From: a virus
Length of the DNA: 64,000 bases
Virus record (IMG/VR): IMGVR_UViG_3300001473_000094
Coordinates: 4,310-68,309 of that record
Strand: one strand, 5' to 3'
A model generated the notes under the pieces. It ran no database searches. It was not told the DNA's origin and was given only the letters and a program-made list of their open reading frames with translations. Shown piece after piece: positions 1 through 64,000 of the stretch. Every line of letters starts with the position of its first letter. Positions within the stretch are counted from its first letter, which is position 1. Position numbers and translations under genes: made by a program.

Positions 1-578
1 GCGATGGCTGGGCTGTTCAGTGTGAACAGGCGGTTGCTGCGGCGCGTGCGGTCAAGCGCGAGATCGCAGCGATTGAGGGAAAGATCGATCAACTTGTTGA
101 GCGGGTTGTCGATGCATCAAATCCCGGCGTGATTGCGGCCTATGAAGGGCGCATATCAGGGCTGGAACGCGAGAAGCTGATCCTGGCCGAAAAAGCTGTA
201 AATCCGGGACAACCGGTGAAGAGCTGCGAGGAAATGTTAGAACTCTGCCTGCGATTCCTCTCAAGCCCTTGGAAAATATGGACTTCTGGCGGGTTTGAGA
301 TGCGGCGGCTGGTCCTGAAACTGGCCTTTTCCGAGCCGCTGGTCTATGTGCGGAATGAAGGGTTTAGAACACCAAAAACCACCTTACCTTTCAAGGTGTT
401 AGCGGATTTTTGCGGGTCAAAAAGCAAGATGGTGCTGCTAGTGAGATTTGAACTCACGGCCTCTCCCTTACCAATGGGCTGGACCTGTGGCCTATGGGCG
501 AAAACAGGGGGTGATCGTGGGGATGATGACATAAGGACCTCGGGTGGAGTGGTGGGGGTGGACGGAACAAGGGAGTGA
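1..578 (+). CDS. C-terminal part of a large serine recombinase (5'-truncated by the window edge), belonging to an adjacent integrative element
   Basis: Coiled-coil region followed by LRFLSSPWKIW...RRLVLKLAFSEPLVY.RNEGFRTPK, which resembles the C-terminus of alphaproteobacterial recombinase-family proteins. The frame reads antisense into the tRNA fragment. The catalytic N-terminus is not visible. Confidence 0.6.
   Translation, partial: DGWAVQCEQAVAAARAVKREIAAIEGKIDQLVERVVDASNPGVIAAYEGRISGLEREKLILAEKAVNPGQPVKSCEEMLELCLRFLSSPWKIWTSGGFEMRRLVLKLAFSEPLVYVRNEGFRTPKTTLPFKVLADFCGSKSKMVLLVRFELTASPLPMGWTCGLWAKTGGDRGDDDIRTSGGVVGVDGTRE
430..474 (-). other. Displaced 3' half of tRNA-Thr(GGT); left prophage attachment site
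   Basis: The reverse complement reads TTGGTAA GGGAG AGGCC GTGAG TTCAAAT CTCAC TAGCAGC ACCA: anticodon loop, variable loop, T arm, acceptor strand and CCA. tRNA similarity stops at the anticodon loop, and the integrase gene is adjacent. Confidence 0.9.
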
Positions 579-635
579 TGGCGCAACGACAGCCGCAGGC
601 TGGAGGTTGAAATGCGCCATCACGTATTGGGACGG

Positions 636-1694
636 TCAGCGAAGCGACGAGACTGCGGACGAGCGAAGATCGTCATCGATGACGGCGTAGGTCGGCAGCA
701 TCTTCGTGTCGATGTGGCCGAGCAGGTCGGTGATGCGAAGGTCTCCAATATTGTTTGCCAAGAGTTGGGAGGCGAAGGTTCGGCGCGCATCGTGAGGCGT
801 CAGGTTGGGCAGATCGCACGCCTTGGCGACACGCTTCCACGTATGGGTGATCGTTTCGGGCGAGGTGATCGGCCGGCCAGTGGAGGAGAGGAAGACGAAG
901 TCGGAAGGGGTGCACGGATGGGTGGCGCGCAACGATGTCAAGATGGGTTGGAGGACCGAGTGGACGGGAATGCGCCGGATGATCACGCTGCCAGTGCGGC
1001 CTTTGCGGGAAGAGACGCAGATGAACGTGAAGGGTTCGGAGGGTTCGCCCTCATCTGATGCAGCAGGCGAGTGCCGCTCGATGCCGCCCCATCGCAAGTT
1101 GGTCAGTTCGGAACGCCGCATGCCCGTGTAGAAGAGGGTCGTCATGTGTGGGACGAACCACGGGAACATCGTGGCGCAGGTGGCCAGCATGAGGTTGCGT
1201 TGAGCCTCGGTGTAAATCGACTGCTTGGGCGGCGGGGAAGCAGGCTTGCGGATGCGAAAGGTTGGAAGGTCCTCGGCTTCGCGCGCGAAATTGAGGAAGC
1301 CTTGGATGGCTGCTATCTCACGGCGCACCGAAGATGGGGCGCGGCCAGTTGTCCGGACGTGGGCGAGGACGTGGGACGGCTTGATTTCGCGGACGCGGAA
1401 GCGCGGATGTGCCAGGACGAACGGGTGCACATAGTTGATGGTCGAGACGCCCGGACGTGATGGGCGGCGCTCATAGAGCGTGTAGGCGTCAGGGATGAGT
1501 GCGGATGCCGCACGCTCTCGCTCGATGGAAAGGGATAGCTGGCGCTCGATTTCCTTGAGGCGGCTCTTTGCCTTCGCCCGTTGTGAGGGGCCGTAGCCAG
1601 TCGTGCGATTGACATACCGGCCACCCATGCGGCCAGTCGCATAGAGGACTGTGCCGCGCTTTCCGGGGCGGGGGACGAGCTTGAGGGAAGGCAT
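636..1694 (-). CDS. int: Tyrosine integrase
   Basis: Motifs TGMRRSEL, HDARRTFAS and LLGH...TY give the R-H-R-H-Y catalytic set. SD AGGAG lies upstream of ATG 1694. Confidence 0.92.
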   Translation of the reverse strand: MPSLKLVPRPGKRGTVLYATGRMGGRYVNRTTGYGPSQRAKAKSRLKEIERQLSLSIERERAASALIPDAYTLYERRPSRPGVSTINYVHPFVLAHPRFRVREIKPSHVLAHVRTTGRAPSSVRREIAAIQGFLNFAREAEDLPTFRIRKPASPPPKQSIYTEAQRNLMLATCATMFPWFVPHMTTLFYTGMRRSELTNLRWGGIERHSPAASDEGEPSEPFTFICVSSRKGRTGSVIIRRIPVHSVLQPILTSLRATHPCTPSDFVFLSSTGRPITSPETITHTWKRVAKACDLPNLTPHDARRTFASQLLANNIGDLRITDLLGHIDTKMLPTYAVIDDDLRSSAVSSLR

Positions 1695-1704
1695 ATGTTT
1701 GCTC

Positions 1705-2151
1705 CTACTTCTGTGGTGATGGGTGGTGTAGTCGAACTCTTTCGTTGATGGGGTTGTCGGGATCGTAGGTGGCGTCCCAGTTTTTGGGGAGGCCACCAGA
1801 GACGGTTTCATAGACATCGTCTGAGACGCGGCCAAACATGGGCGCGGCCGTCGTGATGGCGGATGCGCGGCGCTTCACACCAAGCTTTCGGCAGATCATC
1901 GCGATGTGCGTCTTCACCGTGGAGGTGGTGACATCAAGACGTTCGGCAATCTCGGAGTTGGGAGCGTCCCGGAGAAGCATTTGGAGAATGGCATGCTGTT
2001 TGGTCGTGAAGATATTGAGCATAGCCACGTCGGCGGGATTGTCGCGCTCAAGGACTTCGGGTGCACTTAGGCGCCCAACCTTTTCTTCTATGCGGGCGAG
2101 TTGAGCGGACATGTGAGAAAGCATATCCACCAATGTTGAGTTAGCGGTCAT
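1705..2151 (-). CDS. LuxR-family HTH transcriptional regulator
   Basis: FTTKQHAILQMLLRDAPNSEIAERLDVTTSTVKTHIAMICRKLGV is a LuxR/GerE HTH. No receiver or autoinducer-binding domain is present. Confidence 0.85.
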   Translation of the reverse strand: MTANSTLVDMLSHMSAQLARIEEKVGRLSAPEVLERDNPADVAMLNIFTTKQHAILQMLLRDAPNSEIAERLDVTTSTVKTHIAMICRKLGVKRRASAITTAAPMFGRVSDDVYETVSGGLPKNWDATYDPDNPINERVRLHHPSPQK

Positions 2152-2235
2152 GTGAGAATGGCCTTTTCGCTGATGACGGGACGGGGCTTGCGTACATAAT
2201 CTAATGTGGCGTCCATCAGGAAAAAAGTGTGACTA

Positions 2236-2263
2236 ATGATAACAGGTATTGTTTCGTCGTCAA
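2236..2263 (-). promoter_or_regulatory. Sigma70-like promoter for the luxR-int genes
   Basis: TTGACG-N16-TATCAT with an extended -10 TG, in an AT-rich intergenic gap. Confidence 0.5.
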
Positions 2264-2354
2264 GTGTAGTGATTTATCATCTGGCCAACGAAAAGGTGGG
2301 CCATGGGATGATGTGAAACAGACTCAGGGAGTGTCGTAGGGAGAGACGCAGAAG

Positions 2355-2666
2355 CTACGGTCGACCGCAATCATTGGGCGGGATTCGGTCGAGTTCCCGG
2401 TAGAGACGGGTCACGTCATTGCACAGCGAGCGGGAATAGGCGCGCTCGGCTTGGACTTCGCGTTCAAGGAGAGTCTGTAGGACGCGGCCATCCGCAGCAG
2501 TAAAACGGTTGCTGTCCGTAGAAGCGCGCCACTCTTGAAGGGCGCGGACTTCGGCTTGCAGGGAGCCGACCCACAGCGAGAAGGCAACGATTGCCGCACA
2601 TGCAGTGATAACGAGGGCCAAGGGTAGATGGATGGTGCCGGCTGAGGGTCCCTGAGGTGCGCTCAT
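2355..2666 (-). CDS. Single-TM membrane protein, possibly lysis-related
   Basis: Hydrophobic LPLALVITACAAIVAFSLWVG followed by a coiled coil. SD GGAG. Confidence 0.6.
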   Translation of the reverse strand: MSAPQGPSAGTIHLPLALVITACAAIVAFSLWVGSLQAEVRALQEWRASTDSNRFTAADGRVLQTLLEREVQAERAYSRSLCNDVTRLYRELDRIPPNDCGRP

Positions 2667-2683
2667 CGTGGTCTCCCCGGCCG

Positions 2684-2857
2684 CTAGGTGTAGTCGTTCG
2701 GAGCCTGATAGACACCCCATGCCATGGCTGCGCCGACGATGAGGTCGACCACGACTGGGTCGAGGCCCATCAGGTCAATCTCGAAATAGCCAAGCGTTAT
2801 GAAAATGGTGATGCCGATGACGGCAGCGATGAGCTTACGATAGCGGTTCGGGTTCAT
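2684..2857 (-). CDS. Holin-like protein with two TM segments
   Basis: 57 aa with a basic N-terminus (RYRK), two hydrophobic helices and a C-terminal GVYQAPN. Confidence 0.6.
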   Translation of the reverse strand: MNPNRYRKLIAAVIGITIFITLGYFEIDLMGLDPVVVDLIVGAAMAWGVYQAPNDYT

Positions 2858-3365
2858 CTCGGTCGGCCTCGCTTCCGGGCTGAGTGGACGGCTCGATTTT
2901 ATCGAGGGTCGAGTCAGCCTGTCCTCCGGTCGAGGAGGGCATCGGCGAGGCATCGCTGTCGAATGGGAGGGGGTCGATCATCTGGCCATTGGCGTTGAGA
3001 GTCACGAAGATGACCGGCTCGTCCGGCACGACCGGGCAGAGGAGGCCGGTGGCCAAGGAGAAGCAGACCGTCAGGTGAGAATCGGACGACGAGGATGAGA
3101 GGGAAAGGCCAACCAGGTCGGGGTGGGGATCGATGATTGGCCAAGGGAGGGGGGAAGCAAACCGAGGGACGGTAGGGATCTTCATCGACGTGACCAGCGC
3201 ACGCGCCATTGCGCCAGCCTCAAGATAGACAGGAGCGAGCGCGACGAGCAGGTCGCCGGTGGACAGGGTAGGACGGGTGCCGACGAGCGTTTCGATGACT
3301 GGAAGATCGGCAAGGGCGGAGGACACCAAGGAAGTGTCGAAGTGGAGACGGAGGGGTTCGTTCAT
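2835..3365 (-). CDS. Hypothetical protein
   Basis: Fills the gap in the minus-strand operon. Start MNEPLRL chosen by spacing. Confidence 0.55.
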   Translation of the reverse strand: MNEPLRLHFDTSLVSSALADLPVIETLVGTRPTLSTGDLLVALAPVYLEAGAMARALVTSMKIPTVPRFASPLPWPIIDPHPDLVGLSLSSSSSDSHLTVCFSLATGLLCPVVPDEPVIFVTLNANGQMIDPLPFDSDASPMPSSTGGQADSTLDKIEPSTQPGSEADRDEPEPLS

Positions 3366-3387
3366 CGCTGAACCTTTTGGGCATGAT

Positions 3388-4791
3388 TTAGTTGGGGAAG
3401 CCCCGCCGGATCGATGAGGCGGAAGCGCCGGGGCGATAGCCACGGGCGACGAGGACGCGCATCACCTCAGGGGGGATCGAGGTCCAGCCGCCCCAGTTGG
3501 ACTTGGGGTTGAAGGAGGAGGGAACCGAGGACCGCATGTCGAAGTGGACGTGGCCATCATAGATGCCGACGCCAGTGGCACCCGCTCCGACATGTGCGTC
3601 GACGAGGCGCACGAGTTCCTCCATCGAGGATGGGCGAGCCACGTCAGCAGCGAGGGAACCCGAGCCGTTGCGGCCAGTGTGGTAGGAGTGCTTGGCCACC
3701 GTAGGCCGGTTTGGGTTTCCAGAAAAACGAATGCGATCTTGGTGAGATTGGGATCGATAGCCGGACGTGATCGAGGTGTCGGAGCCAATTTGGCCAGCGG
3801 CCCTGCGCAGTACGTCGGCGAAGCCTTCGTCGAAGTTGAGGGAGACATCGTCACGGGCAGCTACGAAGCCGAAACCGGAAGCTTCCAGTGCACCGTCGCG
3901 GCCAAGGTAGGTGTCTCCCGTTTGCGGAGGATTGGGTTCCGCCGGAGCGAATGACTCGTTGGGAAGGGACTCGCTGTAGGGCGAGACGTAAGGCACGAGA
4001 CTGTCGGACGAAGGGGTCAACCATTCTGGAGAAGGAATGGGATCGGGAATTGATGCGACAGCCGGCATGCCTCGGGCTCGGCGCGTGCTCTTGAGACCTT
4101 TGCCAAGGATGTTGCCTGCTTCGATAAAGGCGTTACCCGTGGCGTTGCCATAAGCTGGTGCGAGTTCGACGCCGCCAGAGGCGGCGGCGGATGCAACGCC
4201 GCCGCCGGGACGACTGGATGTGTCGCCCGACGCCCCCCGAAAAGGGGCGGAGGGCGAAGCCCGACCATCATCCTCAAGGCCATCGATGGCGAGAGAATAC
4301 TCTGGGGCACCGTCATAGCCGGGCGCGTTGCCGTGGTAGTGGACGGATTGGCCAACTCCCAAGCGTTGGGCACCCGAGTCGATCATCGGGGTTACCCACG
4401 ATTGGAGGTTGGACCGGTCGGAGAAGTTGGGGTTGGCGTAGTGAAGAGAGTTGCCGACTACGGAGGGGGCTCCGTTCGCGCGGGACGCAAGGTGGGAGGA
4501 GACCAATGACATCACGTTCTGTGATGCCGAAGGCGCCTCTTGGACAGAGCCGTAAGGGTCAAGGCGGCTCGGGCCAGTGATCTTGGAGAAAGCGCGGCGC
4601 TGGTTCATGACGCCTGTGGCCGTGTCGGGGAAGCCGTCCGTGGCCATGCGATTTGTGATCGTATCGACCACGGCGTGGACCATGCGTGCGTATTCCTGAG
4701 GGTCTTGACGGCCAATGGAGGCGGGAACCTCGGTCTCGACGACACGGGCGATGAGGTCGATGTCTTGAGGCGTCAGGGAAATCTTGCGCAT
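3388..4791 (-). CDS. Two-domain peptidoglycan hydrolase: SleB/Hydrolase_2-like N-terminus plus Peptidase M15-like C-terminus
   Basis: N-terminus DIDLIARVVETE...AVVDTITNR...AFS...LHYANP. C-terminus ITSGYRS...HSYH...AADV...GVGIY..HVHFD. Confidence 0.8.
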   Translation of the reverse strand: MRKISLTPQDIDLIARVVETEVPASIGRQDPQEYARMVHAVVDTITNRMATDGFPDTATGVMNQRRAFSKITGPSRLDPYGSVQEAPSASQNVMSLVSSHLASRANGAPSVVGNSLHYANPNFSDRSNLQSWVTPMIDSGAQRLGVGQSVHYHGNAPGYDGAPEYSLAIDGLEDDGRASPSAPFRGASGDTSSRPGGGVASAAASGGVELAPAYGNATGNAFIEAGNILGKGLKSTRRARGMPAVASIPDPIPSPEWLTPSSDSLVPYVSPYSESLPNESFAPAEPNPPQTGDTYLGRDGALEASGFGFVAARDDVSLNFDEGFADVLRRAAGQIGSDTSITSGYRSQSHQDRIRFSGNPNRPTVAKHSYHTGRNGSGSLAADVARPSSMEELVRLVDAHVGAGATGVGIYDGHVHFDMRSSVPSSFNPKSNWGGWTSIPPEVMRVLVARGYRPGASASSIRRGFPN

Positions 4792-4792
4792 C

Positions 4793-5074
4793 TTATTCCT
4801 CCGAGTAGTCCCTGACTGTTTCGACAACGCGCGACTGGAGGAGACTGGCGGCAGCAACAGCTTGGATGGGGTTGTCCCACATACCGGAGGAGATGACGGT
4901 CATGACGCCGCCGCCCTGATGGCGGGATACCATCATGATGTCGGACATTTCGTCGGACTCGATCTTGGCGCGCATTTCGTCGAGGGCCTCGAGGGCGTCA
5001 CGCTTGGCTGCCTCTTCGTCTTCGGACGGAGGGCGGGGGGAGAAAGGGACGACTTTGAGGTCAGGCTTTTGCAT
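4793..5074 (-). CDS. Hypothetical protein
   Basis: Tightly coupled ORF with SD GGAG. Confidence 0.55.
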   Translation of the reverse strand: MQKPDLKVVPFSPRPPSEDEEAAKRDALEALDEMRAKIESDEMSDIMMVSRHQGGGVMTVISSGMWDNPIQAVAAASLLQSRVVETVRDYSEE

Positions 5075-5453
5075 GGCCAGTCTGCTCCAGATATGCGCGG
5101 TAGAAGACAAGGAAGTCGTCAAGGGTGAGAACGACGGTGGCGTCGCCGGTGGCTTGACCATTGTAGCGGTGGATCACGGCGGGCAAGTCGTTGCCAGTGG
5201 CGTTGCGCCTGTTCTGGCGCTGGAAGTCTCGGAGGGTGAAGCGCTCGGTACGCTTGGCTTCGACGGACAAGCGGGGCAGGCCATACAGATCACCAGAACC
5301 CTTGGTCATATCAAATGCCTGGGCGCCCGCAGCGCCACGCGCAACGTCGAGGCCAAGCTTGCTGCTGAGATACTTGGCCAACTCTCGCTCGAAGGCGAGG
5401 CCCTTATTGCGGACTGAGCGGCCGTTGGGGACTTTCAGGTTCGACTTCGGCAT
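5061..5453 (-). CDS. Holliday junction resolvase (PD-(D/E)XK, Hjc-like)
   Basis: RNKGLAFERELAKYL...GDL...VEAKR. Confidence 0.8.
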   Translation of the reverse strand: MPKSNLKVPNGRSVRNKGLAFERELAKYLSSKLGLDVARGAAGAQAFDMTKGSGDLYGLPRLSVEAKRTERFTLRDFQRQNRRNATGNDLPAVIHRYNGQATGDATVVLTLDDFLVFYRAYLEQTGHAKA

Positions 5454-5764
5454 TTGTCACACATGTAGAGGTTGCGGGGGCGAGGCTTTGTGCAGCCGCA
5501 GTTCATGCAGGGACGGCTCCACACTTGGGGTCGTTGGGCAGATGGCTGGTACTTGTCACCCCGGCTTTCGATGAGATCGAGGGAGACGGCGATTTTGCGT
5601 ATCGTGTCTTCGTGGAGATCATAACCAGCGGACTGGATCATCTCCACCGCACGACGAAAGGAGCCGCGCGGCCGCTTCTTCCCGTTGGTTGATCTGGGAA
5701 CACCCCTAAAAGCACGGCGGAATGTGACCTCAAGGGAGGGGGAAACATCGGGTTTCGCTGGCAC
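5435..5764 (-). CDS. Putative DNA-binding protein with a C-terminal Zn ribbon
   Basis: CMNC...CDKC; GTG start with SD GGAG. Confidence 0.6.
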   Translation of the reverse strand: MPAKPDVSPSLEVTFRRAFRGVPRSTNGKKRPRGSFRRAVEMIQSAGYDLHEDTIRKIAVSLDLIESRGDKYQPSAQRPQVWSRPCMNCGCTKPRPRNLYMCDKCRSRT

Positions 5765-5864
5765 AAGCGGGGTCTCCGGCGGTGATTCGCCGAAGCTATT
5801 GCATAGACCTATGGATGAAAAGAAATAGTCTTGGGGTTGACTTTCTAATCCGCCATGTCAAAAA

Positions 5865-6013
5865 TCGGTTGTCGGCCGACTTTCTTCGGACGGCGAAGGA
5901 AGAGCGACACCAGAAGCTCTTCGTTCGACGGTTCGGACAGCATGGACGAATGCTGCCGCCTCCGCTTCGCGGCTCCGGCGGCAGCGCACGAAGAGACAAA
6001 GGCCGACAACCGA
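5865..6013. other. Multi-stem structured intergenic element
   Basis: A perfect 13-bp inverted repeat (TCGGTTGTCGGCC / GGCCGACAACCGA) encloses further stems. Confidence 0.6.
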
Positions 6014-6037
6014 AAAACACCACAGTAGGAAAAAACC

Positions 6038-6772
6038 ATGGGATCGTATCATTTGAACCCCGAAGAGCGGGCCGAGATCATTCGGCTCGGCCGGGAAACC
6101 TTTCTCACCCAGAAGGCCATCGCCGATGCGGTTGGCCGCTCTCAGCGCACCGTGTCCGGCGTCTTGATGAAGGCGAAAGAAGACGGACTGATCTCCTCGA
6201 TGCCGCACGAAAAGCGGCAGACGGGCATGACCCAGATGGCTTCTGAACTCTGCGACTTTAAGAAGGACAGCGATCAGATCGTCCGAGACGCCGGACTGTC
6301 ACCGGTTCTGGCTCGATCCTACGAACGCTTGCGGGATCGGGCTCGCTACAAGCGCGTTCCCTTCACCCTCACGGCAGAAGAGTGGGGCCTGCTCTGGGAA
6401 CAATCGCCTGCTGACGGGCCGGGAAAATATCTGTCCCGCCGCAAGGACATCGCGCTCGGTTACAGCTTCGACAACATGGAGATCGTTTCACGCTCGGACT
6501 TCTACGAAACCATGCCGAAGGGTTGGGGAGCGTGGAACAAGTCCAAAGGAAAAAAGCCGAACGGCTCCGAAGAGCCGCACCGCGCAAACAAGGTGGCAAC
6601 GCCTCGGTCGAAGGAGATTGATCGATCGCCCATTGACATCATCGAGAAGGCCAGCGCGAGCGGGACCTACTTTGTTGCCCGATACGAAACCGCTGCGGGC
6701 CAGCGATTTGAGGGTCCGTTCACGTCAGCCGACGATGCCATGCAGACCATGATGGAGCGGCGCCTCAAATGA
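6038..6772 (+). CDS. HTH protein with a degenerate HNH-like middle region and an AP2-like C-terminus
   Basis: TQKAIADAVGRSQRTVS (HTH); RARYKRVPFTLTAEEW...GYSFDNMEIVS; YFVARY...EGPFTSADDA. Confidence 0.6.
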   Translation: MGSYHLNPEERAEIIRLGRETFLTQKAIADAVGRSQRTVSGVLMKAKEDGLISSMPHEKRQTGMTQMASELCDFKKDSDQIVRDAGLSPVLARSYERLRDRARYKRVPFTLTAEEWGLLWEQSPADGPGKYLSRRKDIALGYSFDNMEIVSRSDFYETMPKGWGAWNKSKGKKPNGSEEPHRANKVATPRSKEIDRSPIDIIEKASASGTYFVARYETAAGQRFEGPFTSADDAMQTMMERRLK

Positions 6773-7248
6773 AATTGCTGGGCAAGGTGAGGGCGTCTCG
6801 GAGAGGTTTCTTTGGCCTCTCCGCCGGCGGGGTCCTAACGGCCAAGAGCGCTGTCAACGAGGTGGCAAACGAAGCTGTACTGCGCTCCAAATACACATCG
6901 GCTGGCCGCTTTACGTCCGAGGCTTTTGGCATTGGGGCTAATCCATCCAGCGAACATGACGACTGGAAGTCCAAGACCATCGCGAGACTTCGCGCAATTG
7001 TGGCCGGCAAGCCCACCCCGGAGCAGGTCTCCGAGTGGCGGCTTGAAAGACTGGCGCTTGCAAGGAGCACCGTTCAGGTTGAGGTCTTGAACCTCAGGTC
7101 AATATCGGACGCCGCCAAGATGCGCCTCCTCAACAGGCGCAACGTGGAGGTTTCCAGGAGGGTCGAGCGAGAGGAGGCGAGGAAGCGGCTTCTCTACGAC
7201 TTCGGCGTTCCCGCCTTCCTTGTAGAGGGTGACGATGACCAGTCTTGA
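6769..7248 (+). CDS. Hypothetical protein with a twin-arginine-like N-terminal motif
   Basis: SRRGFFG near the N-terminus; ATGA overlap with the upstream gene. Confidence 0.65.
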   Translation: MKLLGKVRASRRGFFGLSAGGVLTAKSAVNEVANEAVLRSKYTSAGRFTSEAFGIGANPSSEHDDWKSKTIARLRAIVAGKPTPEQVSEWRLERLALARSTVQVEVLNLRSISDAAKMRLLNRRNVEVSRRVEREEARKRLLYDFGVPAFLVEGDDDQS

Positions 7249-7477
7249 GGATGTCAGGCACGCATTTCCGGATGGGACGTTCGTCAAAAAGAAGTCTGGT
7301 TACGATTGGCCGGGAGTTGTGTGCGGTGTCGTGCCCCACAGCCGGGGCATTCTTGTCGTGGTTGAGAACCGAATGTCACCGGGGACCGTCCACGTCTTCA
7401 CGCCAAGCGTGATCGAGAAGGATGGCCGGTCGAGAGACGACATTCTCGGCGATGCGGAGGCGTTGTTCCTCGAATGA
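7229..7477 (+). CDS. DfrB/R67 DHFR-like SH3-fold protein (divergent)
   Basis: GTFVKKKSGYDWPGVVCG...VVVENRMSPGTVHVF compares with R67 GDRVRKKSGAAWQGQIVG...YAVESEAHPGSVQIY. Confidence 0.6.
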   Translation: MTMTSLEDVRHAFPDGTFVKKKSGYDWPGVVCGVVPHSRGILVVVENRMSPGTVHVFTPSVIEKDGRSRDDILGDAEALFLE

Positions 7478-7659
7478 CAGACCTGACCTCTGAACAGGCC
7501 AAACAAATGCGGGCCGCCCACGAAAGGGCGGCCGCAAAAAACCGCGCCGAGTATCCAGAGCTGGCCAAGGATGTTGATTTGATCCGGGAGGTCTTCCCCG
7601 GTGCGCGCGTCACCTATCTGGGAAAGCCGCGCAAGGAGAGTTTGGAGCATTACGAATGA
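7474..7659 (+). CDS. Hypothetical protein
   Basis: ATGA-coupled to neighbouring ORFs on both sides. Confidence 0.6.
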   Translation: MTDLTSEQAKQMRAAHERAAAKNRAEYPELAKDVDLIREVFPGARVTYLGKPRKESLEHYE

Positions 7660-7817
7660 TGGAGTTTCTCGCCACCATTATTCTCCTGTATGTCGCTGTC
7701 GGCGTCTTCTTGGTCTGCGCCACTCGATCTCGTGGCGTCATTGCCGACCTGATCTTCGGGATGTTTTGGCCTGTCTTTCTGTATATCGATTGGAAAAACG
7801 GACTGTTCAAAAATTGA
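7656..7817 (+). CDS. Small membrane protein (53 aa, below the ORF-track cutoff)
   Basis: MMEFLATIILLYVAVGVFLVC...LIFGMFWPVFLY; SD GGAG and ATGA overlap. Confidence 0.55.
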   Translation: MMEFLATIILLYVAVGVFLVCATRSRGVIADLIFGMFWPVFLYIDWKNGLFKN

Positions 7818-8038
7818 GATGCCCAACCTGCAACGGTAAAGGGTTCGCGTGGCTGCCGGAGTCATACTCCGATGGCCAAATCTCGCGGTCCCTCGACCTG
7901 CAACCGTGCCCCGACTGCCATGCAGGTCATCAGCACTGCTGCGACGGCCTGACTGCCGAGAACGACCTAGAGGTCGAGCCATTGTCTGACGGTGAAGAGC
8001 CCGACACCCAGCGTGCGAGCGATGTAGATTTCGGATGA
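7814..8038 (+). CDS. Small CxxCxGxG-type Zn-finger protein
   Basis: CPTCNGKG...PCPDCHAG..HCC; TTGA overlap. Confidence 0.5.
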   Translation: MRCPTCNGKGFAWLPESYSDGQISRSLDLQPCPDCHAGHQHCCDGLTAENDLEVEPLSDGEEPDTQRASDVDFG

Positions 8039-9874
8039 ACCGTTTGCGTACATGAGCCGCGCCCGTTGGCGTCGGGATGCCGAACCGATCATCTGCTCTT
8101 GGCCGTCAATCACGTTCATGCACAGAGACATCCACTGCAAACTTTCGTGATCGTCAGTCCAGTCACGAACCTTCCCGTACCGTACCTCGAAGACCGCTTG
8201 CGGCGCATAGTCGTGGCCAAGGGTGTTCCTCGCCTTCTCCTCCATCTTTGGCCAGACTGGATCGTCGAGGTTACCGTCAAAAATACCAGCGGTTGCCTTG
8301 GCCCGGTTCTCATCATCATAGACGGATGTCACGTAGAGCTGCGTTTCGATCAGGTTGAGCTGTGCTGTCGACCCGGCCTCACGCGAGAAGCCGCCACCGT
8401 CAGAAGGCTTGTTCTTGTGGTGCAGCAACACCACGGCAATGCCGTAGTTCTTGAGGCGCATCATCAGGCGGTTGATCGGTGACCATGCCTCGGCGCTGTT
8501 CTCTTCAAGTCCCGGCCAAGCGGAGCGGATCGTGTCGATGACGACAACGTCGGGGCGGGTTTCCCTGATGATGAGCGACAGCTTTTTGAGTGAGGCATTG
8601 TCGTTAAGAGGCATGTCGTCTGCATCGGCCCAAGGGGTCCACAGTGCAAAGGCATCCTTGGGGTCGCCGTAGGATGAAAGCATCTGGCTAAACCTTCGCG
8701 AGATCGTGAGCCGGCCATTCTCGTAGTCGAGATAGAGGGATCGTACCGGTCGGTCGAACTCGAAGGCGCCAAGCGAGGGCTTGCCAGCGGCGGCGGCGGC
8801 CAGAAGGTGAGAGACGACGATTGATTTACCGTGTCCAGAATAGCCGGAGACATGGACGATCGATGCCGGAGGAAGGAAAGGTCGGATGAGGAAAGACTGT
8901 GCCTTGGCTGCGGTTAGCAGGGCGGGCATATCCCCCATTCGAAGAAACTTGGGAGCCTCGGGGACCTCTTCGTCAACTGGTGGTGGACCCTTGGCCGGGC
9001 CTTCCTTCTCGTGCCTGGCGACACGCTCGGGATGATTGCGCCGCTCCGCTGCCTCTATCGAGGTTAGTGTGGCTTTCCACTCACTGTCTTCAAGGTGGTC
9101 CATGTAGAAGGCGTCCATGAACGCCACGATCCGCGACTTAAGGGCCTCTCCATAGACGCCCTGCGAAACCAGCTCGCCAGCGTAGCGAGCCACCCTGTCG
9201 TTGCGACCATTGCCGGCGCCTGTTGGAAGCTTTGCGCCGGGGTAGTGATCGGCCACGTACTCCGCTGTTCGGTCCCACTCTGTCTGACCATCGCGAACAC
9301 GGTTGGTCGAAAGGTCCAGCTCGGCAACATCTTTGTCGCCGTCGCTGGCCGGCCAGCCGGCCCACTCCGGCATGTCGTCGAGATCGAACACGTCATGTTC
9401 GGGATCGCAGTCGAGACGGTAACCCTCCGCAGAGAAGGTGACGGCGTAGGACCCGTCCCCGCGAAAATCGAGACCCGGAAACTGTGGCCAGTCGTAGCCG
9501 GTTGAGTTCGCGCCAACACGCGGGCCGAAGCGGCGCCCATCCCTTGGGTGCCTGAACAGAAGGTGGAGCCCCCTTCTTGTCCTTACGCGCACAGGGGACC
9601 AGACGCCGCACTCTTTGGCGTATGCGATGGCGTCATCGTTGTCGCAATCCACGACGACAAAACCGGACACATGACCCGTGATGACGCCCACAGCGGCAGT
9701 CGGAAACTCAGATTGCCAGTAGTCGATCTGTTCGTAGTTGGCGGCCTCGGTTTGGTGGTATTGCCACTCGACCAGAGGGACCTTGCCTCGATCCTTTGAT
9801 GTGTTGACCGGGATGATGCTCCACCCTTGATCGGCCATTTCCTGCGCAAGGTCCCACTGTGTTTGATCTGCCAT
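7967..9874 (-). CDS. Bifunctional primase-polymerase fused to an AAA_25/RecA-like helicase
   Basis: Prim-Pol motifs WSIIPV..K.PL, VVVDCD, TRRGLHLLF and DFRGDGSY. Walker A GYSGHGKS, YLDYEN, VVVIDT and LLHH.NK. Confidence 0.9.
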   Translation of the reverse strand: MADQTQWDLAQEMADQGWSIIPVNTSKDRGKVPLVEWQYHQTEAANYEQIDYWQSEFPTAAVGVITGHVSGFVVVDCDNDDAIAYAKECGVWSPVRVRTRRGLHLLFRHPRDGRRFGPRVGANSTGYDWPQFPGLDFRGDGSYAVTFSAEGYRLDCDPEHDVFDLDDMPEWAGWPASDGDKDVAELDLSTNRVRDGQTEWDRTAEYVADHYPGAKLPTGAGNGRNDRVARYAGELVSQGVYGEALKSRIVAFMDAFYMDHLEDSEWKATLTSIEAAERRNHPERVARHEKEGPAKGPPPVDEEVPEAPKFLRMGDMPALLTAAKAQSFLIRPFLPPASIVHVSGYSGHGKSIVVSHLLAAAAAGKPSLGAFEFDRPVRSLYLDYENGRLTISRRFSQMLSSYGDPKDAFALWTPWADADDMPLNDNASLKKLSLIIRETRPDVVVIDTIRSAWPGLEENSAEAWSPINRLMMRLKNYGIAVVLLHHKNKPSDGGGFSREAGSTAQLNLIETQLYVTSVYDDENRAKATAGIFDGNLDDPVWPKMEEKARNTLGHDYAPQAVFEVRYGKVRDWTDDHESLQWMSLCMNVIDGQEQMIGSASRRQRARLMYANGSSEIYIARTLGVGLFTVRQWLDL

Positions 9875-9880
9875 GGCTGA

Positions 9881-10084
9881 TCACTCCTCCTCGGTGATGT
9901 ATCTCCGCAGATCAAGGGACGGCCAGTGGGCCAGAAGGACAGCGATCTGATCGCTCGTCATCTTTCCCCTGCGCATGCAGCCGTACAGATTGGTTCGCTC
10001 AAGCTTCGTGACTTTGTGGATGAATCCGGGTCCTCCGAGGTCTGCAATCAGGCGCGTGACATCGAGGCGTTGCGTCGTTTTCAT
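9881..10084 (-). CDS. Cro-like HTH protein
   Basis: 67 aa, LIADLGG...LYGCMRRG. First gene of a divergent unit, SD GAGG. Confidence 0.6.
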   Translation of the reverse strand: MKTTQRLDVTRLIADLGGPGFIHKVTKLERTNLYGCMRRGKMTSDQIAVLLAHWPSLDLRRYITEEE

Positions 10085-10185
10085 ATCGTCCTCAAGATGG
10101 GTTGACATAGTCCAGAGGATTAAGCAATGTGTGACCCAAGGCAACACTTTTTTGTCGCCGTCCCTCATCCACCACAGAGGTCCAG

Positions 10186-10716
10186 ATGTCTGACCACGAT
10201 GCCTTTGAAGACTTTGCCCGGTCCCTCGAAGCGGCCGATGAAGCCGTCGAAGCAAGCGACACCCCATCAGAACCAACACCTCCCTCAACGGGCACGTCTG
10301 ATGACGAGCTTGTGGATCACTTCGGCGACTATCTCGAATATGCCGAGCTTGAGAGAGCGCGTATCTCTGCAAAGAAGCGGGCTTACACCGACCTGATCAG
10401 AGCGAAGTTCGGCCCGTTCCCGGCCGGGGAAACGGTTATCCCCGGCACACGAAGAACGCTTGGCGTCTACACAGAAGAGGCGCCGATCTGGGACAAACAG
10501 AAGCTCCGGGAAATCGATGTCGGTACGGCGCACCCAACGCCGGCCCACCTCAAATGGAGCTACGCTGTCGATCCGACCCTGCCCACCACGACTGGAGGAT
10601 CGGTGTCTGCGTTCGGCGGCAGGGGCATGACAGCCCTCACGTCTACCATGCCTCCCGCATTCGGTGACGCCCTGAAGGGCACGAAGACACGAACCAAGAT
10701 CAAGGTCCTCAGGTGA
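10186..10716 (+). CDS. Hypothetical protein of the recombination module
   Basis: SD GAGG; lies directly upstream of the AAA_24 gene. Confidence 0.7.
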   Translation: MSDHDAFEDFARSLEAADEAVEASDTPSEPTPPSTGTSDDELVDHFGDYLEYAELERARISAKKRAYTDLIRAKFGPFPAGETVIPGTRRTLGVYTEEAPIWDKQKLREIDVGTAHPTPAHLKWSYAVDPTLPTTTGGSVSAFGGRGMTALTSTMPPAFGDALKGTKTRTKIKVLR

Positions 10717-10720
10717 TCCG

Positions 10721-11593
10721 ATGAGCTGGAAACCAATGACGACGCGCGACGTTGGCGCGCGCGAGCCTCACAAGCTATTGCTCTACGGCCACCATGGTTG
10801 GGGCAAGACGTGGCAGGCCCGGAACTTCGACAAACGTTTCGGCAAGGGCCTTCTGCTTTCGGGAGAGGCCGGCCTTAAATCCCTGACCGATGCGGATGTG
10901 GATTACCTGCCGTTTTCATCCTTCGACGGAACGCACGACCCGGACAACGGCGTCTTCTCGTTCAAGGGGATAGCCGCATGGATGCAGTCCTATGACTTCA
11001 AGGCGCTCGATTACAACTGGGTGGGGCTGGATAGTCTGACCGAGCTTTCGGAGCAGGTTTATGCCTACGCCCAACAGGAGCACCTCGGAGACAAAAACGG
11101 CTTCGCTCTTTGGGACACCTACGGCACGAAGATGCTCTCGACCCTCAAGTGGTTCCGAGACATGGACATGCACGTCTACGTGACGTGCCTCGCCAGCGAG
11201 ACTTCCGATGTAAACGGCAATCCGGACTTCTGGCCTCACGTCAAAGGCAACAAGGTTGCCCATGCGATTCCGGCAATTTTCGACCATGTCTTCTGCGGTA
11301 TTCGGCGGGAGAACACCGACCCCAAGACGGGGGAGGTGACGGTTCGACGGTTCCTTGTGACCGAACAGGTTCAGGGCTGGCACGGTAAGGCGCGCGATCC
11401 CTATCGCCGTTTGCAGCCCATCGAAGAGAACAATGATGTCACCGAGCTTCTGGTCCGGACCCAGACATCAGGTGTCTCCGAAAGCGAACTCGAAGCCATG
11501 AAGAAGCGCTCCGAACAGCTCTCCGGGATCATGGCTGCCAAGACCTCTGATGCACCTAAGGAAGAGAGAGAAAAAAATGAACACGATGAATGA
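10721..11593 (+). CDS. AAA_24 / Sak4-like ATPase
   Basis: KLLLYGHHGWGKT, LSGEAGL, VGLDSLTE, GKARD. Confidence 0.85.
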   Translation: MSWKPMTTRDVGAREPHKLLLYGHHGWGKTWQARNFDKRFGKGLLLSGEAGLKSLTDADVDYLPFSSFDGTHDPDNGVFSFKGIAAWMQSYDFKALDYNWVGLDSLTELSEQVYAYAQQEHLGDKNGFALWDTYGTKMLSTLKWFRDMDMHVYVTCLASETSDVNGNPDFWPHVKGNKVAHAIPAIFDHVFCGIRRENTDPKTGEVTVRRFLVTEQVQGWHGKARDPYRRLQPIEENNDVTELLVRTQTSGVSESELEAMKKRSEQLSGIMAAKTSDAPKEEREKNEHDE

Positions 11594-12131
11594 CGCCCTA
11601 GGCGACGACCTTGATCTGGACCTGACGGACAACACCGTTTCGGAGGGCATGGGGCTGCTGAAGTCCGGCGTTTACGACGCCGTCAGCAAGAAGCCGGAGT
11701 GGAAGAAGACCTCGAAGGGGAGTGGCAAGATGCTCGTCATCGTCTTCGAGGACCTGAAAGGCATGGGTCAGATCACATTTCGCTTTAACGTGATGAACGC
11801 CTCGGCCGACGCGCAGAAGATCGGGCGTGATCAGCTCAAGACGTTCCTGACGCATGGTGGCCACCCGAACCCTGACCGACCCCTCTCCGGGTATGGGCTG
11901 GATGCAATGGAAGGGCTGAAGGTCCGCATCCTCGTTGATGCGGATGGGACCTACACAAAGGACAACCAGACGCGCGTCAGCTACGCGATCAAACGGTTCT
12001 CTGAAGTCGACCCCAATGTGCCGGCAGCAGGCCCATCACCAATGGCCAACGCATCGAACACCGAAAACGTCGTCTCGATGGGTGCGGCCAAAGGCGCCAA
12101 CAAGCCTCTGGACGACGAAATTCCCTTCTGA
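11577..12131 (+). CDS. DUF669-like single-stranded DNA-binding protein
   Basis: Follows the AAA_24 gene. Motifs G.Y.A...EWKKTSKGSGKML and an acidic C-terminal tail DDEIPF. Confidence 0.75.
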   Translation: MNTMNDALGDDLDLDLTDNTVSEGMGLLKSGVYDAVSKKPEWKKTSKGSGKMLVIVFEDLKGMGQITFRFNVMNASADAQKIGRDQLKTFLTHGGHPNPDRPLSGYGLDAMEGLKVRILVDADGTYTKDNQTRVSYAIKRFSEVDPNVPAAGPSPMANASNTENVVSMGAAKGANKPLDDEIPF

Positions 12132-12154
12132 CGGGACTCCCACCGTCAGATACA

Positions 12155-12198
12155 GGGAGCGGGCACAATCCTCCCATACTGCCCGCTCCCGCTCTTTT
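12155..12198 (+). terminator. Putative intrinsic terminator
   Basis: GGGAGCGGGCA / TGCCCGCTCCC stem followed by a short T tract. Confidence 0.5.
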
Positions 12199-12209
12199 CC
12201 CCAGGATGA

Positions 12210-12599
12210 GTGATGGCCAATCCGCTCACGGATGATCCCGTCTTCAACAGCGAGGTTTCCATGATCGGGAAGCTTACCGGAAACAAACATCTTCCCATCG
12301 AGGTGGTTGTTTCGACGGCGAAGTCCGATCTCCAGAAAGCACTTGAGAACGCCCGTCGTGCTCGGTGGAACGAGACCGCCCCACGAGGCCAGAAGGCCAG
12401 CAAGTTGGAGACGGCCTTCATGGCCAAGCACCTCAAGGATTGCACGACAGCTCAAGACGTTTTGGCCAACGCAATCCGGGATCACGTCGGTGGAGCTGTG
12501 AGCGGCATTAAGACGAAGAACAAGGGGAGGGTGATGATCTACGAGAGCCTCGACACGCTGAAGGCGGCTCTCGAACTGGCCAAGGAGCGTGAGGTTTGA
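12210..12599 (+). CDS. Hypothetical protein
   Basis: TTGA overlap with the next gene. Confidence 0.6.
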   Translation: MMANPLTDDPVFNSEVSMIGKLTGNKHLPIEVVVSTAKSDLQKALENARRARWNETAPRGQKASKLETAFMAKHLKDCTTAQDVLANAIRDHVGGAVSGIKTKNKGRVMIYESLDTLKAALELAKEREV

Positions 12600-13417
12600 A
12601 GCTCTACATCAAGGATGAAAATCTGGAGCCCTCCCTTGGCCTCTACCACGAGCCCGAGAAACCGTGGACAGGTCAACGCACCATCAGCGCGTCCATGGTT
12701 GGAGACCCTTGTGACGCCAAAGTGGCTCTCAAGTTTCGCTCATTCCCGGCATCACCGCCGACAGCCAAGCTGGAGAGGACATTTCGGCTTGGCCACGCCA
12801 TCGAAGATCTAGTGATCAAGGATCTCAAAGGAGCCGGATGGCCAGTGCGCCACACGGACCCGGCCAATTTCGACAAGCAGATCAAGTTCACGGGGTGGCA
12901 CGGGCACGTCAAGTGCTACGTCGACGGGATCATCGAGTGGGACAACACGCTCGAAGAGGTTCTCGAAATCAAGTCTGCCGACGATAAGAGCTTTAAGGAG
13001 ATGGAGAAGAAGACCATCGCCGTGGCCAAGCCAAACTATTTTGATCAGGCGGTGATGGCAATGGGGCTCAGTGGCATGAAGTCCTGTGTCTTCGTCATAT
13101 TCAACAAGAACACGTCCGAGTACCTATGCGAGCGTGTGCAGTTCGACCCCGAACGATGGGAGATGTTGAAGATCAAGATCGACCGCATCCTGCAAGGCGA
13201 TGTCGAAAAGATCAGCGACGACAAAGACAAATGGCCATGCGTTTTCTGCGAGGTCAGGGCCTCGTGTTGGGAAGGGCTCGTTCCCGAGAATCCCGAGTGT
13301 CATCACTGCATGTTCTCTTATCCCGATGCGAGCAAGGGCTTTTACTGCCTGCGCCACGAAAGACCGTGCACCTCTGTGTGCAGCGACTTCACCCCCTTCA
13401 AGCCAAGAGAAAAGTGA
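12596..13417 (+). CDS. PD-(D/E)XK Cas4/RecB-like exonuclease
   Basis: ISASMVGDPC, GHAIE, VDGII, LEIKS, YFDQ and a C-terminal Cys cluster. Confidence 0.85.
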   Translation: MKLYIKDENLEPSLGLYHEPEKPWTGQRTISASMVGDPCDAKVALKFRSFPASPPTAKLERTFRLGHAIEDLVIKDLKGAGWPVRHTDPANFDKQIKFTGWHGHVKCYVDGIIEWDNTLEEVLEIKSADDKSFKEMEKKTIAVAKPNYFDQAVMAMGLSGMKSCVFVIFNKNTSEYLCERVQFDPERWEMLKIKIDRILQGDVEKISDDKDKWPCVFCEVRASCWEGLVPENPECHHCMFSYPDASKGFYCLRHERPCTSVCSDFTPFKPREK

Positions 13418-13476
13418 GAGGAGGCATCATGTAGAAAAAGCTGCCCCGCAATGCGGGAGCGTTTAGCTCGTTCAGG

Positions 13477-13508
13477 CCCCAATCGCTACGCGGCGGTTGG
13501 GGTTTTCT
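13477..13508 (+). terminator. Terminator at the convergence of the replication and virion modules
   Basis: CCCCAATCGC / GCGGTTGGGG stem plus TTTTCT. Confidence 0.55.
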
Positions 13509-16500
13509 ATTCGAAGCCCCCGTCCTCGAAGCCTCCACCCTCGAAGGCTGAAGAGCGCGATCCTCTTCCTCGCTTTCCTGCTGGTGCCAGCTTCTCAACG
13601 ATCATGTCCCGGATACCACGTTGGCCACCAAGAACGGGGATGCGCTGGAAGATTTCGCGAGTGGCCTGACGTTCAGGGAAGGTCTTCTCACCGGCGCCGA
13701 GACCAGCAAAGCCACCACCTTTTTCGTCCAGCGCGCCTTGCAGGACGTGCATGCCGGAGATAGCCGTTCCAGCCGAGGGGCCGAACACAACGCTCATCAT
13801 ACGAGACACACCATACTGGCCGTTTTCGGCTTGCTGCGCAGTGTCTGTCAGCATCGAGGCAAAGAGGCCAAGTCCAGCGGCCGTCGAGAATCCAGAGATC
13901 AGTTGGCCGGCTGCGGCGTCGAGCGTCTCACGGTCGGCAATGTTTTCGAGAAGACCAAAGCCCTGCTCATAGGTGTCGTCCATGAGAGGAAACTCGCGCA
14001 GTATCTTGCTCATGGACCGGTCGCCCGGCGCGCGCTCATTTCCTTCTTCGCCGCCACGCGCTCGGATGTTGTCGTGAAGGAAGTTCACGCCGATCCCCAT
14101 CATGGGAAGAAGGCTCAGGAGATACATGGCCCGGTTGGTGTTTCCGGTTCCACTGATATCGCTCAGGTCCAGGGGTCGTCCCTTAAGGTCGTTGATGGCC
14201 AAGCGAATGTCATCGTAAAGAACCTCCTTGGCCATGCGCTGCATCATCAGGGGGAAGCTCTTGAGCTGAAAGATGACGGCACCCCATGGCATCTGAGCCC
14301 ACTGCGGAATCTGATCCGGGTTGGGAGAGAAGACGGCGTCATCGACAAAGCGGGTCATTCCGATGCGGACTGCATCGCTGCCGGGGACAGTGCCATCAAG
14401 GTCAGCTTGCGAAATCAGTTGGCCACCACGGTCGCCACCGCCAGCACGGTCTTCAAGACCGTATCGTTTCAGGAAGCGCCAGTGGCGTTTGAACGTTGCG
14501 CTCTGTCGTGCGAGCGGACGAGAGGGATCAAAGAACCGGGTGTTGTTGGTCTTCATGATCGAAGTGTTGAGAGCCTCGAACGCAACACCACTGGCCAAGC
14601 CCCGCATCTCGTCTGTCCATGGCGTCAAACCGATGGCGTTGAAGAAGGCTGACGACAGGCGGTTGGCCGGCGTGCCGTTCATGTAGGTCATGCGGTTATG
14701 CAGAAGCGACTCTGACGCTGTCCCGATATTCTTCATGGCCTGACGGTAGTCCGGATCAGACATGTAGGAGGCCCATGCCTTCATGGCCGACCTGAGTTCA
14801 CCCGAGCGAACGATTGGGAGCATCGAGTCTCCCAGCGAGGAGATCACCGTGTAGCCAAGGAGTGTGACCGAATTGAAGGTACGGAGGGCTTTGGACGCTT
14901 CAACGCCAAGGGTGTTCGCGTCTCGAAGCGGACGGCGAGAAGCTACCTTCATCATGTTGTTGATGAAGTTCATGTCGCTCATCGTCAGCTTGCCCTTGGC
15001 CTCGCCACCCGTGTCTTTCAGGCCGTCAATGATGGCATCCACTCGGCGCTGATAGACAATGGAAGGACCGCCTCCCTTGCGGGCGTCAGGCACGGCCATC
15101 GATAGGAGGTGGGCGCGAGCAGCTTTTTCACCAGATGCTTTGAAGATTGCAACGACATCGTCTGCCGCTTGCATTGCTCGACCTGGCGCCTCCTCGAAGG
15201 GCATAGGAAACTCTTCGATCATGGCACGCTCAACCATGCCGCCATCGGCATCGAAGACGAAGTCCTTGTGTTCCTGCGTGCGGCGACGAGACAACAGCTC
15301 TGCGATACCCTCGCGACCCTTGGTGACGACGGCCATGTAGTCGGAGAAGCCGTGATTTCGGTGGCCAAATTTGTGAGCGAGTGACAGCCGATGCGAAGCT
15401 TGGTCGACATACTTCACGAGGTAGCTTTCGAGATCGGACTCCAAGAAGGGCCGGAGATCAGCAAGTGCCTCCGGATGCCGATCAAGTTCGATCTTTCGGG
15501 ATGCGTCGATGTTTTCGGCGGCGCCTGAATAGGACTGGCCGAAGTCATCATTGAAGAGAGCCTCGCCAGCCTCATCAGAAAGTGTCCGATAGACGTTCAT
15601 AGCACGCGCCTTCAGCGTGTCTTCATCGACGGCTCGACCCGCTTTGGTCGCTTCGATGCGGTAGTACTTGACGAGTGCGTCTTGGAACTTCTGGGGGTCT
15701 CGGCGAATGGCCATCGACGACCAAATCTGCGGAAAATAATTGGGGCCGCGCGATCCCATCATGACGCCCGCATCGGTAAGGTCAAAGAAGATTTGGCCCA
15801 TCGTGTCCCGGATGGACTTCAGGGCCTTGGCCTCGTCGGCCGATAGGCGAGCGGCCAAACGCGGGTTGGAAGGCTCCTGAAGAGCACGCAGTATGCGGTC
15901 CCAGCTTTCGACCTTATGGTCGCCTTTAAGAGGATTGGCGTCTGTAAGCCAACGCCTGCCAGGGCTCGGGGCGTCGGAAAGGCTACGGATCATGGCCAGG
16001 GGGCCGGGCTTGGACTTCGATCCAAAAAGACGACGCGCAAAATCCTGGGACACGTTTGGCCAGTGGGTCTGGAAGAAGTCGGCAAGTTGGTTAAGTCCGC
16101 CGGAGCGAAGCACCTGCGAGTTCAGGCCGAACCATTTGTGGCGAAGCCTAATGCCTTGTGACAGGTCCTCGCCGGTAGGCTTTCTGTTCCGACCAAATCG
16201 CAGCAGCCAGTTGACCGTACCCTGATCAGGGGCGGACTTTGCAATCTTGTACGATGGCGGAGCGCTGAAGGTGGACAGCGAAGTCGAAGACGCCAAAAGG
16301 TGGGATGTCATCGTGTGGCCAAGTTCACCGACTGCGCCCTCTTCGGAGAGAGCTGGAGCGTGGAACAGGTTCGGCGAACTGAAATCCTCGATGGGCTTGG
16401 TCGGGGAGAATGTCTTCGTAACATAGCCCTGCGCGTCCACCATCGAAGCGAATCCCATCGTGGAAACCACGTCAGATGGATCGAGGTTTTTTGAACGGCC

Positions 16501-19500
16501 AACCGAGGCGAAGGCACTGAAGAGCTGTGCATTGGTCATGCCGGGCCGGACTAGGCCGACGACCTGATCCAAGGCTTCTTCCCACTGAGCGTCGAGGTCG
16601 CCATCATCAAGGGCTTCTCGGACGCCAGTGAAGAAGGAGTTGAGCGAAAGCTCGTTTTGTACCTCGGCCATCTGGAAAGCCGTGTTGGAGGACTTGCCCG
16701 ACTTGATGGCCACAACAGAAAAGCGCGGTGGCTCAACCGCGTCCGAGAGGGTTGTCAGGTGATGGTCGAGAGCTGCGCGGCTGGCCTGCCGCTCAGTCTC
16801 CGTTCCACGGTTCAGGTGATCGAGAAGCCGGTTGGCCGTTTCGACGGTATCGCGAATGACGGGGTCGTCGGCGTGGCCATCGAGAACGAGGCGGAGATAG
16901 GGCCGAATGTAGTCGATGGCTGAGCGTGCGATGTTGCCCTCGCTGTCGACGAGAGCGACATCGTCAAAGCCTTCTCTGGCCATAGCGTCTGCGGACGCAC
17001 CGGCACGCGCAATGCCGGAGGAACCGGTCGGGACCTCAGCCGCCTCCAAGAAGGTCATGTTGGAGAGTGGCGAGCTGCCGGGCTGAATACCCTCTGCCCT
17101 TTCGAACATGTCGTTGAAGTAGGTGAGGCGAGCCATTGCGTTGCGGGCGTGCTTGCCTCGCACGAGACCGTTCACAAGGTATCCCGCTCTGTCCAGAAGC
17201 TCGCTGGCAAAGGGGCGAATGGAAGGGTCGATGTCGATGCCGCCCGTCGGGTCGAGTATGGCCTCAAGAAGCTCGGCCGCATCGTCTTGGTCGAAGCCGT
17301 TCTCCGATGCCCGGCGAAGAAGTCGAGGCTCTGTGTCGAACAGAACATTCGAGATGTCCTTGGCCAAGCCGTGCGGTGGTTCGGCGCCGGTCAGTTTGGC
17401 GCTGATGGTACGAATGGTACGGCGAAGCCCCTGCCATTCCTCGGTGTTTGGCGTGAACATGGGGCCGACCGGGGCATCATTCGCACGCGGATCGGCAATT
17501 CGGGCAAGCCGGTACGCCAGCGTTCGGCCGACATATTCCCCGTCGCGCTTGCGATGGAATTGGACTGACAGGAGGTCCTTCATCTGAGGCGTGGTAGATG
17601 CGGGAATGCCGGCCTCTGCCATTGTACCGATGCCTTCCTCCAGCTCCCGGCGAACTGCGAGGTTGACGGTGGGAGATACGGGGGAAAGGCGGACCTGATC
17701 GGGGCGCACACCGGCAACGTCAGCATCTACCGTCGGGTCGCCCGACAAAAGCTTGTAGCGGATTTGTCGAATCCCCTTTGCCGCCTCTTCCGGCGGGTTT
17801 GCCTTGATGCCCTCGACGCTTTGAGGGGCTTTGAAGTCAATGGCCAAAATCTCATCGGCAACCTGAGGCTCACCGGTTTGCGCGAAACGATCGATAAGCT
17901 GTGCGGCATCGACGGTCTTGGGGGACGCGGCGACCGGAGTGTAGCCGCGTACTTGTTCTATGCCCGCAAGCCGCTCTTTGGCTTTGGCGTATGCCTGCCT
18001 CTTGAGTTCTTCGTGAATGTCTCTCTTGACCTTGGCCACTGACGCCACGTTCTCGCGCCGTGCCCGCTCCGCCTGAGAGCGTGACTTTGCGGCCCTATGC
18101 CGCCGGGTGAGCTTATCCATCTCCGCGTCATCGGTAATGACCTTCACTTGGCCATTGTTTCGCGAGCGGATGACGATGCCTTTCGAGCCGTCGCTTTCTG
18201 CGATCAGGTCAGTGATCGTCCAGTCCATGCGTTTTTCGTTTGCAGGGATGGCTGCGGCACCCTTGGTGTATCGGAGTTGGTCGCCAACAATCAGGTTGCT
18301 GAAGCGGCCAAGTGCCAGCTCCGGGACTCGCGTTCCTTCGACCTCGCGCGCCAGGTCAACGCCACGAACTGGAAGGACACCGCTCTCGGTGAATGATGTG
18401 TTGATCGCCGTCTGCATGTCGTCGAGCAGTTTGGCCAGTCCCGTCTCTGTGTCGTCTCCACCCGTGTAGGCTTTGCGGAGGACCTCCATCCGGGCTTCGT
18501 TCGGAACGTAAGCTCCGCCGGCATCGGCAATGTCTGCGGCAGATGCGGCGCTGATCGCGTCAACGCTGTCGTTACTCAGATCGACCGAGTCAAAATCCTT
18601 TCCGGCATGGGCGCGGTTCAGGCGTCGAAGAACCTTCTTGGCACGCGCAATGATGGCGTATGGGCTGTCTTCGAACGGAGCGAGGGCACCACCATCGAGG
18701 CGAGAGAGCATATCGAGCTTTTCACCCTTCGCCTTGGCCACGCGGCGGAGATAAGCTTGGCGCTCTTGGCCGGTAAACGCCTTGCCGACGATGAGCTGAT
18801 GCGTTGCTCGGTATGCGTCCTCAAATAGCTCCGCACTTCCTGTGTCGTTCGCCGATTCCCACAGACGACGAACATCAGAGACATCGTCATAGACGCTCTT
18901 GTAGTAGCCGATCTGCCGGCCGCGAGATGGATCGCCGAGGGCCTTCAGGTCCTTGATGCCCATCTCGTAGTAGGGGAGGCGGAAATCTACGCGGGCAGGC
19001 ACGTCTGCCTGCCCGCTGTCGAGTCCAACAGACACGTCAGCATCCGGCCCCCTCAAGTCGGGCGACGTGTTCGTCAGGGACTCAACGCGGGCCGCGCCAT
19101 TCTTGATGGCGGCAGCATCGTCGGCGATTCTCTCGACTTGCTCGGTCGGCAGGACCTTGGCAAAGAGGCGCTCGACCTCGGGGTCGATGGCGGTAGAGCG
19201 GCCAAGGAGTGTGTCGAAAAGACCTTTGATGTATTTGGCAAACCTCTGCCAAATGGCAGGTGCCTGGGCCTCCGGGATTTGGCCAGTGGCCCAGCGAGCA
19301 AACATCTCAGCGAAAAGCTCTGCGGGGCTGTCAAAATACTCGCGAGCCTGTTTGGCCAGAGAGCCTTCACCGGTAACTCCAAGCACCTTACCGACGTCTT
19401 CACGCGAATGGACATTGTCAGCCATCCAGCCCCAGAACTCCGCACGGTCTTTCGATCCGAGGAAGTTGAGATGTGCCCAATGGCCGACCTCGTGAAAGAA

Positions 19501-22500
19501 GGTGTGGTGGACCGGAGTAATCTTTGATCTGGCTGTTCCGTCGGCAACCTTCTGGCCGATGAAGATCGTGCCCAGATCGGCGTCGTAGCTGGCAGGAGAC
19601 AGGCTGTCTGCGCCAGCTTTGCTCCCGAGCGCAACTTGGGGGGCCTCTCCATTGGCCAAGCGGTTGACGAGGGCCACCATCGGTTCAACATCTGAGATGG
19701 GCAGTTTGGCAAAGACGGTGTGGATTTGCTCAATGGCTTCATCCCGAACAGCCATTGGTGCGCGAATGCCATATGGCGCCACCTCGGCTTCGATCTCCGA
19801 GATTGCCCTCATGATCTGGTACGTGTTGTTGTCTGTCGCGCTGACAGGCAGGCGCTGCATGGCAAGCTCAAGATTGGAGAGGTCGCGGAACGTGAAGCTC
19901 TCGTCGAGCGGCCTGAGGGCGGCGCCTCGATTTGGCGTTTGGGCAAGTTTGCTGTTTAGGTCAGAAACCAATTCGGCCAAACGAGGCGAGCCCTGCGTGG
20001 ATGCGATGGCATCAGCGACATCGTCCAGATCAACAGGGCGCTCACGACCAGCGCCTTCCAGAGCTTTCCCTGAACTGCCGGGCTTTGCCTTCCCGTCGAT
20101 GGGGAGGCCCTTCTGTTTGCGGTAGCCAATCTCATTTCGTTCGACCGAGTCGGGAAGATACTCGTACTCCCACTCATCGATCTTGCGCGTTCCGAAGATA
20201 TCGCGAGTCGACTTGCCGGCCTCAACCTGTGCCCGGCTTGGCGCGATGACGCGACCGGTCTTCGGGTTGTGGAAGAACAGGACCTGATCGCCCTTGGTCA
20301 GAGGAGGCAGGTTGCCCAGAGGTTGCGCGGAAGGAGATGCCTTGAAGAATGAGGCGAGCGCTTCGAGCAGATCATCGAAAGGTACGCTCTCATCATCAAG
20401 AAGCGTGTCAATGTCGGGGGACTTGGCGGCGGGCGCAGAGTTGGACGAGGACGACTTCAGGGCTGCCGCAACATCGGACAGAGACCCTCCTTCAGAGGGC
20501 TGTGCACTGGAAGCCTGCCTAGACCGTGTGGGTTTGGAGGAGGAGAGCTTTGCCATTTCGACAAGGCTGACCAACTCTTCGGGCATCGCGGCGCCCTTTG
20601 GGATTTTCAGGCCCCCTTCAGCGTAAGCGCCTCGCCAGTCGGCATAGACCTTTCCCGAACGACCAGACACGAAGAGGACATCATCTCTCTTGGGCTTGGC
20701 CGCTGAATCGACCACAGCAACCCGGCCATTGCTGAGGAAGGGTTGAATAGACGAAACCAGAGGATCACGCTGAAGTCCTCGAAGCATGGCTGCGGAAGGA
20801 GCGTCACCAGCCTCGGCGGCTGCTGCCATCTGATCGATGAGCTGCTTTCGCCTTTTGCGAGCGTCTGTTCCGCCTTCGGCGTAGGCGACAGCGCTGCGCG
20901 CGCGCGCCTGCGCCTCGGCCAAGCTGAAGCGGCTGGGGTCAGGGACCTCGCCGGTGATCGAATACTCCGCATCAGTCTCCGGGTTGAACGTTCGACCGCG
21001 ACGCAAGAGGGATTGGATACGCACGCCAGGAAGGAGCTTGCCCTCCTCGTCCACCATCGGAGAAGCCTGATCGACGATCCGGCCAGACTTGGAGGCCATA
21101 GGATCGTGGGGGGTGCGTTCGCGCTGATAAGACTGAGATCGTGCGACCAGCTCGTCTTGGAGGTCTCCCAGCCGGCCCTTGAAGCTGGGTGCATTGAAGA
21201 TGGTGTTACCGACTTGCGGCATATCGCCGGCTTTCTTGGCCGACGAGAAAACATCGACCATCGCGTCGATAGTGGCCGGGTCGGCCGCCTCACCATAGTG
21301 CGCCATGGCAGCACGACGGAGAAACTTGGGGTTGTTAAGGAGGGTCGAAAGGTTGGCCTCCGTCAGGCCGCGCTCAGCGAGTTGTGGCTGGACCGCTTCA
21401 AGAACACTGGCAACCTCGGTCAGGGTGCCGGTGTAGGTTTCCGAGGGACCGTTTGTCTTGGCGTGGGAGACGATATCGCTTTTGCGAATGCGGCCGTTGG
21501 TGCCCGTGCCGGTAACCTCATTGAGATCGATGCCACGACGTTCAGCTTCTTGAACGGCCCACTTACTGGCGTTGACGCCCTTGCGTGTGGACTGGGTGAC
21601 CGGAACCCTTGGCGGAGAAGGGGGTGTTGCCGGCTCTTCGGGCGGTTCGACAATGGCGACCGGTTCGGCAGACGGATCGGCGCCGGAGGCTTCCGCAGCC
21701 CGCTCGGCTTTGATGGCTTCAGCCTCGGCAGCGAGGCGATCATCGACTTGGGTTGAGGTAACCTGTTCGTCAGTCAGGGTTGCCTGTCTATCTGGACCAA
21801 TGGTTTCGTCGGTGCGGGCCGCGAGTGCACCGGTCTCACCGGCGACGACGGCCTCGCCTTGTGCAGTCTTTCGAGCGTCGGCGCGTGCCGCCTTGGTGCG
21901 CTCGGCGAGAGCTGCTCTCTGTGCCGCGCTGTCAATCGCGCCCTCTTCGTTGGCAACGTTGCGGCCTTGGTCAATGATCTGCCGGTTTGTCGAGCGTTCG
22001 AGGACAAAGTTCTCGACATCCTCAGGGGTTCCTCTCTCGACGATGGAAGCCAAACGCGCACGGTCGGACGCGATCTGTCCCATGAGATCGCGACCCTGAG
22101 CGATTTCATCCGGGTTGGGGCTGGCCAAGAGTTCGCGTGCAATGGCCTCTCGACTGGCCAGTTTTTGAGGGTAGCTCTTTGCCTCTTCGAGCGCCACGAT
22201 CTCCCGCTGGGTCGTCTCAATCCATTCATCGATCGAGGCCACGGCTTCGGGATTGCTTTCCTCGATGCGGTCCCGCGTCAGATCGGCGAGGCGTCGGTGA
22301 AGAACCTGTAGGTGAGATTGAAGCTGGGTGACGCGACCGGCCAGCTCATCGTCTTGGGCTTTTTGTGCTGCTTCGGCTTCTGTGAGAACGGGGTCCGCGT
22401 TGGTCTCTTGTCCTTCTGCTTCGGCGATCCGCTGACGGAAGAGGTCCGGCTCGATCTGCTGGAGTTCTCGTAGACCTTGGGCACCGGTGTCCAGCATGCG

Positions 22501-23313
22501 GGACACTTCGTCGGTCGTGTAGCCTTTTTCGAGGAGTTGGTTAGCAACGCTGCGGCCGCGCACTGCTCCGACAACACCACCCGCGCCACCGAAGACGGAG
22601 CCGATACCGGTTCCCATGACAGTACCGATAGCTGCGTCTTGGGCCACACGGGCGGCGGACACACCATCAGAAAGGCCGAGGTCTCGGGCAAGGCGTTGTT
22701 CGCCGACTGACTGGATACCTGCACCAACGGCTCCCTCGACTGCGCCCCACTTGGCGCCGGTCATCGCACCACGACTAACCCCTGACATCAGGGCTTTCCG
22801 CCCGGCTCCGGTGACCGCGCCGCGCGCGCCGGCCGCGAAAGGAGCTGCGGCTCCGCCAGACAAAGCTGATACAGCGCCAAGGGCGTAGTTGACGGGATCG
22901 GTCAGGATGCCCTTGGCGATGGAGGGGAACGCCTCGCCAAAGGATCGGCCATCTTGCTGGAAGATGTTCGGGTGCTGCTGGACGGCGAGATGAAGTCGGG
23001 CTGCGCGCGAGATTGCGCTTTCACCCTGCGAGTATTTCGCTATGTCGGCAGACGATCCTCTGGCGCCAAAGAATGAGGCGACAGTGTTGAAGTCCCGGAT
23101 GTTGGAGTCGTTGAGGGCGAGCCTCTGAAGCTCTTGGTCAGAGCGACCGGTGATTCCGCGCTCTCGGAAGTAGGCACGGAGGTCGGCGACATAGCGCGCG
23201 TTGACCAGAGGGTTGGCCGGGTCGAAATTCTGATAGATACCGCCATCTTGAGAGGCGGCTGCCGAACGCTGTGCGCGCAGGCGGGTAAGTCTGTCGCTCA
23301 ACGGGAACTCCAT
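13507..23313 (-). CDS. Giant internal virion / DNA-ejection polyvalent protein (3268 aa)
   Basis: Last gene of the virion operon, with Gly/Ala-rich hydrophobic N-terminal segments. Carries a zincin motif FFHEVGH...ELFAE (~19310-19500) and an E3-binding-like motif (~21460-21580). Confidence 0.8.
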   Translation of the reverse strand: MEFPLSDRLTRLRAQRSAAASQDGGIYQNFDPANPLVNARYVADLRAYFRERGITGRSDQELQRLALNDSNIRDFNTVASFFGARGSSADIAKYSQGESAISRAARLHLAVQQHPNIFQQDGRSFGEAFPSIAKGILTDPVNYALGAVSALSGGAAAPFAAGARGAVTGAGRKALMSGVSRGAMTGAKWGAVEGAVGAGIQSVGEQRLARDLGLSDGVSAARVAQDAAIGTVMGTGIGSVFGGAGGVVGAVRGRSVANQLLEKGYTTDEVSRMLDTGAQGLRELQQIEPDLFRQRIAEAEGQETNADPVLTEAEAAQKAQDDELAGRVTQLQSHLQVLHRRLADLTRDRIEESNPEAVASIDEWIETTQREIVALEEAKSYPQKLASREAIARELLASPNPDEIAQGRDLMGQIASDRARLASIVERGTPEDVENFVLERSTNRQIIDQGRNVANEEGAIDSAAQRAALAERTKAARADARKTAQGEAVVAGETGALAARTDETIGPDRQATLTDEQVTSTQVDDRLAAEAEAIKAERAAEASGADPSAEPVAIVEPPEEPATPPSPPRVPVTQSTRKGVNASKWAVQEAERRGIDLNEVTGTGTNGRIRKSDIVSHAKTNGPSETYTGTLTEVASVLEAVQPQLAERGLTEANLSTLLNNPKFLRRAAMAHYGEAADPATIDAMVDVFSSAKKAGDMPQVGNTIFNAPSFKGRLGDLQDELVARSQSYQRERTPHDPMASKSGRIVDQASPMVDEEGKLLPGVRIQSLLRRGRTFNPETDAEYSITGEVPDPSRFSLAEAQARARSAVAYAEGGTDARKRRKQLIDQMAAAAEAGDAPSAAMLRGLQRDPLVSSIQPFLSNGRVAVVDSAAKPKRDDVLFVSGRSGKVYADWRGAYAEGGLKIPKGAAMPEELVSLVEMAKLSSSKPTRSRQASSAQPSEGGSLSDVAAALKSSSSNSAPAAKSPDIDTLLDDESVPFDDLLEALASFFKASPSAQPLGNLPPLTKGDQVLFFHNPKTGRVIAPSRAQVEAGKSTRDIFGTRKIDEWEYEYLPDSVERNEIGYRKQKGLPIDGKAKPGSSGKALEGAGRERPVDLDDVADAIASTQGSPRLAELVSDLNSKLAQTPNRGAALRPLDESFTFRDLSNLELAMQRLPVSATDNNTYQIMRAISEIEAEVAPYGIRAPMAVRDEAIEQIHTVFAKLPISDVEPMVALVNRLANGEAPQVALGSKAGADSLSPASYDADLGTIFIGQKVADGTARSKITPVHHTFFHEVGHWAHLNFLGSKDRAEFWGWMADNVHSREDVGKVLGVTGEGSLAKQAREYFDSPAELFAEMFARWATGQIPEAQAPAIWQRFAKYIKGLFDTLLGRSTAIDPEVERLFAKVLPTEQVERIADDAAAIKNGAARVESLTNTSPDLRGPDADVSVGLDSGQADVPARVDFRLPYYEMGIKDLKALGDPSRGRQIGYYKSVYDDVSDVRRLWESANDTGSAELFEDAYRATHQLIVGKAFTGQERQAYLRRVAKAKGEKLDMLSRLDGGALAPFEDSPYAIIARAKKVLRRLNRAHAGKDFDSVDLSNDSVDAISAASAADIADAGGAYVPNEARMEVLRKAYTGGDDTETGLAKLLDDMQTAINTSFTESGVLPVRGVDLAREVEGTRVPELALGRFSNLIVGDQLRYTKGAAAIPANEKRMDWTITDLIAESDGSKGIVIRSRNNGQVKVITDDAEMDKLTRRHRAAKSRSQAERARRENVASVAKVKRDIHEELKRQAYAKAKERLAGIEQVRGYTPVAASPKTVDAAQLIDRFAQTGEPQVADEILAIDFKAPQSVEGIKANPPEEAAKGIRQIRYKLLSGDPTVDADVAGVRPDQVRLSPVSPTVNLAVRRELEEGIGTMAEAGIPASTTPQMKDLLSVQFHRKRDGEYVGRTLAYRLARIADPRANDAPVGPMFTPNTEEWQGLRRTIRTISAKLTGAEPPHGLAKDISNVLFDTEPRLLRRASENGFDQDDAAELLEAILDPTGGIDIDPSIRPFASELLDRAGYLVNGLVRGKHARNAMARLTYFNDMFERAEGIQPGSSPLSNMTFLEAAEVPTGSSGIARAGASADAMAREGFDDVALVDSEGNIARSAIDYIRPYLRLVLDGHADDPVIRDTVETANRLLDHLNRGTETERQASRAALDHHLTTLSDAVEPPRFSVVAIKSGKSSNTAFQMAEVQNELSLNSFFTGVREALDDGDLDAQWEEALDQVVGLVRPGMTNAQLFSAFASVGRSKNLDPSDVVSTMGFASMVDAQGYVTKTFSPTKPIEDFSSPNLFHAPALSEEGAVGELGHTMTSHLLASSTSLSTFSAPPSYKIAKSAPDQGTVNWLLRFGRNRKPTGEDLSQGIRLRHKWFGLNSQVLRSGGLNQLADFFQTHWPNVSQDFARRLFGSKSKPGPLAMIRSLSDAPSPGRRWLTDANPLKGDHKVESWDRILRALQEPSNPRLAARLSADEAKALKSIRDTMGQIFFDLTDAGVMMGSRGPNYFPQIWSSMAIRRDPQKFQDALVKYYRIEATKAGRAVDEDTLKARAMNVYRTLSDEAGEALFNDDFGQSYSGAAENIDASRKIELDRHPEALADLRPFLESDLESYLVKYVDQASHRLSLAHKFGHRNHGFSDYMAVVTKGREGIAELLSRRRTQEHKDFVFDADGGMVERAMIEEFPMPFEEAPGRAMQAADDVVAIFKASGEKAARAHLLSMAVPDARKGGGPSIVYQRRVDAIIDGLKDTGGEAKGKLTMSDMNFINNMMKVASRRPLRDANTLGVEASKALRTFNSVTLLGYTVISSLGDSMLPIVRSGELRSAMKAWASYMSDPDYRQAMKNIGTASESLLHNRMTYMNGTPANRLSSAFFNAIGLTPWTDEMRGLASGVAFEALNTSIMKTNNTRFFDPSRPLARQSATFKRHWRFLKRYGLEDRAGGGDRGGQLISQADLDGTVPGSDAVRIGMTRFVDDAVFSPNPDQIPQWAQMPWGAVIFQLKSFPLMMQRMAKEVLYDDIRLAINDLKGRPLDLSDISGTGNTNRAMYLLSLLPMMGIGVNFLHDNIRARGGEEGNERAPGDRSMSKILREFPLMDDTYEQGFGLLENIADRETLDAAAGQLISGFSTAAGLGLFASMLTDTAQQAENGQYGVSRMMSVVFGPSAGTAISGMHVLQGALDEKGGGFAGLGAGEKTFPERQATREIFQRIPVLGGQRGIRDMIVEKLAPAGKRGRGSRSSAFEGGGFEDGGFE

Positions 23314-23337
23314 CGTCGAACTGTTTCAGTGGCCAAG

Positions 23338-23368
23338 ATGGCCAAATTGTCTGGGCGTGTCGTCCGGT
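23338..23368 (-). promoter_or_regulatory. Late-promoter-like motif ACCGGACGAC-N18-CATCTT
   Basis: One of six co-oriented copies upstream of virion genes. Confidence 0.6.
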
Positions 23369-25548
23369 TACTGGCCCCGCTCCTGACGGCGCTGATATCG
23401 CCCTCGTGCGCCCGGCGGATCGGGCTCCTCGATGACTTCTGGACCCTCGAACGAAAGCATATCCTGCGGGCCTCGGGCACGAGGACCTTCGAACAATCGG
23501 CCTTTGACACGCGCACCGACCCCTTCATCTTCTGCGGTCGGGCTTCCGGCAATGATGAGGCGCTCGCCACGCTGACGGACTTCGGCCAACGCGCGTCGAG
23601 TCTCCTCGATTTTTGAGCGGAGATCACCAATGACCCGAGCCTGCACGTCGGATGTGATCTCTCCGTCCGTAGACCAGTGTTTGCTGGTCGGAACTGCCTT
23701 GGAAAGCTCTTGCGCAAGAGCGAGTATCTCGGACTGAAGGGCCTCCTCAAGAAGCTCCATGCTGTCAAGGAAGTAGGTGGAAGCGTCGGAGTTCGGGTTG
23801 TCCGGATCAACCTCACCGGCTTGAAGTGCGGCCAAAGCACTGTTCGCTGCCTCAACCGTTTCGGTGACGATGGTGCCGGCCTCCTCTTCGACATGGCCGA
23901 GGAAGGTGGCGCTCGATGCGCCTTGGTTGCCCTCGGGGAATCCGACGCTTTCCGGCGTCACTCGATCTGGCGACATGGCGTCCACGAGGAAGGGGTCTGA
24001 CAGGGCCTCGTTCATCATGGCGTTCAAATCGCCATCATGGGACTTGAGGAAGTCTTCGTTCAGGTACTTGGCATTCAGGTGAAGGGCAGCCTCTGGTGTA
24101 ATCTGGCCACCGCTGGCCGCACCGAGCAGTTCGACGAAGTTCCGCATGACCGAGTTCTCCATCGCATCCCTTTCAGGATCAAAGATGGCATCGATCGTGT
24201 TGACAGCCGTCGCCTTGCCCGTGGTCGCAGCGGCATCTCGGCTGGCAGTTGCCGTCTCCACGGCAGAAGCCGATGCAGCAGTACGCTGGGACTGCCGCAT
24301 GGTGGCCAAGCGTTCCTGGATGTTGTCCATGGCATAGGTAGTGTGGCCGTAGGCGTAACGGTCACCGTGAAGCGCTCGCATCTCTTCATCGACTTGGGAC
24401 CTAAGGTCCACAAGACTCATCGTTCCATCGACGAGCTGAGCCATCAGAGCTTCATTGCCGGTAAAGGCGGAAACGACGGAGTTGTTTGTTTCGACATCCC
24501 TCGCTGATTGAGCGTTCTCTTGTGCCGCCGCATTGGCCTTGATGGACTGGATTTTGTAGTTGATCTCGCTTTCGAGGGCAGCACCGGGCTCTACGCCTGA
24601 TCGGAGAGCAGCCGTCCGCAAGCGCTCTCGCAGATCAGCTTCGTTTCCGGCGTAAAAGGCAGCCAAGGTCGGAGTGTTGACGATGAGTTCGGCCTCCGCC
24701 TGCATGGCGCTGACGGCATCGTTGAGTTGTCCTCTTGAGATCTTTTCGTCTTCGGCATCCTTGATGGGATCAAGCGCTGCTCGCGCTTGCTCCGCCACCT
24801 CGGCGGTGGTTCCGGCCGGAATGGTATAGGTCCCGTGCGCAGTGATCTGTGAGCGTCCTTGGGATACGATTTCGTTGACCTGTTGCTGGGTCTGTCGCTC
24901 CAAAGCTTGTTGGGCTTGTTGGCGGCCCGTCGACATGATCTCTCTGGCCAACGGGGAGGGGACCTCACCCAGCCGGGGATACATCCGAACAAGGTCGTCG
25001 TCGGTCAGGTTGGGGTTCGCGGCGATACGCTCCTGAACCTCGGGAAGAATTTCGCCTTGAAGGGCGCTTCGGCGCTGGTCGCGCGCCGCAGCGAAGCCGT
25101 TCGGATAGGAGTTCTCGATCAACGTTCGAATTGAGTGGGTGGCCGGATCGTTTGGATCATAGCCAAGCTGACCGGCGATGCCGTCAAGAAGCCGGGCGTC
25201 ATCGTCATTGTAGAGCACTTGGTCATTGACAAGCGCGTCGATTTGGCCGGCGATCTGAGCCCTCTGGGAAAGCATGCGAAGGTTTTCTTGGAGCTGAGTC
25301 TGTGCACGCTGTTCAGCCTCCCGTTCAGCCAATCGCTTGAGGACATCGTTGGCAGGGATAGCGCCACGAATGAACGAATTGCCGCCTGAGATGTCATCGG
25401 CAAAAGAGACATAGTCCTCATATGTGGAGTCGGGGAACGCCCGCTTGTACGCAAGGAACGCCCGACGAGCCTCAGAGCGCCGCCGCTGCCAGCGTTCCTC
25501 GGATGCAACAGCGCCTTCGTAGAGGCCGTATGCGCCGGAAAAAATCAT
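23368..25548 (-). CDS. Putative ejection / internal virion protein (726 aa)
   Basis: Helical, Ala/Gln-rich protein in the position before the giant protein. Confidence 0.7.
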   Translation of the reverse strand: MIFSGAYGLYEGAVASEERWQRRRSEARRAFLAYKRAFPDSTYEDYVSFADDISGGNSFIRGAIPANDVLKRLAEREAEQRAQTQLQENLRMLSQRAQIAGQIDALVNDQVLYNDDDARLLDGIAGQLGYDPNDPATHSIRTLIENSYPNGFAAARDQRRSALQGEILPEVQERIAANPNLTDDDLVRMYPRLGEVPSPLAREIMSTGRQQAQQALERQTQQQVNEIVSQGRSQITAHGTYTIPAGTTAEVAEQARAALDPIKDAEDEKISRGQLNDAVSAMQAEAELIVNTPTLAAFYAGNEADLRERLRTAALRSGVEPGAALESEINYKIQSIKANAAAQENAQSARDVETNNSVVSAFTGNEALMAQLVDGTMSLVDLRSQVDEEMRALHGDRYAYGHTTYAMDNIQERLATMRQSQRTAASASAVETATASRDAAATTGKATAVNTIDAIFDPERDAMENSVMRNFVELLGAASGGQITPEAALHLNAKYLNEDFLKSHDGDLNAMMNEALSDPFLVDAMSPDRVTPESVGFPEGNQGASSATFLGHVEEEAGTIVTETVEAANSALAALQAGEVDPDNPNSDASTYFLDSMELLEEALQSEILALAQELSKAVPTSKHWSTDGEITSDVQARVIGDLRSKIEETRRALAEVRQRGERLIIAGSPTAEDEGVGARVKGRLFEGPRARGPQDMLSFEGPEVIEEPDPPGARGRYQRRQERGQ

Positions 25549-25557
25549 GCCGACCCC

Positions 25558-27102
25558 CTACTGCCGATAACCGAACTGAGCCATCGGGAACGGGTTTGTG
25601 CCCGGCCGAGACTGGGGGATCGGGTAATTGAGGCCGCTAGCCGCCATACCGGTTGATCCAGAGGCTGACGAAGAGGGTGAAAAGCGGCGACCCCAGCCGC
25701 CACGCTGGAGATCGTTCAAAGCGCCGCCAATGGCCTTGAAGCCGGCAGCGGATGTCTGGCCAGCCATCTCAAGGAAAGGCATCGGATCATGATAGCCTGC
25801 GGTCTGAACAAGCTGGGAGGCGTTGGCCATGTAGTTTGCGGGGCCATCGATGTTCCAGAGCTGGGGCTGAAACTGGTTGTAGTCTCCCGTCGTGACATAT
25901 GCTTCCGCAATGGACGGCAGATTGAGTGTGTTGCCCATGCGGCTTGACATTCCGGTGGGCGCGATAGCTGCGGAGTTGACGGCCAAGGGTGAGGCATACT
26001 GGTTTGCGGTGACGAGCTGGCGGCCGACGTTGGCTGTGCCAACACCAATCGGCGTCTGGTAATCGTTTGCCGACAGGGTGCGTCGTTCTCGGGAAAGCGC
26101 GTCGACGATGGGCGCATAGAGGCCCTCGATCTCGGAGAAGCGGGTTCCGCGCGCGCTCATCCTGCGCTCGAAGTCGGTGGACTTCAGACGCTCCTTGCCT
26201 TGGATGTAGTCCATCGCCTGCTGGCGCGCGGCCAAGCGGGCATTGTCATAGTCGAGAGCGAGGCGTTGAGCGATGCGGCTGCGCTCTGCGGTGCCAGCGG
26301 TAGAGTTGGCCATGCCGCCCTTGATCAAGCCGGCCTCGGCGATGGAGGCCACACGGTCTGCGGCGCGGTCCACATTGGCCACGGCATTGTCTTCGTAGTT
26401 CGCAATCGTGCTGATCAGTTCGGCTTCAGAGAAGCCGCTTGGAGCCTCGATGGGCTCCATCTGGGCGTAGGCTTCGAACAGGCTATCCTGCATTGTGCCA
26501 AGCTCGCCGATGATCCGATCTCGGTAAGCGATGTCGTCAGCGCGTTCCGCCGCCGCGATCTGCTGAGCGCCTCGCATTTCTTCGATGGCGAAGTCTCGCT
26601 CCTGAGCCGCCGTGATCTGTTCCATGCGGAGCCGGCGGATGTCCTCGTCACGCTCTCCGCGCGCAGTTGCTTTGGCCTCTTCGAGGTAGGCAAGAGCTGT
26701 TTCGCGTTCTGATTGGGCGAGTTCCCGGTTCTGGAGATAGGCTTCCAGTTCGAGGGCAAACTGTTCGGCTTGTGCTCGATCGATCTCGACCTGTCGGTTG
26801 ACGACATAGTCGCGCTCTTCCTGGTAGGCGGCCAAACGTTGGCGTCGCTGCGCCTCAATCTTGGATCGCTCAAGAGACTGGGCGAGCTGGTTTCGCTCGT
26901 TCTGTTCCTTGATGTACTCGCGCTGCTCGTCCTGCTTTCGGATTTCGTCCAGCGCCATACCGTACTGAAGTTGGCCAAACTCCGTCTGCGTTTTCAGGGC
27001 CTTCCGCTTGAGCGCAAGCTCCTCCATCCCGAGCTGGTATTGGTATCCAGCCGAGACGATGGAGCCGATCCCTCCAATTAGGCCGAGAGCCGCCGAAAAC
27101 AT
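25558..27102 (-). CDS. Putative ejection / internal virion protein (514 aa)
   Basis: N-terminal AALGLIGGIGSIVSAG followed by a long coiled coil. Confidence 0.7.
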   Translation of the reverse strand: MFSAALGLIGGIGSIVSAGYQYQLGMEELALKRKALKTQTEFGQLQYGMALDEIRKQDEQREYIKEQNERNQLAQSLERSKIEAQRRQRLAAYQEERDYVVNRQVEIDRAQAEQFALELEAYLQNRELAQSERETALAYLEEAKATARGERDEDIRRLRMEQITAAQERDFAIEEMRGAQQIAAAERADDIAYRDRIIGELGTMQDSLFEAYAQMEPIEAPSGFSEAELISTIANYEDNAVANVDRAADRVASIAEAGLIKGGMANSTAGTAERSRIAQRLALDYDNARLAARQQAMDYIQGKERLKSTDFERRMSARGTRFSEIEGLYAPIVDALSRERRTLSANDYQTPIGVGTANVGRQLVTANQYASPLAVNSAAIAPTGMSSRMGNTLNLPSIAEAYVTTGDYNQFQPQLWNIDGPANYMANASQLVQTAGYHDPMPFLEMAGQTSAAGFKAIGGALNDLQRGGWGRRFSPSSSASGSTGMAASGLNYPIPQSRPGTNPFPMAQFGYRQ

Positions 27103-27111
27103 TGGTCACCG

Positions 27112-28929
27112 TTAGGCGTATTGCACCGCCAACTGGCGGGCAAAAGAAGACGGCAGAGCGCTTGAAGAACGGTACAAGTCCGCGTTGAACCACGGAGCGT
27201 ACTGCGTCATCAGCGCGCTGAAACCGGTCGGTGGGCGGCCAAAACCATTGAAGCCTGCAAAGGCGGCCTGCTCTTCCTCTTGGCGGGCGAGGGCTGCTTC
27301 CTCGTCGGCCTTCAGGCGGGCACGTTCGTTGGCAATGACGGCTGCGATTGCGTCAATTTCGTCGACGGCTTGGGTTGCCCCATAGTTGGCCTGCTGATCT
27401 GAAACGCCGGAAAGCTCGGCGGCCAAAGCATCAAGCATGTCGGCGCTCGTATAGTCTGTCGTTCGCGCTTGGCTCAGAAGGCGGCGTGCGTCACCTTCGA
27501 TTCCCGACCGCACGGTGCCCAATTCATCAAGGCGACCCTGAGCCGCATCGACGGCGTCTCGAATCTGGTTGCGGTAGTCGAGAACATCGGTGCCGGAATA
27601 CTGGCCAAGACGGGCGGACAATTGCTGCGCGGCGTTGAGGTTGGAACGGAGGCGCGACTCATCGGCAAGGTCGGCTGAGCCGATCTTGTCCATCAGGGAT
27701 GAGGCGTCGGTTCCGAATCCGGAAAGCTGATCCTGACGTGCTGCACGTAGAGCGGCGAGTTGGGCATCAGCCTGGTCGAGCTGGCCAAGGACGCCGGCAA
27801 AATCTCCGCCAAGGGCGGACGAGAAACCCGCAATGTCAGAGCGACCTTCATTGATCGCGTTTTCGATTTGGCCAAGAAGGGAGCCGGAGTAAATGTCGGA
27901 TGACGCTAGCTGCGCCATCAAAGAACTGGCGCCGGATCGGGCCTCCTGTTCAGCGGTGGCCACGCGCGCGAGTTCAGCATCGCGCTCAGATACCAGAGAG
28001 CCAAGGCGGGCTTCGAGGTCTGCGTAGGCAGACAGCTCGTCGTTGAAGGTTGTCGGCAGGACAGAAGAAAAGCGGGTCGCGCCTAGCTGCCTTGCGTCGA
28101 TATCGCGCTGAAGAGCCTCGATGCCCGCAAGATCGGAAATAGTCAGGTTGCCAAACCGGTCGTTCAAGACATCGAAGTTGGCGTTCAGTGTGCCCTCAAA
28201 GTCTCGGATGCGCTGCTCTTCTGTGGCGCGCTGGCCAAGGATGTCGTTGAGGCTGGTCTGAAGCGCGTCGATCTGCGTTTGGTATCGTCCGACATCACCC
28301 GACCTGTACTCACTCAGGATAGGTGAGGAGAAGGTCGTGAGCTGGCTGTCGAGATCGGCAAGCTGGCCAAGAGACGATGTGATGCCGCCCTTGTCGGAGA
28401 TGGTGAATTGGTCGGCTTGCGAGGTCAGGCCGGCAAGCGTACCTGCAAGGCCAGACGAGAAGGTGTCGATGCGCTTTTCTTCGGCCGCCCGCTCATCGCG
28501 TAGCCCGGCAATCATGGTTCCCAGCTCGCCCAGCTTGGCCGAGAAGGAGTTGGCCAAGCCGGTATTCTTCTCGACGAGCGATGGCATGCCGACTTCGACG
28601 GGGCCATAGGCCGACTGGACCATGCTGGTCCAGTTTGGTTTGGCTGCACTGACGCCAAGGTTGCTCTGAAGACCGGCTAGCCGGTCTTCGAGGGAGGCAA
28701 TCTTGCTGGTGGCGCCACCAAAGTGCTCGTCATCGACGATGGAGTAGCCGGACAGGGTCGAACCCAGCTCATTGAGCTGGGAGTTCAGGGACGAAAGATC
28801 GGCGTTGTAGGAGTTGATCGCCTTGTTATAGGCGTCGGCCTGCGTCTGCCGTCGTGCCAGCTCGCTCGTCGCAAAGGCGGCACGCTCATTCGTGTAGTCT
28901 GGCTCAGGCGGCGGAGACTTCTTGCCCAT
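27112..28929 (-). CDS. Virion protein with ~80-aa helical repeats
   Basis: Starts MGKKSPPPEPDY, typical of podovirus virion-assembly/ejection proteins, and has internal repeats. Confidence 0.65.
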   Translation of the reverse strand: MGKKSPPPEPDYTNERAAFATSELARRQTQADAYNKAINSYNADLSSLNSQLNELGSTLSGYSIVDDEHFGGATSKIASLEDRLAGLQSNLGVSAAKPNWTSMVQSAYGPVEVGMPSLVEKNTGLANSFSAKLGELGTMIAGLRDERAAEEKRIDTFSSGLAGTLAGLTSQADQFTISDKGGITSSLGQLADLDSQLTTFSSPILSEYRSGDVGRYQTQIDALQTSLNDILGQRATEEQRIRDFEGTLNANFDVLNDRFGNLTISDLAGIEALQRDIDARQLGATRFSSVLPTTFNDELSAYADLEARLGSLVSERDAELARVATAEQEARSGASSLMAQLASSDIYSGSLLGQIENAINEGRSDIAGFSSALGGDFAGVLGQLDQADAQLAALRAARQDQLSGFGTDASSLMDKIGSADLADESRLRSNLNAAQQLSARLGQYSGTDVLDYRNQIRDAVDAAQGRLDELGTVRSGIEGDARRLLSQARTTDYTSADMLDALAAELSGVSDQQANYGATQAVDEIDAIAAVIANERARLKADEEAALARQEEEQAAFAGFNGFGRPPTGFSALMTQYAPWFNADLYRSSSALPSSFARQLAVQYA

Positions 28930-29464
28930 TAGTCGCGTCTTCCTGTTCGGCAAGGGGGCCGTTTTTCGGATTATCGAGACTTTGGCCTGACGTGTCGTCC
29001 GGTCTAACGTGCCAAGTCAGATCGCTTGGGAGCAGGCCGAAGACGTATGTGTCTTCGCCGTCCGGGCCGGCTTCACGGAGCATACCCTCGCGCTTGAAAC
29101 CGAAGCGTTCGGTGATCTTCTGTGAGTGCAGGTTGTCGTCAGTGACGAAGGAGTTCAGGCGACAGAGGCCCATGCCGTAGGGCGGCTTCTCGAAGAACAT
29201 CTTGGTCATGTCGCGGATGTTTTTTCGAGACCAGATGCGAGGGCTCTCGGCTACCCCAACGATGAAGGCGCTCGGTCGGCCTTTGTTGTTTCGGTAGTCG
29301 TAGATGGAGACACAGCCCAGCATGCGTCCCTTGTCGAAGAAGAGAAAACCTCCATAGTGGCGCGGGAACTCTGCATCGAGCCGGTCGCCAAGATAGTGGG
29401 CGGCAACGCCGCTCTCATCCCAGACCATCTTGTACGCATCGGAGGGGACGATGGGCTCGGTCAC
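28904..29464 (-). CDS. GNAT-family acetyltransferase
   Basis: LCRLNSFVTDDNLHSQKITERFGFKREGMLR. GNATs commonly sit at this position in podovirus tail modules. Confidence 0.85.
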   Translation of the reverse strand: MTEPIVPSDAYKMVWDESGVAAHYLGDRLDAEFPRHYGGFLFFDKGRMLGCVSIYDYRNNKGRPSAFIVGVAESPRIWSRKNIRDMTKMFFEKPPYGMGLCRLNSFVTDDNLHSQKITERFGFKREGMLREAGPDGEDTYVFGLLPSDLTWHVRPDDTSGQSLDNPKNGPLAEQEDATNGQEVSAA

Positions 29465-30984
29465 TAGTTGAGTCTTTCGATCACGATTGACAGAAGCAGC
29501 GTGTCGGCAGACGACTGACTGGTCACGACGACAGAGAGCAGCTTGGACAGAACTTCGGCATCGACCTCGATGACCGTACCGAAGAGCTGGTCTGTCGGTG
29601 TAGAGGAGACGGCATAGACCGAGCCAACTGTTGCGCCGGATACGGAAAGCTGGATGGAGCAGGAGCCGGAGGACAACGAAGCCGTTAGCCCAATAATCCT
29701 GATCCTCTCGCCGAACATGCGGCGAATATCGTAGGTGTCGTCTGCCACCGCACCGCTGAGGGCCATGTTGATGACATCCGTCCCTCGAACCAGCGGAAGC
29801 TGCGCGGCCGCGAGCCGACCGTCGCCGTCGAGGGTTGCCGTGCCGCCGGCGACACCGAGTGACGACTTGTAGACCAAAGCCGAGAAGTCGACAGGCTTGT
29901 AGACGAAGCCGGTGCCAGTGGAGTTGATGTAGACCGCATAGTTGGCCTCACCAGTTGAGATCGACGGAAGGGTCGATTCCGGCCGGGTCGAAAGCCACTG
30001 TGAGCCGTCATAGAATTTGAGCTGGTTTGGCGTGACCGAGGTGTCGATCCAGAGTTCACCGGACGCGGGAATAATCGGAGCCGTTGCGGCAACATTGATG
30101 ACGGCAGCTTCGAGAAGGTGATCGGCCAGACCGTCAACTTTGGCCTGCGGGATGTCTCCGTCGTCAATCGCCACCCTGTCGTATGGAATCTTGCCTGTCT
30201 TGTTGTCGGTGTAGACGCCTTCCAACATGAAGCCGGGGATTTCTGTGGCGCTCGTGGAAGCGATGATGATGACGGAGAGGACGTCATTGGTGACGGCGGC
30301 CTGCATAAGCGTCAGAGAGGAGGTGCCGTCGCTGATGACATAGTCTGTCGTCGGCGCTTGCAGGATGCCATTCAGGAAGACTTGAGCCTGATATTCATTC
30401 TCCGGGAGAGTCAAACCGAAGACGGACTGGGTTGCCCCGGTCACGGTGAAGTCCTGTCTGGTGGTTGAGATGGAGCCGGAGCCGCGCGCTTTATAGATCG
30501 AGATGATGTCGTTCAGCGTGGCGCCACTGCCGAGGGTGACGGTGTCGGCGTCAGGGTCGAGAGTGTAGTCGTCCTCAGAGAGCAGTAGACCGTTCTGGAA
30601 GACGAAGATGTAATCGGAAGATGTGTGGACATAGGGGAAGACGGTCTGACTGGCAGTTGCGGTCGTGTCCACACGCGCCGTGATGATTGGCAGGGCGACA
30701 TCGCCAATGTCCCTACCGGGGTCTCCGCGCAGATCTTCAGGTGTGGCCAAGACGGTCCAGTCTGCATCGGAAGCCGTTTTGTATTTCAGTCCATCGGCAT
30801 CGTAGGTGAACTGGAACGCGACATCGAACTGGCCGGTGGCGTCGAAGATTGAGGTGATCAGTTCGGCCACCGTCTTGTTGCCGCGCTCGGCAGCGACAAG
30901 GTAGCGAACGATGTTCTCGAAGTCCGCCTGAATGTTTGAAGACGAACCGTAGTTGTTGGGGTTGAGCTGGGCCAAGCGTCCCAT
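29464..30984 (-). CDS. Tail fibre/spike-like protein
   Basis: Repeated TA.QTVF...VF.NG.L....DY beta modules, G.LWIDT...LKFYDGSQW, and GVAGGTATLDGDGRL. Confidence 0.7.
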   Translation of the reverse strand: MGRLAQLNPNNYGSSSNIQADFENIVRYLVAAERGNKTVAELITSIFDATGQFDVAFQFTYDADGLKYKTASDADWTVLATPEDLRGDPGRDIGDVALPIITARVDTTATASQTVFPYVHTSSDYIFVFQNGLLLSEDDYTLDPDADTVTLGSGATLNDIISIYKARGSGSISTTRQDFTVTGATQSVFGLTLPENEYQAQVFLNGILQAPTTDYVISDGTSSLTLMQAAVTNDVLSVIIIASTSATEIPGFMLEGVYTDNKTGKIPYDRVAIDDGDIPQAKVDGLADHLLEAAVINVAATAPIIPASGELWIDTSVTPNQLKFYDGSQWLSTRPESTLPSISTGEANYAVYINSTGTGFVYKPVDFSALVYKSSLGVAGGTATLDGDGRLAAAQLPLVRGTDVINMALSGAVADDTYDIRRMFGERIRIIGLTASLSSGSCSIQLSVSGATVGSVYAVSSTPTDQLFGTVIEVDAEVLSKLLSVVVTSQSSADTLLLSIVIERLN

Positions 30985-30986
30985 GG

Positions 30987-32504
30987 TCACTCTCCGACGA
31001 TCAGCGCGAAACCGGCGAAACGGAATTGTCCCGTTCCACAAGCCTTAACGCGCAGGCGGCAGGCCGTCGTCCGCACATTCACAGGCACGCGGCGGTTATG
31101 GTTGAGAGGGGTCCCTCGGGCGTCTGCAATTGCGGTCCCTGGCTCGGCCTCGACATTGTATCGCGACCAGATGACCTTGCCGGTGACGGCATCGATTAGT
31201 TCGAGGTTGAGGTAGCTCTTGCCGGCGCAGGACAGGACAAGGCCGGCCAGCGATTTGTGGTCGGTGAAGGAGCCAAGGAACAGGTCAGGCGTCTCGATGC
31301 TGAGGTCGGGAAACTTCCCGGCGGTCTCCTCTTCGACCTTGGCCACCTGAAAGAGGCCGTCCGGGGTGCCGTAGATAAGCGAGCCGTCTGCGTAATCGCC
31401 ACAGGTCGTGGACAAGAAGCTCTCGGACAGCGACCAAGTGCCGGAAGAGTCAAGGTCAGTCGGATCGAGCGTTAGTGTCAGGCGCCGGCTGATGGCGCCC
31501 TCGAACGGGAAGAAGACATGGTACTGGCTTTCGTCAGCGTCGAAGGCCGCCGAGATGTCCTTGATGTCGCTGACGCCGCGCACAAGCTCCCGATAGAGAG
31601 TCGTGATCGGGAAGGAGAGCGGCAGAGAGTAGATCATCACCCCGTTTTCGCGGGAGCGGCGCACGGTCTGCACGCCCGTTCGTGAGCAGTAAAGGACATC
31701 ACCGTTGGCTTCTTGGATCGTGTTGTGGGAGATGCAGCCAGCGGAGATGGAGGTTCGGGATTCAATGCCCCAGTCTTCGATGTTTTCGCCCGTCCGGTAG
31801 ATCAAGCCGCGAGAGGTCGTGAAGATAATCAGCTTGTCGTTTTCGAAGGTGGCCAAGCCAGTGATGCGCTCATTGTTTTTGAGCTGGTTACCCAGATCGA
31901 TCTTGAAGCCACGCAGGACATTCTCGGAGTCTTTGGCCTCCTCCTCGGAGAAGAAGTTGACGTCGTTGACGCGGCTGATTTCGATGACGTTCGGGTATTG
32001 CGGCATGCCGCCGACGACGAGGCGGGAGGCCACGGTCGTTGCGAAGGCAGGGCGCAGCCGATTGGATAGAGGCTTGGTCGCTGGCAGGACTTCGAAGGCC
32101 GTGCCGTTAAATGCGACAGGCGTCTCGCCTTGGGCGAAGGTGTAGAGGATGTCGCCAAAATGGACGGACGATGGACTGGCGCCAGCGGTGAAAAATGTGG
32201 GAGCTTGCGCGCCAGTGGTCGAGCGAGGGTACAGTCCGTCGGACAGGCGTTCGAACCAGAGGAGCGAGAAGAGGTCGTAGTGCTTGGCGTGGGCGATGTT
32301 GACGCCGCTCTGGATGCGGGTGACGCCGGGGTCGCGCACGATCTGGCCAATGGGATCGGCGTAACCGTTTGAGAGAACGGCCAAGGGTTGGCGCTTGCCG
32401 GTGTCTTGGTTGTTTCTCGCGCGGATGGTCTCCAAGCCAATGAAGTTTTCGTATGCGATCGGTCGCTCTTTGACAGCGCGAGGCGATTTGGAGGGCGTGG
32501 TCAT
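30987..32504 (-). CDS. Tail nozzle / tubular protein (P22 gp10-like)
   Basis: Beta-rich 505 aa protein (ITGLATFENDKLIIFT, GCISHNTIQE) in the position after the adaptor. Confidence 0.65.
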   Translation of the reverse strand: MTTPSKSPRAVKERPIAYENFIGLETIRARNNQDTGKRQPLAVLSNGYADPIGQIVRDPGVTRIQSGVNIAHAKHYDLFSLLWFERLSDGLYPRSTTGAQAPTFFTAGASPSSVHFGDILYTFAQGETPVAFNGTAFEVLPATKPLSNRLRPAFATTVASRLVVGGMPQYPNVIEISRVNDVNFFSEEEAKDSENVLRGFKIDLGNQLKNNERITGLATFENDKLIIFTTSRGLIYRTGENIEDWGIESRTSISAGCISHNTIQEANGDVLYCSRTGVQTVRRSRENGVMIYSLPLSFPITTLYRELVRGVSDIKDISAAFDADESQYHVFFPFEGAISRRLTLTLDPTDLDSSGTWSLSESFLSTTCGDYADGSLIYGTPDGLFQVAKVEEETAGKFPDLSIETPDLFLGSFTDHKSLAGLVLSCAGKSYLNLELIDAVTGKVIWSRYNVEAEPGTAIADARGTPLNHNRRVPVNVRTTACRLRVKACGTGQFRFAGFALIVGE

Positions 32505-32947
32505 TCACCCTCCGACGACAATGACCCGTTGTTGGGGTTGGTCTTGGCCACGTCGAAAGCGCGGACATCGATGGGGGTGTTTCCGTTGCGCTCCTGCCAG
32601 AGTTTCCGGTTCATGGTTTTGTAGTAGTCGCTCATCAGGACGATGGCCTTGTCGCTACGCTGGTGTTTTGCATAGGCGGCGGCCAAACCGTCCATCATGA
32701 TGTGATCGTCGATGGGGCGCTTGTCTTCGATGGAGATGTATCGCGCGATCTGGTCCATGCCCTCGCGATAAGGGTGCATGTTGACTTCGTCGACGATGTC
32801 ATTGGCGAACTTCAGCATCAAATGGGCCAAGGCCCCGTCAATCATATCGACGTTGGAGTCGCCGAAGATGACGAGGCCCATGGCCATCAGTTCGCTGAGA
32901 TGGGCGTACTTGCCGCCCGATGTGACATTCGGGAGGCCGGAGGTCAT
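32501..32947 (-). CDS. Head-tail adaptor-like protein
   Basis: Helical 148 aa protein between the capsid and nozzle genes. Confidence 0.55.
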   Translation of the reverse strand: MTSGLPNVTSGGKYAHLSELMAMGLVIFGDSNVDMIDGALAHLMLKFANDIVDEVNMHPYREGMDQIARYISIEDKRPIDDHIMMDGLAAAYAKHQRSDKAIVLMSDYYKTMNRKLWQERNGNTPIDVRAFDVAKTNPNNGSLSSEGE

Positions 32948-33195
32948 TAGTCTCCGACCGCCGCGATACGGCCGATGACGACGAGGTGATGAACGGCGGC
33001 CTTCTCGGCCTGTTCCTTGTTCAGAACCCACTCGACCTTGTTGGGGTGCTCGGGATTGCGACGACCGCGAACACCCAGGAATTTGTAGCTTCGGTCTTCG
33101 TCGCGCGTGGTTCGGTAGAGGAACTGAAGCTCCGCCTTCGCGGGCTTGGCCTTCGGCTCAGCTTTTGCTGCTGCCTTTTGAGTGGCTTCGGGCAT
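32947..33195 (-). CDS. Hypothetical virion-module protein
   Basis: SD GAGG and a TAATG overlap with the next gene. Confidence 0.6.
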   Translation of the reverse strand: MPEATQKAAAKAEPKAKPAKAELQFLYRTTRDEDRSYKFLGVRGRRNPEHPNKVEWVLNKEQAEKAAVHHLVVIGRIAAVGD

Positions 33196-33219
33196 GAGGA
33201 ACCTCGATGTTGGAAGAAG

Positions 33220-33246
33220 AAAAAGCTGGGGGCCGAAGCCCCCAGC
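33220..33246 (-). terminator. Intrinsic terminator after the capsid gene
   Basis: GCTGGGGGC-TTCG-GCCCCCAGC-TTTTT. Confidence 0.85.
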
Positions 33247-33256
33247 CGGGTCGTCA

Positions 33257-34435
33257 CTAGGCCGCTTTGCGAAGCGTCCAATTCTTGACGTAGGTGTGCG
33301 TGCGGTCCTGCTTCAGCTCCAGACCACACTCCGTCAGGAACTCGTGCTTGCGACGGTCTTCGCCGTTGCCCTGACGATCCTTGAGGAGCTGCGTGTCACG
33401 GTTCTGCATGTACCGGTAACAGATGTCCTGCATGTCGAGGATGAGCATGGACTCTTTCATGCCCGGAAGCTGACGGAACATCGGGTGCAGGTATGCAAGC
33501 AGGTCGCCCGCTGGCGTTGTGTAGCGGGTGAAGTTGATGCCGTAGGCACCGTCCACCTGCTGAGGAGACCAGCGGTCTTTGGCGAACCAGTTGAGGTGAT
33601 GCGCCACGGTGGAACCGATGAAGGCGATCTTTTCCTTCGACCCGTAGGCGAAGATGTCATCGATCAGCTTCGTGTCGAACTCTTCTTCCGTCATGATCGT
33701 CGAGGCTGCCGTATCGGAAGTCACGTCGATGACGTTGGTCAGAGAGTTGATCAGACCGCCGGTGTAGCGAGTCGGCTCGGCAGAGCTGGCATTTGCGATG
33801 TGGCGGGTGCCGAAGAAGAAGGCACGCTCCATGTCGCTCATGTGCAGCTTCAGGGCTTTCACGCGAGACTCGTCTTCCTTGGGTCCCGTGCGAAGGTTGG
33901 TGTTGGCCAGAGTGCCGGTGACCGAAAAGGCCGTTCGGAAAATCTGGGTGTAGTTGTACGCAAGCGTGGCATCGAAGGAGATCGGCGTCGGAGTGTCCGC
34001 GCCTTCCTTCGCTGCGTAGCCGGCGATGAACAGTTCAGCGTTGTCGGCGATCTGATGCGTGGTGCCGCCAATGTTGCGGGTAACGGTCAGGGCCGTGCCC
34101 GTGCAATCAGCAGTGGCATGCATAACTTCGCCGGTCGTGGCGTTCACGAGGATCGTACCCGCGACGATGAACTGGTTGTCGTCGTTGGCGTCGAGCGTGA
34201 CGGCACCCGTAGAGGTGTCAGCCACAGCGCCGTTGACCGTGACCACCTGATCCGGCAGCTCGTCCCGGAAGTTGTTGTACTTCGGGTCGTCCGTGGACTC
34301 GGAGGTCATCATTGCAATCAGAGCTGAGAGCGGCGCATCGCCGTTCGGCTCAAGGAAGGTGTAAAGCTCGCGGTAGTTGGTCGGGCGGAAATCCGTCGTG
34401 AACTCACCCGTACCGCGAACGCCGAGAATGGCCAT
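33257..34435 (-). CDS. Major capsid protein (DUF5309/SU10-like)
   Basis: NYTQIFRTAFSVTGT, DMERAFFFG, RYTGGL, EFLTECGLE; SD GGAGG; strong terminator downstream. Confidence 0.85.
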   Translation of the reverse strand: MAILGVRGTGEFTTDFRPTNYRELYTFLEPNGDAPLSALIAMMTSESTDDPKYNNFRDELPDQVVTVNGAVADTSTGAVTLDANDDNQFIVAGTILVNATTGEVMHATADCTGTALTVTRNIGGTTHQIADNAELFIAGYAAKEGADTPTPISFDATLAYNYTQIFRTAFSVTGTLANTNLRTGPKEDESRVKALKLHMSDMERAFFFGTRHIANASSAEPTRYTGGLINSLTNVIDVTSDTAASTIMTEEEFDTKLIDDIFAYGSKEKIAFIGSTVAHHLNWFAKDRWSPQQVDGAYGINFTRYTTPAGDLLAYLHPMFRQLPGMKESMLILDMQDICYRYMQNRDTQLLKDRQGNGEDRRKHEFLTECGLELKQDRTHTYVKNWTLRKAA

Positions 34436-34710
34436 CTTGGCCTCCATCTGGGTTGCGTTTGTTTAGGTCTGAAGGACGGGTCGGGCGCTCTGCCGTCATC
34501 GGTCATTCAGGACGGGGCCGTTCAACTCTCACCCGGCATCTCTCGGGCGACCGTCTTTCGGTTATAGATCGAGGGCCGAAGCGCTCTGGTTCGAGAGATT
34601 ATGCGCTTCTGGGGAATCTGTCATCCGGTCAACTTGAAGACCATTGCAAATCATCTTGAGGACGACATAGGCTGTTGCTGGGAGGGTGCTGCCATAGGAG
34701 ACAGCCCAGC

Positions 34711-35202
34711 ATGGCGAGGAAAGGCCCGACCGGATTGAGCGCATGGGTTCGCGCGCATGACGGACAAGAATGCCCATACTGCGGAACCAGAATGTCAACA
34801 AAAAGCCAATGGGCTTTTCCGACGAGGGATCACGTCATCCCGCAGGCGATGGGCGGCAGGTTTTATGTGGCGGTGTGCCGGAAGTGCAATGAAGCAAAGG
34901 GCGACACGCATCCCAAGTTCTGGTTCGGTGGGGCCGTGAAGGCCAATCCGAGACAGTTTCGCAGGATCGTCGGGGTCCTGCGGCGCGCAGGCGTTTTTGG
35001 AAACTGCACGACGGAAAAGAGCCGGGAGACGGCCTACGCAATGCTCGGCGTTAACGCCCCCGTCGTGCACCCATATTGGAAGCCGAGATGGATGATGCGA
35101 TCTAAAGGCGCCGCTTCTCAGCCATCCTTCCGGCAAAGGCGTCAAAGTCAGCCTGCTCCTCGCTCGGCTGTCCCTGAGGACCGGAAGGCGCTCCACCGGT
35201 AG
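34711..35202 (+). CDS. Free-standing HNH endonuclease, antisense to the virion operon
   Basis: CPYC...TRDHVIPQAMGG...CRKCNEAKG; SD AGGAG. Confidence 0.8.
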   Translation: MARKGPTGLSAWVRAHDGQECPYCGTRMSTKSQWAFPTRDHVIPQAMGGRFYVAVCRKCNEAKGDTHPKFWFGGAVKANPRQFRRIVGVLRRAGVFGNCTTEKSRETAYAMLGVNAPVVHPYWKPRWMMRSKGAASQPSFRQRRQSQPAPRSAVPEDRKALHR

Positions 35203-36097
35203 GAGTGGTGAAGGCTTGGCGGCGCTCTTGAATGCCACGAAGACGGTCCATCTCACCTGAGGACAGATGGTTCTTGAAATCGTTCATCACCGTCAGGGTC
35301 AGATCGGGATCAACAAAGTCTTCCATCGTGTAGCCACGCTGTGCGGCAAACTCCATGAAGGGGCTGGCCATGTCAGTGGGGAGCTGAAGGCGCTGCTGGG
35401 CAGCGTCAAGGTTGTTGCCAATTGTCTGCTGGACAGATTGGCCCTGTACCTGGCGAGCGCCCTGTTGGGCCATGCGAGCTGCTTCGACTTGGCCAGTCGT
35501 CTGGGCAAGAACCTGCTGCATGGCTTCAGTCATCCGGCTCATCTGTTGAGCCATCTGGTTCATGTTGCCCTGCATCTGCCTGTAGCCGGGCGGCAGGGTG
35601 GAGGCGTTCTCGTTTTCCCACTTGGCCAGATCGTCATCTGAAGGGACGGACGGTGTGCCGGAGTTGGAGTTTGGGGCCGGTTCGTTCGGACGTGGTGGCG
35701 TGTTCTGTGGGCTTCCTCCCGACATGCGCTGCTGAGCGTACTCAGCCAACTCTTGGCCAAGCTGGGCCGGCGTCAGGTTCGGGTTGGCCTGCATGATCTT
35801 TTCAGCCAATGCGATGACCGGCTTCATCTGGGCGTTCTTCTGGTTGAGGCCGGTGTAACGTGCCGCCATCCCAGCGATCTGGGACTCGGTCATCTTCCGC
35901 GTCTGGCCATTGCCTAGGTTGATCTCGATAAAGGCTTCTTCGCGCAGCTTTTCGGACTCGGATTTCGGGGCTCCGTCAGACTGGGCTTGGCCTTGCGCCG
36001 TTTCCTGAGGCTGCGGCGTGCCGCCTTGGCCGGCCTCTTCCGGCGGCGGCCCGTCGATGGCAGCAATGGCTTTGCGCTGTTCATTATTCAGAGACAT
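35102..36097 (-). CDS. Scaffolding protein (putative)
   Basis: Gln/Pro-rich helical protein upstream of the capsid gene; SD AGGAG. Confidence 0.65.
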   Translation of the reverse strand: MSLNNEQRKAIAAIDGPPPEEAGQGGTPQPQETAQGQAQSDGAPKSESEKLREEAFIEINLGNGQTRKMTESQIAGMAARYTGLNQKNAQMKPVIALAEKIMQANPNLTPAQLGQELAEYAQQRMSGGSPQNTPPRPNEPAPNSNSGTPSVPSDDDLAKWENENASTLPPGYRQMQGNMNQMAQQMSRMTEAMQQVLAQTTGQVEAARMAQQGARQVQGQSVQQTIGNNLDAAQQRLQLPTDMASPFMEFAAQRGYTMEDFVDPDLTLTVMNDFKNHLSSGEMDRLRGIQERRQAFTTPTGGAPSGPQGQPSEEQADFDAFAGRMAEKRRL

Positions 36098-36395
36098 CGG
36101 TCTTCTCCTTGGCGCCCTCATGGGCTTCCGCAAGTTCGAGTTCGTTTTTGAGGATGAGGGCCTGTGTTTCAGGAAGGGACTGCAAGAGCTTGACGGCGCG
36201 CAGGCCAGCACGCTGGAAGTCGAGGATCTCCTTGGCCGTGTGGACGCTGCCGGTCATCGCTTTGATGATGGAGTCGGCCTCGCGGTCGAGGATGTTGGAA
36301 AGGAGAGACCAGCCGCGCGAAGCAGCGAGGGCGTCGATCTCTTCGAGATCGCGCCTGATCGCGTGAACGGGGCGGTGGGCGGTGACTGACTTCAT
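36084..36395 (-). CDS. Hypothetical small virion-module protein
   Basis: Coupled ORF with a GWSLL motif, of the kind seen before scaffolds in podoviruses. Confidence 0.6.
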   Translation of the reverse strand: MKSVTAHRPVHAIRRDLEEIDALAASRGWSLLSNILDREADSIIKAMTGSVHTAKEILDFQRAGLRAVKLLQSLPETQALILKNELELAEAHEGAKEKTDVSE

Positions 36396-37258
36396 CGGCG
36401 GAACAGGTTCAGGATTGCTTCGATGATGGCGGCCAGGGGGTTGTTGCGCCTCACGGCCGGCTGGGGTTGCTTGGCCGGTTCTTTGGCCGGTTGCGGAGCT
36501 GGCTTCTCGGGGCCCGGCGTGGACACAGGTTTGGGTCGATTGGCCGCTTTGAGGGCCGAGATCAGGGCGTTGCGCGTCTCTGGCCCAGTGAGGCCGTCGA
36601 CCGTGATGCCAGCGTTTTCTTGGAAAGCACGGATGCCGCCCTTGTCGGTCTTGTAGCCAAGGAGGACGAGGGCTGCGCGGTCGGTCGCATCGAGGCGCTC
36701 AGAGAAATGGTTGAGGCCGCCATTGATGCGGCGCGTGATCATCTCGTCATTGCCCTGTTGGGCCAGCCGGTTGAGAGAGCGGCGCGTGGGGTTGCCCTCG
36801 GACCAGTAATAAGCCGCCGAGAAAAAGGCCCATGGAAAATTAGCCAGCTCTTTTGGGTTCTTGACGAAGTCGGGGATGGCTTTGGAGACGAAGCGGCTCA
36901 GCACGGCCTTGGCCCACTTGGTAAACTTGGTCGTATTGTAACGGCCAGTCGTCTGGATTAGGCCGCGCCCCTTGAAGCGTCTGCCGTCCCCCGGCTGTGT
37001 GTTGCCCAGATCGCTGCGGCCCTCATAGTCTTTGCCGGATGCGAACTCGGTTGTCGTCGAGAAGTAGGCGGATTCGACCGCCGTCTGGCCAAGGAAGCGG
37101 GACAAGTTGAGGAGATTGTCGAGGTCAAAGTGGTGGCCGTACTCGTTGATGTATCGAACCGTTTCGCTGACGATCTTGGGCTGGTTTCGCCCACGGTTGC
37201 CGCTGCGGTAGCGGACGCCGGCAATCTCGTAGAGCTGGGCTTCGGTGAGCAGGTTCAT
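36392..37258 (-). CDS. Endolysin: glycoside hydrolase 19 plus peptidoglycan-binding domain
   Basis: FLGQTAVES, YEGRSDLGN.QPGDG.RFKGRGLIQ.TGR.N, ITRRINGG.N; AFQENAGITVDGLTGPET. Confidence 0.92.
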   Translation of the reverse strand: MNLLTEAQLYEIAGVRYRSGNRGRNQPKIVSETVRYINEYGHHFDLDNLLNLSRFLGQTAVESAYFSTTTEFASGKDYEGRSDLGNTQPGDGRRFKGRGLIQTTGRYNTTKFTKWAKAVLSRFVSKAIPDFVKNPKELANFPWAFFSAAYYWSEGNPTRRSLNRLAQQGNDEMITRRINGGLNHFSERLDATDRAALVLLGYKTDKGGIRAFQENAGITVDGLTGPETRNALISALKAANRPKPVSTPGPEKPAPQPAKEPAKQPQPAVRRNNPLAAIIEAILNLFRR

Positions 37259-37352
37259 CACTTTCTCCGGGGACGTTTGGCCGAGCGAGGGAGGAGGCGC
37301 CTGAGCTTGAGCCCATGCGTCGGCTTCTTTGTCTGCTGACGGGAACGCTTGA

Positions 37353-37565
37353 TCACTTTTCGCACGCCGGAGCCTCTCCACAGGTCCGGTTGTTCACCGC
37401 GACCTGCTCGGCAAACTGGCGATCGTTGCGCGAGATGTACGCTGCGGTCGGCGGCTGGGGCGTCATCAGGACGAAGCCGGCGCCTTCAGTCGCAGGCGTC
37501 GTCTGGCATGCCGTCAGGGACAAGCTCACGGCAGAGATCAGAGGCAGAAAGGTCGCGGATTTCAT
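37353..37565 (-). CDS. o-spanin (Rz1-like lipoprotein)
   Basis: Lipobox SLTAC after a signal peptide; overlaps the upstream membrane gene out of frame. Confidence 0.75.
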   Translation of the reverse strand: MKSATFLPLISAVSLSLTACQTTPATEGAGFVLMTPQPPTAAYISRNDRQFAEQVAVNNRTCGEAPACEK

Positions 37566-37758
37566 CGGCGTTCTCGTTCTTCTCTTGGATGAGGGAAAGC
37601 GCGCGCTCAGAGGCGGCCAAAAAGGCCGCCGCTTTGCCGCGCTGCTCGGCTGAGGGGATTGCAATCAGGTACACGTAAAGGACAAACAGGATCGCAGCGC
37701 CGACCACGAAGGTCTGCGGGCGGAGCAGCGCGGCAGGGATTGAGGGCAATCCGAACAT
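37486..37758 (-). CDS. i-spanin (Rz-like)
   Basis: N-terminal TM segment, coiled coil and C-terminal Cys residues; overlaps the lipoprotein gene. Confidence 0.7.
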   Translation of the reverse strand: MFGLPSIPAALLRPQTFVVGAAILFVLYVYLIAIPSAEQRGKAAAFLAASERALSLIQEKNENADEIRDLSASDLCRELVPDGMPDDACD

Positions 37759-37804
37759 GCGGCCAAAATGGCAGCGGGCTATAGAACTGTCGTCCGGTTA
37801 TCGG

Positions 37805-38281
37805 TTAGCGGCTCAGCAGCACGTCATGGATGGCGCCGGGATCGAGATGGGTGAGATGGCCAAGGCCGACGGCCATGGGGACGATTTCGGAGCACAGGAA
37901 GGCGATGCGACGGAACGGCTTGTAGGGGAGGGGACCGATCTTCAGGATGTGCCGGGTGAAGAGGTTTGGCCAGTCGTAGGGGTAGCCGTGGTAAGCTTCG
38001 ATGAATTGGACGGCCTCGGCTTCGTTGCCGGGGATTTCGATGAAGTCCCAGTGGCCCGGCTTCGCGTCAATGTGGGTCGAGCGGACGCCCCCGTCGCGCG
38101 GCGAGGCGGAATGGCCACGGAAGGAAATGATCTCGCCTTTGCCGTTGCGCTTGAGATCGGTGGCCAACTCGACATGGCTGTAGGGCGAGGATGTCCATAT
38201 CTGGATAATCCAGTCGGTCGGACGGCTTGAGCCGCGATAGAAAGCGAGGGTGCAGGTCAGGGCGTCGGAGGCGTCGGCCAT
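37805..38281 (-). CDS. Permuted papain-like (YiiX/YaeF NlpC/P60) protein
   Basis: SPYSHVEL, G.PYDW and FLCSE: His precedes Cys as in permuted members. Confidence 0.75.
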   Translation of the reverse strand: MADASDALTCTLAFYRGSSRPTDWIIQIWTSSPYSHVELATDLKRNGKGEIISFRGHSASPRDGGVRSTHIDAKPGHWDFIEIPGNEAEAVQFIEAYHGYPYDWPNLFTRHILKIGPLPYKPFRRIAFLCSEIVPMAVGLGHLTHLDPGAIHDVLLSR

Positions 38282-38892
38282 CGTGGGTCAGCCTCTATCG
38301 GGTCAGCGGGATCGCCAGCCGTGATGATTGCCTGCGCGGCTGTGTCGACCCCTTTGAAGAAGGCGAACCCAGCCTTGATGCGGGATACCTCGGCGACCTC
38401 CTCGGCTGTAAGCGTGTCGCCGATAAGCGTCTTCGCTGAAAGCTCGTTGATCCGATCTGTATAGTTGTCCCGGATCAGAACGATACCGGCAGATGAAACT
38501 GGGAACGGCTCGCCGCCATCGGTGCGAAGCGCGTTGACGGCATCGACCTTGAGGACGATGGCGTGACCATTGACACGCGAAGCGATGATTTCTTCCGGCG
38601 ATGGCCCGGAGATCGGCGGCGCTTCACTGGCAAGACGATCTGCGCGTTCTTGGGCAGTCTCGACAAGGCCAAGAGTGCGCGCCTTCAGGACGACCACGAA
38701 CGGGTCCACTGGATCGCCACCATCGGCGACGACGCCGGCCACCGCCTCACCGTACCAATCGGCATTGCGGATCGTGTTGGCGGCGATGTCGAGGCGCGAG
38801 TTGACCCAATTGTCGATGAACTCGACCACATCGGCCATGTCCAGTTCAAGGGCCAGCTTCTGGCCATCCGTCAGGGTGATGTTGTGGTTCAT
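38257..38892 (-). CDS. Tail-fibre-associated protein
   Basis: Follows the fibre gene; C-terminal ADPRWP.PP resembles fibre chaperone-like proteins. Confidence 0.55.
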   Translation of the reverse strand: MNHNITLTDGQKLALELDMADVVEFIDNWVNSRLDIAANTIRNADWYGEAVAGVVADGGDPVDPFVVVLKARTLGLVETAQERADRLASEAPPISGPSPEEIIASRVNGHAIVLKVDAVNALRTDGGEPFPVSSAGIVLIRDNYTDRINELSAKTLIGDTLTAEEVAEVSRIKAGFAFFKGVDTAAQAIITAGDPADPIEADPRWPTPPTP

Positions 38893-38904
38893 AGCGATCT
38901 CGCC

Positions 38905-40614
38905 TTATCCGATCAGGTATCCGCAGAATTGTGAGAACGAGCTGTTGTAGACCCAGGTGTTCGTCTGGACGCCAAAATAGATGTCGACATAGTCACCGGG
39001 TTCGAGCTGCATGATGATGCTGCCGGGAACCATCTGGTATGACTGGGTGTTGGTGAGGATGCTTGTGTGGTGAGTGCCGCCGAAGGTCACCCCGTTCTTT
39101 CGAAAATACCAAGCTCCGAAGCCGGCAGAGGGTGACGCGAACTGGATGAACACGTTGGCGTGAAACACATAGTTTCCAGCACACGGCGCAGTGAATCGAT
39201 AGGTCGATCCGTTGTAGTAGCCGCCATTATTGTTGCCTATGCCGGAGAACTCGACCACGCCGAGAGAGCTTTGGGCGCCGCCGGCCTTGAAGGCATAAAA
39301 GGCCGGGACGCCATCGGCACGGAGAATGCCGTTGGTGCGCCAGCCCTTTTGCGTGCTGGTGTAGTGCCAGAGCTGAAGCCAGTCGTCCCCGTCTGACCAG
39401 CCGACGTAGCCGAAGTTGCTGCCGTCCGGCTTGTTGAAGTTTATGAAGCCGGGCTGGATGGCCGAGCCCGGATAGACCATGGCTTTGCCGTGCGCTGGAT
39501 CGTCCTGCGCAACGATTGGGCCAGTGAAGGTCGCGCCGGAGAGATCGGCTTTCAGAGCTGGATCAAAGTTGCTGGCATCCCAAACCGTATTGCCGGCCCG
39601 TCTCAGCAGACCTGCAACGTCTGCATCCGATTGCACGTTCAAAGCGGACGGCGACAGAATGCCGTCGGTGCTCATTGACCCATAGACGTGCACATTGGTC
39701 GGGCTGATGGCCAGACGATAGAGGTCGTTGATCACGACCCCCAGCGTGTCGTGCGACCGGTCAAAGACGATCTTGTCCGCCAAGTCCAAGGTGAGAGTCG
39801 GATCTTCGCCGTCGAGATCGATTTTGAAGTTTGCGTCGCGAAGAAGGGGGCCGCTCAGGGTCCCGCCGGAGATATCAAACTTGGCGTTGAGCGCGTTCTG
39901 GGTCGCCAATGAAATCGGCTTGTTGGCATCCGCTGTGTTGTCGACAAGGCCGAGACCAACTTGGGCTTTGGTCACTGCATGAGGATTGGCGGTGTCCGCG
40001 ATGTGCGTAGCGAAGACAATCGCGGCGGCTTCCGCATCGTTTTTGAAGCCCTCCGACTCATTGCGGTAGCCAAGCGTCTGATCGCGATAACCCTCGGTCG
40101 TCGTCATATAGCCATGGGTGGTGGCCGCATGACCGCCGGCCAAAGTGGCGGCATCTCCGGCGGCATCGCGGGCCGCCTCAGAAAGGCCCTGAGCGGCAAT
40201 GGAAGCATCCTTGGCCACGATGGCTTGGCCGCGCACAGCGATAGTGTCGTTGTAGACGATCACCGTCTGGTCGTAGATGGCTTCGGTCGCGGCCCACGCA
40301 GCATCGGCTTCAGACGCAGCCGTTTGACAAGAGGTGACGAAGGATTGGAAATCCGTGTTGGAGAGGTTTGTCCAACCGGCGTTTGGGTCGACAAAGTCGC
40401 CGACACGAGATTGGAGGATGCCAGGAGTTAGGGGGTCTTCGCGAAACTCAAAGATGTCGGCACGGAACGTGCCGGTAGCATCGAAGATGTCACCAAGGAT
40501 GTCGGCGATGGTGCGGCCACCCAGCTCGGCAGACTCAATGTAGGCATCGAGAATGACTTCAGTGCCAGTGGCCGCCGAGAGGAACCGGATTTGCTCGGAG
40601 CGAGGTTTGGTCAT
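38905..40614 (-). CDS. Tail fibre with a C-terminal C1q-like domain
   Basis: HIADTANPHAVTKAQVGLGLVDNTADANKPIS; C1q-like PAFYA...YNGSTYRFTAPCAGNYVF...LEPGDYV...FCGYLIG. Confidence 0.85.
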   Translation of the reverse strand: MTKPRSEQIRFLSAATGTEVILDAYIESAELGGRTIADILGDIFDATGTFRADIFEFREDPLTPGILQSRVGDFVDPNAGWTNLSNTDFQSFVTSCQTAASEADAAWAATEAIYDQTVIVYNDTIAVRGQAIVAKDASIAAQGLSEAARDAAGDAATLAGGHAATTHGYMTTTEGYRDQTLGYRNESEGFKNDAEAAAIVFATHIADTANPHAVTKAQVGLGLVDNTADANKPISLATQNALNAKFDISGGTLSGPLLRDANFKIDLDGEDPTLTLDLADKIVFDRSHDTLGVVINDLYRLAISPTNVHVYGSMSTDGILSPSALNVQSDADVAGLLRRAGNTVWDASNFDPALKADLSGATFTGPIVAQDDPAHGKAMVYPGSAIQPGFINFNKPDGSNFGYVGWSDGDDWLQLWHYTSTQKGWRTNGILRADGVPAFYAFKAGGAQSSLGVVEFSGIGNNNGGYYNGSTYRFTAPCAGNYVFHANVFIQFASPSAGFGAWYFRKNGVTFGGTHHTSILTNTQSYQMVPGSIIMQLEPGDYVDIYFGVQTNTWVYNSSFSQFCGYLIG

Positions 40615-40907
40615 TTGGCCTGCTCCTTGGCCTGCTCCTCGCGCATGATTTTGGCCACGGCCGCTCGGGTCTGGCTGGCGATCAATTCCTTATCGACCTT
40701 ACGTTCAAGGACAGCGAGGCGTTCGGAGAACTGGTGGATCGCGGCATCGAGCGCGACCGCGAAGTCGGGCGTACTGGCCAATTGCTTTCTCAGATCGGCA
40801 ATCTTGTCTCGGCTCGCCTCAAGATCGTTACGGAGAGCGATGGATTCCTGTTCGAGTTTGTAGAGCCGGTCCTTGTCCGAGATTGCGTTCTGTCGCGTCT
40901 TGCTCAT
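40611..40907 (-). CDS. Small coiled-coil protein
   Basis: ATGA-coupled on both sides. Confidence 0.65.
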   Translation of the reverse strand: MSKTRQNAISDKDRLYKLEQESIALRNDLEASRDKIADLRKQLASTPDFAVALDAAIHQFSERLAVLERKVDKELIASQTRAAVAKIMREEQAKEQAK

Positions 40908-42832
40908 GCGGCGGCCCTTCCCTTGGTCTGAAGGGTCTCGCGGGACGGAACGAGGTTGCCTTTCTGAACCTCTTGGGAAAGCTGTTCCTGAGGCATGACC
41001 GAAGCGCCGCGCGCTTTCTCCATCATGGCCAGTTGCTGGCTAGGTGAGAGGCCCTTAGCCGCCCGCTCTTCGTCGGAGATGCGGAAGCGGTCGAGGTCAG
41101 AAACGCCCATCGCCCGGATCGCTTCTTCCACGATCTCTCCCATCCGGTACTCCATGTTGAGACCTGTCTGGGCCATCGCCTGAAGGACGTTGACCCACAC
41201 TTCTGGGGAGCGGGTCGGCTCAATGGGAAGGGTGCCGTCGATGACGAGGTAGTTGATGTCGCCCTGAAGGGCTTGGACATCGACGTCGATATAGTCCTCC
41301 TTGGCCAAGGCCACGAGTTCGGAGGGCATCTGATCGTTGACGCGAATGGATGCCTCGAACCTGAGGGAGTCTTGGATGTTGGAAACCATCATCTCGACCA
41401 TCGGTCGGATCGACATGGCCGAGGTAATGCGAGAGGCGACGCCAAGGCGCTGGGAGCCAAGCTGGGTCAGGCGCGCGATCTCCGTGGCCGACCGAACGTC
41501 GGCAGTGGGCACGCCCTGCTGGGCATCGGAAGCGGCCGAGACGCGCTGCTTGATATCGGATAGAGCGGCGATGTCGTTCCAGTGGCCACGGGTGACATCC
41601 GGGATGTCTGCGATCATGGCGCCTTCGCCCGGCTTTACGCCAGGCAGCGTGCGAACAATGCCCCACGGATTGCGGTCGATCAGGTCGGGGATGTTGACTT
41701 GGGTGGGGTCGACGAAAATCAGGTTGTTGAGGGCCGCACGCACATTGTCGATGCGTGATCGCATGAGCCAATTGGCCAAGTCGTGGAGAGGCAGGAGGAG
41801 GTCGTAGAGCGACTGGCCCCACGTCTTGTGCACGTCGTGGTAGAGAGAGCCGTAGACCATTGGGAACTGCTGGCCATACGGCGAGAGCTGGAGGCGGATA
41901 ATGAACTTCTCGTTGAGGACGGTGGCCACCATCCAGACGAGGCCGACTTGAGGGAGGCCGATCTCGTAGCCTGAAACGATGAACCACGCCTCGTCCACGA
42001 CGTGGGTGTCACCCGTCTTGAAGAAGCGGGCGTCCTTGGAATCGATCTCGGAGGGGTCGATGGAAAGGCCACGGCCCTCGTCGGCGATGTGCTTGTGCGC
42101 CGTCCATGATTGGCGGCTGCCGAGCTGCGCGTCGTGAAGGGCCGGGTACTTGTTGAACTTGGGATACATGCCGGAACGCAGGAGCTGCTGCGTCGACTTG
42201 TAGTCTGAGAGGACAACGAAGGACTGATCGTTCCAGTTGCCCCAGCCGGGACGGGGGTCCGGAAACGTCAGGCGCGGGTTGGCATTGATCAGAGAGTTCT
42301 GGCGACCATTGGCGTCCCAAGTGACCTTGGTGGGAGCGAAGCCGTAGCGCGAGCTGTCGAGGAGGAACTGGGCGATGCGCGCCTCGCCAGCGGTGCGGCG
42401 CATATGCTGGTGCAGGACACGTTCGAGCAGGAGAGAGGGCTTGCGGGATTTTCCATTCAAACCCTCAAGCTGAAACATCGGGTTGCGCCCCGTCAGAGCC
42501 GCCATCTGGTAGGTGACAACGGTCTCGGTGATGGCGCGCGTGTCGCCGATTACCGCCTTTTCGCGGAAGTCTGTGGTATCCGGGCGGACATAGACATCGT
42601 GCGCCTCGTCGGCCTCGCGCCAATGGTCGTAGCGCTTTGAGATTTTGGAATGAGAGAGGTCGACGAGAGCCTTGATGTAATCGACAAGACGCTGCTCCTG
42701 CTCCTCGCTGAGGGCATCGGAGATGTCCTCATAATCAAAGAGCGCGCTGGCGACTTGCGGGACCTCGCCTAGGTTGAAGATCACGCGCCGGTCGTCAGGG
42801 CGGTCAAGCGTCTTGTAGGCCGGATAAGCCAT
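40904..42832 (-). CDS. Portal protein
   Basis: 642 aa downstream of TerL; QQG....RSATEI and other podovirus portal-like features. Confidence 0.8.
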   Translation of the reverse strand: MAYPAYKTLDRPDDRRVIFNLGEVPQVASALFDYEDISDALSEEQEQRLVDYIKALVDLSHSKISKRYDHWREADEAHDVYVRPDTTDFREKAVIGDTRAITETVVTYQMAALTGRNPMFQLEGLNGKSRKPSLLLERVLHQHMRRTAGEARIAQFLLDSSRYGFAPTKVTWDANGRQNSLINANPRLTFPDPRPGWGNWNDQSFVVLSDYKSTQQLLRSGMYPKFNKYPALHDAQLGSRQSWTAHKHIADEGRGLSIDPSEIDSKDARFFKTGDTHVVDEAWFIVSGYEIGLPQVGLVWMVATVLNEKFIIRLQLSPYGQQFPMVYGSLYHDVHKTWGQSLYDLLLPLHDLANWLMRSRIDNVRAALNNLIFVDPTQVNIPDLIDRNPWGIVRTLPGVKPGEGAMIADIPDVTRGHWNDIAALSDIKQRVSAASDAQQGVPTADVRSATEIARLTQLGSQRLGVASRITSAMSIRPMVEMMVSNIQDSLRFEASIRVNDQMPSELVALAKEDYIDVDVQALQGDINYLVIDGTLPIEPTRSPEVWVNVLQAMAQTGLNMEYRMGEIVEEAIRAMGVSDLDRFRISDEERAAKGLSPSQQLAMMEKARGASVMPQEQLSQEVQKGNLVPSRETLQTKGRAAA

Positions 42833-42835
42833 GGG

Positions 42836-43039
42836 TTACCGCCCAGTCTTGCAGTCCGGGTCTGCGGGGAGAGCGAACACTTGGTGAGATTCGTACCGCT
42901 CACGAAGAGACTCGACATGCTGGCGCGTACCTTGGCCAAGATCGTTGAGTCGGCCGGGGCCAGTGGTCGCGGCATACTCAAGGTTGAGGCGTTCAGGGGT
43001 CCGGTCGGGTCTGTCGACTGTAGGGATTGGCTTTTTCAC
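42836..43039 (-). CDS. Hypothetical protein
   Basis: Fills the TerL-portal gap and is preceded by the late motif. Confidence 0.45.
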   Translation of the reverse strand: MKKPIPTVDRPDRTPERLNLEYAATTGPGRLNDLGQGTRQHVESLRERYESHQVFALPADPDCKTGR

Positions 43040-43081
43040 GGGGCACCTTGGTCGGCTTGGTGTGATGCGCCGGATAGTATT

Positions 43082-45724
43082 TCAGTCGCCCCAACCCCGT
43101 CGTCCGGTCACGTCGAGCTGCTTGGCCAGTGAGCGGCCGTAGAGACCTTCGAGCTGCTCGATGGGCTTCTTGGCCAATGAGGCGAGCTGGAAGTCTGCGA
43201 ACTGAGCTTCCATCATCTCGGCCGTGATAGAGGTTCTGGAAAGCTCGTAGACGAGGAGCGAGAACGCATCGACCTGATCGTCGAAAGCGGCGGCCGGGAA
43301 CTGCTCGATCTCGGCAAGGAAGTCCGGCAGCCACTCCGTGTGCATGTTCGGATTGGTGGAGTTCTTGTGCGGCAGGAAGACGCGGCCGCCCTCGACCAGC
43401 GGAAGGACTGAGGAAAGGTGGGTGACCTTGTCGCCCGGCCAGCGGCGCGCAATCACTGACAGGCCGCTCTCCCGACGCAGCTCTTGGACGAGTGACTGCC
43501 CAGAGGCGTGGTCTTCGACGATGATCGCGCGAAGGCCACGGCCACGCAGGCGGTTGTTGAGGATGATAAGGCGCTGCTTAAGTTCGGGGAGCTGCCACTT
43601 GCCCCGGACCATGTTGAGGAGGTGGATGTCGCCTTTGAGGGTGATGCCGCCGATGGCCAAGGCCGAGTAGTCGTTGCGGGTTCCGGACTTGTAGGCGGTA
43701 TCGGCCGCGATGAGGAGCGAGTGGTAACGCTGAAGGAGCGGATCGAAATCCTCAGGGAGCCACTGCCACCATGCGCGCTTGAGCATGTTGCCGCCCTCGA
43801 TGAGGGGCTGCTGCTGGTAGAGAGCGGCGAAGTCACGCTCCGAGCGAGACTTCTGTTTGAGGAGGTAGCGGACATCGAAGCGCTCCGGCCAAAGGGCGCG
43901 ATACTGGCGCTTCTCCGGCTCTGCGGGATCGGTCGGCAGTTCGGTGAGCCCTTGGTAGTAGACATGGTGCCACTCGCCTGCGGCCCACTCGGGGAGCTTC
44001 ATGAGGCGGCCAGCGGGGTCGTCAGGGTGCCACCGCGTCAGGGTCATCAACTGGATGGGTGGCGTGCCGTCCTCTTCCGGTTCGAGGCGCATCCACAGCG
44101 AGCCGGTGATGAAGTCCCAGACGTTGCGGCGGATGGTGGGGGACTCAGCGTCAGGGCGGGATTTGATAGGGTCGTCGATGATAAGGCAGTTGTGCGCCAG
44201 CACATAAGTCGGATGAGCACCGGGTTCGGCGAAGCCGCCGGTGGGGAAACCGCCAACAAAGAAGTTGGCTGTATCGGCCACTTGAATGTCAAAGACCGGC
44301 TCGCGGCGACGGCCCGAAGCACTGGTGACCATGCAAGGGCCAAGTGGTCCGAGCGATGCACTATGGTGTGGCACCGGCGGCACAAGGAAATCAGATTCGT
44401 CGCGCAGTTGTTCGACTTGGTCAGATCGATGTGGTGGACATCGTGGGTCGGGGACAGCGCGAGACACAGGAAACACTCGTGGCCGTCGCGCGCTCTGATT
44501 GCCTTGGCCAAAGGGCGCCAGTGTGGCGCGTACTTCTGGCGCGTTGCGCCGTTGCGATGCCGTGGGTTGAACGGCCCGCTCATGCGAAGCGAATGGAGCT
44601 TGCGCGCGCATTCTTTCGAGCAGGTCACCGCATGCCTGTTGAAGGGCTGAAACCGCACCTTGCAGACCGGGCACGTTTTCTCGCGGAGACGCTGAAGCGT
44701 GACGGGCTTGTGCGCGTCCCAGCACGCCTTCGTGCAGTACAGCCGATCTTTGGTGGCGTGGCGTGGGCCGGTAAACTCGTTGCCGCACCCCTTGCACTGT
44801 TTCGTAATCGCCGCGCGCTTGACGTTTCGGGCGCCTCTGCACGCTCTTGAGCACATCGTCTTGCGAACGCTGGGGTAGGGGACGCGGAACGCCGCCCCAC
44901 AATGCTGACAGATGCGGTCTCTGCTGCGCGCGTTGGCCTCGGCTAAGACCGATTGGTGAGCTGTACTGTCCACCCGCAAATTCCCTCATCGGCAGATAAA
45001 GCCGCGACTTGATGTCGAAGAGGGGGTGGTCCGACGTTGAGGTCAATTTTACGCCGGTTTGCAGTTTGTAATCAAGGACTTCGGCCATCTGAGAGCGAGT
45101 GGCAACGATCTCTTTGATCACGGTTTCGTTGGTGCTGTGGTCGAACGATACGACCTTGTCTCCGGCGCGGAGCTGGGAGATCGCGCGCGGGCCGTCCGGG
45201 GTGAGGACGAGTGTGGCGGCCGCAAAACAATTGGCCGGACGGCCAGAAGTCGTGCCGTTCAGGCCAAGGGCGTAGTAGGCGCCGCGCTGTTTCGTCTTCC
45301 ACGTGTCGGATGCGCGGCTGTCGGTGGACAACCTGAAGTCCGGGAAGACCTGTTTGAAGCGAGGGTTGGTGACAATGGACTTGGTTTCGCCGCCAAAGTC
45401 GGTGGCCAAATCGGAGTTGTATGCTGAGACCATCGTTTTGCGCGTGGCCTTCCGGCCCATCAGGTAGGCAGGAAAGAGAATGGTGCCGTAATGCGACTTG
45501 GCGTGGCGCGGCGGCATGTTGATCAGGAGGTTGTAGACCGGCTCGCCTGTGGTGGGGTGGACGAGTGCGCGCTTTTCGAGCTGGTCCAGCAGGTCGATGA
45601 AATCGAGCTGAAACTTCGGGAAGGTCCGTCCGGGAAACATGTACTGGATGAACGCCGAGTAGGACGTACTGGCGGCAGCCATCAAGGCGGCCCTGCGGAG
45701 GATTTCCTCTTCTGATTTGGCCAT
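43082..45724 (-). CDS. terL: Terminase large subunit with an intein (880 aa precursor, 533 aa after splicing)
   Basis: Walker A NMPPRHAKS, Walker B LIIDDP, TRWHPDD, ALYQQQP, ADTA, DDQVDA. Confidence 0.93.
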   Translation of the reverse strand: MAKSEEEILRRAALMAAASTSYSAFIQYMFPGRTFPKFQLDFIDLLDQLEKRALVHPTTGEPVYNLLINMPPRHAKSHYGTILFPAYLMGRKATRKTMVSAYNSDLATDFGGETKSIVTNPRFKQVFPDFRLSTDSRASDTWKTKQRGAYYALGLNGTTSGRPANCFAAATLVLTPDGPRAISQLRAGDKVVSFDHSTNETVIKEIVATRSQMAEVLDYKLQTGVKLTSTSDHPLFDIKSRLYLPMREFAGGQYSSPIGLSRGQRAQQRPHLSALWGGVPRPLPQRSQDDVLKSVQRRPKRQARGDYETVQGVRQRVYRPTPRHQRSAVLHEGVLGRAQARHASASPRENVPGLQGAVSALQQACGDLLERMRAQAPFASHERAVQPTASQRRNAPEVRATLAPFGQGNQSARRPRVFPVSRAVPDPRCPPHRSDQVEQLRDESDFLVPPVPHHSASLGPLGPCMVTSASGRRREPVFDIQVADTANFFVGGFPTGGFAEPGAHPTYVLAHNCLIIDDPIKSRPDAESPTIRRNVWDFITGSLWMRLEPEEDGTPPIQLMTLTRWHPDDPAGRLMKLPEWAAGEWHHVYYQGLTELPTDPAEPEKRQYRALWPERFDVRYLLKQKSRSERDFAALYQQQPLIEGGNMLKRAWWQWLPEDFDPLLQRYHSLLIAADTAYKSGTRNDYSALAIGGITLKGDIHLLNMVRGKWQLPELKQRLIILNNRLRGRGLRAIIVEDHASGQSLVQELRRESGLSVIARRWPGDKVTHLSSVLPLVEGGRVFLPHKNSTNPNMHTEWLPDFLAEIEQFPAAAFDDQVDAFSLLVYELSRTSITAEMMEAQFADFQLASLAKKPIEQLEGLYGRSLAKQLDVTGRRGWGD
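44047..44979 (-). CDS. Zn-ribbon HNH endonuclease encoded out of frame (+1) inside the intein
   Basis: Three CxxC...CxxxC ribbons, then IRARDGHECFLC...DVHHIDLTKSNNCATNLISLCRRCH. SD-like GAGGG at 44983-44987 precedes TTG 44979 / GTG 44973. Confidence 0.85.
   Translation of the reverse strand: MRVDSTAHQSVLAEANARSRDRICQHCGAAFRVPYPSVRKTMCSRACRGARNVKRAAITKQCKGCGNEFTGPRHATKDRLYCTKACWDAHKPVTLQRLREKTCPVCKVRFQPFNRHAVTCSKECARKLHSLRMSGPFNPRHRNGATRQKYAPHWRPLAKAIRARDGHECFLCLALSPTHDVHHIDLTKSNNCATNLISLCRRCHTIVHRSDHLALAWSPVLRAVAASRSLTFKWPIQPTSLLAVSPPAASPNPVLIRLMCWRTTALSSTTLSNPALTLSPPPSAATSGTSSPARCGCASNRKRTARHPSS
44189..45229 (-). mobile_element. Intein (347 aa) inserted just before the TerL Walker B motif
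   Basis: PAN|CFAAATLV (block A), LTSTSDHPLF (block B), VFDIQVADTANFFV (block F), LAHN|C (block G, +1 Cys). Confidence 0.92.
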
Positions 45725-45729
45725 GGGCG

Positions 45730-45990
45730 TCAGTGGCTCTTTCGTGACGCCGCCAGGTGGGAGAGGTAAGAGCGCTGGATCGCGTCAGCGAGGTTCTTGT
45801 CTCGGGCGTGCATCGAGATGACCTTGAGGACGTGCGAGCGAAGTGCCTGCTTGCGGCGATGGCGGGGGACGGACTCAAGATCGAAAGAGGCCACGGCCTC
45901 GGCGAAGCCGCGCAGGGACATGTCGGAGGGCACCCGGTTGCCTCCGTCTTCAGTCGACTTGGTGGAGCTGCGATTGAGGATGTTGCTCAC
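45730..45990 (-). CDS. Hypothetical protein
   Basis: GTGA overlap with the upstream gene; SD GAGG. Confidence 0.55.
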   Translation of the reverse strand: MSNILNRSSTKSTEDGGNRVPSDMSLRGFAEAVASFDLESVPRHRRKQALRSHVLKVISMHARDKNLADAIQRSYLSHLAASRKSH

Positions 45991-47111
45991 TTTGGGGCGT
46001 CCTCGCGCTTGTTGCGGTTTTTGATGGCCTTGGCCGTGTTGATGATCTCCTCTTGGGTCATCTCGTCCGGATCGCGATCTGAGGGACTGACAGAGCGCGT
46101 GATGTTCACCGACGCCGACAGTGTCGGCACGGTGTGGCGGAGAAGGGCGAGGAAGAGTGAGGTCTGGTCTTTGGACCAGACGGCCTCGCGCACCGCGCCG
46201 GCGCGCGTCGGTTTCAAGACATCATTGGCTGTGTCGAGGTGAGCCAGAACGACTTGCGCAGCCTTCTGGGTGATCGGATTGTCGAGAGCGCCAATGGTCA
46301 TGTGAGGCGCGGGAAGCGCGCCGTGGTGCTTGGCCTCCTCTTCTTTGAGGGGCGCGGGTGGTCCGCCAACGTCAGCTTTGGAATCGTGGGTCAAGACAAG
46401 CCTCCGGACGTGTTCGACGAGGTGGCGCGGGTGGGGGACCGCAAAGCCGCAGACGTTGAGTGCGAACCGGCGAGAGACATCGCCGGCGAGGACGAATGGG
46501 GAGAAAGAGGTCGAGCGAGATTCGACGATGCGAAAGGTCTTGTCGTTCCCTCTCGGGTACATGTGGTGGTGAGGAACGAGGTATCGGAAGACCTTCGCCG
46601 ACGGGGGGAGCACGACGTAGGGCGAGCGGTAGAGAGTGGCCATGTCTTGGACGAAGAGGATGAGGGCCAGCCCACAGCTACGGGAGCAATAGGCGTGCCG
46701 GGAGACGACGGAGCGAAGAGGGGCAAAGCCAGTCGAGCCGCAGCCAAGGCAGCGAACAGGTTTGACTGCGTGGGTGCCAGGAACGAGGTGGGGAGAGGCG
46801 TAGTTGAAATGGACCGGGACGCGCTTGCCACGCTTACCCTTGGCCCCCGGCTCGGATGAGCTGAGATAGACGGTGTGGGGCCTTCTTGTCGGCAGATCGG
46901 CGTCAGTAAACGGCCTTCGGTCGTTATGCGCCACCGGGCCGAGAAGGATGTCGCGATAGCTGTTGGGGTGCAGGATCGGGATGTCTTGGTGAGACCAAAG
47001 GATTGCACGCGCCATCTTGGCGTAGATGGGCGGGAGGATTCGGCCAACGGGAATGGCGATGTTTGCAAGTTGGTCATACCCGGCCGTTCGAAATGAGGGG
47101 GAAACCGGCAT
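45987..47111 (-). CDS. Hypothetical protein, possibly containing the terminase small subunit
   Basis: First gene of the late operon, with CLGC...CSRSC and a helical C-terminus ending DPDEMTQEEI. Function inferred from position only. Confidence 0.5.
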   Translation of the reverse strand: MPVSPSFRTAGYDQLANIAIPVGRILPPIYAKMARAILWSHQDIPILHPNSYRDILLGPVAHNDRRPFTDADLPTRRPHTVYLSSSEPGAKGKRGKRVPVHFNYASPHLVPGTHAVKPVRCLGCGSTGFAPLRSVVSRHAYCSRSCGLALILFVQDMATLYRSPYVVLPPSAKVFRYLVPHHHMYPRGNDKTFRIVESRSTSFSPFVLAGDVSRRFALNVCGFAVPHPRHLVEHVRRLVLTHDSKADVGGPPAPLKEEEAKHHGALPAPHMTIGALDNPITQKAAQVVLAHLDTANDVLKPTRAGAVREAVWSKDQTSLFLALLRHTVPTLSASVNITRSVSPSDRDPDEMTQEEIINTAKAIKNRNKREDAPK

Positions 47112-47155
47112 GGCCAAATTTTAGATGGGCGAGGGGTAGGGTGTCGTCCGGTCAA

Positions 47156-47195
47156 GAAAAGACCGCCCGCTGCGGTAGGAACACAGCGGGCGGTC
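47156..47195 (-). terminator. Intrinsic terminator insulating the late operon
   Basis: 12-bp stem GACCGCCCGCTG / CAGCGGGCGGTC followed by TTTTC on the minus strand. Confidence 0.7.
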
Positions 47196-47275
47196 AGGCG
47201 CACGTAGGGCGCAGGGCATCGTCTCTTCTGGGGGACTAGCCCTTAGGGTGAGGTTATATGGGCCGAGTCAGGGGA

Positions 47276-47656
47276 TCAAGTGGGATCGCCGGCGGCACGG
47301 ACATAGGTCGTGCAAAACTCGGCAACGGCCTCGGGAGACATGCGGGCGCGCAGCCGGTCGGCAAGGACGGAGGAGATATCGATAATGAGATCGGTTTCGA
47401 GATTGTAGTGCTCGGAGAGGCGACCGGCGTCTCGGAAGACCCAGTCGGAAGCCCAGTCGATGCCGCACTCGACATCCGCGACCATGGAAGCGGCGATGTG
47501 TGAAGCGTCCCAAATGAAGGGAACGTCTTCGGCCGAGCTGTTGGGGAACAGGCTGGGTCGCTCTGTGCCGTATGCTGCGGGCAGGAAAGGGAGGGAAGTG
47601 GCGGTCAGGCCGCCGGCAAGGGCGAGGCCAAGGAGAAGTTTGCTGTGCGTCTTCAT
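47276..47656 (-). CDS. Secreted/exported hypothetical protein
   Basis: Signal peptide MKTHSKLLLGLALAGGLTA; SD GGAG. Confidence 0.65.
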   Translation of the reverse strand: MKTHSKLLLGLALAGGLTATSLPFLPAAYGTERPSLFPNSSAEDVPFIWDASHIAASMVADVECGIDWASDWVFRDAGRLSEHYNLETDLIIDISSVLADRLRARMSPEAVAEFCTTYVRAAGDPT

Positions 47657-47992
47657 GGCGGGCTCCGTGGTGTAGGGGTGCGGAGATTAAGGCGGGCTTT
47701 CCGGGAAAAATCAAATCGGGTGGATTTGCCGCTGACAAAAAATGGTCGGGGCAAGAGAGAGTCCCGATCTCGCGCTGATGGGACCCACGGCGAAGCCGTG
47801 GCCCGCCCCCCCCGGCCTGCCAACGCGCGGAACGTCTGGGGAACAGGATCGCAAAAGCGATCCAAATCCGCTCCAAATTGGCGAGAGGCCCTGATTTTTC
47901 AGGGCTAATCACTCCCCTTCCAGAGGAAGGGTAGGGAAAACGGCATGGAAAAATCCTACTGAGCCGAGGGCGCGGCGCGCGCGAGCATGGGA

Positions 47993-48010
47993 CGCGCGAC
48001 TTTGTCTCAA
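47993..48010 (+). promoter_or_regulatory. Early motif copy 1 (CGCGCGACTTTGTCTCAA)
   Basis: Related copies at 48326-48349, 49991-50014 and 54154-54177. Confidence 0.65.
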
Positions 48011-48060
48011 TCGGTAGCCGTCGGGATGGTCTCGGCGGCAGGAAACCGAAGGATTTTCCC

Positions 48061-48255
48061 ATGCCCACCACCACGCAGAACATCGACGCTCGCACCGAAC
48101 TCGCCCGCGTTGAGCGCGCCATTGAGCGCGAGTGGCTGGCCCTTGGCCAAGCCTACGACAGTGCCGAACCGGCACTTCGCCCGGAAATCCGGCGTCGTGC
48201 CGACCGTCTTCTCGGCGACCTCTACGAGGTCGGCTTGAAGCTGTCGATCATCTGA
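48061..48255 (+). CDS. Hypothetical early protein
   Basis: SD AAGGA; has its own terminator. Confidence 0.65.
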   Translation: MPTTTQNIDARTELARVERAIEREWLALGQAYDSAEPALRPEIRRRADRLLGDLYEVGLKLSII

Positions 48256-48275
48256 TCCATTCGGATCATCCCCTC

Positions 48276-48302
48276 GCCCCAGCCCAAAGGCTGGGGCTTT
48301 TT
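48276..48302 (+). terminator. Intrinsic terminator
   Basis: GCCCCAGCC / GGCTGGGGC plus TTTTT. Confidence 0.8.
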
Positions 48303-48402
48303 GTCGTTTTAGAGACTGGTTTCGCGTGAATCGCGGGACTTTGTCTCAATAATTGACCGTCGAAAGGTTCGTCGGCAATCAACGTGTGAAAGGAACACAC
48401 CC

Positions 48403-48888
48403 ATGACCACCACCAGCCACTATCTCAAGACCCGCCAGATCGGCCTCGCCGGTCGTGTGATCTCGACGCGCTTTCAGCCTCTGCGCATGTCTGGAGAGCA
48501 ACCTGTCGTTTCGATGGGCAATTTCATCATTCCCATCGCAATCAACGCCGACAATGGCACGATCGATGCCGATATCTCGGCGGGCAAGTCGGCTGTTGCC
48601 GTTGCCAAGGTTCCTCGGAACGAGGAGGGCCACAAGGACTACCTGGCACTCGACGCGAAGTTCCCGCAGGTGAAGTCGCCGTGGACCTCGGCTGAACTGC
48701 AAGGCATCACGACCAAGGGTCCGAAGCCCGAGGGCCGCAAGGCCAAGTCGAAGGCCAAGTCGAAGCGCAAGGGCAGGGCTGCACCGAAGAATGACGGCCA
48801 CGCCGATCCGGTCGACGCGGCCTTTGCCAACATCGAGGCACTGACCGCCGAACAGCGCGCTGCCTTGGTCGGCCGCCTCGCCAGCTAG
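48403..48888 (+). CDS. Hypothetical early protein with a Lys-rich segment
   Basis: SD AAAGGA; KAKSKAKSKRK segment. Confidence 0.75.
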   Translation: MTTTSHYLKTRQIGLAGRVISTRFQPLRMSGEQPVVSMGNFIIPIAINADNGTIDADISAGKSAVAVAKVPRNEEGHKDYLALDAKFPQVKSPWTSAELQGITTKGPKPEGRKAKSKAKSKRKGRAAPKNDGHADPVDAAFANIEALTAEQRAALVGRLAS

Positions 48889-48912
48889 TCAGGCCAAACA
48901 CTCCCCCACTCC

Positions 48913-48938
48913 AAGCCGCCCTTCGGGGCGGCTTTTTT
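48913..48938 (+). terminator. Intrinsic terminator
   Basis: AAGCCGCCC / GGGCGGCTT stem with a TTCG loop and a T tract. Confidence 0.85.
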
Positions 48939-48964
48939 CATGTCAGCCACCACGGAGAACCATC

Positions 48965-49168
48965 ATGACCAAGTTTCCCAATGTCGTCAGCGCTCGCTGG
49001 AGTGTGAGCGTTCATCCACAGGACCAGTCCTTGTACCAAGGCACGGTCCATATCCGGGAGCGCGACAGCGACGGCCCTGTCATCATCCGCTCCAACCCCC
49101 TGCCGAAGAGGGACGCCCGAGACTGGGCGCAGCGGATGAAAACCGAACTCACCGGACGGCGCGCATGA
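48965..49168 (+). CDS. Hypothetical protein
   Basis: CCACCACGGAG leader. Confidence 0.65.
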   Translation: MTKFPNVVSARWSVSVHPQDQSLYQGTVHIRERDSDGPVIIRSNPLPKRDARDWAQRMKTELTGRRA

Positions 49169-49335
49169 CGCGCCGTCTTTTTTCGTGCGCGCTTCAGGGC
49201 GTGTCCCTTTGGCTAATCGGTGAAGTGGTCAAGGGAATGGTCCTTGTGGCGCTCATCGCCGCAGGGCTGATATTGATTGGCCCTTCGGACGGCAACGAAA
49301 CAAGAGGAGACCAGCATGGCTATGTCCAAAACTGA
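49165..49335 (+). CDS. Small membrane protein
   Basis: ATGA overlap; hydrophobic MVLVALIAAGLILIG. Confidence 0.45.
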   Translation: MTRRLFSCALQGVSLWLIGEVVKGMVLVALIAAGLILIGPSDGNETRGDQHGYVQN

Positions 49336-50035
49336 TGTGCACGATGCCATCGTTTGTGCTGTCGGCCGACTTCGCTCCCATGCTGCCGGCAGCATCGACG
49401 CAGACGGTGAGTTGACCCAAGCCATCCTCGAAATCGAGGCAATTCTACCTGTGCTTGAGGCGGAGGCGGCAGCCGAGGCCAAAGCGGCAGAGGAAGAAGG
49501 CATCGACGATGACCAGTCGGCCTATGCCCTGATCCAATTCTCCTATCACGAGGACGGGATCAAGAGGGGGCGAAAGAAGCTTAGCAGGATCATTCGGTTC
49601 GACCAAACGTACACCCACCTCGGCGGTGACGAGGGCGAGACGGCGGACGAACTCAAGGAAGCGGCTGCCCGTGTCGCGGCAAGAGAACTCCTGCAACGCC
49701 GTGATGACGAAGCCGAATTGAGGGTCGAAATCCATGATGTCGAAGTCGCAATCGACATGCGGCCAGAGGAGGATGTCGAGAAAGGTTCGCCGTCTGACGA
49801 GATGGTCGAGGAAGTCGTCAAGCAAGAGAAGGCAGTCAGACGGAAAGAGGTTCGAAGCATGAAGGAAGCCATCAAGAAAGGCGACCTTATCGCAGTCACA
49901 TTACCCGACGGTCAGATCGCCGTTATCGGCAGTGGGGTTGTCCGAAACGCCATCGACAGAGCCGAAGACTACAAAAAAGAAAGGCGTCCTGTGAATCGCG
50001 CGACTCTGTCTCAACCAGTGAGCCGGTCATCCTGA
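49316..50035 (+). CDS. Hypothetical acidic protein
   Basis: SD GAGGAG. Confidence 0.7.
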   Translation: MAMSKTDVHDAIVCAVGRLRSHAAGSIDADGELTQAILEIEAILPVLEAEAAAEAKAAEEEGIDDDQSAYALIQFSYHEDGIKRGRKKLSRIIRFDQTYTHLGGDEGETADELKEAAARVAARELLQRRDDEAELRVEIHDVEVAIDMRPEEDVEKGSPSDEMVEEVVKQEKAVRRKEVRSMKEAIKKGDLIAVTLPDGQIAVIGSGVVRNAIDRAEDYKKERRPVNRATLSQPVSRSS

Positions 50036-50134
50036 CCAGCTTGGCGGCGCGCTGCGCCGTGTAACGACTGTAGTCTTATCCCAACTTGCCCGGCGCCGCA
50101 GGGCGTCGGGTCTTTTCCACCACGGAGACCCCGC

Positions 50135-50416
50135 ATGACCGACCAACCGAACGACCAGAGGGTCAAGTTCGACGACCTGAAATTCATCATCATCAAGGAC
50201 GACCGCTTTTGGAGGTCTCTGACCACTGACGTAGTCACGTTCGGCAGCCTGATCGGCGTTGTGGGTGTTGGCATCTGGCTGGATAGCTGGCTGCTGCAAC
50301 TCATCGGCGCGATCTTCTGGATCATCGGCTTGGTCTCCCGATTCATGGACACGACCAAGTCCCGCTTCACCATCGAGGAGGCCCGCGAGGAAATCGAGCG
50401 GCTCGCCAAGAACTAA
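50135..50416 (+). CDS. Two-TM membrane protein
   Basis: CCACCACGGAG leader and two hydrophobic helices. Confidence 0.7.
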   Translation: MTDQPNDQRVKFDDLKFIIIKDDRFWRSLTTDVVTFGSLIGVVGVGIWLDSWLLQLIGAIFWIIGLVSRFMDTTKSRFTIEEAREEIERLAKN

Positions 50417-50446
50417 TCCACCACCACCACAGAAAGGAACCACCCA

Positions 50447-50704
50447 ATGACCCCCCGTATCCTGAGCGAGGAAGAACTCGCTGTCATGTCCGACAGCGCT
50501 GTCATCACCCGCCTGCAATTCCTGACCGAGGAGACAGAGCGCGCCGAAGCCTTGGTTGAGGAAGCCGCCCTGATGGGCGACCTACCCCGCTTGGAAGAGG
50601 CCAAGTGGCTGTTCGACATCTTGTCAGCAGCGCGCACGACGGTCGATGACCACGTCTCGGACGTCCGCATCCCCGACCTGCTCGGCGAGTCGGAGGCGGC
50701 GTGA
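50447..50704 (+). CDS. Hypothetical protein
   Basis: CCACCAC leader with SD AAAGGA. Confidence 0.65.
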   Translation: MTPRILSEEELAVMSDSAVITRLQFLTEETERAEALVEEAALMGDLPRLEEAKWLFDILSAARTTVDDHVSDVRIPDLLGESEAA

Positions 50705-51432
50705 TGATCATCAAGGAAAACCATTTCCATCAGGACGGTCTCTACATCGGGCCTTGTCTGGACCTCATGCAGGAAGATGTCCGGATCGTCGCCTGCCCAG
50801 CCCACTTCATCCGCATACCATACCCCTTTCGCTTGCGTGGAGACTTTGTCGTCGAGGCCAACGCCGGGCTTCGTGTGAGCGGCTACATTTACGCCGACAA
50901 CATCAAGCTCCGTTGGGGGTGCGATTCTGCCGAATGGATCAGGGCGAGGGGAAACATCAAGTCGGGCGGCTGTCTTTACGCGGCCAAATCCATCGAGGCG
51001 AGGAGGGACATCGACGCGAAATCGAACGCAATTGGTGCGGGCTTGGCAATCTCGGCTGGCGGCCTCTTGTCCGCAGGCAGGGTGACTGCCGGCCAGAGTA
51101 TTTACGCCGGCAGGATCAATACTGACTTCCTCCACGCCACTCTCTCAATCGTCGTCGATGGCCATCTGTCCGCAGCGCACATCGTGGTCGAGAGGCTGCG
51201 AGCCGGGTCGGTAGAGGCCAAGACCATCTGCACCGCCCTAACGAAGGAGCCGACGAGACCATCGATCTTCGTCAAGCACCCGATCCACAAAGGGACCAAC
51301 GTCCTTCGGGGAATCGTGGAGGTGGAGCCGTCCGACGACGAGCCCGATCCCGAGCCCGAAGCCCTCACGCCTGACGAAATCAAGCTGGTTCGCAGGCTGA
51401 TAGGCCGGCTGAAAGCGGGAGCCGAGCGATGA
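50701..51432 (+). CDS. Beta-helix hexapeptide-repeat protein (bactofilin-like)
   Basis: IRARGN IKSGGC LYAAKS IEARRD...ISAGGL LSAGRV repeats. Confidence 0.65.
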   Translation: MMIIKENHFHQDGLYIGPCLDLMQEDVRIVACPAHFIRIPYPFRLRGDFVVEANAGLRVSGYIYADNIKLRWGCDSAEWIRARGNIKSGGCLYAAKSIEARRDIDAKSNAIGAGLAISAGGLLSAGRVTAGQSIYAGRINTDFLHATLSIVVDGHLSAAHIVVERLRAGSVEAKTICTALTKEPTRPSIFVKHPIHKGTNVLRGIVEVEPSDDEPDPEPEALTPDEIKLVRRLIGRLKAGAER

Positions 51433-51620
51433 GCGCCCGCCTCCTCGTCATCCTCAACGCCTTCGCTGCCGGCATGAACTTTCAGGGCGGCATCGTCGCC
51501 GGGATCGAGGGCCGGATTGTGTCGGCCGTGTTCGCCCTCATACTGTTCCTCGCCAGCATAACCTTGGCCGGCCTCATGGCGCACTATCACACGAGGGAGC
51601 GCCGGGCCAATGAGCGATGA
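51429..51620 (+). CDS. Small membrane protein
   Basis: ATGA overlap; hydrophobic. Confidence 0.6.
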   Translation: MSARLLVILNAFAAGMNFQGGIVAGIEGRIVSAVFALILFLASITLAGLMAHYHTRERRANER

Positions 51621-51831
51621 CCGCGAGAACGACAACGGCCAATCGCTGAGCGTGTGGATGCACCTCGCTCGGCGGGAGGCGGATTACCTGTTCGGCAGCC
51701 ACGAGTTGCCGGACAAGAATAAGCGCCAAGCCGAAGAGGCGTGGCGTGAAGGCCAACAGCCCGGCCAATGGGTGTCCACCAAGGGTGCGCAGATAGGGCT
51801 GATCAAGCTGGCCGGCGTCCGCTGGCGCTGA
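51610..51831 (+). CDS. Hypothetical protein
   Basis: Coupled ORF. Confidence 0.55.
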   Translation: MSDDRENDNGQSLSVWMHLARREADYLFGSHELPDKNKRQAEEAWREGQQPGQWVSTKGAQIGLIKLAGVRWR

Positions 51832-51861
51832 CGAACGACCAACCACCACAGGAGAACCACT

Positions 51862-52197
51862 ATGTCACCACCACCCCGGCCACCCGGCCATTTCGACAGG
51901 ATAGTCCTTTTCCTGATCCCATGGGCCGGCGCACTTTTGGCCAACAGCGTGAGCCAGACCATCGGCGCTCTCGACGGCCATCCAGTGCTCTTGTTCGGAG
52001 CTATCCTGCTCGTTGCATTCGTAGCGTCCACTGCCTTCGAGGTCGTTCTTGAACGCACACTCACGCAGAATGCGGCGTGGTTGGTCGGCGTGGCACTGGC
52101 CCGGTGGAGCGACGAGCCGTGGAAGATGGAGTCGATGATCCGAAAGGCCCGTCAAGCCTACGGCAGAGAGGAAACGAACGGAGGGAAGAAGCCATGA
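51862..52197 (+). CDS. Membrane protein
   Basis: CCACCACAGGAG leader; two TM segments. Confidence 0.65.
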   Translation: MSPPPRPPGHFDRIVLFLIPWAGALLANSVSQTIGALDGHPVLLFGAILLVAFVASTAFEVVLERTLTQNAAWLVGVALARWSDEPWKMESMIRKARQAYGREETNGGKKP

Positions 52198-52742
52198 CCG
52201 AGACAGCAGAGGCCGAAGGGCACCCACCATCCATGGATGGTGAGGAATACGAACCCGTGATCGCAACCCCTCGCTGCATCGAGGATGCCACGACCATGTT
52301 GCGTGGCGGCATCAAGCAAATCCTCGATGCCGTTCAGATGGTGATCGAAGAAGGCCACGCAGCCGACCTTCCCGCACCCATGCAGAAGCTGGCACGCCGA
52401 CTGGCAGAGGCCGATGCCGAGTTCGTCGAGGACATGACCGGCAGCTACGAGACCTATGGCGACGTGATCGACGGGCTCGATGAGGACGAGGACCTTGGCG
52501 ATCTGCCCATCGACTGGGGCAAGGCCGAAGCCGACGCACAAGAGGAAGCCCGCAAGGAGGAGGAGGAGAAAGCGAAGGCCGAAGCCGCTGCTGCAATAGC
52601 GACGGCGGCTGGGGCCGCAGCGGCCGACCATGACCCCCTCGATCCCGATGAGGAGGCCGATGGTGAGTCAGCCGAGTCCGAAAAGGAGCGCGAAGAACGA
52701 GAGAAGTTTGACGCCATCTTTTCGGAGCGTGCCTTCGACTAA
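52194..52742 (+). CDS. Highly acidic hypothetical protein
   Basis: ATGA overlap; D/E-rich. Confidence 0.65.
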   Translation: MTETAEAEGHPPSMDGEEYEPVIATPRCIEDATTMLRGGIKQILDAVQMVIEEGHAADLPAPMQKLARRLAEADAEFVEDMTGSYETYGDVIDGLDEDEDLGDLPIDWGKAEADAQEEARKEEEEKAKAEAAAAIATAAGAAAADHDPLDPDEEADGESAESEKEREEREKFDAIFSERAFD

Positions 52743-52765
52743 CCCGCCCACCCAGGGCGGTCACC

Positions 52766-52794
52766 AAAGGGCGGCTTCGGCCGCCCTTTTCTTT
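52766..52794 (+). terminator. Intrinsic terminator
   Basis: AAAGGGCGGC-TTCG-GCCGCCCTTTT. Confidence 0.8.
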
Positions 52795-52882
52795 GGCCAA
52801 GGGAATGGTTTGCCTAGTCATGGGGACCATAACAAATAATCCTCTGGCCCATATGAAACGATCCACCACAGGAGAAATCACC

Positions 52883-54118
52883 ATGTTCAAGTGCTCGAAC
52901 AGCGGCTGGCTCAGCGAGATGGACGATGTGCTTTATCACGCTCCCACGCTCATCCAAGCGTTCTTGAAGGAGACCGGCAACGGCATCACCATCGGCGCCG
53001 GCCATTGCGAAAACTGCGGCATCATGGGTGTGAGCGTATCCTACACGCCACCCGATGAAGACGAGGAGAAAGAGTTCACGTTCACGGCGCCGGTCGCAAT
53101 CGAAATCGGTCGCAGGATAATGGATGTGGGCTTCGGCCAGAAGGACATGCAGTTCGTCGGCGCCATGCTTCAAGTTGTCGGCCTCGGTATCGTTACGGCC
53201 AGCGCACAGGAGGCCGAGACCAAGATCGCCGAGTTCGGTTATGGCGACATCATCGCCAATCTCTTCGACAGCTTCGAAGCCATCAAGGATCATGCGGAGG
53301 AGCGCGGCGACAAACCTGCCAGCGATGGTGGTGGGAGGCCGGCTGCCAAGGGCCGAAAAAAAGGGAGCGCGCCCTTCGGCGAGGGGACGATGAAGTCCCT
53401 CGCCCGAAAGCTATCGGGGATACAGCGTACCAGGGGGAAAGACGCGGCGAAGGCCATCTTCGAGGCCATCAAGGCGGCCGCGACGAGCAGCCCCAACGAA
53501 GAGACCCGGCGGGAGGTCGAGAGCTGGGTGGCCAACCATGGCATCATCAGCATGCGAAACCGGATGGCAGAGACGCAGCTAGATGCCATTGCCGACCGCA
53601 TGGAGCAGGAAAAGGCAGACGGCAACGGAATCGGGGAGAACGGCACATCGATTGCCCTGTCGACAGGACTCTACCCGAAGAATGCCGACGGCCTCGAAGA
53701 CCCGAAAGAAATCGATGAGTGCCTCCAATCGGCCAAGGGCATCACGCTCTTTGCCGTATCCGTTGATGTCGATGATGCCGGAGAGCCAAAGGTCAAGCAC
53801 ACGCCTCTCGGAGTGTTCGAGTTCGGTCAGGCATACAGCCAGTTCTCGGACGATCTGGAACGCTACCTGATCGAGACGATGAGAGCCTCGCCCCAAACAT
53901 CGAAGTGGCTGAACATGCTGCGCTCTGCCGGCGTCGCCTTTGCAAAGCAGCCGATGAACCAAGACGATCTGCGGCGAGTGGCCGACAAGGCCAAGCAGAT
54001 CCTCGACACGATCACGGCTGCCAACGACAAGAAGCTGGAGTTCCACGTCTCTCTGGATGGCGAGGGAATGCCGGTCGTTGTGGCGGCAGACGCGCCGGAA
54101 GACCGCACGATCAACTGA
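52883..54118 (+). CDS. Hypothetical protein (411 aa)
   Basis: CCACCACAGGAG leader; long ORF with phage-like codon use. Confidence 0.75.
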   Translation: MFKCSNSGWLSEMDDVLYHAPTLIQAFLKETGNGITIGAGHCENCGIMGVSVSYTPPDEDEEKEFTFTAPVAIEIGRRIMDVGFGQKDMQFVGAMLQVVGLGIVTASAQEAETKIAEFGYGDIIANLFDSFEAIKDHAEERGDKPASDGGGRPAAKGRKKGSAPFGEGTMKSLARKLSGIQRTRGKDAAKAIFEAIKAAATSSPNEETRREVESWVANHGIISMRNRMAETQLDAIADRMEQEKADGNGIGENGTSIALSTGLYPKNADGLEDPKEIDECLQSAKGITLFAVSVDVDDAGEPKVKHTPLGVFEFGQAYSQFSDDLERYLIETMRASPQTSKWLNMLRSAGVAFAKQPMNQDDLRRVADKAKQILDTITAANDKKLEFHVSLDGEGMPVVVAADAPEDRTIN

Positions 54119-54213
54119 CGACCCGACAGTCCCCTCAAGTCAGCGCGCATCCCGCGAATTGCGCGACTCTGTCTTGAGGGATGAGACCCCACCACCACAG
54201 AGAGGATCGAGAA

Positions 54214-55998
54214 ATGGACTTCGAAGAATACGCATGGCCAAGGGGAGGCGAGGGTGAATTGCTGGAGCAGGCCAGAAACGCTCTGGTCGCCTCCCTCGCC
54301 AATGATTTCATCGAAACGGAGCACGGTCGCAGGCTGGCTCCGCGCGGTGTCAGCCATACCAGACTGGCCAAGGCGATTGCGAACCGGGCCGTTTATGCCG
54401 TCGGCCGTGAGGCGGCCAAGGCTTTTTCGCATGACGGCACGAAAGAGCGGCGCGATGCGATGCGAAAGCTGACGGACGATGCCGCCGTAATCACGGAAGA
54501 AGAAGCCGCCAAGTGGCATCTGCCCGACGAGTCCGGATGGCCCCTCAGAAAGAGGCTCCGAGGGTCCTGCGTCACCGCGCGCAACAAGCTGACACAGAAG
54601 CAACTCAAGGCTGCCTGCCTTGGCGTCGTGCACCTGTCCCACATTCGAAGCGATGTCACGGAGTTCGACATAGACGAAATCTACAGCCACACGCTCAAGG
54701 TGATCGACAGCGTCGAGTCCAAGCTCAAACACGCCCTCAGGCAAACCCTCAATGCCGAGGGAGACGAGTCCACCCCCAAACCCACCACCACAGAGGAGAC
54801 AACCATGGGTGACGCAGCAAAGCTGGCCGGCACGGCCAAAGCCATCGAGGAGAAGATCGCGGGGGTCGACGGGGTTGCCCGTGGCCTGATCGATCAGAAC
54901 CTCAAGGGCCTTGGCCTGCCCGACCTCAAGGATATCGGCGACACGGTCAGTGCCTTGGCGATGGCCGTTGCCAGTCGGCCATCTGGCGGCATGAAGATCA
55001 CGCTTGGCGAGGCGATGAAGGAGGCCAAGGCCATTGGCGGAATGCCGGAAGGCAAGTGCGAAATGAAGACAGCGTCGGACGTGTTCGGGTTGACCGGCAA
55101 GGCGGCGGCACCCTTCAAGTTCGACATTCCGGTATGGTCTTGGGACAGTTCTCATCCAGATGTTCCGGAGCCCGATGAGGACTATGAGTTTCAGCCTCAA
55201 CTCCTGCTCAATGTGCTGACGGCACTCGTGACCAACCAGCGCCTGTGGATGTACGGCGACACGGGATGCGGCAAGACCACTCTGATCGAACAGGCCATGG
55301 CCAGGCTGTCTTACCCGGTGATCCGGGTGAACATGGACAGCGAGGTGACCCGCATGGACTTCATCGGCAAGCCCGACATCGTCGTGAAGGGCGGTCATCC
55401 GGTGACCGAGTTCACCGAGGGTGTGCTGCCGAGAGCGATGCAGATGCCCTGCGTCCTGCTGGTCGATGAGATTGATTACATCCAAGCGGATGTTGCCTAC
55501 CTCTTTCAGCCCGTTCTGGAGGGGCGGAACCTGACGCTGCTCGAAGACAATGGTCGTGTCGTGCAGCCGCATCCCGGCTTCCGCATCATGGCCACGGGGA
55601 ACACTCAAGGCAACGGCGATGACACTGGTCGCTATCAGGGAGCCAAGCCTCAGTCGGCCGCCTTCCTCGACAGGTTCACGTTGTGGTGCAAGGCCAACTA
55701 CATGAAGCAGGCCCAGGTCGAGCGGCTTCTGTCGACGAAGTATCCGGGCCTCGGAACCAAGGCCAAGGTCTTGGCAGCCTATGCTCATGAGCACTGGAAG
55801 GCGTTCTCTGCCGGCGAGGTACTGACGCCACTGAGCCCTCGTGGCCTGCTGTCCTGCGCCATGACCTACTCGATGTTCGGCGGACTCATGAGTGACAAGG
55901 CGGCACTCAACGAGGCCATGAGTGTGGCCTTCATCGATCGGGCAAACCCTGAAGATCAGGCCACCATCAAGGGCCTCATCACACGGGTCGTTTCGTAG
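54214..55998 (+). CDS. CobS/MoxR-like AAA+ ATPase with an in-frame N-terminal extension; second start at 54805
   Basis: GDTGCGKT, LLVDEID, RIMATGNT, QSAAFLDRF, LSPR. Confidence 0.88.
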   Translation: MDFEEYAWPRGGEGELLEQARNALVASLANDFIETEHGRRLAPRGVSHTRLAKAIANRAVYAVGREAAKAFSHDGTKERRDAMRKLTDDAAVITEEEAAKWHLPDESGWPLRKRLRGSCVTARNKLTQKQLKAACLGVVHLSHIRSDVTEFDIDEIYSHTLKVIDSVESKLKHALRQTLNAEGDESTPKPTTTEETTMGDAAKLAGTAKAIEEKIAGVDGVARGLIDQNLKGLGLPDLKDIGDTVSALAMAVASRPSGGMKITLGEAMKEAKAIGGMPEGKCEMKTASDVFGLTGKAAAPFKFDIPVWSWDSSHPDVPEPDEDYEFQPQLLLNVLTALVTNQRLWMYGDTGCGKTTLIEQAMARLSYPVIRVNMDSEVTRMDFIGKPDIVVKGGHPVTEFTEGVLPRAMQMPCVLLVDEIDYIQADVAYLFQPVLEGRNLTLLEDNGRVVQPHPGFRIMATGNTQGNGDDTGRYQGAKPQSAAFLDRFTLWCKANYMKQAQVERLLSTKYPGLGTKAKVLAAYAHEHWKAFSAGEVLTPLSPRGLLSCAMTYSMFGGLMSDKAALNEAMSVAFIDRANPEDQATIKGLITRVVS

Positions 55999-56136
55999 TT
56001 CCGACACGTCCACGGAGCGAGACGATCCACCTGCGGCTGGTGGTCCGCAGGTTGGGAGGACGCCTCGAAAGGCGTCCTCCCTCCTCACCTCATTCCATAG
56101 GAATGAGGAATCGATGCTCTGCGAAGCAGGGCATCG
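55985..56136 (+). other. Array of five adjacent stem-loops
   Basis: Stems of 8-12 bp (the first extended past a bulge) lie back to back between the AAA+ and VWA genes. Confidence 0.7.
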
Positions 56137-56175
56137 GAACCACCAACCACACCCACCACCACGGAGAACGAAAAC

Positions 56176-58110
56176 ATGACTGACAAGAAGGACGAAGACG
56201 CCAAGGGCGCCAAGGGCGCCATGAGCGGCGACCTGTTCGAGCACGAGATGGTCACCAACGCCAAGGTGCTTGGCCGCGAGACCGGGATCAACGTCGTCAT
56301 CGGTGGCGACAGGGCCGAGACAGACGGCAAGACGGTGACGCTTCCGTCTGTCGGCAACGCCAATGTGAGCCGCAAGGCGGCCAATGTGGCCCGAGGCTTT
56401 GTCAACCACGAGGCGGCAGGGCTTCGTTACACAAACCCCCATACCCGGCAACGCATGGGGGCAAGCCCGAACCACTCAACGTTCTTCAAGGCGATGGATA
56501 GCGTGCGTGTCGAGCGGCGCTTCTCTGAAACCTACGAGGGCAGTGTTGGCCAGTTCGAGGCAACGACCGATGCGATGATCAAGCGCATCGCCAAGACGAT
56601 CAAGTCTGGCGAAGTGCCGGCCAGCAAGAAGGCTGATGTCGTCCCTGCCTTGGCCAGCATGGAGGGTCGGAAGCTGACGGGGCAACACGTCGACAAAGGG
56701 GCGCTCGAAGAGGTCCGAAACTTCGTGGGCAAGGACCTTGCAGACGTGGCCATGCGTGTTGGCGAGGCTGCGAGCAAGGCGAAGTCGACGCTCGACATCA
56801 GCCGGTGGCTGGAGAAGTGGCTCGGCGATGTGGCCCCCGAGACAGAGCAAGAGAGGCGTGAGGAGCGCCGCCGTATGGCCGGTGAGGGCGGCAGTGGCCT
56901 TGGCGAGGGAGACGGCGAAGGCGAAGGCGAAGGGGAGGGCGATGACGGCGAGGGCGATGGCCCCATGGGCAGCGCTCCCTCAATCGGCAGCGACAAGGGA
57001 AGCTGGAAGCCCCCATTGAAGGCGCCGAACCTCTTTAGGACGGTCATGTCCGATGTTGTTGGCGAGGGTCTGCCGGTCGGCACGTCCGGCTATCAGTCGG
57101 ACAAGAGGGACGACCGCGTGTGGGAGGACTTCGAACGCTACATTCTCAATGCAAACCTCGTGTCCCGGAGAAACTACGAAGTCGGGCGTTCCAGTCCAGA
57201 CTACAGGAAAACCTATGTCCCCAAAACCAAGCGGGATATTGTTCGGGCCGGCCTGATGAACATCGAGGAAATGCGGCGCGAGCTTGGCTTGCCAACCCGC
57301 AAGATGAAGGGCGCTCTTGAGCGTGGCCTCATCACTGCGCAGCGCCGTGCTTGGCTGCGCGGCCAACAGGAAGGCGTGATCGATCCGAAGCGCTTGGCCA
57401 GCGTGATTACCGGGCAGAACAACTACCGGAGGGTGCGGGCTGAAACCATGAGGGTCGAGGCGGCCGTCCAGCTTGTCATCGACATGAGCGGCAGCATGAG
57501 CGGCGAGAAAGCTGTCGAGGCCATGCGGGCAGCGTTCGTGTTTGCGGATAGCTTGAGCAAGGTGAACGTGCCCATCGAAGTCGTCGGTTTCTATTCAGAC
57601 CGGGACCGCCATTCGGGTGCGGGATGGAGTCACCGGGACGGCAACATCGACATGCCCGTCTTTAAGCAGTTTACCGACCCTCTGCGCACCTCGCTGTGGA
57701 AGCTTGGCCTTGTCTCGCCAACGATCCATTGCCGGCAGGGCGGCAACAATGCCGACGGAGACAGCCTGCTCATGGCGTGGCGCCGGCTGCGCAAGCGTCC
57801 CGAGAAGCGCAAGGTAATGATCGTGTTCAGCGATGGTCATCCATCAACGAGCGGATGTGGCGATGAGTACGGCCACCTGCGAAACGTCGTGCACAACATT
57901 ACCGCCCAAGGCTGCGAGCCATTCGGTGTGGGCATTATCGATAGCGCGGTTCGCGGGTTCTATCCGGACCACATCGTCATCCGGAACGCCGAGGAATTGC
58001 CGGCCAAGGCCGGGGCATTCCTGCACCAGCTCCTGATGCCAGCCAAGGACAAGCAGAAACGATCGATCAAGGCGATGGGCGGCCGAGCCAGAGCGATGAA
58101 GGCTGCCTGA
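56176..58110 (+). CDS. CobT-like VWA-domain protein
   Basis: RGFVNHEAA, a Gly/Glu-rich linker, MIDAS DMSGSM, and RKVMIVFSDG.P. Confidence 0.88.
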   Translation: MTDKKDEDAKGAKGAMSGDLFEHEMVTNAKVLGRETGINVVIGGDRAETDGKTVTLPSVGNANVSRKAANVARGFVNHEAAGLRYTNPHTRQRMGASPNHSTFFKAMDSVRVERRFSETYEGSVGQFEATTDAMIKRIAKTIKSGEVPASKKADVVPALASMEGRKLTGQHVDKGALEEVRNFVGKDLADVAMRVGEAASKAKSTLDISRWLEKWLGDVAPETEQERREERRRMAGEGGSGLGEGDGEGEGEGEGDDGEGDGPMGSAPSIGSDKGSWKPPLKAPNLFRTVMSDVVGEGLPVGTSGYQSDKRDDRVWEDFERYILNANLVSRRNYEVGRSSPDYRKTYVPKTKRDIVRAGLMNIEEMRRELGLPTRKMKGALERGLITAQRRAWLRGQQEGVIDPKRLASVITGQNNYRRVRAETMRVEAAVQLVIDMSGSMSGEKAVEAMRAAFVFADSLSKVNVPIEVVGFYSDRDRHSGAGWSHRDGNIDMPVFKQFTDPLRTSLWKLGLVSPTIHCRQGGNNADGDSLLMAWRRLRKRPEKRKVMIVFSDGHPSTSGCGDEYGHLRNVVHNITAQGCEPFGVGIIDSAVRGFYPDHIVIRNAEELPAKAGAFLHQLLMPAKDKQKRSIKAMGGRARAMKAA

Positions 58111-58292
58111 TGGGCGCCCGAAAAGTGCGGCTGCACGGCGGCTGGTGGCGAGCCCTCAAGGCCAGAGGGTTCAGCCATGCAGAGGCAGTCAGTGTAGCGA
58201 GGCTGGCCAATGGACAGCGGCTCGGATCGAAGGACAGCGCGAAGGTTGTCCTGATCGGACTGGCCAACAGGCACAAATGGAGGAAGCCATGA
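58110..58292 (+). CDS. Hypothetical protein
   Basis: TGATG overlap upstream and ATGA overlap downstream. Confidence 0.45.
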   Translation: MGARKVRLHGGWWRALKARGFSHAEAVSVARLANGQRLGSKDSAKVVLIGLANRHKWRKP

Positions 58293-58876
58293 GCGACCAG
58301 AACGACGACGATGACAAGAACGAGGACGTCGATGATGTGGCGGACGCCATGCTCGACGGAATGATGCCGGCAAAGCCGAAGCCGACCTACGCAAGGTCCT
58401 CGAAGTGGGGGGGCGACCGGTACGAGAGGGCCTATGGCGGCAGCCCCTACGGTGAGGGTGATGGCTACGGCTACGGCCGAAAAATCAGCACCACAACAAG
58501 GAACGGCGGCACCAGAGGCGCCGCCGTCCACCCATCCACCACAGATAGGGCCGGCGGATATGCCGGCGGGCGAAGTCATGGCCAACAGGGCAATCAAAGT
58601 CAAGGGAAGCCACTGCGTGAGACCCTGCCCAAGATGTCCCCCGAAGACATCCATGTGATGGACATGAGCAGCCTGATCCGCAGGGCAGGCGAGGGCATTC
58701 TGAACGGACTGGAGACCCAAGGCTATGTCCTGCTCGGTGCATCCGAAAGCCTGATGGCCAAGGAGGTCATGAAGGCAGCTCTCGCGGATGGCGTCCGGAC
58801 GACCGTCGAGCGGATGATCGAGAACGATCTGATCCGAGACAGGTTCCACGACATCACGAACGAAGGAGGCGACTAG
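58289..58876 (+). CDS. Hypothetical protein
   Basis: SD GGAGG. Confidence 0.65.
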   Translation: MSDQNDDDDKNEDVDDVADAMLDGMMPAKPKPTYARSSKWGGDRYERAYGGSPYGEGDGYGYGRKISTTTRNGGTRGAAVHPSTTDRAGGYAGGRSHGQQGNQSQGKPLRETLPKMSPEDIHVMDMSSLIRRAGEGILNGLETQGYVLLGASESLMAKEVMKAALADGVRTTVERMIENDLIRDRFHDITNEGGD

Positions 58877-58938
58877 GTCACGCCGGCCAGCAAAGCTGGC
58901 CGGCGCTTCAAATCCACCACCACAGAAAGGGAAAGACC

Positions 58939-59643
58939 ATGAATACGAAGATCAACCTCGATGAGGAATTGACCGCCGTGGAAGTCGGCCGCGCCGAAGA
59001 GAAGGCGTTGGATGCCATCGGCGATCTGGAGCGATCAGGCGTCCGGAAGAGTTTTTCAAGTGCCGTTGCGCACGCAATGGTCATGTCGACCATTGCCGTT
59101 CTTGGCTCGACGGAGATTGGCGGTGAAGTACCCGCTGCGCTGATCGTTCTTGGCGGCGATGACGATGACAAGTCACTCGTGGACGTTTCGTCTTGGATGG
59201 CCGAGGGCGTGGAGAAGCGGAGTGCCTTCCGCGCCATCCTCAAGAAGTTCGAAGCCAAGAGCTACGTCCTCATCTCGGAGGCGTGGATGCTGGAGGGCGA
59301 CAAGGCCAAGGCGGTTGCCGAGGCGGCGGAAAATGGCGGCGGAGGGCCGCGCATCAGCGAGCGGGACGACAGGATTTCGTGCCTCATCCTTAGCGGGGAG
59401 GACAAGGAGTCCGGTGTGTTCTTCATGGTCTCGGCGCCCATCCAAGAAGGTCTCGGCACTCGCCGTGCCAGGTGGGAAGATGGGAGTGTCCATGTCTTCT
59501 CGGTCGATGACGTTGATGAGAACGGTGAGCGCGCCCAGCACTTCACCGGAAACCTGTTTGGCCTGTTCGAAGGGCTGGACGAATGGGACGAGACGGAGAC
59601 GCTGGAGCAGTTTGAGCTGCATGAAATGCGGAGGGCAGGATGA
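58939..59643 (+). CDS. Hypothetical protein
   Basis: CCACCAC leader; YVLISEAW motif. Confidence 0.7.
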   Translation: MNTKINLDEELTAVEVGRAEEKALDAIGDLERSGVRKSFSSAVAHAMVMSTIAVLGSTEIGGEVPAALIVLGGDDDDKSLVDVSSWMAEGVEKRSAFRAILKKFEAKSYVLISEAWMLEGDKAKAVAEAAENGGGGPRISERDDRISCLILSGEDKESGVFFMVSAPIQEGLGTRRARWEDGSVHVFSVDDVDENGERAQHFTGNLFGLFEGLDEWDETETLEQFELHEMRRAG

Positions 59644-60260
59644 GCGGGGATCATCTTGACTTGGCTGAACTGCTTCGCCTTTTGGGGTCGAAGCCTTCGG
59701 TCGAAGCCACGCGCGGCATGATCGGTCGGTACATCGAAGCGTGCCGTATGGCCGCCGATGAAATCACCTCCCTCCAAGACCGTCTCGAAAAGGCAGAGGC
59801 GGAACGCAAGGAGTGGTTGAACAAAGCCGTAGAATATCAGGGCTTCCACTCTAGCGTTGCTGGCGAGCGCAACAGAGCACAGGCACAGGTGGCGGCGCTC
59901 CGCTCGCTGGTAGAGGAATACTACCAGAAAACGCCGCTTGGTCACCAGCCTCACATGATTTCGCAGAGGGTTGAGGACGCCCTCTCCAACACCGCCCAAG
60001 CCGCAGCCGACCATGATCGGCGAGTGCGGAGTGAAGCGCTGATACCTCAACCAATCTCAACGGCCCCGAAAGACGGCACACCGATCTTGGTTGGCCATGA
60101 GCACGCTACGTTTATCGCGTGGTGGTGGCAGGAACACGAAATCGAAACCGAGACCGGAGCGCCGGGGTGGGTGAACAACGTCACCAACAACTTGGGAGAA
60201 CAAGTCGTCTACAAGCCCACGCATTGGGCGCCCCTGCCAGATCTGTCGGGGGGCAGGTGA
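59640..60260 (+). CDS. Coiled-coil protein with a DUF551-like C-terminus
   Basis: QPISTAPKDGTPIL...PTHWAPLP. Confidence 0.75.
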   Translation: MSGDHLDLAELLRLLGSKPSVEATRGMIGRYIEACRMAADEITSLQDRLEKAEAERKEWLNKAVEYQGFHSSVAGERNRAQAQVAALRSLVEEYYQKTPLGHQPHMISQRVEDALSNTAQAAADHDRRVRSEALIPQPISTAPKDGTPILVGHEHATFIAWWWQEHEIETETGAPGWVNNVTNNLGEQVVYKPTHWAPLPDLSGGR

Positions 60261-60263
60261 GTC

Positions 60264-60485
60264 ATGAAGACGGATGATGACGTAACCCGGCTGGTCGCGA
60301 CCACGCTCTCTCGTCTCGAACTTGCCACCGTCGATGCGCGCGAGGATGGTGCGGATGGCCTCATGATCTGCGGCGCCTTGGCGACAATACTCAACAAGCA
60401 GGCAGGGCTCGCCCTCGGCGAGAAGGCAGCAACGGCTTGGCTTACCGCAACGTTCAGCGATCCGGGCGAAGGGGGTGAGCCATGA
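60264..60485 (+). CDS. Hypothetical protein
   Basis: Coupled ORF. Confidence 0.55.
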   Translation: MKTDDDVTRLVATTLSRLELATVDAREDGADGLMICGALATILNKQAGLALGEKAATAWLTATFSDPGEGGEP

Positions 60486-61012
60486 GGCTGTCGCACTTCT
60501 CGGACGAGTTCGAGGTTCGGCCAAAGAACAGGGAGCCGTGGGACGACGGACCCCACTTCATGAAGCCGACTGGGTTGTGGGTCAGCGTGGACGGCGAGGA
60601 TGATTGGCCAAGCTGGTGTATCAGCGAGCGCTACAACGGGCTCGAAAAGTACGCTCACGAAGTGACGCTCAAGGAAGATGCCAACGTCTTGGTCATCGAG
60701 GATGGCAAAGGCATCGAGTCCTTCACGGAGCAGTTTGGGTATCAGCCCTACAGCGGCAGCACCTTCGTCTCTTGGCCCAGCGTGGTGACTAAATGGGATG
60801 GAGTGATTATTGCACCATACCAGTGGGATTATAGGCTAAGAGACGGGTTCTTTTGGTACTACGGGTGGGATTGCGCAAGTGGGTGCATATGGGCGCCAAG
60901 GGCAATCGAGTCTGTGAAGCTGGTCGGGATGACGAGTGACCACCCGAGCGTCATCCGGGCGAAGAGGGAGCGAGAAGACTGGGAGAAAGAGTATGTCAAA
61001 CGAACCGCGTAA
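60482..61012 (+). CDS. Trp-rich hypothetical protein
   Basis: KPTGLWVS...WDGVII...WYYGWDCASGCIW. Confidence 0.7.
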   Translation: MRLSHFSDEFEVRPKNREPWDDGPHFMKPTGLWVSVDGEDDWPSWCISERYNGLEKYAHEVTLKEDANVLVIEDGKGIESFTEQFGYQPYSGSTFVSWPSVVTKWDGVIIAPYQWDYRLRDGFFWYYGWDCASGCIWAPRAIESVKLVGMTSDHPSVIRAKREREDWEKEYVKRTA

Positions 61013-61265
61013 GCCACCGGAGATTGGCTCGTCACTGAGGGACACGATCCAAGCCGCCATCATTGGCGCCGTGTGCATCAGCGTGCTGGCCCTGTTCTTC
61101 GGGACGATGATGTTCAACACCCACAACTACACCAAGAGGGTCGAGGCATGCACCCGACTGAACATGCAGTGGGTCGGAGGGAACTGTGTCGACAAGGTCG
61201 ACGTCCCGGCTGCGCAGGACGTCGAGGAGAAGGAGGGCGAAGACGAACCAGAAACCACTGAATGA
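60993..61265 (+). CDS. Single-TM protein with a periplasmic Cys pair
   Basis: TM segment followed by C.......GGNC. Confidence 0.6.
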   Translation: MSNEPRKPPEIGSSLRDTIQAAIIGAVCISVLALFFGTMMFNTHNYTKRVEACTRLNMQWVGGNCVDKVDVPAAQDVEEKEGEDEPETTE

Positions 61266-61300
61266 GACCAACCCAACCAAACACCACAGAGAGAAAACCC

Positions 61301-62164
61301 ATGAAGAAAGCACTTGACCGCATCACCGGCCTTGCGGCGGCCAATTTCAGCTACGTCGTCTTGGCCATTATGGCCTTCCTGTTCATCTTCGTCATGCTCA
61401 TTGCGGCCAGCGCCAGCGATCAGGCGATCACCATCTACACCGGCAAGGAAGGCGGCGGCTACGCAGCCAAGGCCGATGAAGTCCGGCAGCGCCTCGAACA
61501 GCGAGGCGTGCAGGCAACGGTGGAACACAAGGCCGGCAGCGACGAAATCACTTTGGCCAGTTGTCAGGATGAGGCATCGATCTGGATCGCCCAGGAAGAC
61601 GCGCTCTACACTCGTGAGGTGAGGGACGGATGCCTGCTCGTGGACGTTGGCGTCTATGGGCAGGAGTTTGCCTTCCTGCTGTTTCCGCCGGAGAGCCGGT
61701 TGAGCAAGCTGCACAACCTTGGCGGCGAGCACACCGTGTTCGTTGATGGCCTTGGTTCCGGGTCCGAACTGTTCTGGCGCACCATCGTCGGCATCGAACT
61801 TGGTGACCAAGGCAACAAGAATGAGTGGGCCAATGCGCAGACGGAGACGGGCGACAAGCGGCGCATCCAGTCGCTGGCCGGCCGTGGTCTGATCGATGCG
61901 GTGGTTCTGGTTCGCACGCCCGGATCGCAGGACATTAAGCGGCTGCTGTCGCAGGGATGGAAGCTTGGCGAGTTCCGCGACAAGGACATCGATGACCTGA
62001 GCTACAACGGCCAGCCGCTCTACCAGCGGGAACGGGTTCGGGTCAGCTTCGATGAGCGGACGGCGCGGAATGATGTCTACGAAGTGATGAGCTTCATCGG
62101 CACGACGCCCGCTGTCGAGCGGGACGTTGAGTTGTTCGATGCGATTCTGAGCGCGCTTGAGTGA
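61301..62164 (+). CDS. TAXI/TRAP solute-binding-like protein
   Basis: Signal/TM segment, then ITIYTGKEGGGY, AGSDE, IAQEDA, YGQEFAFL and GSGS. Confidence 0.65.
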   Translation: MKKALDRITGLAAANFSYVVLAIMAFLFIFVMLIAASASDQAITIYTGKEGGGYAAKADEVRQRLEQRGVQATVEHKAGSDEITLASCQDEASIWIAQEDALYTREVRDGCLLVDVGVYGQEFAFLLFPPESRLSKLHNLGGEHTVFVDGLGSGSELFWRTIVGIELGDQGNKNEWANAQTETGDKRRIQSLAGRGLIDAVVLVRTPGSQDIKRLLSQGWKLGEFRDKDIDDLSYNGQPLYQRERVRVSFDERTARNDVYEVMSFIGTTPAVERDVELFDAILSALE

Positions 62165-62412
62165 TCGTCATGGCGCTTCGAATGCGAAAGCATGCGGACG
62201 CCATCATCGCCAAAGGAAAAGGCGAAGAAGGCGGGAGCGCAAAGCGCCTCCGCCTGATGGCGATCAACCGCTTCGAGGGTGCTGTTCTGGCGATAGCCGG
62301 AGGCACCGTCGGCTTGGACTTCGTGTTGCCGAGCATGGTGACCGGGATGCTGGACGAGTTGGTCCTGCTTGGCTGCGTGGCAGCCATGAAGTGGGCGAGG
62401 GGGAAAGGATGA
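62161..62412 (+). CDS. Small membrane protein
   Basis: GTGA and ATGA overlaps; LDFVLP...GMLDELVLL. Confidence 0.55.
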   Translation: MIVMALRMRKHADAIIAKGKGEEGGSAKRLRLMAINRFEGAVLAIAGGTVGLDFVLPSMVTGMLDELVLLGCVAAMKWARGKG

Positions 62413-62672
62413 AGCAAATGACACCGGAAAGAATCGCGGCCTGCAAAGAGGTGGGCATGAAGTTCGTGGATGAGTTCAACGTGAACAATGACACGTCCTT
62501 TCTCTGCATTGGTGTCGGGCTCAACCGTGCCGGGGATGACGCGGCCATCCTTGTTCTGGTCCGGACGGACGAGGACAAGCAGAAGCTGCCCGCAACATAC
62601 GATGGGATGGAGGTTATCGTTGACGTGGTCGGCGATCCCGTTGCCTTCGGCGAGGAGGGGGGCGGGACATGA
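62409..62672 (+). CDS. Hypothetical protein
   Basis: GVG...ILVLV...LPATYDGMEVIVDVVG. Confidence 0.6.
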   Translation: MKQMTPERIAACKEVGMKFVDEFNVNNDTSFLCIGVGLNRAGDDAAILVLVRTDEDKQKLPATYDGMEVIVDVVGDPVAFGEEGGGT

Positions 62673-62998
62673 TCTGGAAGCTGAAAAGACTCTGGGCGAT
62701 GCTGACTGAGGAGCCTGTCTACGTGGGGCGGGTGGTCGGGCAGTGTCAAATTGTGGAGGAGGGGAAAGCCGTAAGGGGTGGCCGGAGCGAGGTCATCTGG
62801 AACCTGTTCGAGACGCCAAGCGGGTATCGGACCTATCAGAAGGTGGGCCAACAGTTTGGTTCGGCTCATCAGCACGAGGTCAAGGCCCAGGTTCTCGCAT
62901 GGGCCAAGGGTGGGCCGCTGCCCGACGAGGTCGAGCGTGGACCGGAGCCTCTGCCGGACACCAAGGTCATCACGATTGATGGGGAGCGGGTTGGATGA
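62669..62998 (+). CDS. Hypothetical protein
   Basis: ATGA-coupled. Confidence 0.6.
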   Translation: MIWKLKRLWAMLTEEPVYVGRVVGQCQIVEEGKAVRGGRSEVIWNLFETPSGYRTYQKVGQQFGSAHQHEVKAQVLAWAKGGPLPDEVERGPEPLPDTKVITIDGERVG

Positions 62999-63183
62999 TG
63001 GGCACCTTCTGGATTTGGCTGATGACCCTGTCGGTCAGGCGGCTCTATGGGGAGCCGTGTCCCGACTATGAGCAGGGGTGCCCTGCCTGCGATGCTTGGT
63101 TGGTTGTTGACCAGATGAGGGAGGCCAACGGGATGAGTGTGCTCGGGCCGTATGAGTCGGCGTACAAGCCGAGGGTGGAGTAA
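62995..63183 (+). CDS. Small Cys-containing protein
   Basis: GEPCPDYEQGCPACDAW. Confidence 0.55.
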   Translation: MMGTFWIWLMTLSVRRLYGEPCPDYEQGCPACDAWLVVDQMREANGMSVLGPYESAYKPRVE

Positions 63184-63200
63184 AACCGAATAACCAAGCC

Positions 63201-63234
63201 AGCGGGCGACCTTCACGGGTCGCCCGCTTTTTTT
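63201..63234 (+). terminator. Intrinsic terminator ending the early operon
   Basis: AGCGGGCGACC / GGTCGCCCGCT plus a T run. Confidence 0.85.
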
Positions 63235-63695
63235 GTGTCTTTTTTCCGGGCCGCGCTGCGCGCCGCGTGGGCCTCTTGTGCGGCGTCACCGAGGGTCGCG
63301 CGCAGGCGTTGCCTGCGCTTTGCGCGGTCTGCTGTGGCGGCGCGCGCGCTCTCGCGCGCGACCGCCTCGATCTTGATGCGGCCAGTGTGGCCGTCCTTCG
63401 GGGCGTGGGTGTTGACGGCCTTGCCCCGAATGAGGGGGTCCTTGTTAATCGAGACGGCGTTCAGGTGGTAGACGCCGGAAGCGTGGTCACGGGCGAGGTC
63501 GATGTCGGGGTTGAGTTTGATGAAGGTGATGAGGTCGTTGGCCGCACGGAATTGCGAGATGCCGAACTTGCGCATCAAATGGCGGTAGCCAATGAAGCCG
63601 TAGGTTCGGAGGGCCTCGAAGATCCATTCTTGGCGCAGTTCGGCGAAGTAGTGGATGCTGTCTTCGGTGTTCGGCGCGCGCTTTGGCTTGGGCAT
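63213..63695 (-). CDS. Stand-alone BrxR/CapW-like winged-HTH protein lacking a WYL domain
   Basis: RQEWIFEALRTYGFIGYRHLMRKFGISQFRAANDLITFIKLNP...D...GVY. Confidence 0.6.
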   Translation of the reverse strand: MPKPKRAPNTEDSIHYFAELRQEWIFEALRTYGFIGYRHLMRKFGISQFRAANDLITFIKLNPDIDLARDHASGVYHLNAVSINKDPLIRGKAVNTHAPKDGHTGRIKIEAVARESARAATADRAKRRQRLRATLGDAAQEAHAARSAARKKDTKKAGDP

Positions 63696-63805
63696 TGTGT
63701 CATTTGGCCAGTGGTGGAGGTTGGTTGGGCTTGGGGATGATACGCAAAAGGGCCGGCATTGCCAGCCCTTCTGAATTTGGAGCGAATTTGGAGCAGATAT
63801 CGATA

Positions 63806-64000
63806 TCAGTCGAAGGGGTCGTCATGGGTCGGATTGTAGGTTTCGAGGTCTTCGATAAACTGGATCGAACGGTCGATAGAATGGATCACCTCGCCGAGGC
63901 AGATCGTATGCAACTCATTGAGGGGACGGATTTTTTGGACGACTGATCGCAGCGAACGAAGTGAGGTTAGGACGGCTTTGTGGTGGAGGTTGGTGGACAT
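63806..64000 (-). CDS. Hypothetical protein (start at the window edge)
   Basis: The ORF is followed by a hairpin and T tract at ~63746-63770. Confidence 0.45.
   Translation of the reverse strand: MSTNLHHKAVLTSLRSLRSVVQKIRPLNELHTICLGEVIHSIDRSIQFIEDLETYNPTHDDPFD

Follow-up and report, generated by a model that had tools for sequence, protein, structure and literature searches.

A terL intein with a nested, out-of-frame HNH endonuclease gene has been in print for the brucellaphages since 2015 (Virol J, PMC4422536, in the text available). According to the accessible parts of preprints from 2025–26, there are inteins in which the splicing domain lies in the host frame and the endonuclease in another frame of the same strand; many of them sit in terL, and their in-frame read-through lacks recognisable structure. 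In the cyanobacterial dnaX intein, for which the available text of Phillips, DeSimone and Gogarten (bioRxiv 10.64898/2026.09.14.751524) credits Gorbalenya 1998 with the out-of-frame endonuclease, the overlap is likewise in another frame, the endonuclease frame is under purifying selection, and mini-intein and intein-free alleles coexist. The hidden HNH genes of the ShiLan type, located in phage DNA methylase genes, also encode an out-of-frame Zn-finger HNH beneath an open host ORF, with an internal GTG start proposed in the accessible part of that report (Genes 2025, PMC11855218). Finally, in-frame HNH inteins carry Hint halves around a related Zn-ribbon HNH as part of the intein polypeptide, as in P0231 (E 5e-45; Pfam Intein_splicing 14–456, HNH 350–396, end '...IIFHN|CSFIDD'). 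Our literature search for out-of-frame terminase inteins returned PMC4422536, a search for HNH inteins by "alternative reading frame" returned none, and out-of-frame endonucleases do not come up in the available portion of Kelley et al. 2016 (PMC5050341).

The locus described here lies in a stretch of 64,000 nucleotides of viral DNA (IMG/VR record IMGVR_UViG_3300001473_000094, positions 4,310 to 68,309; hereafter the window). It is one more member of an already described layout rather than a new principle, and the novelty implied by an earlier note on this DNA was overstated, given the 2015 article and the general design in the recent preprints. The window shares with brucellaphage Tb/Pr (Perisivirus; NC_019446 gp07/gp08) the insertion site '...N|C[LV]IIDDPIK', the strand and the +1 offset, a nuclease in which Zn ribbons likewise accompany an HNH domain (36% identity, tblastn 1e-12), an unstructured terL-frame read-through, and a Shine–Dalgarno (SD)-like motif 3 nt before the start. 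The two differ in their distantly related host terL genes, in G+C (0.50 in Tb vs 0.62), in the end of the HNH ORF, which lies within the intein in Tb, and in 15 additional residues that the window intein has between blocks F and G. Compared to the dnaX system, the window differs in that dnaX is a cellular gene for another host protein and its endonuclease is LAGLIDADG rather than HNH. ShiLan-type genes have no splicing domain and their read-through remains in the host protein, whereas a complete Hint domain flanks the nuclease in the window.

The terL ORF (43082–45724, minus strand, as for every feature of the element given below) comprises 880 codons for a precursor of N-extein, intein and C-extein. 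Its product matches phrog_38, terminase large subunit (1.9e-87, PHROG search), and Pfam places Terminase_6C at residues 732–823. The N-extein (165 aa, 45230–45724) ends in 'TSGRPAN' and the C-extein (368 aa plus stop, 43082–44188) begins with 'CLIIDDPIK'. Between them lies a class-1 intein of 347 aa (44189–45229), directly N-terminal to the Walker-B 'CLIIDD', with C1 at 45229 in the junction 'RPAN|CFAAATLV' and its final base at 44189. The hallmarks of this class are all present, i.e. C1, a TxxH block B ('TSDH'), a block F/G 'VFDIQVADTANFF...YVLAHN' with its terminal 'AHN', and C+1. Given the intein length, spliced TerL would comprise 533 aa. Splicing itself appears probable from the intact blocks and the essential nature of the host gene. 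The neighbouring ORFs (45730–45990, 45987–47117 and 42836–43039) gave no PHROG match, and neither a small terminase nor a second HNH was identified among them.

An AF2 model of the intein predicts a Hint fold, with residues 1–85 and 300–347 confident. For the N-terminal splicing half (residues 1–85, 44975–45229, with C1 and block B), mean pLDDT per block is 84–97, and Foldseek returned mini-inteins and BIL domains (E down to 5.8e-6, prob 1.00). Hint-type Pfam matches are confined to residues 164–239 of the terL product, among them Hint_2 at 166–200 (29.4 bits vs a cut-off of 28.4). The C-terminal half (blocks F, G and terminal HN, 44189–44332) reaches block means of 65–95. For the intein, Foldseek gave 32 PDB matches at E ≤ 1e-3, and those listed were all inteins, BIL or hedgehog Hint domains. 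The intervening R/P/Q/A-rich segment (intein residues 88–298, 44336–44968) is the terL-frame read-through of the HNH gene; pLDDT falls below 50 in residues 88–185, 211–260 and 262–298, and Pfam found no match in this central part of the terL product. The read-through is thus modelled as a low-confidence linker joining two confident Hint halves. The earlier note had described an open terL frame of 880 codons with intact splicing blocks, a centre devoid of recognisable domains and a 533-aa spliced product; frame, blocks and centre were recovered at the same coordinates, and the intein length predicts the same spliced size.

The 15 residues inserted between blocks F and G, 'FPTGGFAEPGAHPTY' (44204–44248), are unusual and might impair splicing. 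They are absent from 14 other aligned inteins, and the P0015 intein has a 9-residue insertion in the equivalent loop. A relative from another study (X3/X4, about 87–91% identity) carries an intein of the same length, with a net difference of −3 nt. Among the differences to this relative, of which 40 of 118 are listed, those in the insertion fall mostly at terL codon position 3, as do 12/18 of those listed in the C-terminal splicing half and 20/22 of those listed in the C-extein.

The nuclease is encoded on the same strand, offset by 1 mod 3 relative to the terL frame. Its ORF (44047–44979) comprises 310 codons from TTG 44979, with GTG 44973 as an alternative start, and extends 142 nt into the C-extein, the distance from 44189 to 44047; the part beyond ~44300 is a run-on tail without selection. 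Of the 19 PHROG families that the ORF matches, 17 carry the annotation HNH endonuclease; the best match is phrog_1271 (2e-22). The Pfam HNH models PF01844 and PF13392 gave no match at E ≤ 0.1 on the HNH-frame protein, where NinG (16.9 bits) and Zn_ribbon_3 appeared below cut-off, so that the assignment relies on PHROGs, alignment and fold. Three CxxC...CxxxC zinc ribbons (44542–44910), with cysteines invariant or at least 90% conserved across 21 sequences, precede the HNH catalytic domain (model residues 145–224, 44302–44541) with its HNH zinc site and a 'VHHID...N...NL..LC..CH' motif. H180, H181, N193, C167, C170, C198, C201 and H202 do not vary across the same 21 sequences. Their alignment has 18 invariant and 12 nearly invariant columns, and at each of these the conserved residue is present in the window. 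A Foldseek search with the entire HNH model found nothing at E ≤ 0.001. As its zinc-ribbon part draws zinc-finger arrays, the search was performed at domain level, where the modelled catalytic domain resembles solved HNH nucleases with a beta-beta-alpha-metal fold. Both the three-ribbon HNH nuclease that had been proposed at 44979–44047 and its stop 142 nt inside the C-extein are therefore borne out, the former by the PHROG matches and the conserved Cys/His pattern, the latter by the coordinates.

The same arrangement was found in other phages. The record of Brucella phage Tb (NC_019446) labels terL "intein present" and the nested CDS, at offset 1, "putative HNH endonuclease"; Gordonia phage Clown, Synechococcus phage S-EIVl and Ralstonia phage RS-CA1 have an unannotated +1-frame HNH within a terL intein. 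The window HNH is 30–36% identical to these four, with the Cys/His pattern kept (tblastn 1e-12 to 1e-14). Brucella phage EF4 (L008), whose terL annotation is split into three pieces, was excluded. A scan of IMG/VR gave 41 loci. The best 28 (L009–L036) have a spanning ORF of 503–1205 aa with the HNH at +1 and none has it in frame (0/28); the remaining 13 are free-standing HNH genes, including L040 and L046 (open frames of 239 and 117 aa, offset 2, no Hint motif). With L016, L019, L020, L022, L026, L027, L028 and L029 collapsed as duplicates and the window included, 25 distinct loci were obtained, spanning G+C from 0.37 to 0.70; L010, L014, L017, L023, L024 and L030, whose intein boundaries were not detected automatically, are part of this frame count and outside alignment A3. 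The offset is +1 in 25/25, and the layout is conserved with it. A profile search with the HNH recovered 659 cluster representatives at E ≤ 1e-30. Among the best 150 HNH matches, at least 35 show the +1 read-through tail of intein blocks F–G (0 in a shuffled control). This count is heuristic and an underestimate, many more of the 150 having the tail by eye. Scans with the window HNH yielded nothing closer than distant, free-standing relatives in viral contigs (3 loci), one-genome-per-species (3) and metagenome contigs (23), and a scan of viral contigs with the C-extein yielded none.

An ordinary in-frame HNH intein disguised by two compensating frameshift errors was considered as an alternative, and in-frame inteins with related HNH domains, such as P0231, do exist. 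The +1 offset recurs, however, in all distinct loci, which stem from independent projects and include 41 Brucella phage records. Contigs from a second run of the same sample agree base for base over 44066–44585, 44631–44783 and 44884–45099 without indel, and thus at both switch zones near 44980 and 44300 where errors would have to be sought; this comparison is one of contigs rather than raw reads, and the best-matching sample may be the one from which the window came. The identical 880-aa protein is recorded on four contigs. Moreover, T-ending HNH codons are missing exactly where they would create terL stops, a pattern that errors cannot yield: in the window they precede codons beginning with AA, AG or GA in 0/37 cases, vs 22/148 elsewhere, and in the five phages pooled in 0/220 vs 131/759. 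The conserved offset, the second-run contigs and the codon avoidance exclude compensating sequencing frameshifts, to which we assign practically no probability.

The openness of the terL frame was compared to chance by resampling the synonymous codons of the HNH core with extein codon usage in 3000 trials. The terL frame of the window stayed stop-free in 1.13% of the trials (P = 0.011); corresponding values are 0/3000 for Tb, 0.003 for Clown, 0/3000 for S-EIVl and 0.019 for RS-CA1. Both frames are open beyond chance in five phage lineages. Substitution phase was analysed in eight pairs from four clades, at no less than ~66% nucleotide identity over at least ~1400 nt, the pairs not being independent of one another. 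Differences at terL positions 1/2/3 amount to 900/643/2221 in the exteins and 619/322/273 in the HNH-core overlap; the best single pair, L006–L034, shows 56/15/238 and 54/17/7, respectively. Substitutions in the overlap peak at terL codon position 1, which is HNH position 3. Changes thus gather at third positions of terL codons in the exteins and at third positions of HNH codons in the overlap. This shift indicates that the HNH frame is the translated and selected one, and supports purifying selection in the relatives, acting on the HNH frame within the overlap and on the terL frame elsewhere. The test rests on the relatives rather than on the window copy. Taken together, the excess openness, the uniform offset and the per-frame selection in relatives, which the earlier note had suggested computing, sustain its dual-coding interpretation.

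Start signals of the nuclease vary across the family. The SD-like GAGGG that had been reported ahead of the TTG/GTG starts is located at 44983–44987, with spacings of 3 nt to TTG 44979 and 9 nt to GTG 44973, and overlaps an upstream HNH-frame TGA. In Tb, AGGAG precedes the annotated GTG of the nested HNH by 3 nt. Across the 25 loci, neither start codon nor SD-like motif is conserved, several loci having no SD-like motif, and L034, a relative of S-EIVl, has GTA where S-EIVl has GTG after its SD-like motif. Programmed ribosomal frameshifting out of the terL frame, yielding an N-extein–IntN–HNH fusion instead of a product of internal initiation, would suit the many loci that lack such a motif. 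The HNH frame is open for 24–134 codons upstream of the first zinc ribbon, overlapping the N-terminal splicing half in most loci, and in P0207 N-extein and intein N-half run directly into the HNH frame. P0207 is a single record, though, perhaps erroneous or from a broken allele. In the window, the TGA lies two codons before TTG 44979 and leaves a short stretch for any shift, and a fusion would waste terL translation. Internal starts are conserved in sub-clades: L011, L012 and L017 have an ATG 5 codons ahead of the first CxxC, and L006, L018 and L034 a TTG 12 codons ahead of it. Still, some ATG, GTG or TTG is expected by chance in 24 or more open codons, and the presence of a start therefore cannot separate initiation from frameshifting. 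On balance we regard frameshifting as highly improbable, and internal initiation as the preferred route. A promoter-like site TTGATT-18-TAAAAT in the intein N-half (45046–45075), ~70 nt upstream of the HNH start, matches the consensus at 9 of 12 positions and is the one such site in 3.2 kb (0.4 expected). It is made up of minor codons (GTA 2/67 Val, AAA 11/48 Lys, TTG 9/122 Leu), and gives a weak hint only of a possible internal promoter.

The distribution among terL relatives bears on the role of the element. Relatives at 63–70% identity (P0002–P0009) are 545–553 aa long, and the two examined, P0002 and P0004, have neither intein nor HNH at 68% extein identity, 'GRPANCLIIDDP' being uninterrupted at the insertion site. 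Intein-bearing relatives share just 47–53% extein identity with the window, and 8 of the 120 relatives listed have an intein at its site. P0011 and P0013, with inteins of 131 and 174 aa, derive by deletion from P0012 (348 aa); they lost the HNH and kept the splicing domain. In L011–L012 the HNH core differs at 10% of sites vs 38% in the exteins, which fits a recently transferred element. This sporadic distribution and the deletion derivatives are indirect indications consistent with a selfish homing element. An accessory nuclease acting in packaging, and not (only) in homing, would fit the location of all elements found in terL, and the available text of the 2015 brucellaphage paper proposes a functional tie to terminase, citing packaging-machine HNH proteins (PMC4422536). 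The absence of intein and HNH from the nearest terL relatives examined, the deletion derivatives and the low divergence of the L011–L012 core argue against such a function, as do nuclease relatives that are free-standing in unrelated contexts; we deem it even less probable than frameshifting. Somewhat more credible, if still unlikely, is that the window copy is a fixed, decaying remnant, with an intein that still splices and an HNH that has lost its expression or activity. Stages of this kind are predicted by the homing-cycle model, shortened relatives exist, and the flanking intein carries the unusual insertion. Against decay, every invariant and nearly invariant HNH residue is intact, the ORF is stop-free, avoidance of T-ending HNH codons is complete, and the relative at about 90% identity retains full length.

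In summary, the locus is very probably a genuine intein-based homing element in terL, with the nuclease made separately and splicing removing the read-through. We infer that the HNH is expressed, where it starts, what it cuts and that it drives homing, as follows. A ribosome on terL would traverse the HNH DNA in the terL frame and produce an unstructured linker of ~210 residues between the Hint halves; protein splicing would then excise the entire intein. The nuclease would be synthesised as a separate protein, most likely by internal initiation behind GAGGG, from either the terL transcript or one from an internal promoter. It would presumably cut intein-less terL at '...PAN|CLIIDD...', upon which repair would copy the element in.

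Such loci have practical consequences. Gene callers report an 880-aa "terminase" and overlook a whole nuclease gene, and intein surveys may take the centre of such an intein for an endonuclease domain that is degenerate or unknown. They also offer a natural case of overlapping frames under different selection, one merely stop-free and the other kept as a protein. [quoted passage not shown] If true, a separate frame, possibly with its own promoter, would allow early, low-level nuclease independent of late, abundant TerL, and the terL-frame read-through would be a mere disposable spacer. P0231 would then enable a direct comparison of both states and of the model "splicing first, endonuclease invades later". 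The nuclease is not tied to the splicing protein by which the host gene is rescued, and as the family is large, this design merits systematic treatment.

The terL ORF (43082–45724, −) is open for 880 codons, and matches to phrog_38 (1.9e-87) and Pfam Terminase_6C lie at its ends. The intein corresponds to residues 166–512 of the product; its first base is 45229 (−), and it starts with a Cys ("RPAN|CFAAATLV"), carries "TSDH" as block B and reads "VFDIQVADTANFF...YVLAHN" over blocks F/G in the terL frame. The residue that follows is the Cys of "CLIIDDPIK", the Walker-B segment of TerL. As intein-less relatives read "GRPANCLIIDDP" uninterrupted across the insertion site, the insertion is precise and a spliced TerL of 533 aa is predicted. 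A Pfam search of the 880-aa product confined the Hint-type signal to residues 164–239 and found no domain in the central part, in line with the earlier note's remark that this stretch has no recognisable domain in the terL frame. The ORFs flanking terL (45730–45990, 45987–47117 and 42836–43039, −) are without PHROG match, and thus no small terminase subunit was recognised beside it; the ORF at 40904–42832 matches head–tail adaptor and portal families.

One base off the terL frame (offset 1 mod 3), an ORF at 44979–44047 (−) specifies a protein with three CxxC...CxxxC zinc ribbons and, after them, an HNH domain, and the zinc-ribbon nuclease claimed for this frame is therewith recovered: the protein matches 19 PHROG families (best 2e-22), 17 of which are annotated as HNH endonuclease. 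No Pfam HNH model matched it at E 0.1. In a structure model built with a 21-sequence alignment (pLDDT 83.6), residues 145–224 align with solved HNH domains, giving comparison scores of 9.6 for EcoKMcrA (rmsd 2.2 Å, 77 residues aligned), 8.0 for Cap5, 7.8 for IscB, 7.3 for GVE2 HNH and 5.0 for T4 endonuclease VII. The model of the terL-frame intein, built with a 15-sequence alignment, has block-mean pLDDT mostly >74 at residues 1–85 and 300–347 and pLDDT <50 at residues 88–185, 211–260 and 262–298. Structure comparison of its confident part gave 32 matches at E ≤ 1e-3, to mini-inteins and to further Hint domains.

The same layout recurs in other phages. By tblastn, the +1-frame protein matched 53 phage records (61 at a looser cut-off), 41 being Brucella phages. 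The terL gene of Brucella phage Tb bears the annotation "intein present" and its nested CDS that of "putative HNH endonuclease", also at offset 1; Gordonia phage Clown, Synechococcus phage S-EIVl and Ralstonia phage RS-CA1, whose terL inteins sit at the same site, each hold an unannotated +1-frame HNH there. Scanning IMG/VR with a profile gave 41 loci, of which the best 28 all combine a spanning ORF of 503–1205 aa, canonical intein blocks and an HNH at offset +1, and the remaining 13 are free-standing HNH genes. With duplicates collapsed, 25 distinct loci including the window were obtained (G+C 0.37–0.70), 25/25 at +1. Brucella phage EF4 (L008, MT002975) was excluded from every count; terL and several of its neighbours are split into two or three annotated pieces in this record, probably by sequence errors. 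An HNH profile search returned 659 cluster representatives at E ≤ 1e-30, and among the best 150 matches at least 35 end in a +1 read-through of blocks F–G, compared to 0 in shuffled tails; this count relies on our own heuristic and is a lower bound. The IMG/VR loci L010 and L011, L012 and L017 carry the same intein and +1 HNH with different post-junction motifs ("HN|CDDPHN", "HN|CDILVRDE"). Because their terminases differ in this motif, the element appears to have moved between distinct terL families.

An origin of the overlap in sequencing or assembly error was considered and rejected, given the recurrence of the +1 layout at all 25 loci and the identity of both frame-switch zones in second-run contigs of the same sample (at contig level, where the best match may be the window's own source). 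The identical 880-aa protein is recorded on 4 contigs, and a ~87–91% identical relative from another study keeps a same-length intein with a net change of −3 nt (contig level). When the HNH protein was held fixed and codons were redrawn from each phage's extein usage, by chance no stop arose in the terL frame in a fraction of 0.011 of 3000 trials for the window, 0.003 for Clown and 0.019 for RS-CA1, and in 0 of 3000 for both Tb and S-EIVl. A terL-frame stop arises where a T-ending HNH codon precedes a codon starting AA, AG or GA; pooled over the five phages, T-ending codons occupy 0/220 such risky positions versus 131/759 elsewhere. Both overlapping frames are thus conserved open in homologues, as had been anticipated.

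Differences between terL homologues were compared by codon position in eight alignable pairs of relatives, which fall into four clades, are not independent and do not include the window, for lack of a partner. Counted at terL positions 1/2/3, they amount to 900/643/2221 in the exteins and 619/322/273 in the HNH core, where terL position 1 is HNH position 3. In the closest pair (L006–L034) the exteins show 56/15/238, whereas the HNH core shows 54/17/7. This switch in substitution phase therefore places selection in the HNH frame within the overlap and in the terL frame elsewhere. Among 40 listed differences between the window and the relative from the other study, the C-extein shows 2/0/20 and the C-terminal part of the intein 4/2/12; given this position-3 bias, the long tail of the HNH ORF over these regions is an unselected run-on. 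The window intein carries 15 inserted residues, FPTGGFAEPGAHPTY, between its blocks F and G (44204–44248, −), which are absent from 14 other aligned inteins; the related protein P0015 carries an insertion of 9 residues in that loop. As differences to the ~90% relative fall mostly at terL codon position 3 there, the window insertion seems to be translated and tolerated.

The distribution is of the kind seen for selfish elements, with an intein present at this site in 8/120 listed relatives. Database proteins P0002–P0009 (545–553 aa) are relatives at 63–70% identity; the two of them retrieved, P0002 and P0004, are free of the intein at 68% extein identity, and intein-bearing relatives reach an extein identity of only 47–53%. 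Between L011 and L012, 61/594 sites differ in the HNH core (10%) and 447/1176 in the exteins (38%), and the lower divergence of the core suggests recent horizontal transfer of this intein. Near-identical terL alleles hold same-site inteins of 348 aa (P0012), 174 aa (P0013) and 131 aa (P0011, a mini-intein); the shorter two are deletion derivatives of P0012, and the three look like a decay series of one element.

With regard to expression, the SD-like GAGGG reported previously sits at 44987–44983, 3 nt ahead of TTG 44979 and 9 nt ahead of GTG 44973; in Tb, AGGAG lies 3 nt ahead of the annotated GTG. Across the 25 loci no conserved HNH start or SD-like motif was found, although an internal start is shared within sub-clades. 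A promoter-like TTGATT-18-TAAAAT (45075–45046, −), a single site in the intein N-half that precedes the start of the HNH by ~70 nt, is built of the minor codons GTA, AAA and TTG in a gene of 62% G+C and gives a weak hint of an internal promoter. In the 605-aa protein P0207, the N-extein and intein N-half continue in frame into the HNH and end with the HNH-frame tail, one base out of step with the arrangement seen elsewhere; P0207 may represent a broken allele, a natural fusion or a sequencing error.

Comparable arrangements have been described. A 2025 preprint reports actinophage inteins with the endonuclease in a separate frame, comprising an endonuclease VII-like type (frame 3) as well as LAGLIDADG and VSR-like types in antisense orientation, and names the 385-aa Clown terL intein; a 2026 preprint (bioRxiv 10.64898/2026.09.14.751524) presents a dnaX intein with an out-of-frame LAGLIDADG, crediting Gorbalenya 1998; and a 2025 paper (PMC11855218) covers HNH genes hidden within intein-free methylase genes. 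Compared to the endonuclease VII-like type as described in the 2025 preprint, the window nuclease appears to differ in frame, domain order and best structural matches. A literature search for out-of-frame layouts in terminase inteins matched only a 2015 brucellaphage paper (PMC4422536), and one for an intein HNH in an alternative reading frame found no paper. Conversely, the AT-rich, terminase-like P0231 (1277 aa) is an in-frame counterpart, having two inteins, each with a related zinc-ribbon HNH in frame; a related HNH of this protein lies inside an intein that Pfam recognises.

In summary, the anatomy of a terL intein with an HNH in an overlapping frame is confirmed, and its interpretation as a dual-coded element is supported by the uniform +1 offset, stop avoidance and HNH-frame selection in relatives. 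On sequence grounds, the window element belongs to a known, widespread and under-annotated kind.
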